This document shows, one piece after another, positions 1 through 64,000 of a stretch of 64,000 nucleotides of DNA. The first letter of the stretch is position 1; the number at the start of each line of letters is the position of its first letter. This DNA comes from an uncultured Acidimicrobiales bacterium (GTDB taxonomy: Bacteria; Actinomycetota; Acidimicrobiia; Acidimicrobiales; SHLQ01), in NCBI GenBank assembly GCA_937934655.1, contig CALGZB010000245.1:13448-77447 (forward strand), read 5' to 3'. The notes beneath the pieces were generated by a model that was not told where the DNA came from, searched no databases, and saw only the letters and a program-made list of their open reading frames with translations. The translations under genes were made by a program, and so were the position numbers.

Positions 1-1
1 C

Positions 2-2452
2 GCCGAGGTGCCGATCCCTTCCACCCGCGAGATCATCAGCACCGCCGATGCCGACGACGAGGTTCGTATGGCGGTCCGCCGGGTCATCGATGCCTCTCGT
101 GAGGGCATTCCGCTCGAACGCATCGCCATCTTGTATGGCTCCGACCGCCCGTATTCTCGCCAACTGCACGAGCACCTCGGCGCGGCAAAGATCCCGTTTA
201 ACGGGTCGGCTGTACGAACCATCGGCGAGGCACTTCTCGGCAAGTCTCTGCTCCGAATTTTGGCGCTCACCGACCGCGACTTTCGTCGTGACGATGTGTT
301 CACCCTTCTCGGCAGCGCTTCGTTGCGCGATGCCGAGGGCAAGTTCGTCCCCACCTCGGCCTGGGAGCGGGTGTCGCGTACAGCGGGAATTGTGGGCGGC
401 GCCCATCAGTGGGTCGACAGACTCGACCATCATCTCGAAGATCTTCGCCTCGACCGCCAAGGCGAGGAGCGCACCGAAGGCCGCGAGTTTGTGCTGCGCC
501 AGCTTCAACGCCAAACCGAGTGGGCCACCGGGTTGCGCGATTTCATCGTCGAGCTCTCAACCGATCTCAACGCCGATGCTGTGGGGTCCTCGTGGCGTGA
601 GAAGGCCCGGTGGGCGCAAGGACTGATTCGCCGCTACCTCGGCGCCGAGGCCACCCGGTCGTCGTGGCCCGCCAGCGAAATCGCCGCTGCCGAGAAGGTC
701 GAAGCTGCACTCGAACGACTCAGCGCACTCGATTCGGTCGAACCCAATCCAAGCCTTGCAGTCTTTCGTCGCACCCTCGAACTCGAACTCGACTCCGGAC
801 TTGGCCGCCAAGGCCGTTTCGGCGAGGGGGTCCTGGTTGGACCCATCAGCGCAGCGTTTGGCCTCGATCTCGAACGAGTTATCATCGTCGGCCTCGCCGA
901 GGGCGTGTATCCCAGCCATCCTCGCGACGATTCGTTGCTTCCCGACCATGAACGCCGACTGCTCGACGGCGAGTTGCCGTTGCGCCGGTCGCACCTTGCC
1001 GACCAGCACCGCGATCTCCTGGCTGCTCTCGCAGCCGCCTCGGCCGGGACCGTGCTGTGTTTTCCTCGAGGCGATCTCCGGCGATCCACCGAGCGCACCG
1101 CTTCTCGGTGGCTGCTGCAGGTTGCCAGCACCCTTGCCGAGACCGACCGGATTTCCGGCGACGAGTTAGCCGACTATCGCGACCAACCCTGGTTGTCGGA
1201 GATGCCCTCGTTTGCTGGGGGTATCGCCCGCCTCGAGTTTCCCGCCACCGAGCAAGAGTTCTCGCTGCGCAGCCTTCTTGAACATCGCGATGCCGGAAGC
1301 CGGGTTGATGGTGCCGACAATGGCGGGGTTCTGGGTCATCACCTCGCCCAATCAAGCAACGCCTTTCGTCGGGGCGCCGAACTCCGACAGGCCCGTCGCG
1401 GTCGACACTTCACGCGGTTCGACGGCAACCTCTCGCATCTCGACATTCCATCCCCCACCGCAAACGGGGTGGTCATGTCGCCAACTCGTCTCGAGCACTG
1501 GGCCGACTGCCCACACCGCTACCTGTTGCAAACGGTACTGCGTATTAACGAGGTCGAACGCCCCGATCTGCAACTGCGTGTCTCGGCACTCGACAAGGGA
1601 AACATCATTCACCGGTCGCTCGATGAGTTCTTCACCGGTGCTATCGAGCAGGGTGCCCCCGCACCGGGCGACTACTGGACCGATGAGCAACGCAAGGCGC
1701 TTCGCGACATCACCATCGCCCAATGCGAGCACTACGAGCGTCGAGGTCTCACCGGGAAGAAGCTCTTCTGGGATCGCGACAAGCGGCGCATTCTTTCTGA
1801 CCTCGACAAGTTTCTTTCGGTGGACAACATCAACCGCGAGGTTTGGCAGTCGTTTCCGGTCAAAGCCGAACTCGGCTTTGGTCTGGTCGACCGACGCAAT
1901 CCCAACGCACCCCACGACTCAGCCATCGACCTGGTGCTGGGCGACGGCCGCAAGTTGCGGTTCCGCGGTTCTATCGACCGACTCGACCGAGGCACCGACG
2001 GTTCGCTCCGAGTGCTCGACTACAAGACCGGAAAGTCGAAGTATTACAACGGTCTCGACGAGACCAACCCGATCGAGAATGGTCGTCGTCTTCAGCTGCC
2101 TATCTACGCGCTGGCCGCTCGAGCGCATGCCAACAACCCCGACGCCTCGGTGTGGGCCGGTTACTGGTTCCTCAACGAGGAGTCCAAATTCACCACCGTC
2201 GGCTATCACGTCACCCCCGAGGTCGCGGACATCGTCGACTCGGTTCTCACCACCATCGTCGACAACATCGAGGCCGGCGTGTTCCCCGCCCACCCGCCAC
2301 CGCCATCCACTTTCAATGCCATGAACTGCCGCTACTGCGATCCAGACTTGCTCGGCACATCGGAACGTTTCCGCCAATGGGAACGGAAGAAGAGCAGTGT
2401 CGAGCTCAACGGATTCCGCCGTCTTGTCGAACCGGAGAAGCTCGATGTCTGA
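2..2452 (+). CDS. adnA: AdnA/AddB-like helicase-nuclease subunit, 5' end cut by the window edge; C-terminal PD-(D/E)XK nuclease domain is present
   Basis: The frame is open from the window start. It carries a C-terminal RVLDYKTGKS nuclease motif and cysteines CPHRY...NCRYCD. Its stop overlaps the start of the downstream UvrD-type helicase-nuclease (ATGTCTGA). Confidence 0.7.
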   Translation, partial: AEVPIPSTREIISTADADDEVRMAVRRVIDASREGIPLERIAILYGSDRPYSRQLHEHLGAAKIPFNGSAVRTIGEALLGKSLLRILALTDRDFRRDDVFTLLGSASLRDAEGKFVPTSAWERVSRTAGIVGGAHQWVDRLDHHLEDLRLDRQGEERTEGREFVLRQLQRQTEWATGLRDFIVELSTDLNADAVGSSWREKARWAQGLIRRYLGAEATRSSWPASEIAAAEKVEAALERLSALDSVEPNPSLAVFRRTLELELDSGLGRQGRFGEGVLVGPISAAFGLDLERVIIVGLAEGVYPSHPRDDSLLPDHERRLLDGELPLRRSHLADQHRDLLAALAAASAGTVLCFPRGDLRRSTERTASRWLLQVASTLAETDRISGDELADYRDQPWLSEMPSFAGGIARLEFPATEQEFSLRSLLEHRDAGSRVDGADNGGVLGHHLAQSSNAFRRGAELRQARRGRHFTRFDGNLSHLDIPSPTANGVVMSPTRLEHWADCPHRYLLQTVLRINEVERPDLQLRVSALDKGNIIHRSLDEFFTGAIEQGAPAPGDYWTDEQRKALRDITIAQCEHYERRGLTGKKLFWDRDKRRILSDLDKFLSVDNINREVWQSFPVKAELGFGLVDRRNPNAPHDSAIDLVLGDGRKLRFRGSIDRLDRGTDGSLRVLDYKTGKSKYYNGLDETNPIENGRRLQLPIYALAARAHANNPDASVWAGYWFLNEESKFTTVGYHVTPEVADIVDSVLTTIVDNIEAGVFPAHPPPPSTFNAMNCRYCDPDLLGTSERFRQWERKKSSVELNGFRRLVEPEKLDV

Positions 2453-5400
2453 GCAACAGTCGCTATTCGACGACACCGAACCCGAACCAGAACAGAACCC
2501 CGATCACATCGCGGCGATCGCCGCCGCTGAAGCAGCGAACGATGCCGGAGCAACGCCCCAAGCTGCGCTCAGCGATCGACCTGCTCCGGCCGACCAGTCC
2601 CAGCGCGATCAGATCACCTTCACTCTCGACGAGACACTGTTTGTCGAAGCCGGAGCCGGGTCGGGCAAGACGACGTCGTTGGTATCGCGCGTGATCTCGC
2701 TCGTTCGCGAGGGAACCCCAATCGATGGCATCGCCGCTATCACATTCACCGAGAAGGCGGCTTCGGAGCTACGTGACCGAATCCGCGATGGTCTCGAGCG
2801 GCGAGTTACCGAACCTGACCCTGCCGATTCGCACAGTCATCTTGAGCGGTTTGAAGTAGCGCTCGACATTCTCGATGGCGCCGCCATCTCCACCCTTCAC
2901 GCCTTTGCGCAGCGGATTCTGTCCGAACATCCGGTCGAGGCACAGCTCCCGCCGGCCATCGAGGTACAGGACGAAATCAGCTCACAGGTAGCGTTCGAAG
3001 ACCGCTGGCAACGCTTTATCGACGACCTTCTCGAAGACCCCGAAGGTGGCCGGGACTTCCTTATCGCCAATGCCGGCGGCGTCACCATCAACCACCTGCG
3101 GGCGCTTGCCCGGCAATTCAACAACAACTGGGACTTGGTCGCCGAGCGCCGGAGCACCATGGGCGGCGATCGCATCAGTCTCGACCTCGGCTACCTGATC
3201 GACCAGATTGCGTCACTCGCCGACCTCGCCCAGGAGTGCGCGAACCCCGACGACAAGCTGGCGTTGCGTCTTCCCGAGTTCGCCTCGTACGCCCAAGAAC
3301 TTCGCGGCAGCTACGACGACATCGAACTGCTGGAACGGTTGGTAAACCCCACAACGAGTTTCCGGGTGGGCAATGTGGGGGCAAAGGGAAACTGGCCCTC
3401 CGCTGGCTTCGAGGTGGGCGACATTCGCGCCGAGGTCAAAGGTGTGCTCGAAGCAATCGATGACGCCCGCAACGAAGTCGCCCATCTGTCGCTTTGGCGG
3501 CTCGGCGACCTCATCGGCACCTGGACCCTCGATGCAGCCGAGGAACGCCGGATCGAAGGCCGACTCGAATACCACGACCTGTTGGTGCGAGCTCGGCAAC
3601 TCCTCCGCAATGCCGACACCGGACCCGAAACCCGAGCCACGCTTCGCGATCGCTACCCCCGCCTCCTTCTCGACGAGTTTCAAGACACCGACCCCATCCA
3701 GATCGAGCTGGCGTGTCTTATCGCCAGCACAGACGACGATGGCTCGAAGCCCTGGGACGAACTCACGATTCCGCCGGGTGCCTTGTTCTTTGTAGGCGAT
3801 CCGAAGCAGTCGATCTACCGGTTCCGGCGGGCCGACATCAATTTGTTTCTTCGGGCCAGCACGTCGTTCGCCGACGAGTCGGTGCATCTCACGAGCAACT
3901 TCCGAACCACGAGCCCAATCATCAATTGGATCAACCATGTGTTTGGGCGCCTCATCAACTTCGAGGAAGGCTCGCAGCCCGCCTACCAGGCGCTCAAGCC
4001 CGTTCGTTCGCCGGCGCCTACTGGCCACTCGGTGGTTGTGCTGGGCAAGAAACACCCCGACACGGTCAATGCCGACGATCTTCGCCATGCCGAAGCCGCC
4101 GATGTTGCCAACACCATTTGTCTGGCCATGCAGGAGCAATGGCAGGTACGCGACGACACCGCACCCGACGGGTGGCGCCCCACCGAACTGGGCGACATCA
4201 CCATCTTGCTTCCTGCTCGTACCTCGCTAAGCGCCCTCGAACGCGAGCTCGATCGGGTCGAGGTGCCGTACCGAGCCGAAAGTAGCTCGCTCGTCTATAA
4301 CACCAGCGAAGTTCGCGACTTGTTGGCGGTCCTCCGATCGATCGCCGACCCCACCGATGAGTTGGCGCTGTCTACAGCGCTGCGATCTGCGTTGTTCGGC
4401 TGCGGCGACGACGATCTCTACACCTTCAAAATCACCTACCGAGGTCACTGGAACCATCAGGCCGAATTGCCCGAGACGCTCCCGCACGATCATCCGGTGG
4501 GCGAAGCCATGACCTTCCTTCGCGACCTTCATCAATCCCAGATGTGGTCGGCGCCTAGCGAACTCATCGAGCGGATCGTCCGCGATCGCCGACTCCTCGA
4601 GCTCGGGTTTACCGAGCGACGCCCACGAGACCTGTGGCGTCGGATTCGTTTTGTGGTCGATCAGGCCCGAGCGTACGCCGAGTCCGAAGGCGGAGGCCTC
4701 CGCGATTATCTGGCGTGGGCCGAGCTTCAGAGTGCTGAAGGCGCTCGCGTCTCTGAGGCCGTGCTGCCCGAAACCGACGACGATTCGGTCCGCATCATGA
4801 CCATCCACGGCTCGAAGGGCCTTGAGTTTCCCATCACGATCATGTCGGGGCTCACCACCAAAGCCAATCGAACCGCTGGTGGCGTTCAGGTGCTGTTTCC
4901 TCCAACCGGCACCATCGAGATGCGGATCAAGAAGGATCTCGAGAGCCGCGACTTCGAGCGATATGCCGAGCTCGACGAGCAGCTCAGCTTTCACGAAACA
5001 CTTCGGCTCCTTTACGTCGGGGCCACCCGGGCGTGCGACCACCTGGTGGTCTGCACCCATCAGAAACAACACAAGAACGAACCCGAGCTCACCAAGCGCA
5101 CCATGGCCGAGCTCATCGCCGGCGTTCTCGACGATGCCCCTCCCTACGAACACATCGATCCCGAGGATGGCGCCGTCGAGTCACCGCAACTTCAACTGGC
5201 CGACCCGCTCCTCGGTCGATCGGCGTGGGAAGCCGAACTCGGCGCGGCACTCGATCAGGGTGCCCGCCGACGGGTGCTCGCTGCCACCACCATCGCCAAA
5301 CTCGCCGCCGAGGCCAGCGCAAGTGCCAGCGGAGAACCCGGAGCAGAAACCGGCGCACAGCCCGGCATAGAAATCGAGCAGAGCCTCGCCGAGGATCCCG

Positions 5401-6023
5401 CACGCGATCCCGGGTTACAAAAACAGTCCCGCAACCTCGATCTTCCTCCGTGGCAGAAGGGCCGCTACGGCACCGCCATTGGTCGGGCCGTTCATGGCAC
5501 GTTGCAGACCGCCGACCTTCGCACCGGCGAAGGACTTGCCGAGGTCGCTGCTGCCCAGGCGGCGGCAGAAGGCGTTCTGGGCCGGGAGACAATTGTCGAA
5601 GCGCTCTCTCGTTCGGCGCTCGGAACCGATGTGGTGAATGAAGCCATCTCGGGCGAGTACTGGCGCGAGATGTACGTCGCAGCACCACTCAGCGATGACC
5701 TTGTGCTTGAGGGGTATGTCGACCTGTTGTACCGCACCGCAGAAGGCCTGGTTGTCGTCGACTACAAAACCGACGCAGTGCCCGACGATGCAACGCTTGC
5801 CATCAAGTTGGCTCGCTACCGTCTCCAAGGCGCCACCTATGCCCTGGCGGTGGAAGAAGCTACGGGCGAAACAGTGTCGCGGGTGGTCTTTGCTTTCCTT
5901 CGAGAAGGCGGCGCTACCGAGCGCGATGTCGCTGATCTTCGTGGTGCGATCGACGAGGTACGCCGCACAGCAGCCGGAGCAGCTTCCGCCGCAGGCGGGG
6001 TTGTCGACCCCTCAACCGAATAG
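2445..6023 (+). CDS. adnB: UvrD/Rep-type helicase with C-terminal RecB-family nuclease (AdnB-like)
   Basis: Walker A AGAGSGKTTSLV, motif II LLLDEFQDTDP, FFVGDPKQSIYRFRRAD, MTIHGSKGLEF, LLYVGATRA, and C-terminal GYVDLLY...VVVDYKTD nuclease motif. I prefer the ATG at 2445 (MSEQQSLF), which overlaps the adnA stop by 8 nt, over the ORF-track start at 2397. Confidence 0.85.
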   Translation: MSEQQSLFDDTEPEPEQNPDHIAAIAAAEAANDAGATPQAALSDRPAPADQSQRDQITFTLDETLFVEAGAGSGKTTSLVSRVISLVREGTPIDGIAAITFTEKAASELRDRIRDGLERRVTEPDPADSHSHLERFEVALDILDGAAISTLHAFAQRILSEHPVEAQLPPAIEVQDEISSQVAFEDRWQRFIDDLLEDPEGGRDFLIANAGGVTINHLRALARQFNNNWDLVAERRSTMGGDRISLDLGYLIDQIASLADLAQECANPDDKLALRLPEFASYAQELRGSYDDIELLERLVNPTTSFRVGNVGAKGNWPSAGFEVGDIRAEVKGVLEAIDDARNEVAHLSLWRLGDLIGTWTLDAAEERRIEGRLEYHDLLVRARQLLRNADTGPETRATLRDRYPRLLLDEFQDTDPIQIELACLIASTDDDGSKPWDELTIPPGALFFVGDPKQSIYRFRRADINLFLRASTSFADESVHLTSNFRTTSPIINWINHVFGRLINFEEGSQPAYQALKPVRSPAPTGHSVVVLGKKHPDTVNADDLRHAEAADVANTICLAMQEQWQVRDDTAPDGWRPTELGDITILLPARTSLSALERELDRVEVPYRAESSSLVYNTSEVRDLLAVLRSIADPTDELALSTALRSALFGCGDDDLYTFKITYRGHWNHQAELPETLPHDHPVGEAMTFLRDLHQSQMWSAPSELIERIVRDRRLLELGFTERRPRDLWRRIRFVVDQARAYAESEGGGLRDYLAWAELQSAEGARVSEAVLPETDDDSVRIMTIHGSKGLEFPITIMSGLTTKANRTAGGVQVLFPPTGTIEMRIKKDLESRDFERYAELDEQLSFHETLRLLYVGATRACDHLVVCTHQKQHKNEPELTKRTMAELIAGVLDDAPPYEHIDPEDGAVESPQLQLADPLLGRSAWEAELGAALDQGARRRVLAATTIAKLAAEASASASGEPGAETGAQPGIEIEQSLAEDPARDPGLQKQSRNLDLPPWQKGRYGTAIGRAVHGTLQTADLRTGEGLAEVAAAQAAAEGVLGRETIVEALSRSALGTDVVNEAISGEYWREMYVAAPLSDDLVLEGYVDLLYRTAEGLVVVDYKTDAVPDDATLAIKLARYRLQGATYALAVEEATGETVSRVVFAFLREGGATERDVADLRGAIDEVRRTAAGAASAAGGVVDPSTE

Positions 6024-6044
6024 CTCGCTGCAGAAGCGAGCGAT

Positions 6045-6106
6045 CGGAAAAAAGAAAAAACCCCGGTCGTTCCCCATTACCGAAGTAATGATGGAAGGCC
6101 GGGGTT
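6045..6106 (-). terminator. Long imperfect hairpin (AACCCCGG...CCGGGGTT with inner CATTAC-CGAA-GTAATG) flanked by an A-run on the plus strand, which reads as a U-run on the minus strand
   Basis: Outer stem 6059-6066 pairs with 6099-6106. Inner stem 6075-6080 pairs with 6085-6090. The run AAAAAAGAAAAAA lies at 6048-6060. Read on the minus strand this is a canonical hairpin plus T-tract, yet both flanking genes are on the plus strand. Confidence 0.4.
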
Positions 6107-6152
6107 GTACGTAGATCAGTATAGCCCACGGCACGAAGTATGGTCGATCGCT

Positions 6153-6845
6153 ATGTCGACCGTTTCGGTGTTTATCGATGGCCAGAATCTCTATAAGGGC
6201 GTTTCAAAGCTCTTTCACACTCGGGTCCATCCGGTGCTTCTTGCCCACGAACTCGCAGGCGATCGAGAGCTGCTTGATGTCCGTTACTACAGCGGGGTTC
6301 ATCAGCCCCGCGAGAACGCCAAGATCCACGCTATGTCGATGCGGCGACACAAGCTGATCGAGCGCACTGGTGTGGAGGTTGTCGAACGAGTCCTTCGCTA
6401 TCACTGGGAGTGGAGCATCAAGGACAAGGTGCCCAACCCGATGAAGGCCGAGGATGGCGATACCCACGACGTCACCGTCGAGCGCCGTCGTCAGGCCCGC
6501 GAAAAGGGCATCGACTTGGCCCTGGGTCTCGATGCGATGGAATCGGCGCTTACCAATCGCTGCGAAACCATCATCATCGTGAGCCGCGACCGCGACCTCT
6601 CCGAAGTGGCGCGCGAGGTGCACGAACGCACAGCTACCCGCGATGTCACCGTCGAGGTGGCGATCCCGGTGAGCGACAAGTACCGCCACATCATGGAGGG
6701 CTACGACTTCACCCACTTCATCGATCGCGACATGGTGGAACGGATCAACGACAACTTCGACTACTTCCAGAAGCTGCCCCGCAAAAAGGTCGAGACCTTC
6801 CTGTCAGAGCTGCCCGACTGGAAACCAGCCACACCGCCCACCTGA
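6153..6845 (+). CDS. NYN (LabA-like, PIN-fold) domain protein, predicted RNase
   Basis: MSTVSVFIDGQNLYKG at the N-terminus, then EKGIDLALGLDAM and IIIVSRDRDLSEV, which is the NYN pattern. I prefer the ATG at 6153 over the ORF-track start at 6105. Confidence 0.7.
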   Translation: MSTVSVFIDGQNLYKGVSKLFHTRVHPVLLAHELAGDRELLDVRYYSGVHQPRENAKIHAMSMRRHKLIERTGVEVVERVLRYHWEWSIKDKVPNPMKAEDGDTHDVTVERRRQAREKGIDLALGLDAMESALTNRCETIIIVSRDRDLSEVAREVHERTATRDVTVEVAIPVSDKYRHIMEGYDFTHFIDRDMVERINDNFDYFQKLPRKKVETFLSELPDWKPATPPT

Positions 6846-6854
6846 ACAAAATCC

Positions 6855-6915
6855 CCCGAACCGGTACCGTCTGAGCAGGGCACAACGACCAGACCCGGTA
6901 CCAGTTCGGGTTTTT
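6855..6915 (+). terminator. Rho-independent terminator candidate downstream of the NYN gene
   Basis: CCCGAACCGGTAC (6855-6867) pairs with GTACCAGTTCGGG (6898-6910) with one mismatch, followed by TTTTT (6911-6915). Confidence 0.5.
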
Positions 6916-6940
6916 CGGTTGTGGTTAAAAGGAGTTGTGG

Positions 6941-7432
6941 TTAGAAGAGGCGGGACCCGGACTGTTCGAGGTCGAGGAGAAACTTCTTGGCGTCGATGCC
7001 GGCGGCGAATCCGGTGAGTGAGCCGTTGGCCCCGATCACTCGGTGGCACGGCAGGATGATCGAGACCGGGTTGCGGCCGTTTGCTGCGCCGATGGCCCGC
7101 ACGGCCTTTGGACGGCCGAGCGATGCCGCCTGCTGGCCGTACGTTGCGGTCTCGCCGTAGGGAATGTCGGCCAGCGCTTGCCAGGCCGCCACCTGGAATT
7201 CGGTTCCTCGGAGATCGAGCGGAAGGTCGAACTGCTTGCGTTTTCCGTCGAAGTACTCGTCGAGTTGGTCAGCGGTCTGGGCTAGCACTGTATTGCTCGG
7301 CGACTCCACCAGATCGTCGGCAAGCCGTACCCGCTCGGGCGGGTCATCGGGCCAGAGCACCGCGACGAGACCATCGTCGGATGCCACAAGCTCGAGAGGG
7401 CCGAGCGGGGATTGGTACGTGGAGCAATACAT
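6941..7432 (-). CDS. ogt: Methylated-DNA--protein-cysteine methyltransferase (O6-alkylguanine-DNA alkyltransferase)
   Basis: Active-site motif PCHRVIGANGSLTGF. The ATG at 7432 lies 1 nt after the stop of the upstream ada-alkA gene. The N-terminal extension in the ORF track (to 7705) overlaps that gene and is discounted. Confidence 0.9.
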   Translation of the reverse strand: MYCSTYQSPLGPLELVASDDGLVAVLWPDDPPERVRLADDLVESPSNTVLAQTADQLDEYFDGKRKQFDLPLDLRGTEFQVAAWQALADIPYGETATYGQQAASLGRPKAVRAIGAANGRNPVSIILPCHRVIGANGSLTGFAAGIDAKKFLLDLEQSGSRLF

Positions 7433-7433
7433 G

Positions 7434-8975
7434 TCACTGATCCTTAGGAGTGCTGCCCGCAGGCATCGGATAGATACTCGCCCACAGATGGTGTGCGGCA
7501 TAACTGCGCCACGGCGACCAGGCGGCTGCTTCGCGGGTGAGCTCTTTGGCATCGCCGGAAAGTCCGATGTTGGCAGCGGCTTTTCGGAGCACCAGGTCGC
7601 CGACCGGAAAGACATCGGGGTCCCCGAGTGCTCGCATGGCGATGATGTCGGCGGTCCACGGCCCAATGCCATCGAGCGCCAGGAGGTCGAGCCGGGTTTG
7701 GGCACGGTCGGCCCCGGCGGTCAGGTCGAGTCGTCCATCGATGACCGCTTTCGCGAGTCCGGTGATGGTTCGTTGACGGGCACCGGTGAGACCGGTGGGA
7801 GCAAGGTCGGCTTCGGCCAGCGCTTCGGCTGTTGGGAACAGTCTCCACTCGTGATGATCGCCGAACACGCTGGTGTCCGAGCCACCATTTTCAACAACCG
7901 AAACCGGGTCGCCGAAGCGTTCGACAATCCGGCTTCCAAAAGTACGGCCAGCTGCGACCGACACTTGTTGCCCAACGATTGTTGTAATGGCTTGTTCGAA
8001 CCCATCGACGGTTCCCGGTACGCGAAGTCCGGGGTCGGCGTGAACAATCTCGCCAAGCGGCGTGTTGGTTAGGCATTCGCCGACCGACATGGGGTCGGCG
8101 TCAAGATCGAGAAGTCGCCGGACTCGACTGACCGCAACCGACAGGTCGGCAAAGGCGGCAAGCGAGAAGTCGCACCACACGTGATCGGCTCTTGGAGTGA
8201 TGGCAACAAGGCCAGGACCGTTGGGTAGTCGCAGGGTTCGTCGAACCGTTCCGTCTTCAACCCGGGCCAGCAGGTCGGGTGAGTGTCCGGCGATCCAACT
8301 GAGCAACGGCTCGGCGCGAAACGGGTGGCGGAACGGCAAGCGCAAACCAATGGCTCCACTGGTCATCGCTCCGGACTTTCCGTTGGGGCGGGACCGAAGT
8401 TGTGACGGCGTCAACGCAAAGACTTCGCGGACGGTGTCATTGAACTGACGGATCGAACTGAAGCCGGCAGCGAAGGCGATGTCGCTGAATTTCATGTCGG
8501 TGGTTTCGATGAGGACTCTGCTGGCTTGGGCTCTCTGTGCTCGGGCCAGAGCAATAGGAGATGCGCCAACTTCTTTTTGGAGCACTCGGTGCAGCGTCCG
8601 TTCGCTCACGGCGAGACCAGATGCCAGCCCGGCCACACCTTCCCGGTCGACCAGCCCGTCGGCGATGAGGCGCATCGCCCGGCCAGCAAGGTCGGCTCGG
8701 AGATCCCACTCGGGCGAGCCTGGCGATGCATCGGGCCGGCACCGTTTGCAGGCCCGGAGCCCTGCCGATTGAGCCGCGGCGGACGTGGGGAAGAACTGTA
8801 CGTTTTTTCGGTGCGGACGCACCGGCGTTGGGCAGCTGGGCCGGCAGTAGATTCCCGTCGAGAGCACCCCGGTGATGAACCACCCGTCGAAACGAGCATC
8901 CTTCGATTCGACAGCCCGATAGCAGCGATCGAAGTCGTCGATCGACACGTGGGTCGTTGGTGGGGTGCGCTCCAT
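7434..8975 (-). CDS. alkA: Ada-AlkA fusion: Ada Zn-finger methylphosphotriester domain, AraC-type HTH, AlkA N-terminal domain and HhH-GPD glycosylase domain
   Basis: N-terminal FDGWFITGVLSTGIYCRPSCP...CKRCRP matches the Ada zinc site. An AraC-like HTH follows (FSDIAFAAGFSSIRQFNDTVRE). The C-terminus is HhH-GPD (LLALDGIGPWTADIIAMRALGDPDVFPVGD). The layout ada-alkA followed by ogt is known in mycobacteria. Confidence 0.85.
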   Translation of the reverse strand: MERTPPTTHVSIDDFDRCYRAVESKDARFDGWFITGVLSTGIYCRPSCPTPVRPHRKNVQFFPTSAAAQSAGLRACKRCRPDASPGSPEWDLRADLAGRAMRLIADGLVDREGVAGLASGLAVSERTLHRVLQKEVGASPIALARAQRAQASRVLIETTDMKFSDIAFAAGFSSIRQFNDTVREVFALTPSQLRSRPNGKSGAMTSGAIGLRLPFRHPFRAEPLLSWIAGHSPDLLARVEDGTVRRTLRLPNGPGLVAITPRADHVWCDFSLAAFADLSVAVSRVRRLLDLDADPMSVGECLTNTPLGEIVHADPGLRVPGTVDGFEQAITTIVGQQVSVAAGRTFGSRIVERFGDPVSVVENGGSDTSVFGDHHEWRLFPTAEALAEADLAPTGLTGARQRTITGLAKAVIDGRLDLTAGADRAQTRLDLLALDGIGPWTADIIAMRALGDPDVFPVGDLVLRKAAANIGLSGDAKELTREAAAWSPWRSYAAHHLWASIYPMPAGSTPKDQ

Positions 8976-9047
8976 ACCTTGAGTCTGACCGAACCCTTGC
9001 CGGAGAGCTAGCGGAAATCGGACAACCGCGTCGGTGGGGCAACCGAG

Positions 9048-9064
9048 GCGATTCTGCGCGATTC
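9048..9064 (-). promoter_or_regulatory. Direct repeat GCGATTC-N3-GCGATTC (minus strand GAATCGC GCA GAATCGC) upstream of ada-alkA; possible Ada-box-like site
   Basis: Two exact 7-mers at 10-bp spacing, 73-90 nt upstream of the ada-alkA start. The minus strand contains AATCGCGCA, which resembles the E. coli Ada box core AAAGCGCA. Confidence 0.3.
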
Positions 9065-9130
9065 GCCCGGGGCCCTCGTATTAGTGCAAGGCTGGGTTGT
9101 TCAGCACGTCTACTGCGAGAAGAGTCCCTC

Positions 9131-9994
9131 ATGAAGTTTGGTATTGCCTTCGCAAACACCATGCAGTTCGCCGAAGCCGAAGGTGCCGCACAACTAGCCC
9201 GTGGTGCCGAAGATGCTGGCTTTGACTCGTTGTGGACCGTTGAACACGTCATTGTTCCCAAGGACTACGAGTCGTCGTACCCGTACGACCCAAGCGGCAA
9301 AATGCCTGGTGGCCCGAGCGCCCCGATCCCCGATCCGCTTATCTGGCTCACCTGGGTCGCTGCCCACTCCACCAAACTCCGGCTTGCCACCGGCATCCTC
9401 ATCTTGCCCGAGCGCAACCCATTAGTTCTGGCCAAGGAAGTAGCAACACTCGACATGCTCTCGGGCGGCCGAGTCGAGCTTGGCATTGGTGTTGGCTGGC
9501 TCGAGGAAGAATTCGATGCCCTAGGCATTCCCTGGGAACGCCGCGGGGCACGAACCGACGACTACATCCAGGCGATGCGCTCGCTTTGGTCGAGCGACCT
9601 CGCCCAATACTCGGGTGAGTTCGTTTCATTCTCCGACGTGGCTTCGAAACCATCGCCAGCGAATGGCACAGTTCCGATTCATATCGGCGGCCACTCGAAG
9701 GCCTCGGCCAAGCGCGCCGGACGCATCGGCGATGGGTTCTTCCCCGCCGGCGGCGATATCGCCGAACTCGTCGATATCTGTCGTCAAACCGCCGCCGACA
9801 ACGATCGCGATCCGTCGTCGATCGAGATCAGCACCGTCACCGCCGGACTGTTCGGTGACGATCCAATCGCGGCAGTCGAAGAGATGGACGCTATCGGCGT
9901 GCACCGACTGATGGTCCCGGCCTTTCTGGTTGCCAACGACCCCGAGAATGATCTTGCCGGTTGGGGCGAACGAGTAATTTCGCAGGCCGGATAG
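9131..9994 (+). CDS. Luciferase-like monooxygenase (LLM) family, probably F420-dependent oxidoreductase
   Basis: MKFGIAF...FDSLWTVEHV...LATGILILPERNPLVLAKEVATLDMLSGGRVELGIGVGW is the typical LLM/TIM-barrel signature. The ATG at 9131 is preferred. Confidence 0.75.
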   Translation: MKFGIAFANTMQFAEAEGAAQLARGAEDAGFDSLWTVEHVIVPKDYESSYPYDPSGKMPGGPSAPIPDPLIWLTWVAAHSTKLRLATGILILPERNPLVLAKEVATLDMLSGGRVELGIGVGWLEEEFDALGIPWERRGARTDDYIQAMRSLWSSDLAQYSGEFVSFSDVASKPSPANGTVPIHIGGHSKASAKRAGRIGDGFFPAGGDIAELVDICRQTAADNDRDPSSIEISTVTAGLFGDDPIAAVEEMDAIGVHRLMVPAFLVANDPENDLAGWGERVISQAG

Positions 9995-10025
9995 GGATTT
10001 TCATCGAATCCGTCATGGCAATTTC

Positions 10026-10988
10026 GTGGCAAATGATGAGGCTTTTTTCTCGAACCCTCACATCCATGAAAGTGGGGCCGAAAGCCAAAACATGCCCGAG
10101 GCTGATCCATTCGAAAATGACCACCTGTTCCAGACCCGAGACTTCTTCTGGTTTTTGACGTGCTGCAAAGCATGGCGGACCAACCCATGGCTTGTTGCGA
10201 CCGCTGCACTTATCGTGGTGGGTTTGGTTTCTGGCCTCACCGCTTTGCTCGCTGGCGGAGAACTTCTCACCTTTCTCCAGAGTCTGAGTATCGGCGCCAC
10301 ACTTGCGCTGCCGTTCGTGAGCGCCCGAGCTTTCATGCAGATGATCGGTGGCTCATCGTCCACCCGAGTGCAGATCTCCACGGCGTCTGACCTCGCCTGC
10401 TGCGACCTCAGTCGTCAGGATCTCACCGACCTGCAGCTTCGGGGGCGCGACCTCACCAGCACCCGCCTGACCCGCTCGAACCTCCTCGCCGCAGACCTCA
10501 TGGGTTCGCTCCTCATGGACGTCGACCTCAATCGAACAATCGCTCGCCGTGCCCGTTTCGACTTCGCCGATCTCACCGAAGCCGTTGGCCACCGAGCAGA
10601 CTTCCGGCAAAGTTCGTTGATTGGCGCCAACTTCACCGACGCCATCTTCGACCATGCTGACTTCCGCGACGCTGCACTTTGTGACGCGACACTTCAGAAC
10701 TGCGATCTTCGCAGCGCAATGTTCGATGGCGCCGATCTACAGGGCGCTGACCTCCGTGGCGCCGACCTCCGCGACGCCGACCTGCGTCGTTGCGATCTTC
10801 GCTCAGCCAGCATCCAGGGAGCAGACCTTCGTGGCGCCCTCCTCGATGGCGTTGATCTCACCGGTTTGAAGATGGACGATCTCACCATCTGGCCCGACGG
10901 ACAGTCGCCGATGCTTGGCACGTTCGAACTCACCGATGCCGATCTCGAACTGCTCAGTGCCCCGGCTGTAGGCGACGACACCGAGTAG
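10026..10988 (+). CDS. Pentapeptide-repeat protein with N-terminal transmembrane segments
   Basis: About 35 consecutive A(D/N)LXX pentapeptides (ADLQGADLRGADLRDADLRRCDLRSASIQGADLRGALLDGVDL), preceded by hydrophobic helices. The start is uncertain; an alternative ATG lies at 10092. Confidence 0.8.
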   Translation: MANDEAFFSNPHIHESGAESQNMPEADPFENDHLFQTRDFFWFLTCCKAWRTNPWLVATAALIVVGLVSGLTALLAGGELLTFLQSLSIGATLALPFVSARAFMQMIGGSSSTRVQISTASDLACCDLSRQDLTDLQLRGRDLTSTRLTRSNLLAADLMGSLLMDVDLNRTIARRARFDFADLTEAVGHRADFRQSSLIGANFTDAIFDHADFRDAALCDATLQNCDLRSAMFDGADLQGADLRGADLRDADLRRCDLRSASIQGADLRGALLDGVDLTGLKMDDLTIWPDGQSPMLGTFELTDADLELLSAPAVGDDTE

Positions 10989-11071
10989 AGCCCGGGTCCG
11001 GTTGGCCACCGAGAAACCGAACACCTCGGCTTGATGATCGGCCTTCCCGGCAGTGCCACTAGCCTGACCTC

Positions 11072-12283
11072 GTGGGTGACTTCTTCCAGAACGGCGTAAT
11101 CGCAACGCTCCATGACCTCAAGAACCGCCCTCTTTACGAGGTCGAGTCAGAGCTCACCGAGTGGTCCAGGGAGCGCCCGATGGCGCTGCTCATTCCGAGC
11201 CTGTACTCCGAGCTGAAGCGTCCGGCGCTTCAGAACATCGTCGATGAGATCTCGAGAATCCCGTATCTCGAAGAGGTAATCATTGGCCTCGACCGGGCAT
11301 CGGCCGAAGAATACGAAGACGCAAAGCGGTTCTTCAGCCAGCTCCCTCAGCGCCACCGAGTGTTGTGGAATGACGGGCCCAGGCTCCGCAGCATCGACGA
11401 AAGACTCTCCGAGCAAGACCTGTCGCCGAACGAACCGGGCAAGGGTCGCAATGTTTGGTACAGCCTCGGCTACTTCCTCGCATCAGGGCGTTCGAGTGCG
11501 GTGGCGCTTCACGATGCCGACATCATCACGTATGACCGGAGCATGGTCGCCAAGCTCTTTTACCCACTGATACACCCAACCTTCGACTACTCCTTCTGCA
11601 AGGGGTATTACTTCCGAGCCGCCGACGGGAAGCTCAACGGACGGGTTGTTCGCCTCATGGTGACGCCGCTCGTCCGGGCCCTTCGAACAACCATTGGCCA
11701 TCACGAGTATCTCGACTACATCGACAGCTTCCGGTACCCATTGGCCGGTGAGTTCTCGATGAAGCGCTCAGTTGTTTCGTCGATACGGATTCCGAGCGAT
11801 TGGGGTCTGGAAATTGGCGTGCTTTCGGAGGTTCAGCGGTACTACGCCAACTCCCGAATCTGTCAGGTCGATATCGCCGACGCCTACGACCACAAACACC
11901 AAGAGGTCTCATTCGACGACGCTACGGCGGGCCTGCACCGGATGGCCATCGATATCGGGCTTGCGTTGTTCCGGAAGCTCGCGACAAACGGCGAGGTGTT
12001 CTCGCCAGAGACCTTCCGGGCACTCAAAGCCACCTACTACCGCACGGCGCTCGACATCGTCGACAGCTACCATGCCGATGCGGTACTCAACGGCATGACC
12101 CTCGATCGGCACGCCGAAGAAACCACCGTCGAACTTTTCGCCTCGGCCATTATGGAAGCGGGCGACCGGTTCCTCAACGAACCAATGGCCGTGCCGTTCA
12201 CGCCAAGCTGGTCACGGGTCATCTCCGCGATTCCCGACATTCTTGAACAGGTCGACGAAGCAGTCGAACTCGACAACGCGTAG
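11072..12283 (+). CDS. Retaining glycosyltransferase resembling glucosyl-/mannosyl-3-phosphoglycerate synthases (GpgS/MpgS-like)
   Basis: N-terminal FQNGVIATLH, GKGRNVWYSLGYFL and LHDADIITYD (a DxD-type motif). Length is about 400 aa. The family assignment is from memory of GpgS-like sequences and has not been searched. Confidence 0.5.
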   Translation: MGDFFQNGVIATLHDLKNRPLYEVESELTEWSRERPMALLIPSLYSELKRPALQNIVDEISRIPYLEEVIIGLDRASAEEYEDAKRFFSQLPQRHRVLWNDGPRLRSIDERLSEQDLSPNEPGKGRNVWYSLGYFLASGRSSAVALHDADIITYDRSMVAKLFYPLIHPTFDYSFCKGYYFRAADGKLNGRVVRLMVTPLVRALRTTIGHHEYLDYIDSFRYPLAGEFSMKRSVVSSIRIPSDWGLEIGVLSEVQRYYANSRICQVDIADAYDHKHQEVSFDDATAGLHRMAIDIGLALFRKLATNGEVFSPETFRALKATYYRTALDIVDSYHADAVLNGMTLDRHAEETTVELFASAIMEAGDRFLNEPMAVPFTPSWSRVISAIPDILEQVDEAVELDNA

Positions 12284-12299
12284 CGGGTGGCGTCGTCGA

Positions 12300-12740
12300 A
12301 TGTCTGAATCCTCCGGTGTTGCTGACGCACGTCTGCCCCTACCGGTCGTTTCAGTCGGGGCCACCCTGGTCGAATCAGACGAGACCACCATTGCGTTGCC
12401 CGCTGTCGTCGTCGATGCCAGTGGCCGTGATGATGTTGCAGACCTGGCCCGAGTTCATCACACCGAAGGCATCGGCGATGTCCGAACGCTCGCTCTTCGA
12501 CAAGGCGACAACATCGATCTGTCGGTCACGCTCACCAGCCCGGTTTTTTGCTCGTTCACCATCCGGTTCGATGCCGATGACCCGACCGAGTTTCTCGCAT
12601 CGGTCTGCTCGGCAGGTTCGCTCGTGATTGCGACGAGCCAGCCCGATTCCGGCGAGTTGTGTCTTGCGGTCGATATCGACGGACCAGCGCTGGCCAAGGT
12701 TCTCTCGGCCGCGCCGCAAACAGACGAAACCAGCGAATGA
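12300..12740 (+). CDS. Hypothetical protein
   Basis: ORF with coding-like codon bias. Its stop overlaps the start of the next gene (ATGA). I recognised no motif. Confidence 0.5.
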   Translation: MSESSGVADARLPLPVVSVGATLVESDETTIALPAVVVDASGRDDVADLARVHHTEGIGDVRTLALRQGDNIDLSVTLTSPVFCSFTIRFDADDPTEFLASVCSAGSLVIATSQPDSGELCLAVDIDGPALAKVLSAAPQTDETSE

Positions 12741-13192
12741 CCACTACCTGGGTTGTTCTCGTCCTGGCACATCTTGTGTTCACGGCGGTCATGACCGGAC
12801 TCATCTGGATGGTGCATCTGGTTCACTATCCGCTCTTTGCGCACGTGGGCGCCGAGGATTACCGCACCTACCAGAGCGAACACATGCGACGGATCAGTTG
12901 GCTCCTGGCGGTGCCCTGGGTTGCAGAGGTGGCGCTTGGCGCGTTGATCTTCGCGTTTGCCCCCAACACCACGCTACGAATCGTCACGTTCATTGCCGGA
13001 GCGGTGCAGGTGGGAGTTGCTCTCGTCACCGGTTTCGTCGCAGCACCGGCACATGGCCGACTCCTTGAGGGTTTCGATACGGCCGAGCACCGCGGCCTGA
13101 TGCGGGCCAACCTGGTTCGGACCTTGCTGTGGACGGTTCGACTCGGCTTCGCGGTGGCGATCGTCTGGTTGTCAGTTGACCCTCGGGCCTAG
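12737..13192 (+). CDS. Small integral membrane protein, DUF1772-like (4 TM)
   Basis: MTTTWVVLVLAHLVFTAVMTGLIWMVHLVHYPLF plus three further hydrophobic helices. Confidence 0.55.
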   Translation: MTTTWVVLVLAHLVFTAVMTGLIWMVHLVHYPLFAHVGAEDYRTYQSEHMRRISWLLAVPWVAEVALGALIFAFAPNTTLRIVTFIAGAVQVGVALVTGFVAAPAHGRLLEGFDTAEHRGLMRANLVRTLLWTVRLGFAVAIVWLSVDPRA

Positions 13193-13195
13193 CAA

Positions 13196-14407
13196 GTGAC
13201 GCAACAACTTCCGACGCCGCCAGCCGATGCGGCTGGTGCCGAGGCCTGGGTCAGCGAGCACCTCGGCCACCTCTGCTCCGACGTGCCAACCGCTTCGAAT
13301 CTTCGAGGCGGCCAGGTTGCAGCCGACAGCGCTCTCGCCGCATTCGACGTTGCCGGCTACGCCAAAGCTCGCAATGAGGTATTTCCCACCGGTCGCCAAG
13401 GGGCCTCGCGCCTCTCCCCGTATATTCGTCATGGCCTCCTGCCTCTCCCCCACGTGTGGGATGCCGTGGCAGATGGCCCGAGCTACGACGTGAAGAAGTT
13501 TCGCGACGAGTTACTTTGGCAGGAGTACAGCCGCCATCTCTACGCCCGTGCTGGCACAGCAAGCGGCATGTCGCTGCGGTACGAGCCGCCGGTAACCGAC
13601 CCCATTGGTGAAATTCGACCGTCCGACATCGAAGACATGGCGTGTTTGCAACTGGTAGCGGACCAACTAACCAGCGATGGCTGGCTCGTGAATCAGACTC
13701 GAATGTGGTGGTCATCGCATCACAGCGTCCGGCTGGGGAAACCTTGGCCCGCTGGCGAGGATCAGTTCTTCCGACATCTCCTCGATGGTTCGCGTGCCGC
13801 AAACCGGTTGGGATGGCAGTGGACCGTCGGCGCAGGCAAAGCGGAGTCGTACGGGTTCTCACGGTTTCAGGTAGAGAAACGCGCGCCGGGACTCTGTGCC
13901 GAGTGTCCGAGCCGGGCGTCGTGTCCCATCGAGAACTGGCCAGAAACGACACCAAACCCAGCAGTCGATGTTCCCATTGCTCTTGGCCGTATCGAGGGTG
14001 ATGCCACAGGCGGCCCCTCCGAGACCGACACCCGAGGACAACCCGACATCGTCTGGCTCACCGCTGAGTCGTTAGGCAACGACGACCCGGCGCTTCGTGC
14101 CCATCCGTCACTACCGGTTGCGTTCGTCTTTGACGAGCCACTCCTCGGCCGCCTGCAGCTGTCGGGGAAACGGTTGATCTTCTTCACCGAGACGTTGGGA
14201 GAGTTAGCTGAGCACCGCGACCTTCGGGTGCATCTCGGCGCTCCTGCCCGCACGTTGGCCGACCACCGCCTCGCGGTCACCTATGCACCGGTGCCCGGAT
14301 TCCAACGGTTGCGATCGACGTTACATATCGAAGCCCTTCACCCCTGGCCGTGGCTCCGAAGGCCAACCGGTACCTCGGTGAAGTCCTTCTCGGCGTGGCG
14401 GAGATAG
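13196..14407 (+). CDS. Photolyase/cryptochrome-related FAD-binding protein with atypical domain order
   Basis: The N-terminal 240 aa carry FAD-binding-domain motifs (SRLSPYIRHGLL, ELLWQEYSRHLY, WLVNQTRMWWSSHH, DGSRAANRLGWQWTVGAG). The C-terminal 130 aa (DIVWLTAESLGNDDPALRAHPSLPVAFVFDEP) look like the photolyase N-terminal alpha/beta domain. Confidence 0.65.
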   Translation: MTQQLPTPPADAAGAEAWVSEHLGHLCSDVPTASNLRGGQVAADSALAAFDVAGYAKARNEVFPTGRQGASRLSPYIRHGLLPLPHVWDAVADGPSYDVKKFRDELLWQEYSRHLYARAGTASGMSLRYEPPVTDPIGEIRPSDIEDMACLQLVADQLTSDGWLVNQTRMWWSSHHSVRLGKPWPAGEDQFFRHLLDGSRAANRLGWQWTVGAGKAESYGFSRFQVEKRAPGLCAECPSRASCPIENWPETTPNPAVDVPIALGRIEGDATGGPSETDTRGQPDIVWLTAESLGNDDPALRAHPSLPVAFVFDEPLLGRLQLSGKRLIFFTETLGELAEHRDLRVHLGAPARTLADHRLAVTYAPVPGFQRLRSTLHIEALHPWPWLRRPTGTSVKSFSAWRR

Positions 14408-14433
14408 CGGGCGAAGAAACCCCTCGAATCCGC

Positions 14434-14448
14434 GGTTCGTCCCGAACC
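14434..14448 (+). terminator. Short perfect stem-loop GGTTCG-TCC-CGAACC after the photolyase-like gene (no U-tract)
   Basis: 6-bp perfect stem read directly from the sequence. It is followed by AAAAACC rather than Ts, so function is uncertain. Confidence 0.25.
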
Positions 14449-14471
14449 AAAAACCGGTACCTTACATACAT

Positions 14472-16040
14472 ATGACGATTGACACGATTGCCGACATCAT
14501 CCGGGTCCACGCGGTCGGGCAGCCCGATCAGCCCATGGTGACCCTTTCAACCGACGGTGCAACCAAAACCTACGCCGAGGTCTACGCCCGAGCAGGCCAG
14601 GTGGCCAATGCGCTCCAGGCACACGGACTGAACCCAGGCGATCGGATCGCCTTCCTCGACAAAAACAGCGTCGAGTACTTCGAGGTGCTGTTCGGCGGAT
14701 CACTGATCAACGCCGTGAACGTGGCGATCAACTGGCGGCTCGCTGCACCCGAGATGGCCTACATCATCAACGACTCCGATGCGACGGTGCTGATCATCCA
14801 CACCGACTTCGCTGACCAACTCGCGGCGATGCGCTCTGACCTCACCAACATCACCACCGTGGTGATCCTCGGTGACGAATCGATGATCACCGGCGACGAC
14901 ATTTCGTACGAGGCGTTCCTGTCCGGCCACTCCACCGAAGATCCAGGGGTGGTGAGCGAGGGCGACGATGTCAGCCTGCAGCTCTACACGTCAGGGACCA
15001 CCGGTCGCCCCAAGGGCGCACAGCTCACCAACGCCAGCTTTGCTGGTCTGGTTAAAGCTGCCGACTCGTGGGACATGGACGACACGTCGGTGAGCCTGGT
15101 GGCGATGCCGCTGTTCCATATCGGTGGCTCGGGTTGGGCGCTGTATGGCATGGCCAACGGTGCGTCATCGATCGTCATGCGCGACGTCGACCCGATGGTC
15201 ATTTTCACCTGTATCGAGCAGTACTCCATCAGCCACATGTTCCTCGTTCCGGCAGCGTTGCAGTTCCTGCTGCTTCTCCCCGCCGAAGAGTCCGACCTTT
15301 CGTCGATGAAACTCGTGGTCTACGGCGCCTCGCCAATTACCGAAGAGGTTCTCGTTGGCTCGATGGCCCAGTTCGGCTGCGGTTTCATGCAAGTTTATGG
15401 CCTCACCGAAACCACCGGCTTGGTTACCCACCTGCCTCCTGAGGACCATGATCCGGGCGGGTCGAAGTCCGACCTGCTGCGTTCGGCAGGCAAGCCGGTT
15501 ACCGGAGTGCGTCTGAAGATCGTCGACGAAGACTCTGGCGAGGCTCTTCCCGAGGGCGAGGTTGGCGAGGTGTGGATCCACAGCCCCGCAAACATGGTCG
15601 GCTACTGGAAACTCCCTGAAGCAACCGCCGAAGCCCTTCCGGGCGAAGGCTGGTTCCGCTCTGGAGATGCCGGCTACATGAAGGGCGAATATCTCTTCAT
15701 TCACGATCGCGTGAAAGACATGATCGTCTCAGGCGGCGAGAACGTCTACCCGGCCGAGATCGAGAACGTCATGATGAGTCACCCATCGGTGGCCGACGTG
15801 GGCGTGATTGGTGTTCCGAGCGAGAAGTGGGGTGAGACCGCAAAGGCGCTCATCGTGCTGGCTGAAGGCCACGAGCTTGACGAGCCTGCATTGATCGCTC
15901 ATTGCAAGGAGCAGTTGGCGAGCTTCAAGTGTCCATCGTCGGTTGAGACCATCGAGGTGCTCCCCCGCAACCCATCAGGGAAGATTCTCAAGCGGGAGCT
16001 GCGAGCCCCGTACTGGGCCGACAGCGACCGCAACGTCTAG
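14472..16040 (+). CDS. AMP-dependent acyl-CoA synthetase/ligase (FadD-like)
   Basis: AMP-binding motif LQLYTSGTTGRPKGA, then YGLTET, GWFRSGDAGY and PRNPSGKILKRELR. Confidence 0.9.
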   Translation: MTIDTIADIIRVHAVGQPDQPMVTLSTDGATKTYAEVYARAGQVANALQAHGLNPGDRIAFLDKNSVEYFEVLFGGSLINAVNVAINWRLAAPEMAYIINDSDATVLIIHTDFADQLAAMRSDLTNITTVVILGDESMITGDDISYEAFLSGHSTEDPGVVSEGDDVSLQLYTSGTTGRPKGAQLTNASFAGLVKAADSWDMDDTSVSLVAMPLFHIGGSGWALYGMANGASSIVMRDVDPMVIFTCIEQYSISHMFLVPAALQFLLLLPAEESDLSSMKLVVYGASPITEEVLVGSMAQFGCGFMQVYGLTETTGLVTHLPPEDHDPGGSKSDLLRSAGKPVTGVRLKIVDEDSGEALPEGEVGEVWIHSPANMVGYWKLPEATAEALPGEGWFRSGDAGYMKGEYLFIHDRVKDMIVSGGENVYPAEIENVMMSHPSVADVGVIGVPSEKWGETAKALIVLAEGHELDEPALIAHCKEQLASFKCPSSVETIEVLPRNPSGKILKRELRAPYWADSDRNV

Positions 16041-16069
16041 GCGTCAACACAACTCGCTAGAGACAGCAA

Positions 16070-16116
16070 CAAAACGAGAAAGGCCCCGGCGTCCACATGG
16101 GACACCGGGGCCTTCT
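16070..16116. terminator. Bidirectional intrinsic terminator between convergent fadD-like and BI-1 genes
   Basis: 10-bp stem AAGGCCCCGG (16070-16079) pairs with CCGGGGCCTT (16095-16104), with an inner GTCC/GGAC stem. TTTTT follows on the plus strand (16110-16114) and an A-rich run lies upstream. Confidence 0.7.
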
Positions 16117-16128
16117 AAGTTTTTGGTA

Positions 16129-16839
16129 TTAGTCGCGGGCCATGAAGAGGCGCAGGACATACCAGAACATGGTCATGACCGAGCTGAACAGCTGCACCGC
16201 AGCGCCGACGTAGGCCTGCGATGGGTAGCGGCGGATGATGCTTTGGGTCTGGTAGAGGATCGATGCGCCCATAAGGCCGATCATTGCTACCGAGAACCAC
16301 ACGCCGAGCTGAAGATTGAAGATGAACGATGCGACGATTGCGCCCATTGCGAGCATGCCGCCGAACATCAGAATTGGCCGCAGGAACGACAGGTCGTTCT
16401 TGGTGAACCAGGCGACTGCGGTAAGTCCGGCGAAGCCGAGAGCGGTAGCGAACACTGCCGACCAGACGGTGCCGGCATCATCTCGAATCCGGAACACTTC
16501 GTACAGCGGAACGGTGAACAACAGTGAGTAGACCGCTGACATACCAAAGAGGCCGGCGTACTGCTTTGAGGTGTTTCGGAGATCTGCAGCAGCTGACGAT
16601 GCCAGCCAACTTCCGACCATAAAGAGTCCGAGAACAATCATCCAGCGGCCACCGCCACCGCCACGAACAAAGCCGTGGAAACGTTCGGCGACTCCGGTCT
16701 GGAACAACAGGAACTCGAGGGCAACAAAGACGCCGATTGCGGCGGCAAGGTGGGAGTAGACGCGACCTAGGAAGGTGGCGCGGTCGGTTTCGGGAAGCGA
16801 AACGACAGGACGGGTATCTACTGAAAAGGCTTCAGCCAT
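16129..16839 (-). CDS. Bax inhibitor-1/YccA family membrane protein
   Basis: About 7 TM helices, an N-terminal FLGRVYSHLAAAIGVF motif, and a size of 236 aa typical of BI-1/YccA. Confidence 0.8.
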   Translation of the reverse strand: MAEAFSVDTRPVVSLPETDRATFLGRVYSHLAAAIGVFVALEFLLFQTGVAERFHGFVRGGGGGRWMIVLGLFMVGSWLASSAAADLRNTSKQYAGLFGMSAVYSLLFTVPLYEVFRIRDDAGTVWSAVFATALGFAGLTAVAWFTKNDLSFLRPILMFGGMLAMGAIVASFIFNLQLGVWFSVAMIGLMGASILYQTQSIIRRYPSQAYVGAAVQLFSSVMTMFWYVLRLFMARD

Positions 16840-16947
16840 AAGGGGGAACTCTCTTTCTTACGATTCTGTACAACAACGGGTTGCACACTCGCTATTCCCT
16901 AGCTTACTCGAAGGATCGTCGGGACTCCCGAGCGACCGAGTGGAGCC

Positions 16948-17283
16948 CTATAAGTACTCGGGGACCACGTTGGCCGGAGCGGCTGCGGGAGGCGTGGGCA
17001 CGCCGAGGTCAAAGTCGCTGTCGTCAGAGAGGTCGAGGTCGGTGAAGCTCACGGCTCCCGACGTTTCGGCTGCGGCACGAAGTTCGGCTTTGCGGGCTTC
17101 GTCGAGAGCGTTTCCTCGACGTTGCGCCAGGATCCCTACGGCGAACGCAAGCACAATGAGGGCAACTCCAGCCGAGATACCGACCGCAAGCTGCCACGCG
17201 GTGCTTAGGCCCTCCGAGGCAAGCTCTGTGGCATCGATGTCGGTAAAGGCTGGAACAAATCTGGTTTCGAAACGGATAGTCAT
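16948..17283 (-). CDS. Small single-pass membrane protein, hypothetical
   Basis: One central TM helix (WQLAVGISAGVALIVLAFAVGILA) and an acidic, Pro-rich tail. Confidence 0.5.
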   Translation of the reverse strand: MTIRFETRFVPAFTDIDATELASEGLSTAWQLAVGISAGVALIVLAFAVGILAQRRGNALDEARKAELRAAAETSGAVSFTDLDLSDDSDFDLGVPTPPAAAPANVVPEYL

Positions 17284-17445
17284 TGCAATCCCCCATCAGT
17301 GTCGACGACTGGCACCCCCCATGGGTTCAGTCACAAAAAAGACACGATTGGTAGAACTGACTATTGTACTGCGAACAGGTGTTCGTTTTGGAAAGAACTA
17401 TCGCACTAGCTGCAATTGCAACGGAAAAACGTGCATCTTCGCCGT

Positions 17446-17470
17446 CCCAAAAAAGGGCCAAACATGGCCG
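17446..17470 (-). terminator. Weak intrinsic terminator after the alpha/beta-hydrolase gene
   Basis: The minus strand reads GGCCA-TGTT-TGGCC, then C, then TTTTTT. Confidence 0.4.
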
Positions 17471-17553
17471 AATTTGGAATTTGTGACGCCGGTCTCGGCG
17501 CAGCAAAAGCACCCAAAGCAGCCGAAACCAACCGACAGTGGGCGCAATATCGG

Positions 17554-18402
17554 TTACGAATCGGTTGCCAGGAAGTAGCTGGCGATTTCTTCGGCGATGC
17601 GTGCTGGGTCTTGGAACGGACCAAAGTGGGTCAGATCATCAAAGATCAAGAGCTCGCCGTTGGGAAGGCCCTCGGCTACTCCGGGAGCAAAAAGCGCCGG
17701 GCCGCCGCCGTCGCCGCTCTTGATGACCGCAGCGGGCATGTTGACATTGTGGAGCTGTTCGAATCCACCATTCATCGAGTTCTCGAAGACGGCAGCCTCG
17801 GTGGCCCCCCGGCACTTGAGTCGCACCGTTCCATCGTCGAGAGGCTCGAAACCGTGGTCGACATAGGCTCGCAGTGCGACGGGGTCGATCATGCTGAACG
17901 GCGGCCGCGAGGCATAACGTTCGAACGCTGCATCGAAGCTGTCGAAGACTTCCCGACGCTTCCGAGCCGACAGAACGAGACCGCTTTCTTCCGCAGGTGG
18001 CGCCATCGTCGATGGCGCCAGGATTGGTTCAAACAGCCACGCGGATCGAAACATCGAGGGATTGGCAAGGCTGGCAAGCACGATTGCGGCGCCTCCCATG
18101 GAGTGTCCGACGCCAAAGACCGCCTCGTCGCCTGCCACCGCCTTGACTGCGGCGGCCAGGTCCTCGGCCATTCCTGTCCAGATCATCGGGAGACCGTCGG
18201 GGATTCGGGCGTCACCGTGACCTCGAAGATCAACGCCGTAGCAATGAAATCGGTCGGCAAGCGCGTCGGCGATGGGGATATAGCAGCGGCCGTGGAAACC
18301 GGTGGCGTGAGCAAAGACGAGAATTGGACCATCGCCGCCGAGATCGTGAAGCGCCACCTCGACGTCGTCGGTGGATGGAATGAATTGCGTGGGCTGTGAC
18401 AC
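17554..18402 (-). CDS. Alpha/beta-fold hydrolase
   Basis: Nucleophile elbow GHSMGG, an HG oxyanion region (LVFAHATGFHG) and a C-terminal DLTHF histidine. Confidence 0.8.
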   Translation of the reverse strand: MSQPTQFIPSTDDVEVALHDLGGDGPILVFAHATGFHGRCYIPIADALADRFHCYGVDLRGHGDARIPDGLPMIWTGMAEDLAAAVKAVAGDEAVFGVGHSMGGAAIVLASLANPSMFRSAWLFEPILAPSTMAPPAEESGLVLSARKRREVFDSFDAAFERYASRPPFSMIDPVALRAYVDHGFEPLDDGTVRLKCRGATEAAVFENSMNGGFEQLHNVNMPAAVIKSGDGGGPALFAPGVAEGLPNGELLIFDDLTHFGPFQDPARIAEEIASYFLATDS

Positions 18403-18416
18403 GCCACGGACTTTAG

Positions 18417-20144
18417 TCAGCGGCGGCGAATCCAGCCTGATCCATAGGGCGGCAAAACCAACGCGTCGGTAAGCTCACCGGCGGCACCCAGATGCTCCCA
18501 GTCGCCGTCGATCGGCACGACGACCTCGTCGGCGGTCACGTTGACGAAGACATCGACCTCTTCGGCCGCTTCGGTCTCAGAACCCACACTGGTGCGGCGC
18601 AGCCCGAGCACAGCAGTGGAGGTGGCGATCAGGGTTTGTGCGGCCTCTGGATGGAACGCCGGAGACGAGGTGCGTAGTGCGGTGAGGTCGGCGAGGCGGG
18701 CCAGCACGGTGGCCGATGGACTGCCCGGCGAATCTAGAGCGAGGTCTATGACAGCACGTGAGAGCTGGGCCCGATTGATGGAACGGTTGGCGCCGGTCTC
18801 GGCCACCCGAGCATGGTCGTTGGGGGACGCCAACAGACTGTGGATGTAAAAGGCCGGGAGCCCGACAAAGGCCAACATGATGGCGTGGGCGGCGCAGAAT
18901 CGATCGATCTGGTGGCCATCGTCGTTGCCAGCACCATCGAGACGCATTGCTTCGAAGAGCGAGATGTTGAGTTCGTAAGGGTGATCGGCACCATCGGGCC
19001 CCGTGAACATCGAAACGAGCCCGCCTGCCCGTTGCACTGCTCCGGCGAGGTCAGCGACCTCGTCGGTCGACAAGATTCCCTCGGCGGGGCGAACCCCGAT
19101 GCCATCATGTGACGCCAAGAAGTTAAAGAACGAGGTGCCTGCGCTTAGTGGCTCGAGGCCGCCAATCCATGACTGGAGGTGCTCGCTACTGCCCGCCAGC
19201 ATCGCCTGGAGCACGAGCGGCGGCATCGTGAAGTTGTAGACGAGATGGGCTTCATCGCGGCTTATCGCATCACCGAGATACGACACGTTCTCGGCGTGAG
19301 GAACGTTAGTTTCGGTTATCAGCAGTGCGTCGGGTTGGCGGGTGACGAGAAGTTGACGGAGAACCTGGACAACCAGGTGGGTTTTGGGATGGTGGATCGA
19401 TGTCGTCCCGATCTCTTTCCAGAGATACCCGACCGCATCGAGCCGTAGCGCCCGAACGCCCTCTTGGAGGTAGAGGTCGATGAACCGCAGAAACTCGAGG
19501 AGTACTTCGGGGTTCGCAAAGTCGAGATCGAGTTGATCGTGGCTGAATGTGGCCCAAACGTGACGGGTGCCGGCCGGTGTGTCGACCGGGCGAAGCAGCG
19601 GCGAGGTTCGGGGGCGAACGACAGTGCTGAGATCGACGCTGGGGTCGGCGGTAACGAAATAGTCACGGCCGGGCGGCTCATCGGCGACGAATTGCTGGAA
19701 CCACTCGCTCGACGCGGATGCATGGTTCACGATGAGGTCGGCCATAAGACGGTGGCCGTTGCCGAGTGCCGCGATGTCGGTCCAATCCCCCAGATCGCTG
19801 CGCACTTGGGCGAAATCGACCACAGAGAAACCGTCGTCGCTGCTGTAGGGAAAGAACGGGAGCACGTGCACCATCGAGATGATGGAGCCGAGTCGTTGGT
19901 CGACGAAGGACCGCAGTGCTCGAAGCGGCGGTTCGTCGTCGTCGAGTATTGAGTCGCCGTAGGTGATTACGGCAACATCGGTTTCTGACCAAACGGGCCC
20001 GTGGTCAGGGGCATCCCGGTTTGCCGCAACGATATCGATGCCGATCGCTTGAAGTGCCTGGACCGCTAGGGATTCGGGCGATTCGTGATCGGGATAGAGA
20101 ACAGCGAGATGCTCGGCGAGCCGGGCTGCGGGGTCGGACGTCAC
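18417..20144 (-). CDS. GH13_18 sucrose-phosphorylase-like sugar phosphorylase (possibly glucosylglycerate phosphorylase type)
   Basis: VITYGDSI, HVLPFFPYSSDDGFSVVDF, LMADLIVNHASASSEWFQ, LRLDAVGYLWKE and FLASHDGIG are sucrose-phosphorylase family blocks. Substrate cannot be decided from sequence alone. Confidence 0.75.
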   Translation of the reverse strand: MTSDPAARLAEHLAVLYPDHESPESLAVQALQAIGIDIVAANRDAPDHGPVWSETDVAVITYGDSILDDDEPPLRALRSFVDQRLGSIISMVHVLPFFPYSSDDGFSVVDFAQVRSDLGDWTDIAALGNGHRLMADLIVNHASASSEWFQQFVADEPPGRDYFVTADPSVDLSTVVRPRTSPLLRPVDTPAGTRHVWATFSHDQLDLDFANPEVLLEFLRFIDLYLQEGVRALRLDAVGYLWKEIGTTSIHHPKTHLVVQVLRQLLVTRQPDALLITETNVPHAENVSYLGDAISRDEAHLVYNFTMPPLVLQAMLAGSSEHLQSWIGGLEPLSAGTSFFNFLASHDGIGVRPAEGILSTDEVADLAGAVQRAGGLVSMFTGPDGADHPYELNISLFEAMRLDGAGNDDGHQIDRFCAAHAIMLAFVGLPAFYIHSLLASPNDHARVAETGANRSINRAQLSRAVIDLALDSPGSPSATVLARLADLTALRTSSPAFHPEAAQTLIATSTAVLGLRRTSVGSETEAAEEVDVFVNVTADEVVVPIDGDWEHLGAAGELTDALVLPPYGSGWIRRR

Positions 20145-21760
20145 GGCGCCAACGTAGCGCCCGATTTGGCGGCACTACTCGCCGAGGGCGTCACGGTTGT
20201 AGGCGGAACCGTGGTCGGCGGAACAGTCGTTGAGGGGACAGTGGTCGGGGGAACCGTCGTTGGGGGAACCGTCGTTGGGGGAACAGTGGTCGCCGGGATG
20301 CTTGAAACCGGAACCGTGGTCGCAGGAACAGTCGTCGGAGGAACAGTCGCAGGAGGAATAGTGGACGGGGGGATAGTGGTCGGAGGGGTCGTCGTGACAG
20401 GAACGGTCGTCGGCACAAGAGTCGTTGGCGGAAGAGTCGTTGGCGGAAGAGTCACTGGCGGAGATCCGTTAAAGCTGAGTCGTTCGAAGTACATCGATCG
20501 CACCCCACCCGGGTACCCGATGCGGTAACGCCACTCGTGAAGCACGATCCAAACTGCACCGGCAGCGTCAACCAGAAACTCGCCACCACCGGGGCCGCCG
20601 GCGCTTGTCCGCCACGGCGCGCTTGACGACTTATAACAAGGACCCTGCGCAGTGACGCACACCGCGTGACCCATCGCGTAACGGTTACTCGACCAGGAGT
20701 TGGCGGAATAGATCAGGTGATACCGGCCACCGACTTCGATCATCGAGGGTCCCTCGACAACCGACCCTTCCCACGCATCGGTGGACCACAAAAGTTCGCT
20801 GCGGGATCCAATGAGCGACAACCCATCGGCGGACAGTGGCTGGCTCCAAATGCTCGTGAGAATTTTGCAACAGTTTCCGTCGTTCTTAAAGAGGAGATAG
20901 GCCTGTCCGTCGGCGCCGACAAAGGTCGATGGGTCGATCGAGCCACCCAAATCGGTCTGGCAAACCAATGGCGACGTAGCAGCAGACTCGAACGGGCCTT
21001 CCGGGCTACTGGCCGCGGCCACCCCGATGCACTGCCGATTACTGGCAGCGTGGCGAGTCGTGAAGTACAGCACATAGGTACCGCCGCGAATCAGCGCCGC
21101 CGGCGCCCACGTTTGGGTTGAACTGGGAGCTGCCCATGTCGGCAGGACCGGCAAAACATCACCAAGTGCCCGCCACTCGGTGAGGTCGGTCGAGAACCAA
21201 GCCGGAACATGCCCGGTAGAAGTATTGGTGGTGTATGCGTAATAGCCGGCGCCGGTGCGCAGGACATACGGGTCGGCGGCGTCCCCGATTCCGGCCCACG
21301 ACATCGCGCCGGCAATCGGGGCACGGAGGTCGAGGTCAGCGGGAACCGTAGGCATCTCGGGAACCGGCGTTGCTACCGCACCTGGTGCGTTGGATTTCGC
21401 CGGTGGCGCAGGGTCGGCCGGAGCCACGGTTGTCGTCGGCGCCACGGTTGTGCTGATGCCATCGAGATCGAGGACAAACCCCGAATCGTCGTCATCATCC
21501 ACGAACGCCAACTCGTCGGGCACCGTGGAATCGGTCGCCTCGTCGGAAGACACCTCATCCTCGAGTCGATCGCCCTCAGGAAGCGTTGTTGGAGGTTGCG
21601 ATACCGATGAACCAGGAGTCTCGTCGTCGACACCGGTTTCAGGGGCGGACATGGGGTCCGACGATCGAGTGATGGCGAAAGCGAACGAACCAATGGCCAG
21701 AGCAATGAGTAGGGCGAGCGCGACGGTACGAACACGTTCTCGATCGCTGACATGGGCCAT
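20141..21760 (-). CDS. Membrane-anchored GH43-family glycoside hydrolase with C-terminal Pro/Thr repeat tail
   Basis: N-terminal TM anchor. GH43 blocks DPYVLRTGAGYYAYTT, WAPAALIRGGTYVLYFT, GGSIDPSTFVGADGQAYLLFKNDG and VVEGPSMIEVGGRYHLIYSAN. The stop overlaps the phosphorylase start by 4 nt. Confidence 0.75.
   Translation of the reverse strand: MAHVSDRERVRTVALALLIALAIGSFAFAITRSSDPMSAPETGVDDETPGSSVSQPPTTLPEGDRLEDEVSSDEATDSTVPDELAFVDDDDDSGFVLDLDGISTTVAPTTTVAPADPAPPAKSNAPGAVATPVPEMPTVPADLDLRAPIAGAMSWAGIGDAADPYVLRTGAGYYAYTTNTSTGHVPAWFSTDLTEWRALGDVLPVLPTWAAPSSTQTWAPAALIRGGTYVLYFTTRHAASNRQCIGVAAASSPEGPFESAATSPLVCQTDLGGSIDPSTFVGADGQAYLLFKNDGNCCKILTSIWSQPLSADGLSLIGSRSELLWSTDAWEGSVVEGPSMIEVGGRYHLIYSANSWSSNRYAMGHAVCVTAQGPCYKSSSAPWRTSAGGPGGGEFLVDAAGAVWIVLHEWRYRIGYPGGVRSMYFERLSFNGSPPVTLPPTTLPPTTLVPTTVPVTTTPPTTIPPSTIPPATVPPTTVPATTVPVSSIPATTVPPTTVPPTTVPPTTVPSTTVPPTTVPPTTVTPSASSAAKSGATLAP
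20185..20462 (-). repeat. 15-bp-periodic tandem repeat encoding (P-P-T-T-V)n in the GH43 tail
   Basis: The plus strand reads GGAACMGTSGTYGGN repeated about 18 times. It translates as PPTTVPPTTVPPTTVPSTTV... on the minus strand. Confidence 0.9.
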
Positions 21761-21987
21761 ATGACTCCCATCGGCGAACGTGATGCCTTCTTAAAGCCGA
21801 CCTCACCATCGTCATGCGATTCATTCACCCAGGGCAAGGCTCCCAAAAGAGAAAATGGGCCGAATTGCTCATGCCATGGGCCGAACGACCGAAGGGCAAC
21901 AGCAAGACTTTTCGAACACGTAGAAGGTTCTTCCACATGCCTACCAACTCGGCACCTTTCAATGCGGCCACGTCAAGGCCCCTCCCT

Positions 21988-22047
21988 CAAAACTCGGTGC
22001 CGCAAAATTCGGGGCCAGAAGATTCGGTGCCACAGAACTCCAGCAGG
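21988..22047 (+). repeat. 3.5 tandem copies of a 15-bp unit (CAAAACTCGGTGCCG / CAAAATTCGGGGCCA / GAAGATTCGGTGCCA / CAGAACTCC...) just upstream of the signal-peptide ATG
   Basis: Read directly from the sequence. If translation starts at 21937 the repeat encodes PQNSV-PQNSG-PEDSV-PQNSS. If it starts at 22054 the repeat lies in the 5' UTR. Confidence 0.8.
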
Positions 22048-22053
22048 ACATCG

Positions 22054-23808
22054 ATGCGCGCGGTAGCTGTGCTCTCGCTGTTCGCGTTCACGTTGGTAAC
22101 CACATTTGTTGGTTTGAGCAGCCCTGCTGACGCCCAGTCGGGAACTGCGGGATGTGGAACCGACCTTCAGGAGCTTGGCCATACGCCTCGTGTCGAACTG
22201 GTTGGCAACGACGGCCCGGTAGCAGCAACCGCCTCGGTCGACCTCTCCCAGCCCCTCACCGCTGGAACGTACGCTGTGCGCACCGTGAGCATGGATCGCC
22301 ACTGGTCGGAGCGTCGCGATCAGCCCCGTGAACAATTTACGGTGACCGTCGGTAGCGAGACCGTTGGGCCCACCACCGATCTCCCAAAGAACGCCGACTT
22401 CCTCGGCGCAATGACCGCCACCTCAAGCGATCAGAACCTTGCCAACGTTCCCGTCGATGTGTTCCCCGGCGAACTTCTTGGCACCGTCACCCTCGCTGGT
22501 GGCGAATCGAGTTTCACCCTGACCCACGTCGACGGTGGCGCTGGACAGGGAAGCAACAGCATCTCGGCTCACCAGGTGACCTTCACATGTGTGGTCACCG
22601 GCCTTGATCTTTCCTTCGCGGCCGCTTCACGTCCGTTCAATGGCGACGGCACCGCAGCACTCGCATTGAGTATCACGAACTCTGGCGACGCTGATCAGAC
22701 CGGTGTTCGGGTCCGAGGCGTTCTTCCGAACGGCGTCGACCGAAACGGAATCGTCACCGCTCCAAGCGGCGTAACCAGCTCGATTGGCGCAACCATCCGT
22801 TGGGAAGGCGATGTTGCAGCCGGCGAAACCGTGGTTGTGGAGATCCCTGTCGTCACCACCGACGACGGCTACGCCCAGTGCGTTGCCGACACCGGCGCTT
22901 GCACCCTCTCGGCCGAGATTGTCGGCACCGACGATGGCGCCCCTGCTAGCGGCCAAGCGACGGTAGCGCTCTCTGCCACCGCCGACCTTGAAGTCAGCAC
23001 CTCCTACGCCCCGGCCAACAACGACTCTGCACAACTTGCCGGCACGATCACCGTTGCCATCACCAACGTTGCCGACGAGTTCATGAATGTCACGGCTGAC
23101 GACATCGTTGTCGCAACCGATTTCGCTTCGTCATTGTCGATCGGAGCCAACTCGCTCGGCGCTACAGCCGGCGAGGTCGCACTCGATGGGTCGACCCTCA
23201 ACTGGTCGGTGGGCAGCCTTGCACCGGGAGATAGCGCTGCGTACAGCGTTGATGTCTCGCTTCCCGGCGTCGGATCATTGTCGGTTCGTTCGCAAGTCAT
23301 CTCGAGCAGCGCCCTCGACCCTGACTCGACACCGAATTCACTTGCTGCCCGTCTGGGCGACGACGATGTTGCCACCGTTGAAGACGACGAAGCGGCTGTC
23401 TTGGCAACCGCTGCTGCTCCGAGCACCACAACCACCACGTTTACGACCACATCGCTTCCAACGACCACGACTCGTGCGCCGCTGGTTGTCGAAGTCGAAA
23501 CGCCAGATGTTGCTGAGCCCGCATTCAAACTCGATCTCACCGAGGACGAAGTCATCGATCTCACATCGCTTGATGAAACGCCTGAAGATTCAGCCGACGA
23601 ACTTACTGAGGTCGCTGGCGCAATCGAACTTCCGGGCGACAGCATTCCGATCGTCGATGTTGATCAGAACAACCGGGTTCCGCTCGCGGCGGTCATTGCG
23701 GCCCTGCTTGTCGCATTATCGGCAGCGGTAGTTCTGGCCGATCGTCAGAGCGGCAGCGAGAACAAGACCGTGACGGTCACCACCGAAAAGACCCGTGGTC
23801 GCAAGTAG
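22054..23808 (+). CDS. Secreted surface protein with DUF11-type repeat domains, Thr-rich linker, acidic region and C-terminal TM anchor
   Basis: Signal peptide MRAVAVLSLFAFTLVTTFVGLSSPADAQS. Repeated modules of the type ...ITVAITNVAD...NWSVGSLAPGDSAAYSVDV. A TTTTTFTTTSLPTTTT linker. A C-terminal helix VPLAAVIAALLVALSAAVVLA. An alternative start lies at 21937. Confidence 0.65.
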   Translation: MRAVAVLSLFAFTLVTTFVGLSSPADAQSGTAGCGTDLQELGHTPRVELVGNDGPVAATASVDLSQPLTAGTYAVRTVSMDRHWSERRDQPREQFTVTVGSETVGPTTDLPKNADFLGAMTATSSDQNLANVPVDVFPGELLGTVTLAGGESSFTLTHVDGGAGQGSNSISAHQVTFTCVVTGLDLSFAAASRPFNGDGTAALALSITNSGDADQTGVRVRGVLPNGVDRNGIVTAPSGVTSSIGATIRWEGDVAAGETVVVEIPVVTTDDGYAQCVADTGACTLSAEIVGTDDGAPASGQATVALSATADLEVSTSYAPANNDSAQLAGTITVAITNVADEFMNVTADDIVVATDFASSLSIGANSLGATAGEVALDGSTLNWSVGSLAPGDSAAYSVDVSLPGVGSLSVRSQVISSSALDPDSTPNSLAARLGDDDVATVEDDEAAVLATAAAPSTTTTTFTTTSLPTTTTRAPLVVEVETPDVAEPAFKLDLTEDEVIDLTSLDETPEDSADELTEVAGAIELPGDSIPIVDVDQNNRVPLAAVIAALLVALSAAVVLADRQSGSENKTVTVTTEKTRGRK

Positions 23809-23814
23809 CGAAAG

Positions 23815-25953
23815 CTACGAAGCGTCGAACCGGCTACAGCCGTCGAAACCGTTGAGAACGCCTTCTCTGAAGGCGCCGACTCGCTCGAATCCGGTGCCCC
23901 GATTGTCGTCGGTGTCGCGTTCGTCGCCGAGAACTAGGAGGGTTTCGACGGCTTCGTCGAGATCGCCGGGTGAAATCGACAGGATGCGACGGGCCGGATC
24001 GGTTTCGGTTTCGTCGAACGGGCGATCAGAGGTCGGAAGAATCGAAGCGGTCCACACGCCGGCGTAACAGTCGGCTTGAAGGCTATTGAGAAGACGGTCT
24101 TCGGTGGCTCCCAGCCGGGACTCAATGGCGAATCCGTACTGGGCCGCCATGATGATCCCAGGACCGAAGTCGCCGTACTGCTCATAGAGATCGCGGATCG
24201 CAGTTTCGGTTTCCATGCCGATGTAGTCGTTGGTGGCGCAGTAGAAGGCCAACAAATCCACGTCGCTCTCGCCACATGGCAGCGAGTTTCCGTCGGTGTA
24301 GGTAACAACCGATCCGTCGATTGGGTCCCACTCGCCAAACCGTCCCTCAAACTCAGCCGCCCAGAACAATTCGAGATCTTCGGGCATCAGGTCAAAGATG
24401 TCGTCGCCGGGTTCGTTGGTGAGGAACGGAAGGTTTCCGCCTGAGAGCTGTTCGCTGAGGCTTCCGAACGGGACCTGTGTGGTCACAATGTTCTGGTCGG
24501 TGTACGTCGCACACTTCACTGCACCGTTGTCGAGGCCGTCACGAAAGCCGTTTACTCGGTCGAAGGCGTTGCCGTGAGCAAACGGATCGGTTGCGGCGGT
24601 ACCGGGTGTGTCGGCGATCTGCACGAACTGGGCGAGCGCCCGGTCGAGGTCGCCGCTGGTTACCGGGAATCCGTCGTTCGGGTTCTCGGCCACGCTTGCG
24701 ATCCACGCTCCTGCGTAACAGTCGGCCTGGTTCTCGAAGGTAATGGTGCGTCCGTCGAAGTTGACCCGTTGCTGGACGGCATGGCCAATTTCGTGGGCCA
24801 GGATGATTCCGACGCCAAGGTCGCCGGCTTGTTCGTACACGCCGGGGAAGAGCTGTTCGTCGTCCCAGGCAACAACATCTTCGATGCCGCAGAAATAGGC
24901 ATTGTTGGCCACTTCGCGTCGACTGGTAGCGCACGGCGGGATTGGTTCATTGGAGCTGTAGGCGTAGAACCCTCCGCTGATGGGCTCGTACTCGGCGCCA
25001 AACACCGCAGGGAACTCTTCCCGCCAGAAGTCTTCGATATTGCCAAGCGCGAGGGCTGAAGCTTCGTTCCAGGCTTCACCGTCGTTGCCGATGACCTCGA
25101 CCGGATCGGATGGGCCGGGAAACGACTGGTCAAACGCTTCGGTGGTTGGTGGTGAGGACGGCTGGGTATCTTCGGACTCGCCGCCCACCACACCTTTCTC
25201 AAGCTCGGTGGCTTCGAATTCTTCCTCCTCGGCGGCGGCCTCGGGCTCAGAATCCTTCGGTGCTTCGATGCCAGCATCGACAGTGACGGGCGGCGACACA
25301 TCGATCTGATCATCGTTGCCGTCTCGGGAACTCACGAAGAACACACCGGCGATGATGACCATGGCCGCGATAAGACCGGCAGCGAGAGTGACGCCACGAC
25401 CGGTCGGCGGCTTGTGCGTTGGGGCGGCAAAAGGCTGAACCGGTTGTGCGGGGGCAGAACTCGGTGCTGGGTAACCCGCCGGCGCCGAGGCCGAGATTGG
25501 AGCCTGGGGCGGGCTTACTGTTGGAGCGCCTGGCGATGTCGGTGCGAACGCACCTGGCTGAGGCGCGTTGGGCTGAGGGGGATACCAACGACCGTCGGAT
25601 GCTTGCCACCAACCGCCGTTGTCCGTACTTGCTGGCGCGACGGCCGGAGTAGTTGGTGCCGACGGCACAGCCGTTGGCGGTGCTGCCGGGGTGGGAGGCG
25701 CAACCGGAGGAATTGGAGTGGGTGCCGCGACCGGAGGAATTGGAGCGGGTGCCGCTTGGCGGCTCGGGTGTTTCTCAGGCGGATACCACTTACCATCGGA
25801 CGCTTGCCACCAGCCCGAATCAGGGGCCACCTGTGGGGCCGCCGACACCGGTGGGATGGTCGGGGCAGGTTGCGATGCTGGGGCTTGTGCGGGTGGGTAC
25901 CAGTTGCCGTCGGATGCTTTCCACCAGCCTGGACGAGGAGGTTGCTCAGTCAT
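23815..25953 (-). CDS. Single-pass membrane protein: cytoplasmic Pro-rich tail with three GWW(K/Q)ASDGxWYPP repeats, then a tandemly duplicated neutral Zn-metallopeptidase-like ectodomain
   Basis: Repeats at aa 9-21, 47-59 and 114-126. TM helix VTLAAGLIAAMVIIAGVFFV. The first domain has ILAHEIGHAVQQR (HExxH). The second, homologous domain has IIMAAQYGFAIESR at the equivalent position and lacks HExxH. Confidence 0.65.
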   Translation of the reverse strand: MTEQPPRPGWWKASDGNWYPPAQAPASQPAPTIPPVSAAPQVAPDSGWWQASDGKWYPPEKHPSRQAAPAPIPPVAAPTPIPPVAPPTPAAPPTAVPSAPTTPAVAPASTDNGGWWQASDGRWYPPQPNAPQPGAFAPTSPGAPTVSPPQAPISASAPAGYPAPSSAPAQPVQPFAAPTHKPPTGRGVTLAAGLIAAMVIIAGVFFVSSRDGNDDQIDVSPPVTVDAGIEAPKDSEPEAAAEEEEFEATELEKGVVGGESEDTQPSSPPTTEAFDQSFPGPSDPVEVIGNDGEAWNEASALALGNIEDFWREEFPAVFGAEYEPISGGFYAYSSNEPIPPCATSRREVANNAYFCGIEDVVAWDDEQLFPGVYEQAGDLGVGIILAHEIGHAVQQRVNFDGRTITFENQADCYAGAWIASVAENPNDGFPVTSGDLDRALAQFVQIADTPGTAATDPFAHGNAFDRVNGFRDGLDNGAVKCATYTDQNIVTTQVPFGSLSEQLSGGNLPFLTNEPGDDIFDLMPEDLELFWAAEFEGRFGEWDPIDGSVVTYTDGNSLPCGESDVDLLAFYCATNDYIGMETETAIRDLYEQYGDFGPGIIMAAQYGFAIESRLGATEDRLLNSLQADCYAGVWTASILPTSDRPFDETETDPARRILSISPGDLDEAVETLLVLGDERDTDDNRGTGFERVGAFREGVLNGFDGCSRFDAS

Positions 25954-26042
25954 TCTCTACAGAGCATGCCTCAAATCCCGACCTAAGTGCACTCGGAACG
26001 TGTGGTCCCCTCGTTCGCGAAGGAGAACTCGTAGGGACAAAC

Positions 26043-27368
26043 CTACGCTGCAGGTGCCTGGCGGCCCGCCGTCAAGCGGGTCATGACATCAGATGCCCGT
26101 TCTGGGCGGCCGAAAAGGTAGCCCTGCGCAAGGTTGGCTCCGAGCTCGGCAAGTTTCTCGGCTTGTGTCTCGCGTTCCACGCCTTCGGCGATGGCGATAA
26201 TGCCCATCTCCTTGGCGAGCGCAAAGACATGGCGGAGAATCACGGTGTCATCCAACGACGACTCGATCGAGCTGGTGAAGACTCGGGGAATTCGGATCGA
26301 GTCGACCGAAAGTTCTCGAAGGGTCGAGAGCGAGGTTGCGCCGCCACCGAAGTCGTTGAGACCAATCCGAACGCCACTGCCCTTGATATCTCGGATTCGC
26401 TCCCAAGTACGTTCACGGTTTCGTTGAACCGCTTCGTCAGTGATGTCGAACAGCAGGCTCGACGCTGGGAGTCCAGATGACGAGAGAGCGGCGGCGACGA
26501 TGTTAGGGAACTCATCGTGTTCAAGCTGTTGGCCAGCGATGTTTACGCTCAGCACCATGCTTCCACCAGTGGCATGGTTACGCATTTGTGCGTCACGGCA
26601 AGCTTGCTCGAGCACCCAGGTGTAGACAGGGAGCGCAAATGCCGAACGTTCGAGCTGAAGAATGAAGTCACGCGGCGTAAAGACCTGAATACCCGATGCT
26701 TGGGCGTCGATCCAGCGCAAGAGCGTGTCGAAGCCAACGATCTGGCGGGTCCCCGCCATCACGATTGGTTGGTAGAAGAGGTGGAAGTCTCCCTGAGCGA
26801 GCGCTCGTTCGATGCTCTCTTCGTCGGCTCGAAGTCGTGGCCGGTTCTGGTCGGCATCATCGATGATGACAACTTCACCTACCGCTTTGGCCGCCGACTC
26901 GTGCACCGCTTGGCGGGCATCGACCAGCAGATCTTCGGCGAGTTTGTGGTTGGTCGTTCCGAGGCAGATACCGACCGCCGGCCGGACAGTCAGTTGTTTT
27001 CCATCGATACTGAACGGTTCGCGGAGCGCGGCGATGACCGAGCGCGACCAGTCGCGCATGTCGCGCATTGACGAGTTAGGAAAGAACACGGCAAATTCAG
27101 TGCCCTGCTCGCGGCTTACCGAGGACTTGCTTGGCGCGGACGACTTGATGCGGGTGGCCAGCAATCGTAGGACCTCGTTGCCCACCTCGGGTCCGTAGAC
27201 CCGGTTGACCTCAGGGAGGTCGAGAATCTGCACCAGCGCAAGCGCACAGCGCTCACCAGGCCATTGGCCTTGGCTAAGGCGCTTTTCGATGCCATCGACG
27301 AGCGACCCGGCACCACCGAGACCGGTGAGTGGGTCGACGCCTATCTCTTTGTTTTTTCGCTTGAGCAT
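26043..27368 (-). CDS. Sensor-less GGDEF-EAL protein, both signature motifs degenerate
   Basis: DPLTGL begins the GGDEF domain. The GGDEF site reads QGTEF and the EAL site reads FDTLLRW. It also has DITDE, NDFGGG and IRIPR where EAL enzymes usually have ExxE, DDFGTG and KxD. Confidence 0.8.
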   Translation of the reverse strand: MLKRKNKEIGVDPLTGLGGAGSLVDGIEKRLSQGQWPGERCALALVQILDLPEVNRVYGPEVGNEVLRLLATRIKSSAPSKSSVSREQGTEFAVFFPNSSMRDMRDWSRSVIAALREPFSIDGKQLTVRPAVGICLGTTNHKLAEDLLVDARQAVHESAAKAVGEVVIIDDADQNRPRLRADEESIERALAQGDFHLFYQPIVMAGTRQIVGFDTLLRWIDAQASGIQVFTPRDFILQLERSAFALPVYTWVLEQACRDAQMRNHATGGSMVLSVNIAGQQLEHDEFPNIVAAALSSSGLPASSLLFDITDEAVQRNRERTWERIRDIKGSGVRIGLNDFGGGATSLSTLRELSVDSIRIPRVFTSSIESSLDDTVILRHVFALAKEMGIIAIAEGVERETQAEKLAELGANLAQGYLFGRPERASDVMTRLTAGRQAPAA

Positions 27369-27446
27369 ATTTTGTCCCCGCTATGTTGCGGGATTCCTAT
27401 CGGTCTTTTCCCTGGTCGCCATAGGGGCCGAACGGCCCATTCCTCG

Positions 27447-28778
27447 TTAGGCAGCGGCGGCCGGATTCCCGGGTAGAAGTATGTCGAGTTGGCTTTGACG
27501 CTCAGGTCGTCCGAAGAGGAACCCCTGCGCAAGATCGCAACCCATTTCGGTGAGCATGGTGCGCTGTTCGAGGTGCTCGACGCCGGTGGCCATCGCAACG
27601 ACACCGAGTTCGTGAGCTAGCGACACCATGTGTTGCACGATGATTGTGTCTTCGCTTGAGATTCCGAGCCCGGCAACGAATGCTCGGGGAATCGTGATGG
27701 CGTCAACGTTGACATCGCGCAGGGTCGTCAACGTCGAGACCCCGACACCGAAGTCGTTCAGACCAATCCGAACGCCCTCCTGTTTGAGTCGGCGAAGCCG
27801 AGACCATGTTTTCTCTTGGTTGTGCTGAAGCGCTTGATCGGTGATGTCGAGCAAAAGACGTTCGGGTGAGAGTCCGCTTGCCGAGACCGCTCCAAGAACC
27901 GAATCGGCAAACTTTGGTTCCTCAAGGTGGGTGCCGGCGATGTTTACCGAAACCATGAGCGACCGGTCCATTCGCTTACTCCATCGTTGCACCGAACGGC
28001 ATGCCTCCTCCATGACCCATCGATAAATGGGTATGGCGAGTTCGGATCGTTCGACAAGATGAAGGAATTCGCCTGGGAGGCTCATCTGCATGCCATCGAT
28101 CGATCCAGCGGGGTCGATCCAGCGAAGGAGGGCCTCGAAACCGATCAGGTTCTTGTCGCCGGGGGTCACGATTGGCTGGTAGTACAGGCAGAATTCGTTG
28201 CGAGCAAAGGCTCTCTCGAGTCGGTCGTCGACTTTTGAGACCGCGGCGTCACTTTGGGTGACGTCGTTGACATACACGGCAAGATCGAGTCCGGACCGTT
28301 GCGCATCTCGCAGCGCGCTGCGGGCGCTGGCTAAGAGGTCGGCGCCTTCTCGATGGGGCGGCTGACGCAGAACGCCACCGACGGTCACGCTTGGGATAGC
28401 GATGGTATCGCCGGTCTCGATTGGCTCTCGGACGATCGTCAGAAGGCTTTGGCACAAGCGTGGAAGGTCAAGGCTGTTGACATCGTGGAGCAAGATCTGA
28501 AACTCGGGGCCCAAGCCACGGGCGATGTGCCCGTCATCGGCGCCGATGACAGCAACCAGACGTTCGGCAACGCTGGCAAGCACGTAGTTTCCGTGATCGG
28601 GCCCAAATTGATCGTTGATATCGGACAGGTTTTCGAGCCGAACAAGGATCACCGACGACGGAGTCGTGGTCAGAGGGGTGGCAACGGCGTTATTCACCCA
28701 CCGAAGAAAAGCCTCGCGTGGCGCCAGCCCAGTGATCGGGTCGGGGTGGTGTTCTCTCAAAATCGACTTACGGAACAT
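27447..28778 (-). CDS. Sensor-less GGDEF-EAL protein, paralog of the downstream gene; GGDEF degenerate, EAL triplet intact
   Basis: DPITGL, a GGDEF site reading LGPEF, and FEALLRW. It shares DITDQ, NDFGVG and ITIPR with its neighbour. The EGVE position reads ATGVE. Confidence 0.8.
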   Translation of the reverse strand: MFRKSILREHHPDPITGLAPREAFLRWVNNAVATPLTTTPSSVILVRLENLSDINDQFGPDHGNYVLASVAERLVAVIGADDGHIARGLGPEFQILLHDVNSLDLPRLCQSLLTIVREPIETGDTIAIPSVTVGGVLRQPPHREGADLLASARSALRDAQRSGLDLAVYVNDVTQSDAAVSKVDDRLERAFARNEFCLYYQPIVTPGDKNLIGFEALLRWIDPAGSIDGMQMSLPGEFLHLVERSELAIPIYRWVMEEACRSVQRWSKRMDRSLMVSVNIAGTHLEEPKFADSVLGAVSASGLSPERLLLDITDQALQHNQEKTWSRLRRLKQEGVRIGLNDFGVGVSTLTTLRDVNVDAITIPRAFVAGLGISSEDTIIVQHMVSLAHELGVVAMATGVEHLEQRTMLTEMGCDLAQGFLFGRPERQSQLDILLPGNPAAAA

Positions 28779-28848
28779 GTGTGAACTATCGGCAACTGTT
28801 AGCCCGTCTCAAGGCCCGTCAGAGCAAGGCCGATGAAAATGGGAACCC

Positions 28849-29955
28849 ATGTCTTCAGAATCAGTGTCTTCCGAACTCGATACCCCCTCCCCGGCCGCAA
28901 CCGCCCCGGTCCGCTCCACTGGCGCCGTTGTGGCTGCCGTTGTCCTCCTCGTTGCGCTGGCCGCTACCGCCGCATGGCTGATTCGGGGTCAGCTCGCGAA
29001 CGACAGCCCAATCCAAGCGCAGGAATGGGTGCCCCTCCCGCCCAAGGAATGCATCCCGGGTGAGTCATCGGACATCTTGGTCCCAAATTGTGGAGCATGG
29101 ATCGGCTCAACCGACCGACGAAACGACAACCTCGATCTCGCCGTTCAGGAACAAATCCTCGGCGAGACCATCGACCTGGTTCGTCTCTACGCAGTTGGGC
29201 CCGACGCAACGTTCTTCCCGGTCGAACATCAGACACTGGCCGATGGCGGGCGGACGCTGGTGTACTCATGGAAGGTAAGCACCGATAACGCGGCTGGGCC
29301 GGTGTGGCGCCGAGTCGCCAGCGGCGAGTTCGACAACGAGCTGCGTCGGGCGGCAAACGAAATCGTCGCGTCCGGCCACCCGGTGCTGTTTTCGTTGCAC
29401 CACGAGCCCGAGGACGACTCGGAGACGCTCGGTGGTTCGTATGGAACTGACGCCGACTACCGGGCAATGCTTCGGCACGCCCATGAAATTATGGAGCCCA
29501 TTGGCGGCGATCAGCTGATTTGGTTTGTGAACTACATGGGGCACTCGTTTGGTTCCTTCGACCAGGTCGAAGCGATGTACCCGGGCGACGACATGCTCGA
29601 TTGGGTGTCGTGGAATCCCTACAACTGGTTTGGTTGTCACGGCGATGCTCCGTGGAAAGGGTTCGCCGAACAGGCCGCGCCGTTCTACGACTGGGCCCGC
29701 ACCAACCACCCTGATATGCCGTTGATGATCGGTGAAACCGCCACCAACGAGGACCCTGCCGACCCGCAGGCCAAAGCCGAGTGGATTCTCGATATGGGTA
29801 CAACACTCCAGGCAGAGATGCCCCACATCCGAGCGGTGCTTTGGTTCCAGCAGAGCACCGACACCGGGTTCTGTGAGCGACGCTGGGATTCCTCGGCCCC
29901 ATCGACCGATGCGTTCGCCGAGCTCGCTGCGTCGGAGTACTTCTCGCCCCGTTAG
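28849..29955 (+). CDS. Membrane-anchored glycoside hydrolase, clan GH-A (GH26-like)
   Basis: N-terminal TM helix AVVAAVVLLVALAATAAWLI. Candidate acid/base residue in SLHHEPEDD and nucleophile in LMIGETATNE. WNPYNWF aromatic block. The family call is tentative. Confidence 0.45.
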   Translation: MSSESVSSELDTPSPAATAPVRSTGAVVAAVVLLVALAATAAWLIRGQLANDSPIQAQEWVPLPPKECIPGESSDILVPNCGAWIGSTDRRNDNLDLAVQEQILGETIDLVRLYAVGPDATFFPVEHQTLADGGRTLVYSWKVSTDNAAGPVWRRVASGEFDNELRRAANEIVASGHPVLFSLHHEPEDDSETLGGSYGTDADYRAMLRHAHEIMEPIGGDQLIWFVNYMGHSFGSFDQVEAMYPGDDMLDWVSWNPYNWFGCHGDAPWKGFAEQAAPFYDWARTNHPDMPLMIGETATNEDPADPQAKAEWILDMGTTLQAEMPHIRAVLWFQQSTDTGFCERRWDSSAPSTDAFAELAASEYFSPR

Positions 29956-30743
29956 GTCGGAGGTGCGTTCAGGACCTGCGCAAGGACCTCGGGAACGTCT
30001 TGCTGATGAACGATCGTCAGCCGTGACGTGGTTCGGGTGAGCGCGACGTAAAGCAAACTCAGTCCGTTGGGCTGTTCAAGGATCTGCGCTGGCTCGACCA
30101 CGATGACCGAATCAAATTCGAGTCCTTTGGACTTCCAGGCCGACAGCCACTGCACTCCCTCGCGAACGAATCGAGCCGATTCGCTTGCGCCGATTACCGC
30201 CACCTGCCCCGCTGGCAGAGCCATACGTTCGGCCAGAACGACGTCGGTGATCTGATCGATGTCGTCGACTCGGACAGTGGTTGGCGGGTACCCCGACGTT
30301 CGAATCGACTGAGGAGCGGCAAGCTCGGGCGCGAGCTCGGCAAGCACCGCCGAGGCGAGGTCATTGACCTCGGCCGGCGACCGGTAGTTAATGGTGAGCT
30401 CTTGGTAGCTGAAGTCCTTGACCGTTTCGGGAAGGTGATCGCGCCAGGATCCAGGCTCACCAATAGAACGTTGCGCAAGATCGCCAACGATGGTCATCGA
30501 CCCGCCACGAGCACGGCGAGTAATCATCCGCCACTGCATGGGGGTGAGGTCCTGGGCTTCGTCGACGATGACATGCCCGAACCGCCATGCCCGTTGGCCC
30601 GCCGCGAGTTCTTGCAGCGTGACGCCGTGATCGACGAACGCATCGTCGACGTTGTCGACCGCGATCTCCGACATCGGGATGCCATCGTTGTCGAGCAGCG
30701 GGTAGCCCTCGGGTTGCTCTCGCAGCACATGGTCGTCAGTCAT
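29952..30743 (-). CDS. C-terminal part of a HelD/UvrD-like helicase (motifs II-VI)
   Basis: HVIVDEAQDLTPMQW (motif II), SMTIVGDLAQRS (III), KGLEFDSVIVVEP and LLYVALTRTTSRLTIV (VI). The ATG follows the TAG of the upstream ORF directly and in the same frame. Confidence 0.75.
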   Translation of the reverse strand: MTDDHVLREQPEGYPLLDNDGIPMSEIAVDNVDDAFVDHGVTLQELAAGQRAWRFGHVIVDEAQDLTPMQWRMITRRARGGSMTIVGDLAQRSIGEPGSWRDHLPETVKDFSYQELTINYRSPAEVNDLASAVLAELAPELAAPQSIRTSGYPPTTVRVDDIDQITDVVLAERMALPAGQVAVIGASESARFVREGVQWLSAWKSKGLEFDSVIVVEPAQILEQPNGLSLLYVALTRTTSRLTIVHQQDVPEVLAQVLNAPPT

Positions 30744-32381
30744 CTATGAGCCCGCCGGTCGTTCGTAATCGAGATATTCATCTTCCACGAGTTCCTCGAG
30801 AGACCACAGTTCTTGTTCTTTCTCTTCGGATTCATCGTCAAGATAGTCATCGGCATCATCGGACTCGTCGTAGGCATCGGCCATTTCGAACTCATCGGCT
30901 TCGTCACGTTCGACGGTGCGTTCCGAATCGATGCCGCCGCCTAGGGCTCCTCCAACGACGGCAAGGAGTTCGTCGAGAAGCGGAACATCGGCCTCGCTCC
31001 ATCGCCGGCGGTCGAGGTTTCGTTCACGGTCACGATCGCGTGCCAACAGGTCGCGTTGTTCGTCCGACAAACCAGCCGTCGCAGAAGCGGCCCGGAGGAT
31101 CGATGGCGAACCGAGCGTGTCGTTGAGGGCCTGTTCGGGGGTAAGTCTTGGCCAGTGTTGAAGAAGAAACAGGTCCACATCGGTTGACGACTCAAACGCG
31201 GCCCGAGCTTCCTCGAGGTCGCCAAAGGACGGGTCGTAGCCGGCGGCGGACAGCGCATCGATGAGCGCTCCCCGGAAAGCTGCGGATCCGTCGTTGTGCG
31301 TGCGGTGACGTTGGGCGGTGTCAAACATTTCCGTGACCTGGTCAACACCAAGGCTGACCTTGGCCGAGCCGTACCAAGCCGAAAGACCAACAGAGGGGCG
31401 GCGGCGTCGAAGCGCTACCGCGGCAGAAAGGAACTCGGCCATAACGGCTAGTCCCTTTACGTGAGCCGTCTCGGGCGTGTCGACTCGCCCCATGAGGATC
31501 CCGGGATACAACTCGGCGGCGGTAACAGACACCACGCCGGTTTCGCCGAGCGATGGCAGTACGCCACTGATGTAGTTGAGGAACTCGTTGGTGGGGCCGA
31601 CAACGAGCACGCCGCTCTCGGCGAGTGCAGCGCGCTGGTTGTAGAGCAGGTAGGCAGCGCGATGCAGCGCGACGACGGTCTTGCCAGTGCCCGGACCGCC
31701 CTGGACGATGAGCGCCCCTTTTGCCGGAGCCCGAATGACGGCGTCCTGCTCGCTTTGGATGGTGGCAACCACACTCTTCATGCGCCCGTCGGAGGGCTGA
31801 TTGAGCGCCGCCATGATGGCCGCTTCACCGCGAAGACCGATGGTGTTCTCCATCGTCACGGCGTCGAACACTTCATCGGAGTAGCCCGTGAGCTGGCCAG
31901 TTATGGGGTCATACAGCAGGTGGCGCCGGTGGGTGATCCCGAGATTGTCGAGCGGCGTCGCCCGGTAGAACGGTGCCGCAGCGTGGGCACGCCAGTCGAC
32001 TAGCAGCACATCGTCGCCCTCGTCGGCGGCGTAGTCGATAACGCTGAGGCGCCCGACATAGGTTCGTTCGTGGTCGGCGGTCGTGATGTGGCCAAAGGCA
32101 AGCGCCTGCCCGACTGCTTCGAGTTCGCGAACCCGCCGAATTGCGTGCATCGCCCGCGCCGATGCCTGCCGAACCGAAACCGCTTGGGCGGCGGCTTCGC
32201 CTTCACCATCGTCGTCGGCGAGGTCTCGGATACCGTCCTCGGTTTGTTCGGCCGACTCGTCGGCGAGACGGGTGGCGTTCGCGCGCGCGTCGTCGAGGTG
32301 CCGGGCGTGAACCTGACGGATGTGGGCCAGAGCTGCGTGCTCGACGGCGAGTTCGGAAGCGGGTGAATCGTCGATACTCAA
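30744..32381 (-). CDS. N-terminal part of a HelD/UvrD-like helicase (Walker A, domain 1A, acidic tract), ending at an in-frame TAG
   Basis: VQGGPGTGKTVVALHRAAYLLY (Walker A) and VVGPTNEFLNYI (Ia). A hyper-acidic tail of about 50 aa (DEADEFEMADAYDESDDADDYLDDESEEKEQE...). Start is uncertain: TTG at 32381 (MSIDDSPAS) or the ORF-track ATG at 32537. Confidence 0.7.
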   Translation of the reverse strand: MSIDDSPASELAVEHAALAHIRQVHARHLDDARANATRLADESAEQTEDGIRDLADDDGEGEAAAQAVSVRQASARAMHAIRRVRELEAVGQALAFGHITTADHERTYVGRLSVIDYAADEGDDVLLVDWRAHAAAPFYRATPLDNLGITHRRHLLYDPITGQLTGYSDEVFDAVTMENTIGLRGEAAIMAALNQPSDGRMKSVVATIQSEQDAVIRAPAKGALIVQGGPGTGKTVVALHRAAYLLYNQRAALAESGVLVVGPTNEFLNYISGVLPSLGETGVVSVTAAELYPGILMGRVDTPETAHVKGLAVMAEFLSAAVALRRRRPSVGLSAWYGSAKVSLGVDQVTEMFDTAQRHRTHNDGSAAFRGALIDALSAAGYDPSFGDLEEARAAFESSTDVDLFLLQHWPRLTPEQALNDTLGSPSILRAASATAGLSDEQRDLLARDRDRERNLDRRRWSEADVPLLDELLAVVGGALGGGIDSERTVERDEADEFEMADAYDESDDADDYLDDESEEKEQELWSLEELVEDEYLDYERPAGS

Positions 32382-32528
32382 GCATTCCAGCGAACGGCCT
32401 GAAGTCCTCGGGCAGTCGGCACTTCTTTTCGCGGTCGTTTGGCCTGACCTTCGTTGTGAAAACCCTGTTGGAACGACTTTTCCCGCCGATTGGCACAGAA
32501 GCCCACTCGTCCCAGTGGAGACATTTTC

Positions 32529-33407
32529 ATGGAACAACGACCTTGGTCGGACGCTCTTCGAGCGGTCCCCGCCCTACAGGACGGCGACCTCGCGGTTGCT
32601 CGGAAGGCAGGAAGCGCGCTCGACAAACTCATCGGACTTACCGATGACCCCTTCCACCACATCGGAATCGTGGTGGAACGAACGATCGACGACCAGACGG
32701 AGCCGTGGGTAATCGAGCACACGTTTGCCGGATGCACGGCGCGGAAACTCAGTGTGTTCGTGGATCACTACGACGATGTCGGGTTCGTCTACCTCGATCT
32801 CCCGCCTGAGGAGCGAGCGCACCTGCGGCACACGGCGCTGGGGTACCTCGGCACCACACCCCGTTATGCATGGGACGAGGTGTTCCTTGTGGGTATGTGC
32901 GCTCTTGCTCGCAAGACCCGCGGAACAAAACACTCGCTTTCTCGGCGCCGGTGGTTGACGTCGCTCGAAGCAGCGATCCACCGTCGGAACTCGTCGGAGC
33001 GCCGAGCAGTCTTCTGCACCACCTTTGTGATGCAACTGTTCGCCGACGCCAACATCGCGACGCCGAAGCACCTCGGTTTGCTGGCGCCTCCTCGCTCGTG
33101 CACGACCCAACGACTTCGTGCGAGCAAGCACGACAAGATGATGCGGCGTCCGCTACCCGTGCAGATGCTGGCGGGCGTTGGTTCGCTGATGGTTCTGCTG
33201 TGCTCGGCGACAACCTTGATGTTGTCGTTAACCTTCACTGGCCGGCCGGCCGCGTCACCCCCGCTACTTTCGCCCAGCGACTTCTGGCGGCATATGCCGG
33301 CGCAACACCGGTGGGCCCGCCAAAACAACACGGGGCCGACGCCAGAAGAACGGACGTCGACCCAGGTGCTGCTGGGACGCTCTAAGCAGCGGGAAATCGC
33401 AGCATAG
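32529..33407 (+). CDS. Putative permuted papain-like amidase (YaeF/YiiX, C92-like); C-terminal third of uncertain frame
   Basis: GDLAVARKAGS...HHIGIVVE...WVIEHT...YAWDE...VFCTTFVMQLF resembles the YiiX order (GD..., H, ..., C). An alternative ATG lies at 32490. The region after about 33100 has two competing coding-like frames. Confidence 0.4.
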   Translation: MEQRPWSDALRAVPALQDGDLAVARKAGSALDKLIGLTDDPFHHIGIVVERTIDDQTEPWVIEHTFAGCTARKLSVFVDHYDDVGFVYLDLPPEERAHLRHTALGYLGTTPRYAWDEVFLVGMCALARKTRGTKHSLSRRRWLTSLEAAIHRRNSSERRAVFCTTFVMQLFADANIATPKHLGLLAPPRSCTTQRLRASKHDKMMRRPLPVQMLAGVGSLMVLLCSATTLMLSLTFTGRPAASPPLLSPSDFWRHMPAQHRWARQNNTGPTPEERTSTQVLLGRSKQREIAA

Positions 33408-33413
33408 GTAGCG

Positions 33414-34259
33414 TTATGCGGTGGCTTCCTCGGTTGCGTTGTCTGCCCCGCCGAATCCGCCGCGCTGGCCGCCACGACGTCCGCTGCGGGAGAAGTCGGC
33501 TTCGCCGTTCACGATGGCCTCGATCTTCTCTTCCATCTGGGCGAGCTTGTCAGCTGCATCTTCTTCAGTAATACGGCCACTCTCGACGGCAACGTCGATG
33601 CGTGCGGCAGCGTCAGCTACGAGTGCTTCGACAACCGCGTCGACGGAGACGCCGTTTGCCTCGGCAAGTTCAGCGATGGTGGTTCCGGCGGCCTTGGCTT
33701 CTTGGAGTTCTTCAGCCGAGATACCGAGCACGTCGGCGATGGTTTCGCTTTGCTGGCCACGGTTACCGTGGTTGCCATGATGGCCACGGTTTCCTCGGTG
33801 GCCCTTGCTTCCGCCTTCGCCGTTGATAACGGCTTCGACCTTCTCGGCCAAGCCGTCACGACGCTCGGCGGCTTCTTCGTCGGTGAGGCGACCATCTGCA
33901 ACCGCTTCGTCAATTTTTTCGTTTGCCTGGGCGACGAGGAAGTCGACGAGGTTCTGCACGTCAACGCCTTGAGCCTCGGCGATTTCGGCGAGGGTTGAGC
34001 CGGAGCTGAGCGCTTCGGTCAGTTCGTCGGCGGTCATTCCAAGAACTTCAGCGATTGCTGCACGACGCTCGGCCTTGCTTGCTGAGCGGTCGCTGCGTTC
34101 GGTGCTGTCTTGTTCTTCTTGAACCTCGGGGGCATCTGGCGTGTCGGCATCCTGTGCACCGGCAGAGGTGACGTCACTGGTGGTGGCACCAAAGACACCG
34201 CCAACAAACATCGCTGTTCCAAGTCCTGCGGCGGTGAGAGTTTTTTTGATGGGGGTCAT
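33414..34259 (-). CDS. Secreted protein with two ~80-aa internal repeats separated by a His/Gly/Asn/Arg-rich linker
   Basis: Signal-like N-terminus MTPIKKTLTAAGLGTAMFVGGVFGA. Repeat 1 covers 33816-34058 and repeat 2 covers 33501-33743 (IA(E/D)VLG(M/I)(T/S)A(D/E)EL...VNGE). The linker is GSKGHRGNRGHHGNHGNRG. Confidence 0.6.
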   Translation of the reverse strand: MTPIKKTLTAAGLGTAMFVGGVFGATTSDVTSAGAQDADTPDAPEVQEEQDSTERSDRSASKAERRAAIAEVLGMTADELTEALSSGSTLAEIAEAQGVDVQNLVDFLVAQANEKIDEAVADGRLTDEEAAERRDGLAEKVEAVINGEGGSKGHRGNRGHHGNHGNRGQQSETIADVLGISAEELQEAKAAGTTIAELAEANGVSVDAVVEALVADAAARIDVAVESGRITEEDAADKLAQMEEKIEAIVNGEADFSRSGRRGGQRGGFGGADNATEEATA

Positions 34260-34339
34260 TGTGATTCCTTTTCGGAGCCGATGGCTAGGGTTGTTCTCAC
34301 CACGAACTTCGTGATGTGAACTCCATGCTGCGGGTGCGC

Positions 34340-34393
34340 TGTAAGTAGTAGACCAAGGCTTTGTAAGGACTTTGTAAGAAGCAGTAATAAAAT
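34340..34393 (+). promoter_or_regulatory. Helically phased TGTAAG direct repeats plus an AT-rich -10-like TAAAAT immediately upstream of the 34400 ATG (probable leaderless promoter)
   Basis: TGTAAG at 34340, 34362 and 34373, giving spacings of 22 and 11 bp. The last two sit inside the 11-bp units CTTTGTAAGGA / CTTTGTAAGAA. TAAAAT at 34388-34393 ends 6 nt before the ATG. Confidence 0.45.
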
Positions 34394-34399
34394 CTTGCA

Positions 34400-35221
34400 A
34401 TGTCCTCTACTCCTGCGACAGCCTCGCCCGCTCCCCCATCGACCGGCGTGGGCCGGGCCCTCATTGCCGCTGGGGTTATCGGGATCATCGCCAGCCTTAT
34501 CGGGATCGTTGTGGTGTGGATGTTGCTCGACGACCTTGGCGATGGCGTCGATCAGTCGATCGAACTCACCACCGAGACACTCAATACGCTCGACGAGACG
34601 TTGGTGCTGGCCGACGACATCACCTCGACGGTTTCGGGCAGCACCGCCACTCTCGACTCGACGGTGCAACGACTGTCGGATTCGGTCGATGAGGGCAGCA
34701 CTGTACTCACGAGCTTGTCTGAGTTGAGCGGAACCGAACTGCCCGAGTCGATCGATGGTGTGGTGGAGGGCATCGACAACCTCACCGGCGTCGCCCGCAC
34801 GATCGACAACACCTTGTCGCAGCTAAGCGCAATCCCCTTTGGCCCCAACTATGACCCGGAGAACAGCTTCGCCGGCACCCTCACCGAGATTCGCGATGAT
34901 CTCGAGCCAACCGCCACAGAGCTGCGCTCCATCGCCCCGGATCTTTCCTCGCTGGCCACCACCGTGAGCGACTCTGAGGCCGATCTCGACCAGCTCAGCA
35001 GCGACATCGCCGCCCTTCGGGCGAGCCTTGAAGACACCACCCCGCTCATATCGGACTACCGCGATCGGGTGGCCGAGGCGCAGCGATTGGCTGCCGACAC
35101 CCAGGGCGACCTTGGGCGCGATCGCAACTTTGCCAAGGTTGTCAGCCTCATCCTCGGCCTAGCAATTGCCGTCGGCCAGCTCGTGCCGATCCTTTACGGG
35201 CGTGACCGACTTCGCACGTAA
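34400..35221 (+). CDS. Membrane protein with TM helices at both ends and a long Ser/Thr/Asp/Leu-rich helical ectodomain, hypothetical
   Basis: An N-terminal TM helix (ALIAAGVIGIIASLIGIVVVWMLL) and a C-terminal TM helix (VVSLILGLAIAVGQLVPILY) flank about 200 aa of low-complexity helical sequence. Confidence 0.6.
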   Translation: MSSTPATASPAPPSTGVGRALIAAGVIGIIASLIGIVVVWMLLDDLGDGVDQSIELTTETLNTLDETLVLADDITSTVSGSTATLDSTVQRLSDSVDEGSTVLTSLSELSGTELPESIDGVVEGIDNLTGVARTIDNTLSQLSAIPFGPNYDPENSFAGTLTEIRDDLEPTATELRSIAPDLSSLATTVSDSEADLDQLSSDIAALRASLEDTTPLISDYRDRVAEAQRLAADTQGDLGRDRNFAKVVSLILGLAIAVGQLVPILYGRDRLRT

Positions 35222-35351
35222 ACGCACGTTTTTTGCGTTTCTTGACCAAAACCTGACTGAAGAATTCGACGCATCCGATCGATGTTATTTGCACGCTCGT
35301 AATGAGCGAAGTGTGTCCTCACAATTCATCAGATCAGCAGGAGTCAAGGCA

Positions 35352-36161
35352 GTGAATCGAAGAACATTCCTCGGAGTAATGGGAGCAACCACGCTTGGCG
35401 CAGTCACGATGACCGCCGAAAGCGCCATGGCCCAAGCCAACCCCGATACCCCGTCCGCTGTTCCGTCCCCAATGAACTTCTCCGGATCGGATCTCACCGG
35501 CTGGGAAACGGTGGTTGGCGACGGCATTTACGCCCCGGCTGGTGTGGCTGCAGTCGCTCTTAGCGACATTGCCACCATCGACGCGGGCACCCACAGCTCG
35601 CTCCTCATGAACGTCAACGAACGCCCAATCATGGCCCACAACATCGCCTTCAACCGGATTGTCGACGACACCTTGTTCGACTACAAACACGACTGCAGCT
35701 ACGAATTCCGGATGCCGACCCTCGACACACCAACGAACCCCGGGATCAAGGCCCAAACCGTCGAAGGCGGGCTCTTTATCTGGGATGGCGGTGGCAACCG
35801 CCGAGACCATGGCCTCGGATTTCAGTGGGTGCTTAACCCTTGGGACCCAAAGTACGGCGCGATTCAGACCTGGTCGATGAGCCGAGCTGGGTGGACCGAT
35901 ACCGGGTACCTGGAACCCGACAATGAATGGCACCTCTTCGAGGCCATGGTGGATCACCGCCAAAACAAGGCGTGCATCCTTCTCGATGGTGAAGAGTTCT
36001 CCACCAAATACACGCAGCGTCGCAAGCCCAGCTACTGGGGCAACGAGACCGCCGCACGACTGCAGGTTGAAGCAATCAGCCTTGACCCGGGAACACAAAC
36101 ATCGGCGCCTACCCACACCGTCGACGTACGCAACTGGACCTGGGACTGCACGCCGGTTTAA
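35352..36161 (+). CDS. Tat-exported hypothetical protein (beta-sandwich-like)
   Basis: Twin-arginine signal VNRRTFLGVMGATTLGAVTMTAESAMAQA when starting from the GTG at 35352. No catalytic motif recognised. Confidence 0.55.
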   Translation: MNRRTFLGVMGATTLGAVTMTAESAMAQANPDTPSAVPSPMNFSGSDLTGWETVVGDGIYAPAGVAAVALSDIATIDAGTHSSLLMNVNERPIMAHNIAFNRIVDDTLFDYKHDCSYEFRMPTLDTPTNPGIKAQTVEGGLFIWDGGGNRRDHGLGFQWVLNPWDPKYGAIQTWSMSRAGWTDTGYLEPDNEWHLFEAMVDHRQNKACILLDGEEFSTKYTQRRKPSYWGNETAARLQVEAISLDPGTQTSAPTHTVDVRNWTWDCTPV

Positions 36162-36209
36162 CACCGGCTCAGCGACCCCTCTACAAACCAAGAACCAAAG
36201 AAGAAACCA

Positions 36210-37193
36210 ATGGCCTCAACCCTCACCGCAACCTCCGCAGCAACCCAGCAACACTCGCTTCAAACCCCACTGACCTCTTCTGTCGTGGTTTGCGCAAACA
36301 GCTATGAACGAATCGGCGACATTCGGGCCGCTCTCCATGCTGTCGGGAATCAGACGGTGCTTCCCGCCGAAGTACTGCTGGTGGTCGACGGCAACGACGA
36401 ACTCTTCGATCGACTGTCCGACCAGATCGAAGGGTTGGGACACGTTCCCGTGCGGTTGCTCACCAATCGGCACAAACAGGGACTAGCTGGCGCTAGGAAC
36501 ACCGGTGTCGAGGAAGCTAGCGGCGACATCGTCGTGTTTCTCGACGACGATGCTGCTCCGGACAAGTCCTGGCTCGAGGTTCTCCTCTGCTGCTACGAAG
36601 ATTCCTCGGTCATGGGTGTCGGTGGGGGCGCTACGCCCAGCTGGCACCTCGACAAACCAGAGTGGTTTCCCGACGAGTTCGCTTGGGTGGTGGGTTGTAG
36701 CTATTCCGGTATGCCACAGCGTGGTGATGAGATCCAAAACCTCATCGGCTGCAACATGTCGTTCCGCCGGAGTGTGCTTCAAGACGCGAAGGGTTTCCGC
36801 GAAGAGGCAACCCGAGCAGATATGTCGCCCCTTGGCTCCGAAGAAGCTGAGCTCTGTATCCGCTTGGGTCAGGCACACCCCGACCTGAAGATTGTGCATG
36901 AGCCACGGTCCACGGTTCGTCACCGGGTATGGCGCGACCGAAGCACCTTCCGGTACTTCCGCCGCCGCTGCTACGCCGAGGGCGTGTCGCGGGCGAAGGT
37001 CTCGCGGCTTGTGCGAAACGCCGGTGGACATTCGGGCGAACGAAAATTTGTGACCCAGACTCTCCCTCTCGCGGTTGTCCGAACGATTCGGACCGGACCA
37101 GGCCGGGTCGGCAAAACCGCCGCCGTACTTTGCGGGCTCCTCGTGGCTTCTGCTGGCTATTTCATCGGATCGCTCTCGGCTCGGTTGTCGTAG
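36210..37193 (+). CDS. Family 2 glycosyltransferase
   Basis: SVVVCANSYE...AVGNQT...GLAGARNTGVEEASGDIVVFLDDDAAP is the GT-A DxD region. Confidence 0.8.
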   Translation: MASTLTATSAATQQHSLQTPLTSSVVVCANSYERIGDIRAALHAVGNQTVLPAEVLLVVDGNDELFDRLSDQIEGLGHVPVRLLTNRHKQGLAGARNTGVEEASGDIVVFLDDDAAPDKSWLEVLLCCYEDSSVMGVGGGATPSWHLDKPEWFPDEFAWVVGCSYSGMPQRGDEIQNLIGCNMSFRRSVLQDAKGFREEATRADMSPLGSEEAELCIRLGQAHPDLKIVHEPRSTVRHRVWRDRSTFRYFRRRCYAEGVSRAKVSRLVRNAGGHSGERKFVTQTLPLAVVRTIRTGPGRVGKTAAVLCGLLVASAGYFIGSLSARLS

Positions 37194-37295
37194 CTTTCGC
37201 CCGCCTAAGCTGGGACCATCGACGACCTTCACTATTCCGGCGCAGCCGAACAGCACCTCCGAGTCGTTGCCGGCGAGCTGTCAGTAACGGAGCTC

Positions 37296-38588
37296 GTGCA
37301 GTCACTTCTCGATCGGATTGAGGTGGTCGACCCATCGATCAACGCCTATCGCGTGGTGTTTGCCCAAAAGGCACTGCGCGAGGCTGCCGACCTTGACCGC
37401 ATCGGACTGTTGGACGACCAGCCATTGTTCGGGGTGCCGGTAGCCATCAAAGACAACATCGATGTCGCGGGAGAACTCACCACTGTTGGGTCTGCCGGCA
37501 ATACCCAACCGGCTTTGCTGGACTCGCCACTGGTGGACGGATTGCGAAAGGCCGGCGCGGTAATCATCGGGAAGACCACGTGTTCCGAACTCACCGTGTG
37601 GCCTTTTACCGAGAACGAAACCTGGGGTAAGACTCGCAACCCTTGGAACACCGACTACAGCCCTGGCGGTTCGAGTGGCGGGTCAGGGGCTGCGGTGGCC
37701 GCCGGTCTCTGCGGTATCGCCGTCGGGAGCGACGGACTCGGGTCGATCCGGGTCCCTGCCGGTTTCACCGGTGTCGTCGGACTCAAACCTCACCGGGGTC
37801 GTGTGTGGCACGGCCCACAAAGCTGGCATGGCCTTTCAACCAACGGACCGCTCGCACGCTCGGTTGCCGACACTGCGCGGTTTCTTGATGCGGTCGGATC
37901 TGACACTCCTGCTGGCGGATTCAGCGCGGGGTTGCAGGGACTTGGCAGACCGCTTCGCATCGCGATGTGTCTCAAGCCAATGGTCGACTATCCCGCTTCG
38001 GCTCGCCTCGGCGACGAGGAGCGGCTTGCGGTGCTAACGACTGCCAGTGTTCTAAAGGATCTAGGGCACACGGTGGTCGAGCATGCCTTGAGCTTCTCGC
38101 GGAAGGGTCCAAACAACGGCATGATTCGGTACCTTGCGGGTGTCGATCAGAATCTTCAAGCGGTCGAGTTCCCCGACCGCATCACCAAGCGCACGGCCAG
38201 GATGGCGGCAATCGGCCGCCGCATCCCGCAGCGGATCATCGATAAGGCACTTCGGGATGAGGTGGCGATTGGTGAACAGCTCAACCAGGTGTTCGACGAC
38301 TTCGATGTCGTGTTGACCCCGGGCGCTGTCGAGCGACCGCTTCGTATCGGCGAGCTCGACGGAATGGGAGCGTTACTCACGCTCCGAAGTTCCGGAAAAC
38401 GTATCCCGCATTACGGAATCTGGAACGTGGTGGGTCAGCCCGCAATGTCGGTGCCCGCAGGCTTCAGCAGCATGGGTTTACCGCTATCGGTGCAGCTAGC
38501 AGGAAAACCAATGGACGAGCTCACCCTGATGCAGGTAGCCGCCCAGCTAGAAATCGCGCAACCGTGGAGCAACAGCCGCCCAGTCTAA
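37296..38588 (+). CDS. Amidase-signature family amidase
   Basis: GVPVAIKDNIDVAG and GGSSGGSGAAVAAG. The frame is open from 37209 and encodes conserved-looking N-terminal residues (LRVVAGELSVTELV) upstream of the first canonical start (GTG at 37296). Confidence 0.85.
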   Translation: MQSLLDRIEVVDPSINAYRVVFAQKALREAADLDRIGLLDDQPLFGVPVAIKDNIDVAGELTTVGSAGNTQPALLDSPLVDGLRKAGAVIIGKTTCSELTVWPFTENETWGKTRNPWNTDYSPGGSSGGSGAAVAAGLCGIAVGSDGLGSIRVPAGFTGVVGLKPHRGRVWHGPQSWHGLSTNGPLARSVADTARFLDAVGSDTPAGGFSAGLQGLGRPLRIAMCLKPMVDYPASARLGDEERLAVLTTASVLKDLGHTVVEHALSFSRKGPNNGMIRYLAGVDQNLQAVEFPDRITKRTARMAAIGRRIPQRIIDKALRDEVAIGEQLNQVFDDFDVVLTPGAVERPLRIGELDGMGALLTLRSSGKRIPHYGIWNVVGQPAMSVPAGFSSMGLPLSVQLAGKPMDELTLMQVAAQLEIAQPWSNSRPV

Positions 38589-38611
38589 AAGGAAGAACCC
38601 CACAGACGCGT

Positions 38612-38648
38612 CCACCTGGCACCAAAACCCCTATTCGGTGCCAGGTGG
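38612..38648. repeat. Copy A of a repeated hairpin element: CCACCTGGCACC, 13-nt C-rich loop, GGTGCCAGGTGG
   Basis: Perfect 12-bp stem, 24 nt after the amidase stop. A near-identical element lies at 46271-46307. Confidence 0.8.
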
Positions 38649-38785
38649 AAAAACGGGGGTTTGGTTCCAGGCACCGGCTTTGTCCAAGCGCTGGGAGTCG
38701 TGCCGCAGCGCCAGCGAAGGCCGAGGGCAACGACAACGGGTCATAGCGAAGCGTGGGAGCGGAGGCTTGCCGAAGCGACCCAGAA

Positions 38786-41659
38786 TTAGAGCCGGTAGGC
38801 GGCTGGGTTCGGTTTTAGGGGCCTCGCGTACCAGAGGGGGCGGCGGAGGCCTCCGTTTTTGTCGGCGCTTGCTGGACGAGTTTTGGCGAGCCATTCGAGG
38901 TAGGCCTCGCGGGACTTGGCGGTGTCGACCACGACATCGCCGTATTCGTCGCCTACCTCGGCCGGCGTGATGTTGACCTTCTGGTGCCAGCACTGCATAC
39001 CCGAGATCGGGTCGGGCTGGACACAGAAAGTGGCGTTCTGGTGCACGCCGGTGTCGTTCCACCAGACACGGTTGGTGTCGGCGTCGGCAACGCCCTCGGT
39101 GCCGCTGGAGTCGTAGGGCTCCATGCCATGCTCACGCTTGAGCTTCCAGACGGTGCCGCCGGCTCCGTTCGGATCGTTGGTGATGTTGGCTTTGCCCGAG
39201 CCCCAGGACCGGGCTTTGTCTTCGTCGAGACGCCAGCGACCCATGTGGTGCGATGCGGCAACGACGCCGGGGCGAATGCCTTCGGTGCGCCATGCGGAGA
39301 TGACGAAGTGGCCAATGCGGGTGGTTACCCGGACCAGCCCGTTCTCTTCGATGAGTAGCTTCTCGGCATCCTCAGGGTGAACCCAGAGTGGATGCCGGTG
39401 GCTGATCTCGTTGAGCCACTTTGAGTTGGCCGAACGGGTGTGGATGAGGGTCGGAATTCGGAACGTTGGCAGCAAAATCCGCTCGTTGCCGGCCATGTCG
39501 ATGTCTTCCCAATGCACCTGCGAAGGAATCCATTTGGGCGTGGCGTACTCGGGCCAGCCCCAGTCGGCGAGCGTGTTGGAGTACAGCTCGAGCTTCTTCG
39601 AGGGGGTGGGGAATCCTTCGAGGGCTTCACCGTCGATCTCTACAGCGGGCGAACCTTCGCCAAGCGGCGACAGCTTGAGACCATCGAGGTCGGCATCGTC
39701 GCCCGACCAGGCGCTGGGTGTGCCGGCCTTGCGGTAGACGCCGTCGTCGGTCTTGATGCTGTCTTCCAACAGGCTGTCGTCGACGATATTTTCGTACGGC
39801 TCGTACGGGTCGGTGGGCACGGCGAAAGCGGAGCGATCGCGCATGAAGTCGAGCGGGTCTTGCCCGGCTGCAGCGGCGGCTTCGGGTAAACCGGGGACGT
39901 TCTCGGTGAACATCTTGCGGTAGTACTCGTCGATGGTGACCGGCTTGCCTGGGTGTTGCTCGCTTTCGAACCATTGGCGGATTCCGAGCTCGCCGTCTGG
40001 GTCGATCTTCCATGACAGGTCGATCCAGAATTCGTTCTCTTCCCACACCTCGCCAGGGTTGTAGTCGTAGCTTCGAGTGTCGGGTCCAAGCACGCCGGTG
40101 CCGCCCGCCTGGATGTCTTTGATCTCGGCGTAGCGCCGGAACACCGACTGGCGGAAACCGATCCAGCGACCGGCGTGGGTTTCGTAGCTGGTGACGTCGT
40201 GGCGTTCGGCCGAGACGCCCATCGGCAGGGCGTAGTCGGCAAACCAGGACGTCTCCGACCAGGTTGGGGTGAGCGCAACATGACAGCGGACCTTGTTCTC
40301 GTCGGTCAGCGCTTCCATCCAGCTGAAGCCGTCAGGGTTGGTCCAGATCGGGTTGTAAACCCGCGAGAAGTACATCTCAAGACTGCCGCGACCCTCGTTG
40401 AGGAAGTGCGGCAGAAGGATCGACATCTCGTGGTACGCCAAGGGGTATTCCTTGGGCCATTCGAGTTCGTTCCACTCGTGGGTGTTGGGGGCGCCCATGG
40501 GAGCGGCGGCTTTAAACTTGTTCATGCCGTTGCCGGCGGTTCCGCCCTTAGTGGCTACCGAACCGGTGAGCACGTTGAGGAAGAACAGGCACCGAGCTAC
40601 TTGCCAGCCGCCCATGTGGCCGGCGCCAGCTGCACGCCAGTTGTGCGAGGCAAACTTGGTGGGGTTCTCGCCGATGAGTTCGGCGATTTCACGAATGGTC
40701 GCCGCGTCGATACCAGTTTTTTGTTCGGCTGCTTCTGGGGTGTACTCGGCGTACTCCTCGAGCAGCGCGTCGCGCATCTGGGAGAAGTCGACCGGGCGAT
40801 CGGGGTGTTTCTGTTGAAGGTAGGTTTCCCAGTTGGTCCACCGCTCCATAAAGGTGGCATTCCAGGTTTCCTGCTCGATGAGCTCGCGGGCGATGGCCAG
40901 CAGGAGGAAGGGTTCGGTACCAGGCCACGTGGGCAGCCAGAAGTCGGCTTTGGCGCCGGTGTTGCTGAGCCGCGGGTCGACGCAGATGATCTTGGCACCA
41001 GCCTCTTGGGCTTCGATGATCCGCTGAGCGTGCGGGTTGAAGTAATGACCCGATTCGAGGTGCGCCGAGATGAGGAAGATGACTTTGGCGTTGGCGAAGT
41101 CTGACGATGGGCGGTCGTGGCCCATCCAGCTTTGGTAGCCGATGCGGGCGTTGGAGGAGCAGATGTTGGTGTGGCTGTTGTGGCCGTCGACGCCCCAGGC
41201 CTTGAGAACGCGGTCGGTGTAGCCGTCCTCGCCGGGACGACCGACGTGGTACATGATTTCGTTCCGACGCTCTTCGATGATCGCGGTACGAATGCGTTCG
41301 GCGATTTCGTCGAGTGCTTGGTCCCAAGTGATCCGCTCCCACTGGCCCGAACCACGCTCGCCTTTGCGCTTCATTGGGTAGAGGATGCGCTCGGGATCGT
41401 AGATCTGGTTGAGCGTGGCCGGGCCCTTGGCGCAGTTGCGTCCGCGGCTGGCCGGATGCTCGGGGTTACCTTCGATCTTGGTGATCTCGTCGGTCTCTTG
41501 ATCGAAGTACGCCACCAAACCACACGCCGCTTCGCAGTTGAAGCAGGTGGTGGGAATAAGGGTGTACTTGCGTTCCACCTTGTCGGGCCAGGCTTTGGCG
41601 TCGAGTTCGGTCCAGTCGTGCCACTTTGCGAGCGGCGGGTACTTCGAGAGTTCAGTCAT
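38786..41659 (-). CDS. Molybdopterin (bis-MGD) oxidoreductase catalytic subunit, no Tat signal
   Basis: N-terminal FeS motif CFNCEAACGLVAYF...CAKG. Size 957 aa with molybdopterin oxidoreductase blocks throughout. No RR signal peptide. Confidence 0.8.
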   Translation of the reverse strand: MTELSKYPPLAKWHDWTELDAKAWPDKVERKYTLIPTTCFNCEAACGLVAYFDQETDEITKIEGNPEHPASRGRNCAKGPATLNQIYDPERILYPMKRKGERGSGQWERITWDQALDEIAERIRTAIIEERRNEIMYHVGRPGEDGYTDRVLKAWGVDGHNSHTNICSSNARIGYQSWMGHDRPSSDFANAKVIFLISAHLESGHYFNPHAQRIIEAQEAGAKIICVDPRLSNTGAKADFWLPTWPGTEPFLLLAIARELIEQETWNATFMERWTNWETYLQQKHPDRPVDFSQMRDALLEEYAEYTPEAAEQKTGIDAATIREIAELIGENPTKFASHNWRAAGAGHMGGWQVARCLFFLNVLTGSVATKGGTAGNGMNKFKAAAPMGAPNTHEWNELEWPKEYPLAYHEMSILLPHFLNEGRGSLEMYFSRVYNPIWTNPDGFSWMEALTDENKVRCHVALTPTWSETSWFADYALPMGVSAERHDVTSYETHAGRWIGFRQSVFRRYAEIKDIQAGGTGVLGPDTRSYDYNPGEVWEENEFWIDLSWKIDPDGELGIRQWFESEQHPGKPVTIDEYYRKMFTENVPGLPEAAAAAGQDPLDFMRDRSAFAVPTDPYEPYENIVDDSLLEDSIKTDDGVYRKAGTPSAWSGDDADLDGLKLSPLGEGSPAVEIDGEALEGFPTPSKKLELYSNTLADWGWPEYATPKWIPSQVHWEDIDMAGNERILLPTFRIPTLIHTRSANSKWLNEISHRHPLWVHPEDAEKLLIEENGLVRVTTRIGHFVISAWRTEGIRPGVVAASHHMGRWRLDEDKARSWGSGKANITNDPNGAGGTVWKLKREHGMEPYDSSGTEGVADADTNRVWWNDTGVHQNATFCVQPDPISGMQCWHQKVNITPAEVGDEYGDVVVDTAKSREAYLEWLAKTRPASADKNGGLRRPLWYARPLKPNPAAYRL

Positions 41660-41675
41660 GAATCAGCCTTGAGAG

Positions 41676-43232
41676 TTATGAAAGAGGTACGGACTGGCCA
41701 GCTCGCACGAAGGAATCTTCGTAGGCGAACATGCCGACCAATGCGAGCAAACCTGCGAGTGCGGCAGGGATTGCGCTACTGATGTCGAGCGCCAAGGTGA
41801 GAATTACCAGTGCGGCCGGGATGACCAAGCCAACGAGGATGCCGCCCCACCAAAACTGCTTGGCGTATTGGCCCTTGGTCATGATGTCGACAGCCATCTC
41901 GACGTGGCGACTTCCCTTCGATGTGAGCTCCATTGCAACGAATGCGGCCGTGGCACCGAGGCCGCCAAGCAGGACCCAGCAAATGGTCTTGGCGTCGGGC
42001 ACGTCGATGAACAGTTCGAGGATTGCGTAGGCCGCTCCGCCGGCGGTGACCGCCTGGGCAAGGAGCACGGGCAGCAGCAGCGGTGTTTGCCACAGGTCTC
42101 GACCTTCGCATTGCCCGAACAAGAAGGCGGTGTAGCCGGCGGTTCCGAGTGCGCCGATGACGGCAGGGATGGCCAGTACCTTCAGCAGCGTCTCGGATTC
42201 GATGAGGCCGCCGATCCACCAGAGGGCAAGCACGATGGAGAAGGCCATGAGCACATAGGCGCCCTTGACCAACCATGACTGCCAGTTTCCTTTGGTGATG
42301 AGGTAGTAGAAGCGACCAGGTTGCTTGAGGTCGCTAACCAGAAGCACGCCGGTGATAGCGAGGAACACGCCGGCGATCATCGGCGGGATAACGCCGACGG
42401 CGGCTTGAGAATCGCTATTGCCCATGAGCACGAGGAGCGAGGCCACGAGCATGACCCCGGCGGCGATGGCTTTGGTGACGAGGTAGCCCGACACCTTTGC
42501 TTTCCAGGTCATCTGGTGGGCGGTGGTGTAGGCGGTTCGGGCGATAACGCCCTCTTCGTCGGTGGGCTTCTTGCCCAGGTGCACGGGCACGGTGGGGTGT
42601 TTCGGACCGCCCATGTTTCCGACGAGAGTGTCGGCCCAGATCATGCCGTCGTTGGCGATGGCGGTTCGGGTGGGGTCGAGCGAGGCTTGGTCGGCGCCGC
42701 GGTAATACACCTTTGGTTTGGTGTTTTGTTCGGGCGACCGCACGGCCACGTCGTCGCGAGCGATGATGCGACTGATTTCGGAATTGGGATCGTCGAGGTC
42801 GCCGATCTTGATGGCTTCGGTGGGGCAAACAACCTGGCAGGAGGGTTCGAGACCAACCTCGAGTCGGTGGTTGCACATATTGCACTTATGTGCGGTGTTG
42901 GTTTCCGGATTGATATACAGCGCGTCGTACGGGCAGGCGTTCATGCACGACTTACAGCCAATGCAGTCGTCGTCCTGGAAATCGACCACACCGTTGTCGG
43001 CGCGAAACAGCGCCGAGGTTGGACAGATCGTCATACAAGGTGCATCGTCGCACTGGTTGCAGCGCATGACGTTGAACTTGCGGGACACATCGGGGAAGGT
43101 TCCCGTTTCGATGTACTTGACCCATGTGCGGTTTACGCCAAGCGGAACATCATGTTCGCTCTTGCATGCGATGGTGCAGGCATGGCAGCCAATACAGCTG
43201 TCGGAATCGAGTAAAAACCCAAGTCGGGTCAC
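41676..43232 (-). CDS. Fusion of a 4x[4Fe-4S] ferredoxin subunit (DmsB/PsrB-like) with an NrfD/PsrC-like polytopic membrane anchor
   Basis: CIGCHACTIAC, CNQCDDAPC, CIGCKSCMNAC and CNMC...C cluster motifs in the first ~200 aa, followed by about 8 hydrophobic helices. Confidence 0.75.
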   Translation of the reverse strand: MTRLGFLLDSDSCIGCHACTIACKSEHDVPLGVNRTWVKYIETGTFPDVSRKFNVMRCNQCDDAPCMTICPTSALFRADNGVVDFQDDDCIGCKSCMNACPYDALYINPETNTAHKCNMCNHRLEVGLEPSCQVVCPTEAIKIGDLDDPNSEISRIIARDDVAVRSPEQNTKPKVYYRGADQASLDPTRTAIANDGMIWADTLVGNMGGPKHPTVPVHLGKKPTDEEGVIARTAYTTAHQMTWKAKVSGYLVTKAIAAGVMLVASLLVLMGNSDSQAAVGVIPPMIAGVFLAITGVLLVSDLKQPGRFYYLITKGNWQSWLVKGAYVLMAFSIVLALWWIGGLIESETLLKVLAIPAVIGALGTAGYTAFLFGQCEGRDLWQTPLLLPVLLAQAVTAGGAAYAILELFIDVPDAKTICWVLLGGLGATAAFVAMELTSKGSRHVEMAVDIMTKGQYAKQFWWGGILVGLVIPAALVILTLALDISSAIPAALAGLLALVGMFAYEDSFVRAGQSVPLS

Positions 43233-43361
43233 AATTTTCCCCCGGTAGTGCGATCGCGCTGAACACGCAATGTGGAGGTTAGACCATCAATCACTTTGGT
43301 TTGACACTCTAACTCGAAATGTACGGTCATTTACCCTGGTCTAGCAGGAACCGTGGAGTGG

Positions 43362-44603
43362 TTAGAGGACGTCGAACGTCAGGCCGGCGTGGGCCTCGAG
43401 TGCTGCGAGCAACTCATCGCCGAGGGCGGTCGATGGCGTCCAGAACCCTCCACCAATCGCTTCGGAGCGCAGCAGGACCAAGGCTGCCTCACCCAACATT
43501 TTCGCCGTCGATCCGTAGCCGGGGTCGCTATCGCCCGTGACCTTGGTCGTAATGGTCTTGCCGTTGGCCGTTTTGCCAAAGAAGCGAAGGTCATAGAAAC
43601 CGGCCTCTTGTTGTTTCGGTGACGGGCCTTCGCCTGGCTGCGGGAGCACCTTGGTCGACAACAGCGACCGCACTGGCCCGATTGAGGCGACTCCCATGAA
43701 CCCGGCCATTCCGGCGGTGACCGCCGCGGCCTTCGCCATACCGATGGGTCCGGCACCGGTCATCATTGCTTCGCCATAGGTGAAGTCGTCGCCCCATGGT
43801 CGGCCGAGAAGGGCATGGCTTCGTTGCACAACCCGGGTGTTGACGGCAGCCATCACAAAAGGAGCAATCCACGACCCCGATACGTCATCGTTTTGGGGCA
43901 CGAGCACTTCAGACTGCTTGACGCCGTCGCGCATTCCTTCGGGAGCGAGCGCGTAGGGGTTGGCCAGCACCTTGCGCAGCGACTTGTCCGCAGCCACTTC
44001 CTCCATCACGTTCATCATGCTCGCGAGCGTTCCACCGCTCGCCCCGCCGTTCATGTCCTTCACCCGCATGTCGATGCTCGTGCATGGCTCGCCGAATTCC
44101 TCAATGGCTTGCTGCTGGGTAAACCAAACACCGAGATCCGATGGGATCGAGTCGAACCCACAGGTGTGCACGATGCGAGCGCCGGTTTGTTCGGCCTCGG
44201 CCTGATGCAGGTCAATCATGCGGCGCATCCACTGCGTTTCGCCGGTGAGGTCGCAGTAGTCGGTGCCGGCAGCAACCGCGGCGGCGACCAGTTCGTTGCC
44301 ATAGAGTGCATAGGGGCCAACCGTTGAAACGACCACGCGTGTCCGCTGAACGAGATCGACCATGTCGTCGACGCTCCGAGCGTCGGCCACGATCTGCGTG
44401 AGCGTCGACCCGTCGGCGCCAGACGATTCGATGACGTTGGCGAGTTTGTCGGCGCTTCGACCGGCGATGGCCCACTTGATGTCGTCGCCTTCGCCCGATG
44501 ACCCGTGCCGTTCGACGAGGTAACGGGTGAGGATTTCGCCGACAAAGCTCGTGGCTCCGAAGACGACAATATCGAAGGGGCGGCTGTTGCGATCGACCGA
44601 CAT
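43362..44603 (-). CDS. Saccharopine dehydrogenase-like NAD(P)-binding oxidoreductase
   Basis: N-terminal Rossmann motif FDIVVFGATSFVGEI. Size is about 410 aa. The start overlaps the arsR stop (TGATG). Confidence 0.7.
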   Translation of the reverse strand: MSVDRNSRPFDIVVFGATSFVGEILTRYLVERHGSSGEGDDIKWAIAGRSADKLANVIESSGADGSTLTQIVADARSVDDMVDLVQRTRVVVSTVGPYALYGNELVAAAVAAGTDYCDLTGETQWMRRMIDLHQAEAEQTGARIVHTCGFDSIPSDLGVWFTQQQAIEEFGEPCTSIDMRVKDMNGGASGGTLASMMNVMEEVAADKSLRKVLANPYALAPEGMRDGVKQSEVLVPQNDDVSGSWIAPFVMAAVNTRVVQRSHALLGRPWGDDFTYGEAMMTGAGPIGMAKAAAVTAGMAGFMGVASIGPVRSLLSTKVLPQPGEGPSPKQQEAGFYDLRFFGKTANGKTITTKVTGDSDPGYGSTAKMLGEAALVLLRSEAIGGGFWTPSTALGDELLAALEAHAGLTFDVL

Positions 44604-44941
44604 CAGCTCATCACCAATGCGGCTCGAACGCTTTCGAGTCGTTCGTTTTCAACCCAGAACCAGGCCCATTTCCCTCGCTGTTCCCGGCCAAGGATTCCAG
44701 CCTTCACCAGAATGGATAGGTGGTGACTCACCGTGGGCTGCGAGCGGTCGAGTGCTGACGGGAAATCACAGGCACATCCTTCTCCGGATGCGGCGATGAT
44801 GTTGACGAGTCGGAGGCGGACGGGGTCGGCCAGGGCCTTTAGCGCCGTAGCGAGATCGCTGGCGTCCTCTTCGCTGAGCGAGGGCCCGAACAACTCGGGA
44901 CAGCACCGGGCGGCATCGTTGGAGGTCATGTCGCCCATCAT
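44603..44941 (-). CDS. arsR: ArsR/SmtB-family metalloregulator
   Basis: DPVRLRLVNII...GCACDF...LDRSQPTVSHHLSILVKAGIL: a CxC in helix 3 plus the HTH. There is also an N-terminal CC pair. Start is ambiguous (44992, 44941, 44938 or 44929). Confidence 0.8.
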   Translation of the reverse strand: MMGDMTSNDAARCCPELFGPSLSEEDASDLATALKALADPVRLRLVNIIAASGEGCACDFPSALDRSQPTVSHHLSILVKAGILGREQRGKWAWFWVENERLESVRAALVMS

Positions 44942-45027
44942 TACAGATGGGGTGGGACACACACTTTCGAAACCCTTCGATGCTCTTGCCAAATCCTTGA
45001 CGGTTGCCAGCGATGGTTGTTGACATG

Positions 45028-45738
45028 AACGTCATCCATACAATCACCGCTCGTTTGCGGTCACTTTCGCCGATCGAGCTCACGCTTCTGCCCGTCCTCG
45101 CTTTCCTCGGGTTGGGCTGGCTGCGCGCCGGTTCGGAGAAACTCATCGATCTCGACTGGTGGACCGGCCAGTACCTCTCGAAATGGTTGGTCGATCATCA
45201 AGACACCGCAATCAGTGTGTTTCCACTGGTTTCTGACTACGTGTTCTCTCGGCTCACCCCGTCCATAGCGTTCATCGTTATGGGCGCCCAGTTCTTCATC
45301 GGGTACGGGCTCCTTACCGGGCGTTCGATGCGGCCAGCACTGCAGACAGCCATCGCTCTCAACCTCTGCTTTGTCGTCATGGGCGAGGTCACGCCATCGG
45401 CGTTCTATCTCGTGATCGAGCTTTCACTGCTTACCGGACTCAACTTGGGGCTGATCGGGAACGACCCGCGGCCGCCAAACCATTGGCGAGCCTTTGGTTG
45501 GATGTACGCAGCGGCGTTTGTGCTCCCCGAGATCTCGACGATTCACCCCGAAGAAGTGATTCACGACCCGGCGTTGATGATCGGCACGATCGCGGCTTTG
45601 GCGTTTAGCGTCGAAGCGATCCGGATCTTCCAGGATCAGTCGTCTACTCGCTTCCGCAACGGGCTCCCCAATGAGTCCGGCTATGGGCAGGGCGAGTTTC
45701 AGCCTGTGCGGGTCACCACCCATCGAGATTCATATTGA
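45028..45738 (+). CDS. Polytopic membrane protein, hypothetical
   Basis: Five to six hydrophobic helices. Divergent from arsR and upstream of the arsI/cadI-like gene. Confidence 0.55.
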   Translation, partial: NVIHTITARLRSLSPIELTLLPVLAFLGLGWLRAGSEKLIDLDWWTGQYLSKWLVDHQDTAISVFPLVSDYVFSRLTPSIAFIVMGAQFFIGYGLLTGRSMRPALQTAIALNLCFVVMGEVTPSAFYLVIELSLLTGLNLGLIGNDPRPPNHWRAFGWMYAAAFVLPEISTIHPEEVIHDPALMIGTIAALAFSVEAIRIFQDQSSTRFRNGLPNESGYGQGEFQPVRVTTHRDSY

Positions 45739-45787
45739 CATCTGTCGATACGTCGGTATGATCACTTACAGGAACATATCGATGTTC
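45735..45787 (+). promoter_or_regulatory. Sigma-70-like promoter (TTGACA-N16-TATGAT) followed by the inverted repeat GAACAT-N4-ATGTTC; candidate ArsR operator
   Basis: TTGACA at 45735-45740, TATGAT at 45757-45762 and the inverted repeat at 45772-45787, all in an AT-rich patch 26-78 nt upstream of the arsI/cadI-like ATG. Confidence 0.5.
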
Positions 45788-45812
45788 ATCTATTTGAAAG
45801 ATTGGTAACCCA

Positions 45813-46250
45813 ATGCGTCTGCAGCTCGCCCTCAACGTCGACAACCTTGACGAGTCGATCGACTTCTATACAAAGATGTTCGACACCGCTCCCCTCAAGA
45901 TCAAAGAGGGGTATGCGAACTTCGCCATCGAGAACCCACCGCTCAAGCTGGTACTCATGGAAAACCCTGGCAAGGGTGGCTCGCTCAACCACCTTGGCGT
46001 CGAGGTCGAAACCGCCCTTCAGGTCGCTGAGGCCGAGGCCCGCATTGCCCAAACCGGCCTCGAGACCTCGGGCATCGACGACACACTCTGCTGCTACGCC
46101 GAGAAGACCGAAACCTGGATCACCGGCCCCCAAGCCCGCTGGGAATGGTACGTGAAGACCGGCGACTCAGACATGGGTTCGACCGTCACCGATGAAGGAC
46201 GAATTTTCGAAGGCGTAAGCGCCAGCACCCAGGAACCCTGCTGCGGCTAG
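45813..46250 (+). CDS. ArsI/CadI-family glyoxalase-fold (VOC) metalloenzyme
   Basis: MRLQLALNVDNLDESIDFY...GYANFAI...PPLKLVLMENPG..GSLNHLGVEV, a vicinal CC (TLCCYAEK) and a C-terminal CC. Closely recalls mycobacterial CadI and ArsI C-As lyases. Confidence 0.8.
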   Translation: MRLQLALNVDNLDESIDFYTKMFDTAPLKIKEGYANFAIENPPLKLVLMENPGKGGSLNHLGVEVETALQVAEAEARIAQTGLETSGIDDTLCCYAEKTETWITGPQARWEWYVKTGDSDMGSTVTDEGRIFEGVSASTQEPCCG

Positions 46251-46270
46251 CAACGCGTCCGCGGACGTGT

Positions 46271-46307
46271 CCACCTGGCACCAACCCCCCCATTTGGTGC
46301 CAGGTGG
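46271..46307. repeat. Copy B of the repeated hairpin element: CCACCTGGCACC, 13-nt C-rich loop, GGTGCCAGGTGG
   Basis: Perfect 12-bp stem, 21 nt after the arsI/cadI-like stop. Shares the flanks GTCCACCTGG...CCAGGTGGAAAA with copy A. Preceded by the 12-bp palindrome CGTCCGCGGACG. Confidence 0.8.
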
Positions 46308-46360
46308 AAAACCGGCCCGGCACTTTATTGAGTTTGTTAGGGCCGAAGTAGGGTCAGCGC

Positions 46361-47392
46361 ATGACTTCACCGGTTGGAATTAATGCTGAGTCCGTAGGGG
46401 CTTGGCTTGAAAGCAATGTCGATGGCGCTACGGGTCCGTTCACCTACGACCTCATAACCGGCGGGCACTCCAACATCACCTTTAAGGTCACCGATTCCAA
46501 CGGCACCGAGATGGTCCTTCGCCGGCCACCACTCGGCGCAGTTCTGGCCACCGCCCACGACATGGGCCGCGAACACAAGATCATCTCCGCCGTCGGCAAG
46601 TCGTCGGTTCCGGTGCCCCGCACGCTCGGCATGTGCACCGACGAGTCGGTCAACGAGGCGCCGTTCTACATCATGGAGTACGTCGAAGGGCTGGTGGCTC
46701 ACGACTCGTCAGCGATGGAACAAGGCATGCCCGATATGGCGCTGCGCGCCGCCACGAGCGAAGACGTCGTTCAGGTCATTGCGGCGCTCCATATGGTGAA
46801 CCCCGACGATGTTGGACTCGGCGACCTGGGCCGCAAAGAGGCCTACCTCGACCGTCAGCTCAAGCGTTGGTCGGGTCAGTGGGAGAAGTCGAAAACCCGC
46901 GAGCTACCCGACATGGATTGGGTGTACAACCAGCTCGTCGAGCGCAAGCCCGAACAGCGCTACACCGGGATCGTCCACGGCGACTATCGCCTGGGCAACA
47001 TGCTCGTCAACCCAGCCGACGGTTCGGTAGCCGCAGTACTCGACTGGGAGCTTTGCACCCTTGGCGACGTTCTCGCCGACATTGGCTACCTACTCAACAA
47101 CTGGGTGCAGCCGGGCGAAGATTCGAGCTCTGGCGCCACAGCATTCGCGACAACGGTTGGCGGTTTTAGCACTCGAGAAGAGTTGGTCGATCGCTATTGC
47201 GAGATCACCGGCTTCGAAGTCGGCGACATCAACTACTACCGAGCGTTCCAGAACTGGCGCTTGGCGGCCATCGTCGAAGGTGTGCTCTCTCGCTACCTCC
47301 AAGGCGTCATGGCCGACAGCTCGGCCGACACCGATGTGTTCCGCAACCAGGTCGACGGCCTCTGCGCCCAGGCTGTGGCATTGCTCAGCTAG
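46361..47392 (+). CDS. Phosphotransferase (APH/choline-kinase-like) family protein
   Basis: IVHGDYRLGNMLV (HxDxxxxN) and LDWELCTLGD, with a typical N-terminal lobe. Confidence 0.8.
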   Translation: MTSPVGINAESVGAWLESNVDGATGPFTYDLITGGHSNITFKVTDSNGTEMVLRRPPLGAVLATAHDMGREHKIISAVGKSSVPVPRTLGMCTDESVNEAPFYIMEYVEGLVAHDSSAMEQGMPDMALRAATSEDVVQVIAALHMVNPDDVGLGDLGRKEAYLDRQLKRWSGQWEKSKTRELPDMDWVYNQLVERKPEQRYTGIVHGDYRLGNMLVNPADGSVAAVLDWELCTLGDVLADIGYLLNNWVQPGEDSSSGATAFATTVGGFSTREELVDRYCEITGFEVGDINYYRAFQNWRLAAIVEGVLSRYLQGVMADSSADTDVFRNQVDGLCAQAVALLS

Positions 47393-48333
47393 TTGGCTCT
47401 CGCCCAGGCCCGTTGCGCGTCTTCAATAACCGGAGCGGTGAGGGCTCCGGCAAATCGGAACGCACCGCTCGACCAGACCGGGCAGGTGTCGGTCCCCACC
47501 GGCACCTCCGCGAAACCGCTGACACAGAAGTGAATGCCGGTTGACTCACGAACCAGATTCCGGCCGCTGAACATGCAGGGTTCGAAGTCCAGGCACGGCA
47601 GCGTCTCGGTGTAGTGACCGTTGTCGTCGAGCACCGCAGCAGCCGAGTCGATGAGCTCAACTCGACGGTTCTTCTTCGCAACCTTGGCCACCACCTTGTT
47701 GGTGTCGCGTGCCCAGTTGATATCGAACATCGCCTGAAGGCGGCCTTCGGGAACGGTACCGAGATAGACGCGCGTGCCATCGGCAGTAAGGAGCTGCACG
47801 GCTTCGGTGAGGTCGGCCTCGAACTTCCGTAGCGCCGTACGACCCGACAGCGCACGGCCGTTGGGCTTCGCCATGCAGGGGGTAAACGCATTGCCGGCAA
47901 ACACCAGCACGGCACCGAACATGTCATGGTTCGCTACGTCGCTGCGGATCTGGGGTAAGAGGTCGCAGACGGCCACACCATGAAAACTGGCACCCACCAC
48001 GCGAAGACGTCCGCCGGTTTCAAGAAGGTGGTGCGCGTGTTCGGCTGAGGCAAACGCGAAGCTGTCGCCGTAAAAGCCGACGGTGAAGTTGGCGGGGGTT
48101 GTTGGGGTTTTGCCCCGCAGTCGGGTCTCCTCGAACACCTGGCCGGGTTCGGCGGTTTGTGCCGCCAGTTGCTGCGCGATCGTTGGGGCCACAGCGTCGG
48201 AGGATCGAATGCCGCCGATAAGTCCGGCGTCGCCAAGAATGATGCCAACCAACAGCACCACAGCGACTCGGAGAAGTTTCACCCGTTCCAATCGGCGTTG
48301 CGTCCCTGTCGTTGAATTTGCAGGTGAACGCAT
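47389..48333 (-). CDS. SGNH/GDSL-like hydrolase with N-terminal membrane anchor
   Basis: Anchor LLRVAVVLLVGIILG and block I FTVGFYGDSFAF (GDS). The stop overlaps the convergent gene's stop (CTAG). Start at 48333 is preferred over 48387. Confidence 0.5.
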   Translation of the reverse strand: MRSPANSTTGTQRRLERVKLLRVAVVLLVGIILGDAGLIGGIRSSDAVAPTIAQQLAAQTAEPGQVFEETRLRGKTPTTPANFTVGFYGDSFAFASAEHAHHLLETGGRLRVVGASFHGVAVCDLLPQIRSDVANHDMFGAVLVFAGNAFTPCMAKPNGRALSGRTALRKFEADLTEAVQLLTADGTRVYLGTVPEGRLQAMFDINWARDTNKVVAKVAKKNRRVELIDSAAAVLDDNGHYTETLPCLDFEPCMFSGRNLVRESTGIHFCVSGFAEVPVGTDTCPVWSSGAFRFAGALTAPVIEDAQRAWARAN

Positions 48334-48370
48334 TGACCTCTGCGAGAAGCATTGACCTCTGCTAGAAACC

Positions 48371-49462
48371 GTGGCCATGAGTAACAACCAGCCGCAGCTC
48401 GCTCAAGCATGGGACTCCTTCACGGATTCGCTGAAGACCATGGGCCACGACGTTCTTACCAAAGCCCCCAATGATGCCGAACGGGTCGATGGTTTGCGGT
48501 TCATCCTTCGCCAGCTGGCGTACCGCGAAGAGCAGTTCCTCGAGTTTGCCCCTGGCTATGGTGGCGAGTTGTTTCGCCCCGAGTCCTCGACCCGCAAGGT
48601 CTTTGCCGATTGCCCCGACACGCTGTACTGGCAGTTCAATGTTGCGAAGGGCGGGACGTACCGGATCACGGGAACCCGAGGCGAGTCGCCGTATATTTCC
48701 TTCACTGCGTATCGGGCCGGCATCGAAGACCGAGTGGTCGCCGATCTTCACGATGGCGAGCTCACCATTGCCGCTGATGGCACGTTCGATCTGACCGTCG
48801 GCGGGCCCGACAATCTCCAGGCAAATGGGCAGAATTGGCTCGACCTGGGTGACGACGCTTCCTTTGTGGTGATCCGCGAGTACACCCACGATCGCGTTCA
48901 TGGTGTGCAGGCCACCTTTGAGGTCGAGCAGCTTTCGCCCGAACTCGGCCATCGCCCCGAACCCGATGCCGACACGCTCTCCGGCGTGCTTGGGCTGCTT
49001 GGCCTCGGCCTTGGGTTCGTCAATAACGCCACGGTGAATCTGTCGGAGGAGCTTCGGCTGCGCCCGAACCAGATGAACGAGGCGGCAGCGGAGTTGGTGT
49101 CGGAGATGGCGGGGACTCCGCACAACCATTACCAACTTTGTTACGTCCAGCTGCAGCCTGGCGAAGCGCTCGAGCTTGAGCTCACTCCCCCGGCCTGCCG
49201 CTACTGGAGTGTGCACCTCAACAATTATTGGCTCGAATCACCAGAGTTCCGCGACGGGCAATCGGTATGCATCAACGACAGCCAAGCCGTTCGCGAGGCC
49301 GACGGTTCGGTAAAGATGCTCGTTGGCCCCGACGATCCGGGCACCGATGGTTCATCGAACTGGCTCGACACCAAGGGTCGGCACGAAACAATCCTGTTGG
49401 CCCGCTACCTGCTTCCCGAAGCCGACCTGCCACCTATCGTCAGCAACGTGGTGAACATCTAG
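48371..49462 (+). CDS. Conserved hypothetical protein (possibly DUF1214-like)
   Basis: Long ORF with coding bias. I recognised no catalytic motif with confidence. Confidence 0.5.
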   Translation: MAMSNNQPQLAQAWDSFTDSLKTMGHDVLTKAPNDAERVDGLRFILRQLAYREEQFLEFAPGYGGELFRPESSTRKVFADCPDTLYWQFNVAKGGTYRITGTRGESPYISFTAYRAGIEDRVVADLHDGELTIAADGTFDLTVGGPDNLQANGQNWLDLGDDASFVVIREYTHDRVHGVQATFEVEQLSPELGHRPEPDADTLSGVLGLLGLGLGFVNNATVNLSEELRLRPNQMNEAAAELVSEMAGTPHNHYQLCYVQLQPGEALELELTPPACRYWSVHLNNYWLESPEFRDGQSVCINDSQAVREADGSVKMLVGPDDPGTDGSSNWLDTKGRHETILLARYLLPEADLPPIVSNVVNI

Positions 49463-49474
49463 CGGCACCAGCAG

Positions 49475-50248
49475 TTAGCTGGTTCTGCCGTAGAAGGTGT
49501 TGAGGGCCGAGTCGGAAAGTGCGACGCCAGGCTCATCGTTGAAGGCGAAGACCACCAGAATCCGGGTCGTGTCGCCCTCGGTCGGTGTGACGCGGTGCAT
49601 GGCGTTGCGGCCGCGAAACAGAACCAAATCGCCCGGTTCGAAGTGCAGGGTGTTGACGGTTTCGTGGCCGTCGAGAACTGCCTCGACTCGGTCATAGGCC
49701 ATGTCACCAGCATCGGCGTTGCGCACGTCGGGGACATACTCAAAGTCGCCTCCGCCGTCGGGTGCCTGCAGCAGCATCGTTACTGCGAATGACGAGTTAT
49801 CGAAGTGCCAGCCGAGCTCTTTGCCCTCGGACGCGAAGTGCACGTTGATGGACGAGAGGTGGTCGGCGTAGGGGTGGATCTCGTCGATGCCGAGCACACC
49901 GCAAAGGAACGCTCGAACATCGGGGTCGTCATAGACGTCTCGTAGGGGTGAGTCGGCGGCGATTTGATCGTCGGCGATGAGACCCTTCGAGCTCACCACC
50001 TGCCGGTTGAAGACGTGATCGGTAGACAACGTTGGGTCGGAGGGGGTGAGGTACACGTTGTGGGTAGAGCCGGCGAAAAACGCTTCGCTCTCGCGTGGAG
50101 CGCTGCTGGCAACAACATCGGCCACGGCCTCCGACGTGAAGAACCCCGGCAGCACCAAAGCACCTTCGGTAGCGAGCGCCAGCCGGCACTTTTCGATATA
50201 CGAAGCGTCGCCAAGTGCGTGACGTTGGGCGTCGATAGGTGAATTCAC
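49475..50248 (-). CDS. Fe(II)/2-oxoglutarate-dependent oxygenase family protein
   Basis: GWHFDNS (HxD) and RNAMHRVTP (distal His plus Arg region). The start overlaps the TetR gene stop by 4 nt. Confidence 0.6.
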   Translation of the reverse strand: MNSPIDAQRHALGDASYIEKCRLALATEGALVLPGFFTSEAVADVVASSAPRESEAFFAGSTHNVYLTPSDPTLSTDHVFNRQVVSSKGLIADDQIAADSPLRDVYDDPDVRAFLCGVLGIDEIHPYADHLSSINVHFASEGKELGWHFDNSSFAVTMLLQAPDGGGDFEYVPDVRNADAGDMAYDRVEAVLDGHETVNTLHFEPGDLVLFRGRNAMHRVTPTEGDTTRILVVFAFNDEPGVALSDSALNTFYGRTS

Positions 50249-50865
50249 GAAAGGCCCGTCGCGGCGACGAAGATCTCGTTCAATCGACCGTCATCGGCAA
50301 CAACTGGCAGCGTTGTCCGTCGCGCATGACCGTGGAAGAGGGTCTGATCGAGCACTGCGAGGACGACAAGGTGCGCATCGGTAAGCCGTGACTCGACTTC
50401 AGCGATCGTTCGGCCAGGGGCATCGATCATTGGGGCGATTGCCGCTGAGGCCTCTTCGACGACGCGGATAGCCTCGAACGCCAGAGTTGGGTCGGTTCTC
50501 GCCTCGGTAAGCATGGCCCGTATGAGTCCACGGTTGGCCCTATGTCGGGCCGCTATCTCCCCGGTAAGAGTTTCGGCGGCCATCGAGATCGGCACAGACC
50601 CGGGGTCAACCGCAGGCAGCTTTTTCAGTGCCTCACGGATCTCATCGTTCATTTGCGCGTGAAGGGCGTGAAGAAAGGCCAATTTGTCGTCGAACCGCGC
50701 ATAGAACGAGCCGGCCGATGAACCGGCTTCGTCAACGATGTCTTGCACGGTCACCTGGGTGAACAGTCGATCCTCAAGAAGTCTTCGGCCGGCAACCAAA
50801 AGGGCCGCGTAGGTCTTGCGACTGCGCTCTTGTACCGGTGGCCGTACGCCATCCATTTTTTCCAT
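50245..50865 (-). CDS. TetR-family transcriptional regulator
   Basis: N-terminal HTH ERSRKTYAALLVAGRRLLEDRLFTQVTVQDIVDEAGSSAGSFYARFDDK. Confidence 0.85.
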   Translation of the reverse strand: MEKMDGVRPPVQERSRKTYAALLVAGRRLLEDRLFTQVTVQDIVDEAGSSAGSFYARFDDKLAFLHALHAQMNDEIREALKKLPAVDPGSVPISMAAETLTGEIAARHRANRGLIRAMLTEARTDPTLAFEAIRVVEEASAAIAPMIDAPGRTIAEVESRLTDAHLVVLAVLDQTLFHGHARRTTLPVVADDGRLNEIFVAATGLS

Positions 50866-50882
50866 CGTTCGGTACCTTAGAG

Positions 50883-50897
50883 AAACCCGTAGGGTTT
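50883..50897. promoter_or_regulatory. Perfect palindrome AAACCC-GTA-GGGTTT in the 37-bp TetR / hydrolase divergent intergenic region; candidate TetR operator
   Basis: Read directly from the sequence. It is centred between the divergent starts at 50865 and 50903. Confidence 0.45.
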
Positions 50898-50902
50898 TGG
50901 GA

Positions 50903-51550
50903 ATGCATCTTCCAGAACTGCTTCCCGTTGTCCTTGTCCATGGCGGGCTCTATGAGGACACGACTCCAACAAGCTATTGGATCGATACCGGAGTCACCGA
51001 AGCGCTCGCTGCTTCGACGACTCGCTTTATTGCTCCGAAGCGGCCGGTACAGCCGTCATCGTGGGAGGAAGAACGGGACGTTTTGTTGGCCGCTATCGAC
51101 AAGGCCGGGTTCGACAAGGTGGCTTTGGTCGGCGCCTCGCACGGCTGTTCGGTTGCCGCTCGGTTCGCCGTTGATCATCCGGATCGGGTTGGCCGACTGA
51201 TGTTGGCGTGGCCGGCTACTGCTGGTGACCAGGTGCTCGACGACTTGGCCAGGATCGTTATCGAGGATCTCCGGGACGTTGAAGTGGCCGACAACCTGCT
51301 GGCGGGCGAAACGATCCGGGGCGTTACCAACGCAGAGATCGGCGGGCTCGCTATGCCGTTGGTTGTGTTTCCTTCGATTCCGGCGAGCCATGCCTATCAA
51401 CGCGACACCGCTACCAAACTGGTCGAGGCGCATCCCGATAGTTTCCTGGCTGGGGGCACTCCTGATCCGCTCGACAAGCAGTTCGCCGAACATCTCGATG
51501 AGTTCATCCGGGTGGTGCAGGTCATCGCGGTGGTCGAACACGACGACTAG
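50903..51550 (+). CDS. Alpha/beta-fold hydrolase
   Basis: VVLVHGG near the N-terminus and LVGASHGCS at the nucleophile elbow position. Start at 50903 (MHLPELL). Confidence 0.65.
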   Translation: MHLPELLPVVLVHGGLYEDTTPTSYWIDTGVTEALAASTTRFIAPKRPVQPSSWEEERDVLLAAIDKAGFDKVALVGASHGCSVAARFAVDHPDRVGRLMLAWPATAGDQVLDDLARIVIEDLRDVEVADNLLAGETIRGVTNAEIGGLAMPLVVFPSIPASHAYQRDTATKLVEAHPDSFLAGGTPDPLDKQFAEHLDEFIRVVQVIAVVEHDD

Positions 51551-51563
51551 ACCCGCACGACGG

Positions 51564-53270
51564 CTAGGTCAACTTGTCGCGTTGCGCGAGATAGGTGCGC
51601 CAGCCGCCGTGGTGGGTTACATCGGTCGCTGCTTCACTTGCGATTGATTCGGCGATAAAGCCGGTCGGGGCCGAGCCGTCCTCGAGCTGAACACGACCAA
51701 GACCGAGTGGTTCGGGGATGTATTGGGTGAATCTCCCCACCTCGCCCGCCGGGAGTCGCCAGACCTCTACCTCAATCGCCGAGGTCCCCGGCTCGCCAGC
51801 GGCGGTCCGGACAAGAGCTGGTTTCGCGATCGCTCCGCCTTCTAGGGCGTACAAGAGATAATTGGGCGTAGTTCGTGCTGCCCGAACGAAACGTCCGCCA
51901 TGGTCGGTGAGCTGCCAATTGAGTGGCTGACCTTCGAGGTGGGCGCCGACTACCACGACGTCTACCCCACCAGATCCTGGGCTTGGCGGCGCTTCCGCTT
52001 GGCTCTCGCCGACAAATCGACCTGCGAGATCCACCAGCAACTCTTCGGACCAGGCCGGGCCGAGGAACGTAACACCAAACGGCCACCCATCGTCTCGGTC
52101 CACACCCGGTACGGCGATTCCAGCGAGGTCCAGCAGATTCACGAAGTTGGTATAGGTGCCAAGCGCACTGTTGCGGCCGACGGGGTCGTTGGCAACCTCG
52201 GCGAGCGTTGCCACCCCGGGTGTGGTGGGTGTCATCAGGGCGTCGACCCGCTGCCAAACCGGTTCGGTCCGTCGTCGGATTTCAGCTAGCCGGTACTGAG
52301 CTTCGTAAGCTTCAACGGCGGTGCGTCCGTTGGCGTTGGAAATGATCGAAGCGACGGTGGGGTCGGCGTCGGCTGGGTCGGTTGCCAGAAATTCGCCAAC
52401 CGCTGCGAACCGCTCCGCTACCCAAGGTCCGTTGTAGAGCATTTGCCCGACTTCGATGAACGGCTGAAGGTCGACGGTTTCGACGTCGACAAACGGAAGC
52501 GCTTCGAGACGCTCGACTGAAGCAGCCCATGCCGTTGCGTCGGCATCGGTAGCGGTCTCGACAGACGCCGGAACCCCGACCACAAAGCGCGGCGGTACTG
52601 CGATTGGGGGTCCAGCGAGGCGCGACCACGGGTCGAGTTGGTCGAATCCGGCGATCGCCTCAAGTCCCCGAGCAGCAAGCTCAACGTTGCGGGCGAAAAG
52701 AGAAACACAATCAAGACTTCGGACAGCTGGCACGACGCCACGTGTCGGTACCAGACCTCGGGTTCCTTTGAAGCCAACGATCCGATTTTGGGCGGCGGGC
52801 ACTCGACCCGAACCTGCCGTGTCGGTACCAAGACCGAAGTCGGCGATTCCGAGTGCAACCGCCACGGCCGAACCCGACGAGGAGCCGCCCGGAACCAACA
52901 GCGGGTCGATTGCATTGAGCGGCACACCGTAGGGGCTTCGGGTGCCTACCAATCCGGTTGCGAATTGATCGAGGTTGGTCGCTCCCAAACAGGTGGCGCC
53001 GGCATCGACCAGGCGCTGGACAGCAGGAGCGGATTCGCTGGGTTCGAAGGCATAGGACGGACAGCCTGCGGTCGTCGCCAGCCCAGCAATGTCGATGTTG
53101 TTCTTTGCGACGAATGTCAGCCCTGCCAGTGGCAACGTTGGATCGACCGAAGCCAACGCTGTGTCGCGGTCGACGGTCGAAATGAAGATGGCCGGGTCGT
53201 CTACCTCGGCGATCCGGTCGAAGGCCGCTGCTACCCGTCGGATTGGTTCATCGGAATCTGGTGCGGTCAT
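51564..53270 (-). CDS. Allophanate hydrolase (amidase-signature domain plus AtzF-type C-terminal domain)
   Basis: GGSSSGSAVAVALG and FVAKNNIDIAGL, with a C-terminal allophanate-hydrolase-type domain. The ATG at 53270 overlaps the carboxylase stop (ATGA). Confidence 0.85.
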   Translation of the reverse strand: MTAPDSDEPIRRVAAAFDRIAEVDDPAIFISTVDRDTALASVDPTLPLAGLTFVAKNNIDIAGLATTAGCPSYAFEPSESAPAVQRLVDAGATCLGATNLDQFATGLVGTRSPYGVPLNAIDPLLVPGGSSSGSAVAVALGIADFGLGTDTAGSGRVPAAQNRIVGFKGTRGLVPTRGVVPAVRSLDCVSLFARNVELAARGLEAIAGFDQLDPWSRLAGPPIAVPPRFVVGVPASVETATDADATAWAASVERLEALPFVDVETVDLQPFIEVGQMLYNGPWVAERFAAVGEFLATDPADADPTVASIISNANGRTAVEAYEAQYRLAEIRRRTEPVWQRVDALMTPTTPGVATLAEVANDPVGRNSALGTYTNFVNLLDLAGIAVPGVDRDDGWPFGVTFLGPAWSEELLVDLAGRFVGESQAEAPPSPGSGGVDVVVVGAHLEGQPLNWQLTDHGGRFVRAARTTPNYLLYALEGGAIAKPALVRTAAGEPGTSAIEVEVWRLPAGEVGRFTQYIPEPLGLGRVQLEDGSAPTGFIAESIASEAATDVTHHGGWRTYLAQRDKLT

Positions 53271-56200
53271 TTTGTTACTCCTTGGGGTTCGATTGTGGCC
53301 ACGATGTCGCCTGCATGAACCAGGTCTCCGGGCTTCACCCGCATCTCGATCACGTGTCCATCGACTCCGCTTGCAATCACCGTCTCCATTTTCATCGCCT
53401 CGATAATGGCGATGGTTTGCCCTTGGCTGATGGCGTCGCCCGCACTCACCTCGGTCATCCAAACAACTCCCGAAACGGGTGCTACTGCGATCGCAGCACC
53501 GTCGGGAATCGGCTGCTCGTCCGCGATCGGTTCGGGTTCAGAAACCGATGAGGCGATATCGATTCCCGCAGCGGCCCAGCGTTGCCGTTCTTCTTCGAAT
53601 GCCGCGTTGCGGCTTGTGGTGAATTCGGCGATGGATTCGGCATTGCTGTCGAGCTCGCGCAGATGATCGGCGACAGAGAAGGTTGTGTCAGAGATGTCAA
53701 AGGCAAACCGGCCGGCTTCGACATCGGCGCGGAGGTCGAGCAGTTCATCCGCCCCAACCTCGTACCAACGAATCTGGTCGAAGAATCGAAGGAGCCAAGG
53801 TTGTTCGTCGACGCCTGCGGATGTTCGGCGCTCCCATCGGTCCCAAACCGGCACGGTTCGGCCGACGAATTGATACCCGCCCGGGCCTTCCATGCCATAG
53901 ATACAAAGGTACGAACCGCCGATCCCCACCGAGTTCTCGGCGGTCCAAGTGCGTGCCGGGTTGTACTTCGTCGTCACCAGTCGGTGGCGCGGGTCGACCG
54001 GCGTCGCCACCGGGGCCCCCAAGTAGACGTCACCGAGACCGAGTACGAGATAACTGGCATCAAACACGATGCGTTTGACATCATCGACCGATTCGAGGCC
54101 GTTGATGCGACGAATGAACTCGATATTCCACGGGCACCACGGGGCGTCGGCGCGCACAGTCTGCATGTACTTCTCGGTTGCGAGTTTGGTAGCCGGGTCG
54201 TCCCAGGACAGCGGGAGATGCACGATACGGCTTGGAATTTCGAGCTTGCTGATATCGGCGAGGGACGCATCGAGGGCCAGCACTTCGCGCACCAGATCCG
54301 TCGGGCTCAAACGATCGGGGTCGAAGCCGATCTGCAGCGAACGGATCCCGGGGACCAGCTCGGCGATGCCGGGAAGCTCGGCCGAAATGACTGATTCCAT
54401 GAGTGCGCCCGCCCGTAGACGCAGCAGCATGTCGAGCACGTTTTCGCCGTACTCGACAAGGATATTTCGGTCGCCATCCCGCCGGATTGTAAGCCCGGGG
54501 TGACCATTTTCAGTCGGTCGACGCGCCAGAATGGGGTCCTCGGGTTGGGTGCGTCGGGTCGCCAAAGGGGCCGATGACCGAGCGGCAACCTGGTCGATCG
54601 GAACGAACTGGATCGTGTCGCCGGGTCGAGCCTGCCCGATCTTCCAGAACTCGTGTTCCGCGACCGTCGCTGGACAAACGAAGCCACCCAAACTGGGACC
54701 GTCTCGTCCGAGAACGATTGGCATATCGCCGGTGAAGTCGATGGTTCCTATGGCATAGGCATTGTCGTGAATGTTTGACGGGTGCAGGCCAGCTTCACCG
54801 CCATCGGGACGGGCCCACTCCGGTGCCGGCCCAACAAGCCGCACGCCTGTCCGGTCGGAGTTGAAATGGACCTGCCATGGCGTCGAGTACAAGGTTTCGA
54901 TGTCGGACGTCGTGAAGTAGTCGGGCGCTGCGTGTGGACCGGCAAGGACGCCAACCTGCCACGAGTTAGTGAGTTCCGGAAGTCGGTCGGCCTCGAGTGT
55001 TTGGCCGATCGGCGTTTGGCCACCGTGGAACCCGATGACGTCGCCGGCACGCAATGCTCGACCGGCATGCCCTCCGAATCCGCCGAGCACAAACGTCGAG
55101 GTGCTTCCGAGGTGGTCGGGTACGTCGAACCCGCCGGCGACGGCAAGAACTCCGCGCATTCCTGGGCCAGCTGCAGTGCCCAGTACCAGGGTGCTTCCAG
55201 CGGATGCTTGGGTCACCGTCCACGACGGCACGGGTCGGCCATCGAGGTGAGCCTCGAAGTCGGCGCCACCAAGAACAAAGCTCGTAGGCGAGCGAAAGAC
55301 AAGCGTTGGGCCGATGAGCGTTACTTCGAGCGCCGATGCGCCGACCGCGTTGCCCAGTAGTTCATTGGCGAGCCGATGCGAGTTGTCGTCCATTGGTCCA
55401 GAAGGCGGAACCCCTACGTTCCAGTAACCCAGCCGGCCCGGTAGGTCTTGAATCGTCGTGAAGAGACCACCGTCGAGCACCTGTATCTCGTTTGCGTTCC
55501 CAGGGGTGACGTCGAAGGTCCGGGTCGTTACGTTTCCGGCCGCGAACTCTTCGCTGTTGACCACGGCTTGGAGGTGGTGTCGATTCGAGGCAACTCCGCC
55601 AATCCGGGTGTTCTCCAAGGCTTCGCTCATGGCTGCGACCGCTTCAAACCTGGTGGCACGGTGTACCAACATTTTTCCGATGAGCGGGTCGTAGAAGGGT
55701 GAGATTTCAGTTCCTGCCTCGGCCCATCCGTCGTAGCGGACGTCGTCGGGTATCGAGAGTTCGGTCATCAGGCCCGAACTTGGGGCGAAGTCGGCGGCGG
55801 GGTCTTCGGCGTAAAGGCGGGCTTCGATCGCCCAGCCCTCAGGGACGGGCGGGCTGGCGAAACCATCAGGGGTTTGCCCTGCGGCGATGAGAATCATCCA
55901 CTCGACAAGGTCGATTCCGCGCACGAGCTCGGTGGCTCCGTGCTCCACTTGGAGACGCGTGTTTACCTCGAGGAACCAGGCATCGCCGCCGTCGGGTCTG
56001 TCGATGGTGTTGGCATCGACGACAAACTCGACGGTCCCGGCAGATTGATAGTTGACAAGCCGACCCAAGTCGCAGGCACTTTGGCAAAGTCGTTCTCGGA
56101 GTTGCGGTGAGATTCCAGGCGCTGGTGATTCTTCGATGACCTTCTGGTTGCGTCGTTGCGTCGAGCAGTCGCGTTCGCCAAGATGCACCACGTGGCCCTT

Positions 56201-56890
56201 TCCATCCCCCACGATCTGGACCTCGATGTGGCGTGCTCGTTCGACGAATCGCTCGACAAATACGGTGGGGTCGCCGAAGTTGTTGGCCGCAAGCCGGGCA
56301 ACCGACTCATAGGCTGGACCGACCTCGTCGGGGGTGTCGCAGCGACGCATGCCGATCCCACCGCCACCGGCCGATGCTTTGACCATCACCGGGAAGCCGA
56401 TGGTTTTCGCAGCATCAAGAGCTGAGGACAGGCCATCGACCGGATCGCTTCCTGGCACGAGCGCAACCCCGGCTTCGGCGGCAAGTTCGCGAGCCGTGTG
56501 TTTGAGTCCGAAGTTGCGTAGCTGATCGGGCGTCGGACCGATAAAGACCAGGCCGGCTGCGGCACAGGCGGTTGCGAAGTCGGCTGATTCGGACAAGAGC
56601 CCGTATCCGGGGTGCACGGCGTCGGCGCCGTTTGCGAGTGCTGCGTCGATGACCAAGTCGGCTCGTAGGTAACTCTCTGCGGGAGGTGACGCGCCGAGAT
56701 AGACCGCCGCGGTCGCTAACGAGACGTGACGGGCGAGTCGATCGGCGTCGGAGTAGACGGCCACCGATTCGATCCCGAGGCGGTCGAGGGTTGTGATGAT
56801 CCGGCAGGCGATTTCGCCACGGTTGGCGACGAGAACTCGTTTGAAAACCGCAGGAGACGCAGGAGACGCAAGAGGGACAGAAGGCGTCAT
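53267..56890 (-). CDS. Urea carboxylase-family biotin enzyme (biotin carboxylase, KipA/KipI-like carboxyltransferase, BCCP); gene context suggests guanidine carboxylase
   Basis: VLVANRGEIACRI and the ATP-grasp blocks, a large central AHS1/AHS2-like region, and the C-terminal biotinyl motif EAMKME. The ATG at 56890 overlaps the upstream stop. Confidence 0.85.
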   Translation of the reverse strand: MTPSVPLASPASPAVFKRVLVANRGEIACRIITTLDRLGIESVAVYSDADRLARHVSLATAAVYLGASPPAESYLRADLVIDAALANGADAVHPGYGLLSESADFATACAAAGLVFIGPTPDQLRNFGLKHTARELAAEAGVALVPGSDPVDGLSSALDAAKTIGFPVMVKASAGGGGIGMRRCDTPDEVGPAYESVARLAANNFGDPTVFVERFVERARHIEVQIVGDGKGHVVHLGERDCSTQRRNQKVIEESPAPGISPQLRERLCQSACDLGRLVNYQSAGTVEFVVDANTIDRPDGGDAWFLEVNTRLQVEHGATELVRGIDLVEWMILIAAGQTPDGFASPPVPEGWAIEARLYAEDPAADFAPSSGLMTELSIPDDVRYDGWAEAGTEISPFYDPLIGKMLVHRATRFEAVAAMSEALENTRIGGVASNRHHLQAVVNSEEFAAGNVTTRTFDVTPGNANEIQVLDGGLFTTIQDLPGRLGYWNVGVPPSGPMDDNSHRLANELLGNAVGASALEVTLIGPTLVFRSPTSFVLGGADFEAHLDGRPVPSWTVTQASAGSTLVLGTAAGPGMRGVLAVAGGFDVPDHLGSTSTFVLGGFGGHAGRALRAGDVIGFHGGQTPIGQTLEADRLPELTNSWQVGVLAGPHAAPDYFTTSDIETLYSTPWQVHFNSDRTGVRLVGPAPEWARPDGGEAGLHPSNIHDNAYAIGTIDFTGDMPIVLGRDGPSLGGFVCPATVAEHEFWKIGQARPGDTIQFVPIDQVAARSSAPLATRRTQPEDPILARRPTENGHPGLTIRRDGDRNILVEYGENVLDMLLRLRAGALMESVISAELPGIAELVPGIRSLQIGFDPDRLSPTDLVREVLALDASLADISKLEIPSRIVHLPLSWDDPATKLATEKYMQTVRADAPWCPWNIEFIRRINGLESVDDVKRIVFDASYLVLGLGDVYLGAPVATPVDPRHRLVTTKYNPARTWTAENSVGIGGSYLCIYGMEGPGGYQFVGRTVPVWDRWERRTSAGVDEQPWLLRFFDQIRWYEVGADELLDLRADVEAGRFAFDISDTTFSVADHLRELDSNAESIAEFTTSRNAAFEEERQRWAAAGIDIASSVSEPEPIADEQPIPDGAAIAVAPVSGVVWMTEVSAGDAISQGQTIAIIEAMKMETVIASGVDGHVIEMRVKPGDLVHAGDIVATIEPQGVTK

Positions 56891-57522
56891 CAAACCGAGT
56901 TCGAGACGATCATCTGCACAGCCGACGGGTTGAACCCGTTGCAGGGGTTGTTGATCTGTGGGCAGTTCGACACGACCACGATCACGTCCATCTCGGCACG
57001 AAGGTCAACGGTGAGTCCAGGCGCTGAGATGCCGTCGACGATGCCTAGGGAACCATCAGGTTCAACGGGCACGTTCATAAAGAAGTTGATATTGGGCACC
57101 ATGTCTCGTTTTCCCATATCGCGACCGATGTGATCGAGAAGGAAGTTGTCAACGCACGCGTGTTGATGGTTGGTGTGATGTCCGTAGCGCAAGGAGTTGG
57201 ATTCTCTGGAACACGCCCCGCCGACGGTGTCGTGGCGTTCGACGGTTGAGTCGACGATGGTCATCATCGGGTTGCCTTCGTTGGATCGCAGGATGGATCC
57301 GGTGGTGAGGTACACGTTGCTCTGTGCGCTCATCGTTTCGGCTGCGCCATAGCGTTCGAGCTCGTCGTCGGCTGCGTACAGGAGAAAGTCGACAGCCTGG
57401 TTTCCTTCGAGGTCGACGATGCGAAGTTGTTGGCCGCGTCGAATCGTTGCCGACCAAGGTGCTCGGGCCTCAACCGTTTGGGAAACCTTGCTGGATGTGT
57501 TCGTGGTTGTGGTTGTGCTCAT
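56890..57522 (-). CDS. Urea-carboxylase-associated protein 2 (DUF1989; CgdB-like)
   Basis: Paralogous to the next gene. Size and position match the pair of DUF1989 genes that accompany these carboxylases. Confidence 0.7.
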   Translation of the reverse strand: MSTTTTTNTSSKVSQTVEARAPWSATIRRGQQLRIVDLEGNQAVDFLLYAADDELERYGAAETMSAQSNVYLTTGSILRSNEGNPMMTIVDSTVERHDTVGGACSRESNSLRYGHHTNHQHACVDNFLLDHIGRDMGKRDMVPNINFFMNVPVEPDGSLGIVDGISAPGLTVDLRAEMDVIVVVSNCPQINNPCNGFNPSAVQMIVSNSV

Positions 57523-58352
57523 TGCGATCCTCCAACGGGCGCGAGTTCGGTGCGGGTCCGGAACCAGTCTTCGGCGTTCTCATACGCCCTCTGTGATTCC
57601 GGTGTGGCGGTGCGGATTGGATCGTCCTCTGCGGTCGGGGCACCGATTCGAGCCGTGATCTCAAGTGGCGAAACGATGTAGTCGGTTCGAGGGTCAAGCA
57701 CATGGGGCGTCACCGTGAGGGCAACGAGCACGTCCATCTCGGCACGCAGCACAACTTCAGCACCTACGGGAGACTCATCGCCTCGCCAGGTGAACGAACC
57801 ATCGGGTTCGACAAAGACCGATTTGAACAAGTTGACCGAAGGGCCGACGTCGCGCTTGCCAAGGCCGGCTTTGGTGAGCGCAACGGCGAAGCGGTCTCGA
57901 GCGTTCGGGGTTGGGCCGTGGACGCCACCATCTCCGTATTTGGCCTCGTTCCAGGCTCGGTTCGACATGGCGTTGAACGTGTCGTGCCCAGCTGCAGTGT
58001 CGGATTCGAAGGACAGCAGCACCCGCCCCATATCCGAGAGCAAGAGTTGCCCGGCCCCCAAGTAGGCCTGCCATTGCACTTTCACAGTGTCGGGCACGTT
58101 GAGTCGTTCGGCTCGCTGGTGGTGGTTGAACACCAGCAGTTGGACTGAGGTGTCGCCTTCAGGGTCGACCAGGTGAAGCCGTGTTCCTCGGGGCAGGACA
58201 CGTACCGAGTAGTTGCCGGCCTCGACGGTTTCTTTCCACAGAACGTTGGGTTCGGTGAGCGGAACGGTGCGTTGGAAGCGCTCGTCGGCTGCTGATGCTT
58301 GAGCTCGTGCGTGAGCACGGGCTGCGGTGGTTGTGGCGGTTTCACTACTCAT
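57519..58352 (-). CDS. Urea-carboxylase-associated protein 1 (DUF1989; CgdA-like)
   Basis: Same family as the downstream paralog. 4-nt and 8-nt overlaps with its neighbours. Confidence 0.7.
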   Translation of the reverse strand: MSSETATTTAARAHARAQASAADERFQRTVPLTEPNVLWKETVEAGNYSVRVLPRGTRLHLVDPEGDTSVQLLVFNHHQRAERLNVPDTVKVQWQAYLGAGQLLLSDMGRVLLSFESDTAAGHDTFNAMSNRAWNEAKYGDGGVHGPTPNARDRFAVALTKAGLGKRDVGPSVNLFKSVFVEPDGSFTWRGDESPVGAEVVLRAEMDVLVALTVTPHVLDPRTDYIVSPLEITARIGAPTAEDDPIRTATPESQRAYENAEDWFRTRTELAPVGGSQ

Positions 58353-59184
58353 GGCTGGTTCCGGTCATGCTTTCGGGTTGCGTCGCCGACTGGTCGTGCA
58401 ACATGTCTTCGATCTCGTCGACGAGGTCGAGGAATCGGGGATCTCTTTTGGTCATTGGGCCGCGAACCGCTCCGAATGGAACGTCGATGATTTCGGCGAG
58501 CCGTCCAGGGTGCGGGGTCATCACGCAGATCCGCTGGCTGAGGTAGATCGCCTCGGGGACGTCGTGGGTCACCATGAGGATCGTCGTTCCGGTGCGGAGC
58601 CAGACGATCCGAAGGAACTCCTGCAAGCTGCGCTTTGTCATCGCATCGAGCGCACCAAACGGTTCATCGAGCAGGAGAACGTCGGGTGAAGGAGCAAGTG
58701 CCCGGGCGATCGCTACTCGCTGGCGCATTCCGCCCGACAACTCTTTCGGAAGCCGATCGGCGAACTCGGTGAGTTCCATCACGCCGAGGAGTTCTTTGAC
58801 CCGCTCTTGGCGTTCGGGTTTGGGCATCTTGGCGATCTCGAGTCCAAATGCCACATTTTCAGCGACGGTTTTCCAGGGATAGAGCGAATACGCCTGGAAC
58901 ACCATTCCGCGGTCCGGGCCCGGGCCAATCACCGGTTCGCCATCGATCTCGATCGCTCCGGAGGTGGCCGTCTCGAGTCCGCTCACGATGTTGAGAAGTG
59001 TCGACTTTCCGCAGCCGGATGCACCGACGATGCAAACGAACTCGCCTTGGGAGACGGTGAAGCTCACGTCGTCGATTGCTCGAACGGTGGTTGCCGAGCG
59101 AGCCGAGTTTCCGACCTGAAAGTCTTTGAACAGGTTGCGGATCGCTACCTTTGGCGCGGTTTGCCGGAACGTTGTCGAACTCAT
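58345..59184 (-). CDS. ABC transporter ATP-binding protein (NitT/TauT family)
   Basis: Walker A GASGCGKST, signature LSGGMRQRVAIARAL and Walker B LLLDEPFGALD. Confidence 0.9.
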   Translation of the reverse strand: MSSTTFRQTAPKVAIRNLFKDFQVGNSARSATTVRAIDDVSFTVSQGEFVCIVGASGCGKSTLLNIVSGLETATSGAIEIDGEPVIGPGPDRGMVFQAYSLYPWKTVAENVAFGLEIAKMPKPERQERVKELLGVMELTEFADRLPKELSGGMRQRVAIARALAPSPDVLLLDEPFGALDAMTKRSLQEFLRIVWLRTGTTILMVTHDVPEAIYLSQRICVMTPHPGRLAEIIDVPFGAVRGPMTKRDPRFLDLVDEIEDMLHDQSATQPESMTGTSHE

Positions 59185-60060
59185 CTAGTCCCTCGCCCAC
59201 TGAGCCGAACGATTTCGCATCGCACGGAGCGCAAAGTCGCTGGCGATACCGAGAAGTCCAAACACAAGAAGTAGGGCAAACATCCGGTCGATGCGACGGA
59301 ACCGTTGCGCTCGAATGATGCGGAAGGCCAGACCTTCCTGAGCAGCGAGCAGTTCGGCAACGACGAGCATCAGCCATGCAGCGGCGAGGTTGATACGGGC
59401 AACATCGATCATTCCCGGCCAGGCGTGCGGAAAGATGACGCGCCGCAGCACGGTCCGTCGGCTAGCTCCGAGCGTGTAGGACGCCTTGATCAGTTCGTTA
59501 GGGACCGCGCGCACCACGTCGGCCACCATCAAGATGTTGTAGAAGACCGTGCCGACGACGACGAGCGCAATCTTTGGGGCTTCATCGATGCCGAGCCAGA
59601 TGAGAAACAGCGGCGTCAGCGCGGTCGCCGGGACATAACGAAGAAACCCGAATTGTGGTTCGAAGAAGGCGTCGATTGAAGCGAAGCTGCCAATCATCAT
59701 GCCGAAGAACACGCCGATGATGATGCTGATCGAGTAGCCAATGGCGACCCGTCGAGTGCTGGCTAGGAAGTCGGGCCAGAGCGTTCCGTCCCGAGCCATC
59801 TCGACCAGAGCGTTCCAGGTAGCAGCGATCGTTGGTATGGCGAAGCCTTCGCCGGCAAAGATCGTCGAGGCGAGTCCCCAAAGTCCGAGGAGGCACACTA
59901 CGCCGGCCACAACTGCCGCCGAGCGGGTGCTGGCGGGGATGTCGCCACGGAGCCGAAGAAGGCTCCCTTGGCGGGTGCCCCGCCCGTCCGAGGATCCAAG
60001 TTTCGTGGAAGGCTCGGACGGACCATTGGCCCGTGGAATTGTGATGTCGCTGGCGGTCAT
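59185..60060 (-). CDS. ABC transporter permease (NitT/TauT family)
   Basis: Six TM helices and an EAA-like loop (SYTLGASRRTVLRRVIFPHAWPG). Confidence 0.85.
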   Translation of the reverse strand: MTASDITIPRANGPSEPSTKLGSSDGRGTRQGSLLRLRGDIPASTRSAAVVAGVVCLLGLWGLASTIFAGEGFAIPTIAATWNALVEMARDGTLWPDFLASTRRVAIGYSISIIIGVFFGMMIGSFASIDAFFEPQFGFLRYVPATALTPLFLIWLGIDEAPKIALVVVGTVFYNILMVADVVRAVPNELIKASYTLGASRRTVLRRVIFPHAWPGMIDVARINLAAAWLMLVVAELLAAQEGLAFRIIRAQRFRRIDRMFALLLVFGLLGIASDFALRAMRNRSAQWARD

Positions 60061-60087
60061 GGATCCCCCTGATTCCTCGGAGTTCCT

Positions 60088-61182
60088 TTAGCCGCCCATC
60101 CGCTCAAACCAGTTCTGGGTGAAGCTGCCATCGAGTAGGCCCTCAAGCGGGGCCTCGCTCTCGGTAAACCCTGACTCCACAAGGAAGGGGTTGATGAGGC
60201 CTGCGGTGTAGGCGAGCGATGCGGTGGTGTCGCCGTCTTCAAATGCGGCGAGTGCATCCTCGACGCTAAACAACGTGGTGCCTTCGGCGAACTCGAGGTA
60301 ATCCTCAACCGATGTCTCGGCAGTGGCAGCCATGATCTCGAGCGACTTCTCGGGGTTGGCGTCCATGTATTCCATCGTGAGGTACCAGGCATCGACAAGC
60401 TTCTGCACAGCTACGGGGTTGTCACCCACGATTTCGCTTGTGGCGACGATGGCGTCGGGTATCAGGCCGGGGAAGTCGGCCGAGCTAAAGACCTCGGCTG
60501 ATCCTTCACGTTCAAGGGCGGTAAGCCAGAACGGTGCGAATACGCCGACACAGTCAAACTCGCCTGCGGCGAAGCTTGCTGCTGCGGCATCGGTAAGGAC
60601 ACCCCGGAAGTCGATATCGGCTTCGGAGAGGCCCACCGATTCGAGTCCCTGCACCAGTAGGAAGTGGTCGACCACTCCAGCCTCAGCGGCGATAGTTGCG
60701 CCTGCCATCTCCTCGATCGATGTGATCGATTCATCGCAGATGATCTTGTCGTTGCCGGTTGAGTTGTCGTTAACAACGACGACGGTTTGCTCGCTGCCGA
60801 AGGCCACGCTGGCCATGGTGTCGCTCAGAGTCTGGGTGACGAAGTCGAGTTCGCCGAGGGCCATTGCGTCGATACTGGCGATGTAGTCGGCGAAGAATAT
60901 GAGCTCGACATCGAGCCCAACCTCTTCGAAGATGCCGGCTTCTTGGGTTATCGCAAGGGGGAACCAGCCTGGCCATGCAGAGTAGCCAACGGTGATCGAA
61001 TCCATCTCCATGGCGGCTTCGGTCTCTTCGGCCTCCGGTGTTTCCTCGGTCTCTTCGGCCTCGGCGGCATCGGTGGTGGTCTCTTCGGTTGCGCTCGTGT
61101 CGGCGGCATCCGAGCCGCAGGCCGCAGCGAGGAGGGCAAGCGCTGTAAGTAGCGCAATGAGAAGTGTTGGTAATCGGTTCAT
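60088..61182 (-). CDS. ABC transporter substrate-binding lipoprotein (NMT1/SsuA-like)
   Basis: Lipobox LLAAACGS, an acidic Thr/Glu linker, then a periplasmic-binding fold (VGYSAWPGWFPL). Confidence 0.8.
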   Translation of the reverse strand: MNRLPTLLIALLTALALLAAACGSDAADTSATEETTTDAAEAEETEETPEAEETEAAMEMDSITVGYSAWPGWFPLAITQEAGIFEEVGLDVELIFFADYIASIDAMALGELDFVTQTLSDTMASVAFGSEQTVVVVNDNSTGNDKIICDESITSIEEMAGATIAAEAGVVDHFLLVQGLESVGLSEADIDFRGVLTDAAAASFAAGEFDCVGVFAPFWLTALEREGSAEVFSSADFPGLIPDAIVATSEIVGDNPVAVQKLVDAWYLTMEYMDANPEKSLEIMAATAETSVEDYLEFAEGTTLFSVEDALAAFEDGDTTASLAYTAGLINPFLVESGFTESEAPLEGLLDGSFTQNWFERMGG

Positions 61183-61233
61183 CGTTATGGCTTTCCCGTT
61201 GACGTAGGGGCCAATGTAGGAACCGCGTGTTTC

Positions 61234-61252
61234 TATCGAATTTCATTCGAAA
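61234..61252. promoter_or_regulatory. AT-rich inverted repeat TCGAAT-TTC-ATTCGA in the leader of the transporter/carboxylase operon; candidate operator
   Basis: Arms at 61236-61241 and 61245-61250. It lies 55-70 nt upstream of the substrate-binding-protein start and 40 nt downstream of the TetR stop. Confidence 0.4.
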
Positions 61253-61292
61253 TAAGGGCGAGAGTCCATCGCGTTTCCGGAAGATGTCGCGA

Positions 61293-62024
61293 CTAGCCCA
61301 ACTCGACGGGCGGTCGAATCAATGCTGCGGTATCGCTTCCGATGGCCTCGACGAGCGACGTATCGAGGAGGAGGCCACGCAGCGCCAGGTCGGCGACGAA
61401 CAAGCCGACGTCGTCGGCGGACCGATCGGTCACGTCGTCGCCAGTGATTGGCGCTCGAAACCAGTTCTGAACTGCCTCGTCGTTGGAGAGGATCGTAAGA
61501 GCGCTCAAGGCCGGGTCGACTTCACGGAAATCGCCGGCCTCGATTCCTTGGTGAACGACCTCTTCGACGAACTGGATCAACCGGCGACGGTCGGCCCAGT
61601 AGTCAGCGAAAAGGTCGCGTTCGTCGGCGGCCAGACGATGTACTTCGTTGATGTCAAACGGAAACTCGCAGAGTGCTGCAGCGTCGTTTCGGACAAAGGC
61701 ATGCAAACGTCGCGGCGCATCGTCGAACATCTCGCCAACCTGCGCAGCGATGGCCAAGGGAACCCGGTTGACGTCGTCGACGATGCGCTCGAGGATCTCG
61801 TGTTTGTTGGCAAAGTAGTAGTAGATCGACGAGACGCCGAGACCAACCTCGTCGGCGACCTCGGCCATGGTTGTGGCGGTTACTCCTTGGCGGGCAAAGA
61901 GCCTGGCTGCTGCGCCAACAATCGCAAGGTCGACCGGCCCGGTATCGCCCCGCGCGGTCTTGCGTGGTCGTCCGGCCCCGCTCTTTCTCGTTCGAGGTCG
62001 TTCGGAATAGCGTCGCGCAGCCAC
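61293..62024 (-). CDS. TetR-family transcriptional regulator
   Basis: HTH AIVGAAARLFARQGVTATTMAEVADEVGLGVSSIYYYFANK. I prefer the GTG at 62024 because the longer ORF-track start (62285) would add about 87 non-TetR-like residues. Confidence 0.8.
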   Translation of the reverse strand: MAARRYSERPRTRKSGAGRPRKTARGDTGPVDLAIVGAAARLFARQGVTATTMAEVADEVGLGVSSIYYYFANKHEILERIVDDVNRVPLAIAAQVGEMFDDAPRRLHAFVRNDAAALCEFPFDINEVHRLAADERDLFADYWADRRRLIQFVEEVVHQGIEAGDFREVDPALSALTILSNDEAVQNWFRAPITGDDVTDRSADDVGLFVADLALRGLLLDTSLVEAIGSDTAALIRPPVELG

Positions 62025-62066
62025 ACTTGCAACGTACCAACTTCGGCGGCCGCGGCTCTCGTCGGT

Positions 62067-63509
62067 ATGACTGCCCTGCTCAGCGACGTAGCCGCTACAT
62101 TCAACGTTGTGCCGGATTGGACATACCTCCCGCTGAAGAACCCGGCTGCGGGTGTTCTTGGGAGCCATGCCAAGGCCCAGAAGTCGGGGCTTCGGGTCAT
62201 CACCACAGTGGCCAAGCTTCCCTTTGGTGATCGAATCATTCGCGGTTTCGACTACACCTACGATCATCCAGAAACCGCCGTTCAAACCGCCAGTGGCGAC
62301 TTCGCCTCCCCCATCGGTGTCGTCGTTTCAAACGAGTCCGACGCCAGCACGACAGCGTTTCGCTCGATGGGTTTCGGTTTCGCCAACGAATCCGATTCGC
62401 TGCCAGCAGAGGCTCAGCACTCCAACGCCACCACGGTTGCGGGCTTAATCCAGGAGCTCGATGACGGGGCCACACTGCTCATCGCCAATGAGGCCACCAT
62501 TTCGCAGGGGCCGGCTACGGCACAGCGGGTAAACGAAGCGTTGGTCGAGCGACATCATGCACACAACGCCATCGAGCCGGTGCAGTGGCTCAAGCCGTGG
62601 ACATGGCCGGCCTGGGTTTGGGCACTTTGGCTCGGCATCGCCATGGTTTGTGGCGGTATCGGCGCCACCGTTATCGCTCTTGGTCCGGTCCTGCTCGGCT
62701 ACGACGAAGAGTTCCTTGGTGTCGGCGTCGATGGGCTTCGAGCCGTGAACGACCAGTTGGTGCCGTTCATCCAACACGATCGCATCACCATGGCCGGTTG
62801 CATGATGGCTATTGGTTGTAACGACATCGGTTTTGCGTTGGCGATGCGTCGAGGGTGGCGCTGGGCTCGGGCCGGATTCCTCTTTGCTGGAGCCATTGGT
62901 TTCCCAACGTTCTTCCTGTTCCTTGGCTATCGGTTCTTCGATCCGCTGCACTTTGCGGTGGCGGTTGGGTTCTTTCCGCTCTATCTGGGCGGCGTGTTCG
63001 GCCGGAAGGTGGCGCCTACCTGGCGAGCACCTGCGGAAGTCGACGCTGCTGTCCGACGGAAGGCCCTCGATGCGCAGCTGATGATGGTGCTGCTATCGGC
63101 GGGCGTATTCATCTCGGGCTTCTACATCATGAGCATCGGGCTCCGGGATGTATTGATTCCGTCGGATCTCGTTTTTCTCGGCGGCGGCGAACAGGAAGTG
63201 TTCTCTTCAGCTCTCGATGGCCGTCTGCTTCGGTTCATCGCCCACGACCGTGCCGGCTTTGGAGGCGCACTTGCGTCGCTCGGCGCTGGACTACTCACCA
63301 CCAGTCTTTGGGGTTGGCGGGCCGGCGAGCGATCGACGTGGTGGTTACTACTCGTCGCTTCGGTAACCGGCTTTGGCGCAGCACTCGTCATACACCTTGT
63401 GGTTGGCTACCGCGACGTTCTCCACTTGGCGCCCGTGTACGTGGGCATCGTCTGGGTCGGCCGAGTGCTTTGGCTCAGCAACGACTGGTTTCGGACGCCG
63501 GCCGACTAA
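62067..63509 (+). CDS. Polytopic membrane protein with ~150-aa soluble N-terminal domain, hypothetical
   Basis: The real gene is the 3' two-thirds of the 760-aa ORF 61227..63509, starting at MTALLSD. The upstream part is antisense to the TetR gene. About 8 hydrophobic helices follow aa 170. Confidence 0.6.
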   Translation: MTALLSDVAATFNVVPDWTYLPLKNPAAGVLGSHAKAQKSGLRVITTVAKLPFGDRIIRGFDYTYDHPETAVQTASGDFASPIGVVVSNESDASTTAFRSMGFGFANESDSLPAEAQHSNATTVAGLIQELDDGATLLIANEATISQGPATAQRVNEALVERHHAHNAIEPVQWLKPWTWPAWVWALWLGIAMVCGGIGATVIALGPVLLGYDEEFLGVGVDGLRAVNDQLVPFIQHDRITMAGCMMAIGCNDIGFALAMRRGWRWARAGFLFAGAIGFPTFFLFLGYRFFDPLHFAVAVGFFPLYLGGVFGRKVAPTWRAPAEVDAAVRRKALDAQLMMVLLSAGVFISGFYIMSIGLRDVLIPSDLVFLGGGEQEVFSSALDGRLLRFIAHDRAGFGGALASLGAGLLTTSLWGWRAGERSTWWLLLVASVTGFGAALVIHLVVGYRDVLHLAPVYVGIVWVGRVLWLSNDWFRTPAD

Positions 63510-64000
63510 CCCGCCGTTACCTCTACCGGGATTCCGTTGACCGCGGCGTTACCGGATGGTTGGTCGACGAAGTTTGGTGGCGCAAGAAGGTTGTTGTTGA
63601 CGCCGGCGTGTTCGGCGGCCACCGAGAGGCGAACGCCGTCGAGGTTGTGGCCCCAGCCATGAGGCATCGAGACCACGCCAGGCAGCATCTCGTCGCTGAT
63701 CTCTACCGGCACTTCGAGGCTGCCGTTTTCCGAGCTCACCACTGCTACGGCGCCGTCGGCCAAGCCGCGGGGCTCAGCGTCGACGGGATGAATGATGAGT
63801 GTGCACCGCTCTTTGCCTTTCACGAGCACCTTCACGTTGTGCAGCCACGAGTTGTTCGAGCGGACGTGCCGACGGCTGATGAGGAGGAGTCCGTCGTTGG
63901 CTCGCTCGGCCCGTTCCTTCAACCGGTCGATATCGGCGACGACGTATGCCGGAGCAACGTCGACCCTACCGTTGGGGGTGTCGAGGATGCCGGGTAGCTC
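63506..64000 (-). CDS. C-terminal part of a molybdopterin oxidoreductase (MopB C-terminal barrel domain); the gene continues beyond the window
   Basis: RSNNSWLHN...IHPVDA...GLADGAVAVVSSENGSLEVPVEISDEMLPGVVSMPHGWGH. The frame stays open to position 64000. Confidence 0.75.
   Translation of the reverse strand, partial: ELPGILDTPNGRVDVAPAYVVADIDRLKERAERANDGLLLISRRHVRSNNSWLHNVKVLVKGKERCTLIIHPVDAEPRGLADGAVAVVSSENGSLEVPVEISDEMLPGVVSMPHGWGHNLDGVRLSVAAEHAGVNNNLLAPPNFVDQPSGNAAVNGIPVEVTAG

Follow-up and report, generated by a model that had tools for sequence, protein, structure and literature searches.

A putative two-subunit class II HelD encoded by two adjacent genes in an Acidimicrobiia-type clade

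The window analyzed here is a stretch of 64,000 nucleotides from an uncultured Acidimicrobiales bacterium. On its minus strand, two adjacent co-directional genes, helD-N and helD-C, most probably (at roughly 85%) encode a natural two-subunit class II HelD (HelR-like), conserved in a large Acidimicrobiia-type clade whose taxonomy is taken from a small number of named sources (MAGs of Acidimicrobiales, Acidimicrobiia, and Actinomycetota). By sequence comparison, the stop codon between the two open reading frames is evidently a real gene boundary, conserved in this clade.

Across the junction, the minus strand reads ...CCG GCG GGC TCA TAG ATG ACT GAC GAC... on inspection, with TAG at 30746–30744 and ATG at 30743–30741 in one frame, exactly as the earlier note had described it. 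The span of 29952–32537 given there for the helicase core holds at its lower end, where helD-C lies, while 32537 is a mere mechanical end of the open frame. The likely start of helD-N is TTG at 32381–32379, since the resulting 545-aa product is identical to gene call P0001 and the first helix of the structural model begins at residue 7; the helD-C product is identical to gene call P0121. Joined, the two open reading frames would amount to a single 809-codon frame. The TAG/ATG adjacency by itself is ordinary operon geometry; what goes beyond chance, as judged from homologs, is that the boundary appears to cut through a single conserved motor and is seen again at the equivalent point in many genomes. 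Between helD-N and helD-C, nothing resembling a promoter or a terminator was found. The features of the locus are as follows.

30744..32381, minus strand: helD-N, 545 aa and TAG stop; secondary-channel arm, 1A-1 ATPase half, clamp-opening domain, acidic tail
29952..30743, minus strand: helD-C, 263 aa and TAA stop; conserved head, 1A-2 ATPase half, 2A domain
30741..30746, minus strand: gene boundary TAG/ATG, the helD-N stop abutting the helD-C start in the same frame with no spacer
32115..32363, minus strand: N-terminal antiparallel helical arm, helD-N residues 7–89, predicted equivalent of the HelD secondary-channel domain
31986..32000, minus strand: VDWRA, the HelD-specific DWR motif, residues 128–132; D129, W130, and R131 invariant in a 93-sequence alignment
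31677..31700, minus strand: Walker A (SF1 motif I), GGPGTGKT, on the N piece
31590–31610, minus strand: motif Ia, VLVVGPT, on the N piece
30942..31514, minus strand: clamp-opening (CO) domain inserted in 1A, approximately residues 290–480, aligned to the CO region of M. smegmatis HelD
30747..30908, minus strand: acidic C-terminal tail of helD-N, residues 492–545; alpha16-like helix RDEADEFEMADAY, acidic run, WSLEEL element
30630..30854, minus strand: predicted disordered linker over the break, residues 510–583 of the concatenated pieces (N 510–545 and C 1–38)
30621..30743, minus strand: conserved helD-C head, residues 1–41, M..D[HR].[IVL]R....PLLD.DG.P..E[IL]..D..D
30549..30566, minus strand: Walker B (SF1 motif II), VDEAQD, on the C piece, invariant in alignment A1
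30471..30494, minus strand: SF1 motif III, TIVGDLAQ, on the C piece
30030..30128, minus strand: 2A-domain motifs KGLEFD (30111–30128) and YVALTRT (motif VI, 30030–30050)

The HelD/UvrD-type assignment made in the earlier note is supported by profiles and structures alike. The NCBIfam HelR/HelD_MYCSM profiles match the N piece at positions approximately 22–496 and the C piece at approximately 487–713, that is, contiguously. The bit scores (268/267/231 for N; 157/181/168 for C), taken singly or summed, lie below the curated cut-offs (750 and 1100 bits for HelR; 1051 bits for HelD_MYCSM), hence the clade is only distantly related to characterized HelDs. In the PDB, the most similar sequence is that of M. 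smegmatis HelD (E 2.6e-99; ~32% identity), N aligning to its residues 49–500 and C to residues 509–721; Pfam matches are UvrD-helicase and, on the 2A domain, UvrD_C_2/UvrD_C. The AlphaFold2 model of the concatenated N and C pieces, built on 93 sequences, has pLDDT 85.2 and pTM 0.81, and Foldseek matches it to M. smegmatis HelD chains 8q3i_H and 6yxu_H (TM 0.69–0.74, E ~1e-50); an earlier run with 25 sequences (pLDDT 68, poor 1A-1) was left out of the conclusions. In this model, strands of both pieces are predicted with high confidence to pack into one 1A domain; as the pieces were folded as a single concatenated chain, assembly in trans cannot be judged from it. By sequence and model, the two pieces together are apparently an RNA polymerase recycling ATPase of the class II HelD/HelR type.

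The motor motifs are divided between the two open reading frames as had been read from the sequence at first, with GGPGTGKT and motif Ia upstream, and VDEAQD, TIVGDLAQ, KGLEFD, and YVALTRT downstream, so that the set of motifs I and Ia on N and II, III, and VI on C makes the ATPase core complete across two polypeptides. In Walker A, G228 and P230–K234 are invariant, T235 is nearly so, and G229 is not (93-sequence alignment); in motif II, D606, E607, and Q609 are invariant (alignment A3). The arm is modeled as helices 7–54 and 60–89 (pLDDT ~90), and the Foldseek alignment to the M. smegmatis chains is full-length; the CO domain is modeled as helical with pLDDT above 90. In the helD-C head, D4, E26, and D34 are invariant among 38 stand-alone C pieces (alignment A1). 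This conserved head begins directly at the helD-C start codon.

The acidic loop region of mycobacterial HelD reaches the polymerase active site. In helD-N, residues 492–545 (54 aa) include 26 Asp and Glu and only 3 Lys and Arg, and the 48-aa acidic tract pointed out in the earlier note corresponds to residues 493–540 (30762–30905); the last 60 aa of 80 split N pieces have a median Asp and Glu fraction of 0.38 and a net charge of −19. The tail was aligned by phmmer to residues ~459–500 of the M. smegmatis primary-channel (PCh) loop, and the suggestion that the tract relates to the loop inserted by actinobacterial HelD into RNA polymerase has held up, in that the break lies in the PCh-loop module. 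The hallmark of class II is a PCh loop with an acidic tip, located between alpha16 and the second 1A half (PMC7749160, PMC10719064). Here, the acidic module sits where this loop belongs, is longer than usual (~145 aa vs. 89–103 aa in actinomycetes), and is severed by the gene boundary, which makes a closed loop impossible. The linker over the break has pLDDT of 36–48 (10-residue block means; low segments 510–527 and 531–583), while the remainder is at ~90 or above; its ~75 residues are a clade-specific insertion relative to actinomycete HelDs. Sequence comparison and model thus place the break in what appears to be a disordered, hypervariable acidic expansion of the PCh-loop module. The equivalent of the tip that reaches the active site is placed differently by different sequence methods, either in the N tail or in the C head.

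HelR proteins are the rifamycin-resistance subset of class II HelDs, and in M. abscessus the acidic residues E496/D497 of the PCh-tip adjoin the rifampicin pocket. Acidic residues are abundant near the break in the window; their equivalence to E496/D497 is ambiguous in the alignments.

The split is widespread. Among the best 120 matches to the fused query, 81 have no C part; apart from one fused protein that is cut short, these are N-only proteins, 80 in all. The best 120 matches to the C piece all stand alone, as proteins of 248–308 aa, with Met as the first residue in 117. Complete stand-alone C pieces fill about a dozen clusters at 50% identity, and the split persists in relatives down to ~50% identity. 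A profile search of genome contigs with the C-piece alignment yielded mostly ordinary actinomycete HelDs, which served as the fused outgroup, and at least five split loci among the matches listed; all 74 classifiable actinomycete homologs among the matches listed are single open reading frames. Five new split loci came from a metagenome DNA pattern for AQDLTPMQWRM, which is not clade-specific, most of its matches being fused actinomycete-type genes or genes cut by contig ends. One candidate fusion variant, P0391, was rejected, since it is a C piece that a frameshift has joined to the next gene.

In 18 distinct split loci examined, the N and C genes are always adjacent and never separated by a spacer: the stop and start abut (0 nt) in two loci, overlap by 4 nt ([AG]TGA) in ten, and overlap by 8 nt (NTGNNTGA) in six. 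The emphasis that the earlier note had laid on a single in-frame TAG is therefore misplaced, as the 16 overlapping loci have the two genes in different frames; the alignment with orthologs proposed there, on the other hand, reveals a split conserved at the homologous point. Since the frame of C relative to N may be 0, +1, or −1, the in-frame layout of the window is incidental. TAGATG is also seen in the nearest relative (L083/L084, from two samples), with identity of 86% for the C piece and 83% for the N piece. The in-frame TAG/ATG is, by this comparison, apparently derived and recent, peculiar to the window and this relative, with no special recoding meaning.

Of the four explanations offered at the outset, a two-piece helicase made by termination–reinitiation is the one that agrees with these data; sequencing error, a fresh pseudogene, and readthrough are contradicted by them. 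We also considered that the pieces might be subfunctionalized, the N piece alone being an ATP-independent RNA polymerase-binding factor and the C piece a separate or regulatory protein, with no obligate composite motor. This is improbable. It agrees with the observation that in M. smegmatis complexes the CO and NTPase domains can be driven out with the N-terminal domain and PCh-loop still bound to the polymerase (PMC11464796), and with the N piece holding most of the polymerase-contacting elements named in PMC7749160. However, on both pieces there is little or no variation in the residues of Walker A, Walker B, motif III, and motif VI, which is sensible only if a composite ATP site is in use; moreover, the genes abut or overlap at all 18 loci, and the predicted 1A domain joins strands of both pieces.

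Programmed recoding, with UAG readthrough in the window or frameshifting in relatives making a single-chain HelD the chief functional product, is very unlikely. The stop is in frame in the window and in L083, where rare readthrough would add just one residue within the disordered linker; however, no single mechanism fits loci in all three relative frames, no slippery heptamer occurs in the 60 nt that precede the N stops, and a start codon (ATG, GTG, or TTG) is present around the N stop of every split locus.

A fresh pseudogene, in which a new nonsense mutation has disabled a previously whole helD and the ATG after it is there by chance, can hardly be entertained. A stop codon that interrupts a conserved multi-domain gene usually points to decay, and frameshift-type damage is known within the family (L095). 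However, dN/dS vs. four relatives is 0.07–0.15 for each piece, with synonymous sites near saturation, and remains low for the C head (0.06–0.17) and, where measurable, for the N tail, so that helD-N and helD-C both appear, on these sequences, to be under purifying selection. Neither relaxed selection nor further lesions are seen, all catalytic motifs are intact, the C piece has its conserved N-terminal head right after the start codon, and relatives as distant as stated above keep the split. Finally, a sequencing or assembly error, with TAG a miscalled sense codon of one long gene, has practically no probability: the two frames are the same and only one codon apart, and related bacteria do have fused homologs of ~780–880 aa, but independent assemblies show exactly this junction (two Logan contigs; the exact N and C proteins recur on contigs of 78,345 and 43,771 bp, and helD-C is called as its own gene on independent contigs), as does the nearest relative from two samples, 16 other split loci break at the homologous place in different frames, and a sense codon at the junction is found in no relative.

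For the two-subunit HelD, the division of labor may be envisaged as follows. helD-N would supply the secondary-channel arm, the first 1A half (Walker A and motif Ia), the clamp-opening domain, and the acidic tail; helD-C would supply the conserved acidic head, the second 1A half (Walker B/motif II and motif III), and the entire 2A domain. Ribosomes ending on helD-N may reinitiate on helD-C, and such translational coupling would give equimolar products. The two products would join non-covalently into one motor with the ATP site drawn from both chains, and the complex would work on RNA polymerase like a single-chain HelD, except that its acidic primary-channel element would be anchored through one end and would not form a closed loop. 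The geometry of the loci, the co-conservation of the pieces, and the concatenated-chain model suggest both the coupling and the assembly of a heterodimer. An SD-like core precedes the C start in 7 of 13 loci tested, vs. 12% in the background; it is absent before the helD-C start in the window and in the nearest relative.

Upstream of helD-N, no inverted repeat was found in 32340–32580 (6-nt seed, arms of at least 7 nt, at most 40 nt apart), hence no RAE-like feature, the test being for any palindrome and not for the RAE consensus. A de novo palindrome search revealed GTTAGGAAAGTTTCCTAAC upstream of five Streptosporangiales helD genes, a candidate RAE only; this palindrome, the sole one searched for there, is absent upstream of the other split loci.

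The clade also includes fused HelDs, paralogs or orthologs such as P0005, P0008, and P0018, of 780–880 aa and 45–60% identity. They share the expanded acidic segment (N-tail motifs DEFELA and DDPYFD, and C-head motif DG.P..[ED]L..[ED].VD) but differ in being single open reading frames with a continuous linker of 143–241 aa; the gene neighborhood of P0005 is unlike that of the split locus. Split and fused forms interleave in the tree, the state having been toggled repeatedly within one clade, and so the split may be neutral to selection and not an adaptation. We propose only tentatively, with odds slightly below even, the wider picture of a clade that has a heterodimeric HelD with a two-chain ATP site, an acidic element that has one free tail, or two free ends, instead of a closed loop, natural absence of the link for PCh-loop pulling, and at least five switches between the one-gene and two-gene states.

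HelD and HelR proteins clear stalled RNA polymerase, and the actinobacterial ones displace rifamycins through the acidic primary-channel loop. Class II HelDs bind the polymerase core and free it of nucleic acids, with an ATPase that the polymerase stimulates. According to a published proposal, the PCh-loop is drawn out of the polymerase by ATP-driven motion of 1A (PMC11464796). A conserved two-chain form would mean that the connection from the loop to the second ATPase half is dispensable in nature, which bears on the hypothesis of NTP-driven loop pulling. The repeated switches between one and two genes, if real, would make the locus a natural experiment on the chain continuity needed by the HelD mechanism. 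The two-chain form is also a ready-made design for splitting mycobacterial HelD and testing the contacts that need chain continuity. In current annotation, the N pieces are labeled "hypothetical protein" and the C pieces "ATP-binding domain-containing protein"; with such labels, and with searches based on architecture or length, HelD would be under-counted in Acidimicrobiia, and split pairs are at risk of being flagged as pseudogenes.

The closest known systems are the class II HelD/HelR proteins, that is, M. smegmatis MSMEG_2174 (PDB 6YXU/6YYS/8Q3I) and HelR of M. abscessus and S. venezuelae. The domain order, the fold (DWR arm, CO-interrupted 1A, a putative acidic primary-channel element between alpha16 and the second 1A half, and 2A), and all SF1 motifs are shared; unlike these single polypeptides of ~700–780 aa, the window has two genes, of 545 and 263 aa, and DWRAH in place of the M. 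smegmatis DWRAP. None of the HelD classes described in PMC8655204 and PMC10719064 is split. Nor did we find a split HelD described elsewhere in the literature. Coupled bacterial gene pairs have ATGA or NTGNNTGA stop–start overlaps and termination–reinitiation, often with an SD-like core in the upstream coding sequence; the split helD has the same overlap or abutment, with coupling as the probable consequence, but its two genes are halves of one ancestral domain. Naturally split enzymes, such as cyanobacterial RNA polymerase beta-prime and Nanoarchaeum reverse gyrase, are cut at a tolerant surface or linker, with activity presumably restored non-covalently. These proteins are unrelated to HelD, where the cut parts Walker A from Walker B inside one RecA-like domain.

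The minus strand of the window reads ...GGC TCA TAG ATG ACT GAC... at the junction of helD-N, the upstream gene, and helD-C, the downstream one:

30746-30744, minus strand: TAG, stop of helD-N, directly abutting the start of helD-C
30743-30741, minus strand: ATG, start of helD-C, in the same frame as the TAG
29952-30743, minus strand: helD-C, 263 aa, identical to the homologous protein P0121

This confirms the split helicase with TAG immediately before ATG described in the earlier note; all motifs named there are present, with verified coordinates, Walker A and motif Ia in the N piece and motifs II, III, and VI and KGLEFD in the C piece. The upstream open frame extends mechanically to 32537 in the ORF list; TTG at 32381 is the likely start of helD-N, yielding 545 aa, and this product is identical to the public gene call P0001. 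Its acidic end contains 26 Asp and Glu vs. 3 Lys and Arg among the last 54 residues.

When the concatenated sequence was used for the search, the C part was absent in 81 of the 120 best matches (one of the 81 being a truncated fused protein). Eighty of these 120 are N-only proteins of approximately 490–650 aa, with 52–84% identity, ending in an acidic tail, and 39 are fused full-length proteins (approximately 700–1265 aa, 44–60% identity). All 120 best matches of the C piece are stand-alone proteins of 248–308 aa, the first residue being called as Met in 117; an exhaustive search of 50%-identity cluster representatives yielded about a dozen clusters with a complete C piece as a protein of its own. 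The sources, where named, are Acidimicrobiales, Acidimicrobiia, or Actinomycetota MAGs.

At the DNA level, 18 distinct split loci were examined: the window; L003–L007 from species-representative genomes; L083, L085, L087, L089, L090, L091, and L092, retrieved by exact protein look-up (two on contigs of at least 5 Mb); and L106, L122, L124, L152, and L172 from metagenomes. All 18 have the two genes side by side and in the same direction, with no spacer between them in any. TAG and ATG abut in two loci, the window and L083, the relative closest to it (C piece 86% identical); ten loci have a 4-nt overlap, [AG]TGA, and six an 8-nt overlap, NTGNNTGA, possibly extended to 14 nt in L004. Relatives compared for a split at the homologous point, as envisaged earlier, show a conserved two-gene boundary (18 loci), and the best explanation of helD-N and helD-C is a genuine, conserved two-gene HelD, probably translationally coupled. 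Actinomycete homologues have a single ORF in all 74 classifiable cases. In an actinomycete-type helD, L095 (36% identity), the N-part frame stops, while that of motif II is already open 187 codons farther upstream. This has the appearance of a frameshift in a fused gene at an unrelated position, an error or a pseudogene, and illustrates ordinary damage, in contrast to the sharp boundary between the genes in the split clade. L122, L124, and L172 form a further split subclade with a differing C-head motif, ...YP[IV].DE[MI]TGE..., which points to diversification of the head region from one subclade to another around a fixed gene boundary.

Overlapping stop and start codons are the arrangement classically associated with translational coupling. 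Of the 13 loci tested, 7 carry a Shine–Dalgarno-like core (4 nt or longer) 3–13 nt upstream of the C start, the background at random positions of the same N genes being 12%; the window and L083 have no such core. No promoter-like or terminator-like site was found between helD-N and helD-C. Termination–reinitiation at the junction is therefore the probable mode of expression of helD-C, and would yield roughly equimolar N and C products.

The earlier note offered readthrough, a fresh pseudogene, or a sequencing error as explanations of the TAG. Rare UAG readthrough may occur in the window's own lineage, although nothing requires it. As the conserved mechanism, readthrough or frameshifting is excluded: lineages differ in the frame of C with respect to N (0, +1, or -1), each split locus has its own start codon, and the 60 nt preceding each N stop contain no slippery heptamer. 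A pseudogene is contradicted by purifying selection and intact catalytic residues. The dN/dS ratios (Nei–Gojobori, four relatives) are 0.09–0.12 for the N piece, 0.07–0.15 for the C piece, and 0.06–0.17 over the first 45 C-piece residues; the acidic tail, where measurable, gave 0.16. All are approximate, as dS is 1–1.9, near saturation. Catalytic residues show no or almost no variation among 38 C pieces that stand alone and among 93 members of the family, and the C pieces share a conserved head directly after the start codon. A sequencing error is excluded by independent assemblies and by the split in relatives: two Logan contigs, each from a different run, show an identical junction, and proteins exactly matching N and C are recorded from contigs of 78,345 and 43,771 bp. 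With error, pseudogene, and conserved recoding excluded, the weight formerly placed on the in-frame TAG is therefore misplaced. Since the junction is an ATGA or GTGA overlap in relatives from the window's subclade (81, 79, and 70% identity), abutting TAG and ATG is probably a derived state within this subclade, and the in-frame stop in the window is incidental.

Pfam recognizes only generic UvrD-type pieces. The NCBIfam HelR and HelD_MYCSM profiles match N at positions ~22–496 and C at ~487–713, contiguously and in register, with the curated cut-offs reached neither by N, nor by C, nor by the simple sum of scores. The best sequence match among solved structures is Mycobacterium smegmatis HelD (E 2.6e-99), residues 71–533 of the concatenated sequence aligning with 49–500 and residues 587–802 with 509–721; at ~32% identity, the window protein is a distant relative of the characterized HelDs. 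An AlphaFold2 model of N and C as a single concatenated chain, built from the 93-sequence alignment (mean pLDDT 85.2, pTM 0.81), superposes along its whole length on M. smegmatis HelD chains from RNAP complexes (E ~1e-50, target-normalized TM 0.69–0.74), with Bacillus subtilis HelD as the next match. The profile, sequence, and structure matches therefore point to a predicted class II HelD architecture: secondary-channel helical arm/DWR, 1A-1, clamp-opening (CO) domain, acidic primary-channel module, 1A-2, and 2A. The proline of the DWR motif is replaced across the Acidimicrobiia-type clade (window 31986-32000; alignments A2 and A3), which has DWRA[HR] in contrast to DWR[AS]P described for class I/II HelDs.

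The only poorly predicted stretch of the model is 510–583 (pLDDT 36–48 in 10-residue blocks, briefly above 50 at 528–530), and the boundary 545/546 lies in its middle. High-confidence strands at 223–228, 258–262, and 283–287 of the N piece and at 602–605 (motif II) and 628–632 (motif III) of the C piece, together with the whole-chain pTM of 0.81, fit a composite 1A domain formed by both pieces, although the model, being a single concatenated chain, is silent on assembly in trans. The segment from DVPLLDE to W.[FY]GHV[IV]VDEAQ comprises 89–103 aa in actinomycete HelDs and, N tail and C head taken together, 145 aa in the window; in most fused members of the Acidimicrobiia-type clade it has 143–241 aa, and these fused members hold the motifs of the N tail (DEFELA, DDPYFD) as well as that of the C head (DG.P..[ED]L..[ED].VD). 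Therefore, the break falls within the hypervariable acidic linker that separates two conserved mini-motifs in the class II primary-channel loop (PCh-loop) module. The last 60 residues of the 80 split N pieces have median Asp + Glu content of 0.38 and net charge of -19, with 0.14 Asp + Glu in the core. In M. smegmatis, this module consists of alpha16, the loop 473–494, and alpha17, and the loop tip 482-DDED-485 touches the catalytic Mg (PMC7749160). Pairwise phmmer aligns the M. smegmatis tip and alpha17 with the window N tail (LDDES...QELWSLEELVE). The 93-sequence MAFFT alignment and a profile from 16 actinomycete segments give another picture: N tails are matched up to alpha16 only (profile positions 1 to ~38), and the C-head match reaches back into an alpha17-like DL[IV]DAEELAER in 4 of 13 loci. 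By alignment, the cut can safely be placed between alpha16 and alpha18; the comparisons differ on which free end bears the tip that reaches the active site.

In a neighbor-joining tree built on 404 columns of the shared N region (eight actinomycete outgroups; a weak method for such a short-branched backbone), the Acidimicrobiia-type sequences form one clade in 60/60 bootstraps and the window's all-split subclade is recovered in 60/60, while fused and split forms are reciprocally monophyletic in 0/60; Fitch parsimony requires 5–7 changes of state. Toggling between the forms is mechanistically easy, because a single-base indel re-fuses the frames across a 4-nt overlap. The fused P0009 retains "...VMAHADLL..." at the position of its split neighbors' C start, "MADRIV...". 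In the fused P0015, P0019, and P0024 (697–716 aa), the primary-channel module is reduced to 71 aa; its linker is basic (KKK/KKR), and an acidic run is missing. In effect, these proteins are class II-like HelDs devoid of the loop, and deletion-fusion of a split pair may have produced them. These sequence features of all four proteins hint at re-fusion. The fused P0023 (1265 aa) has a 241-aa primary-channel segment with PITVD tandem repeats and a long extra N-terminal region.

The neighboring genes are:

27447-28778, minus strand: GGDEF+EAL (c-di-GMP turnover) gene; a tandem paralogue is the next gene downstream (L001 gene calls)
28849..29955, plus strand: convergent 368-aa ORF, no Pfam match
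32529-33407, plus strand: gene divergent from helD-N, Peptidase_C92-like (permuted papain-like amidase), just below the Pfam cut-off
33414-34400, minus strand: 328-aa ORF with two ~70-aa internal repeats and Gly/Arg-rich spacers

The helD-C stop (TAA, minus strand) overlaps that of the convergent ORF tail-to-tail as TTAG (29952-29955); the same 4-nt overlap is seen in L083 and L089, and a longer one, of 44 nt, in L087. The neighborhood with two tandem GGDEF+EAL paralogues is syntenic in the window's subclade (L083, L085, L087), and a gene similar to the Peptidase_C92-like one is also upstream in L087. The repeats of the 328-aa ORF follow the pattern ...AEEL.EA...G.T.AE.AEA.GV.V...V..LV...; its LysM and HTH_35 matches are weak and sub-threshold only.

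A split or two-gene HelD is absent from the open-access structural and phylogenetic HelD/HelR literature (Kouba 2020, PMC7749160; Kouba 2024, PMC11464796; Larsen 2021, PMC8655204; the 2022 review, PMC10719064; two HelR preprints), in which Acidimicrobiia appear only via the fused genes of Acidimicrobium and Ilumatobacter. The two-gene form is relevant to research on how RNA polymerase is recycled and protected from rifamycins, and is a useful caution for annotation. HelR is defined by an upstream 19-bp palindromic element (RAE), whereas none is evident upstream of helD-N, and a search of the 241 bp upstream for any inverted repeat, rather than the RAE consensus, found none. A palindrome of 19 bp, GTTAGGAAAGTTTCCTAAC, AT-rich and perfect or nearly so, which could be a candidate rifamycin-associated element, lies upstream of fused helD in five Streptosporangiales genomes (L031:4349, L048:4283, L050:1248, L058:4216, L079:4251), and is absent from all split loci and the window. 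It has been proposed that NTP binding or hydrolysis alters the extension of 1A to which the PCh-loop is linked, and so helps to extract the loop from the primary channel (PMC11464796). The covalent link between 1A and the PCh-loop in this model is missing from the two-chain form, whose acidic element would be tethered only via alpha16 and the CO domain (N piece) and/or the C-piece head; hence, either loop extraction may work without the covalent link, or the split clade may have another release route.
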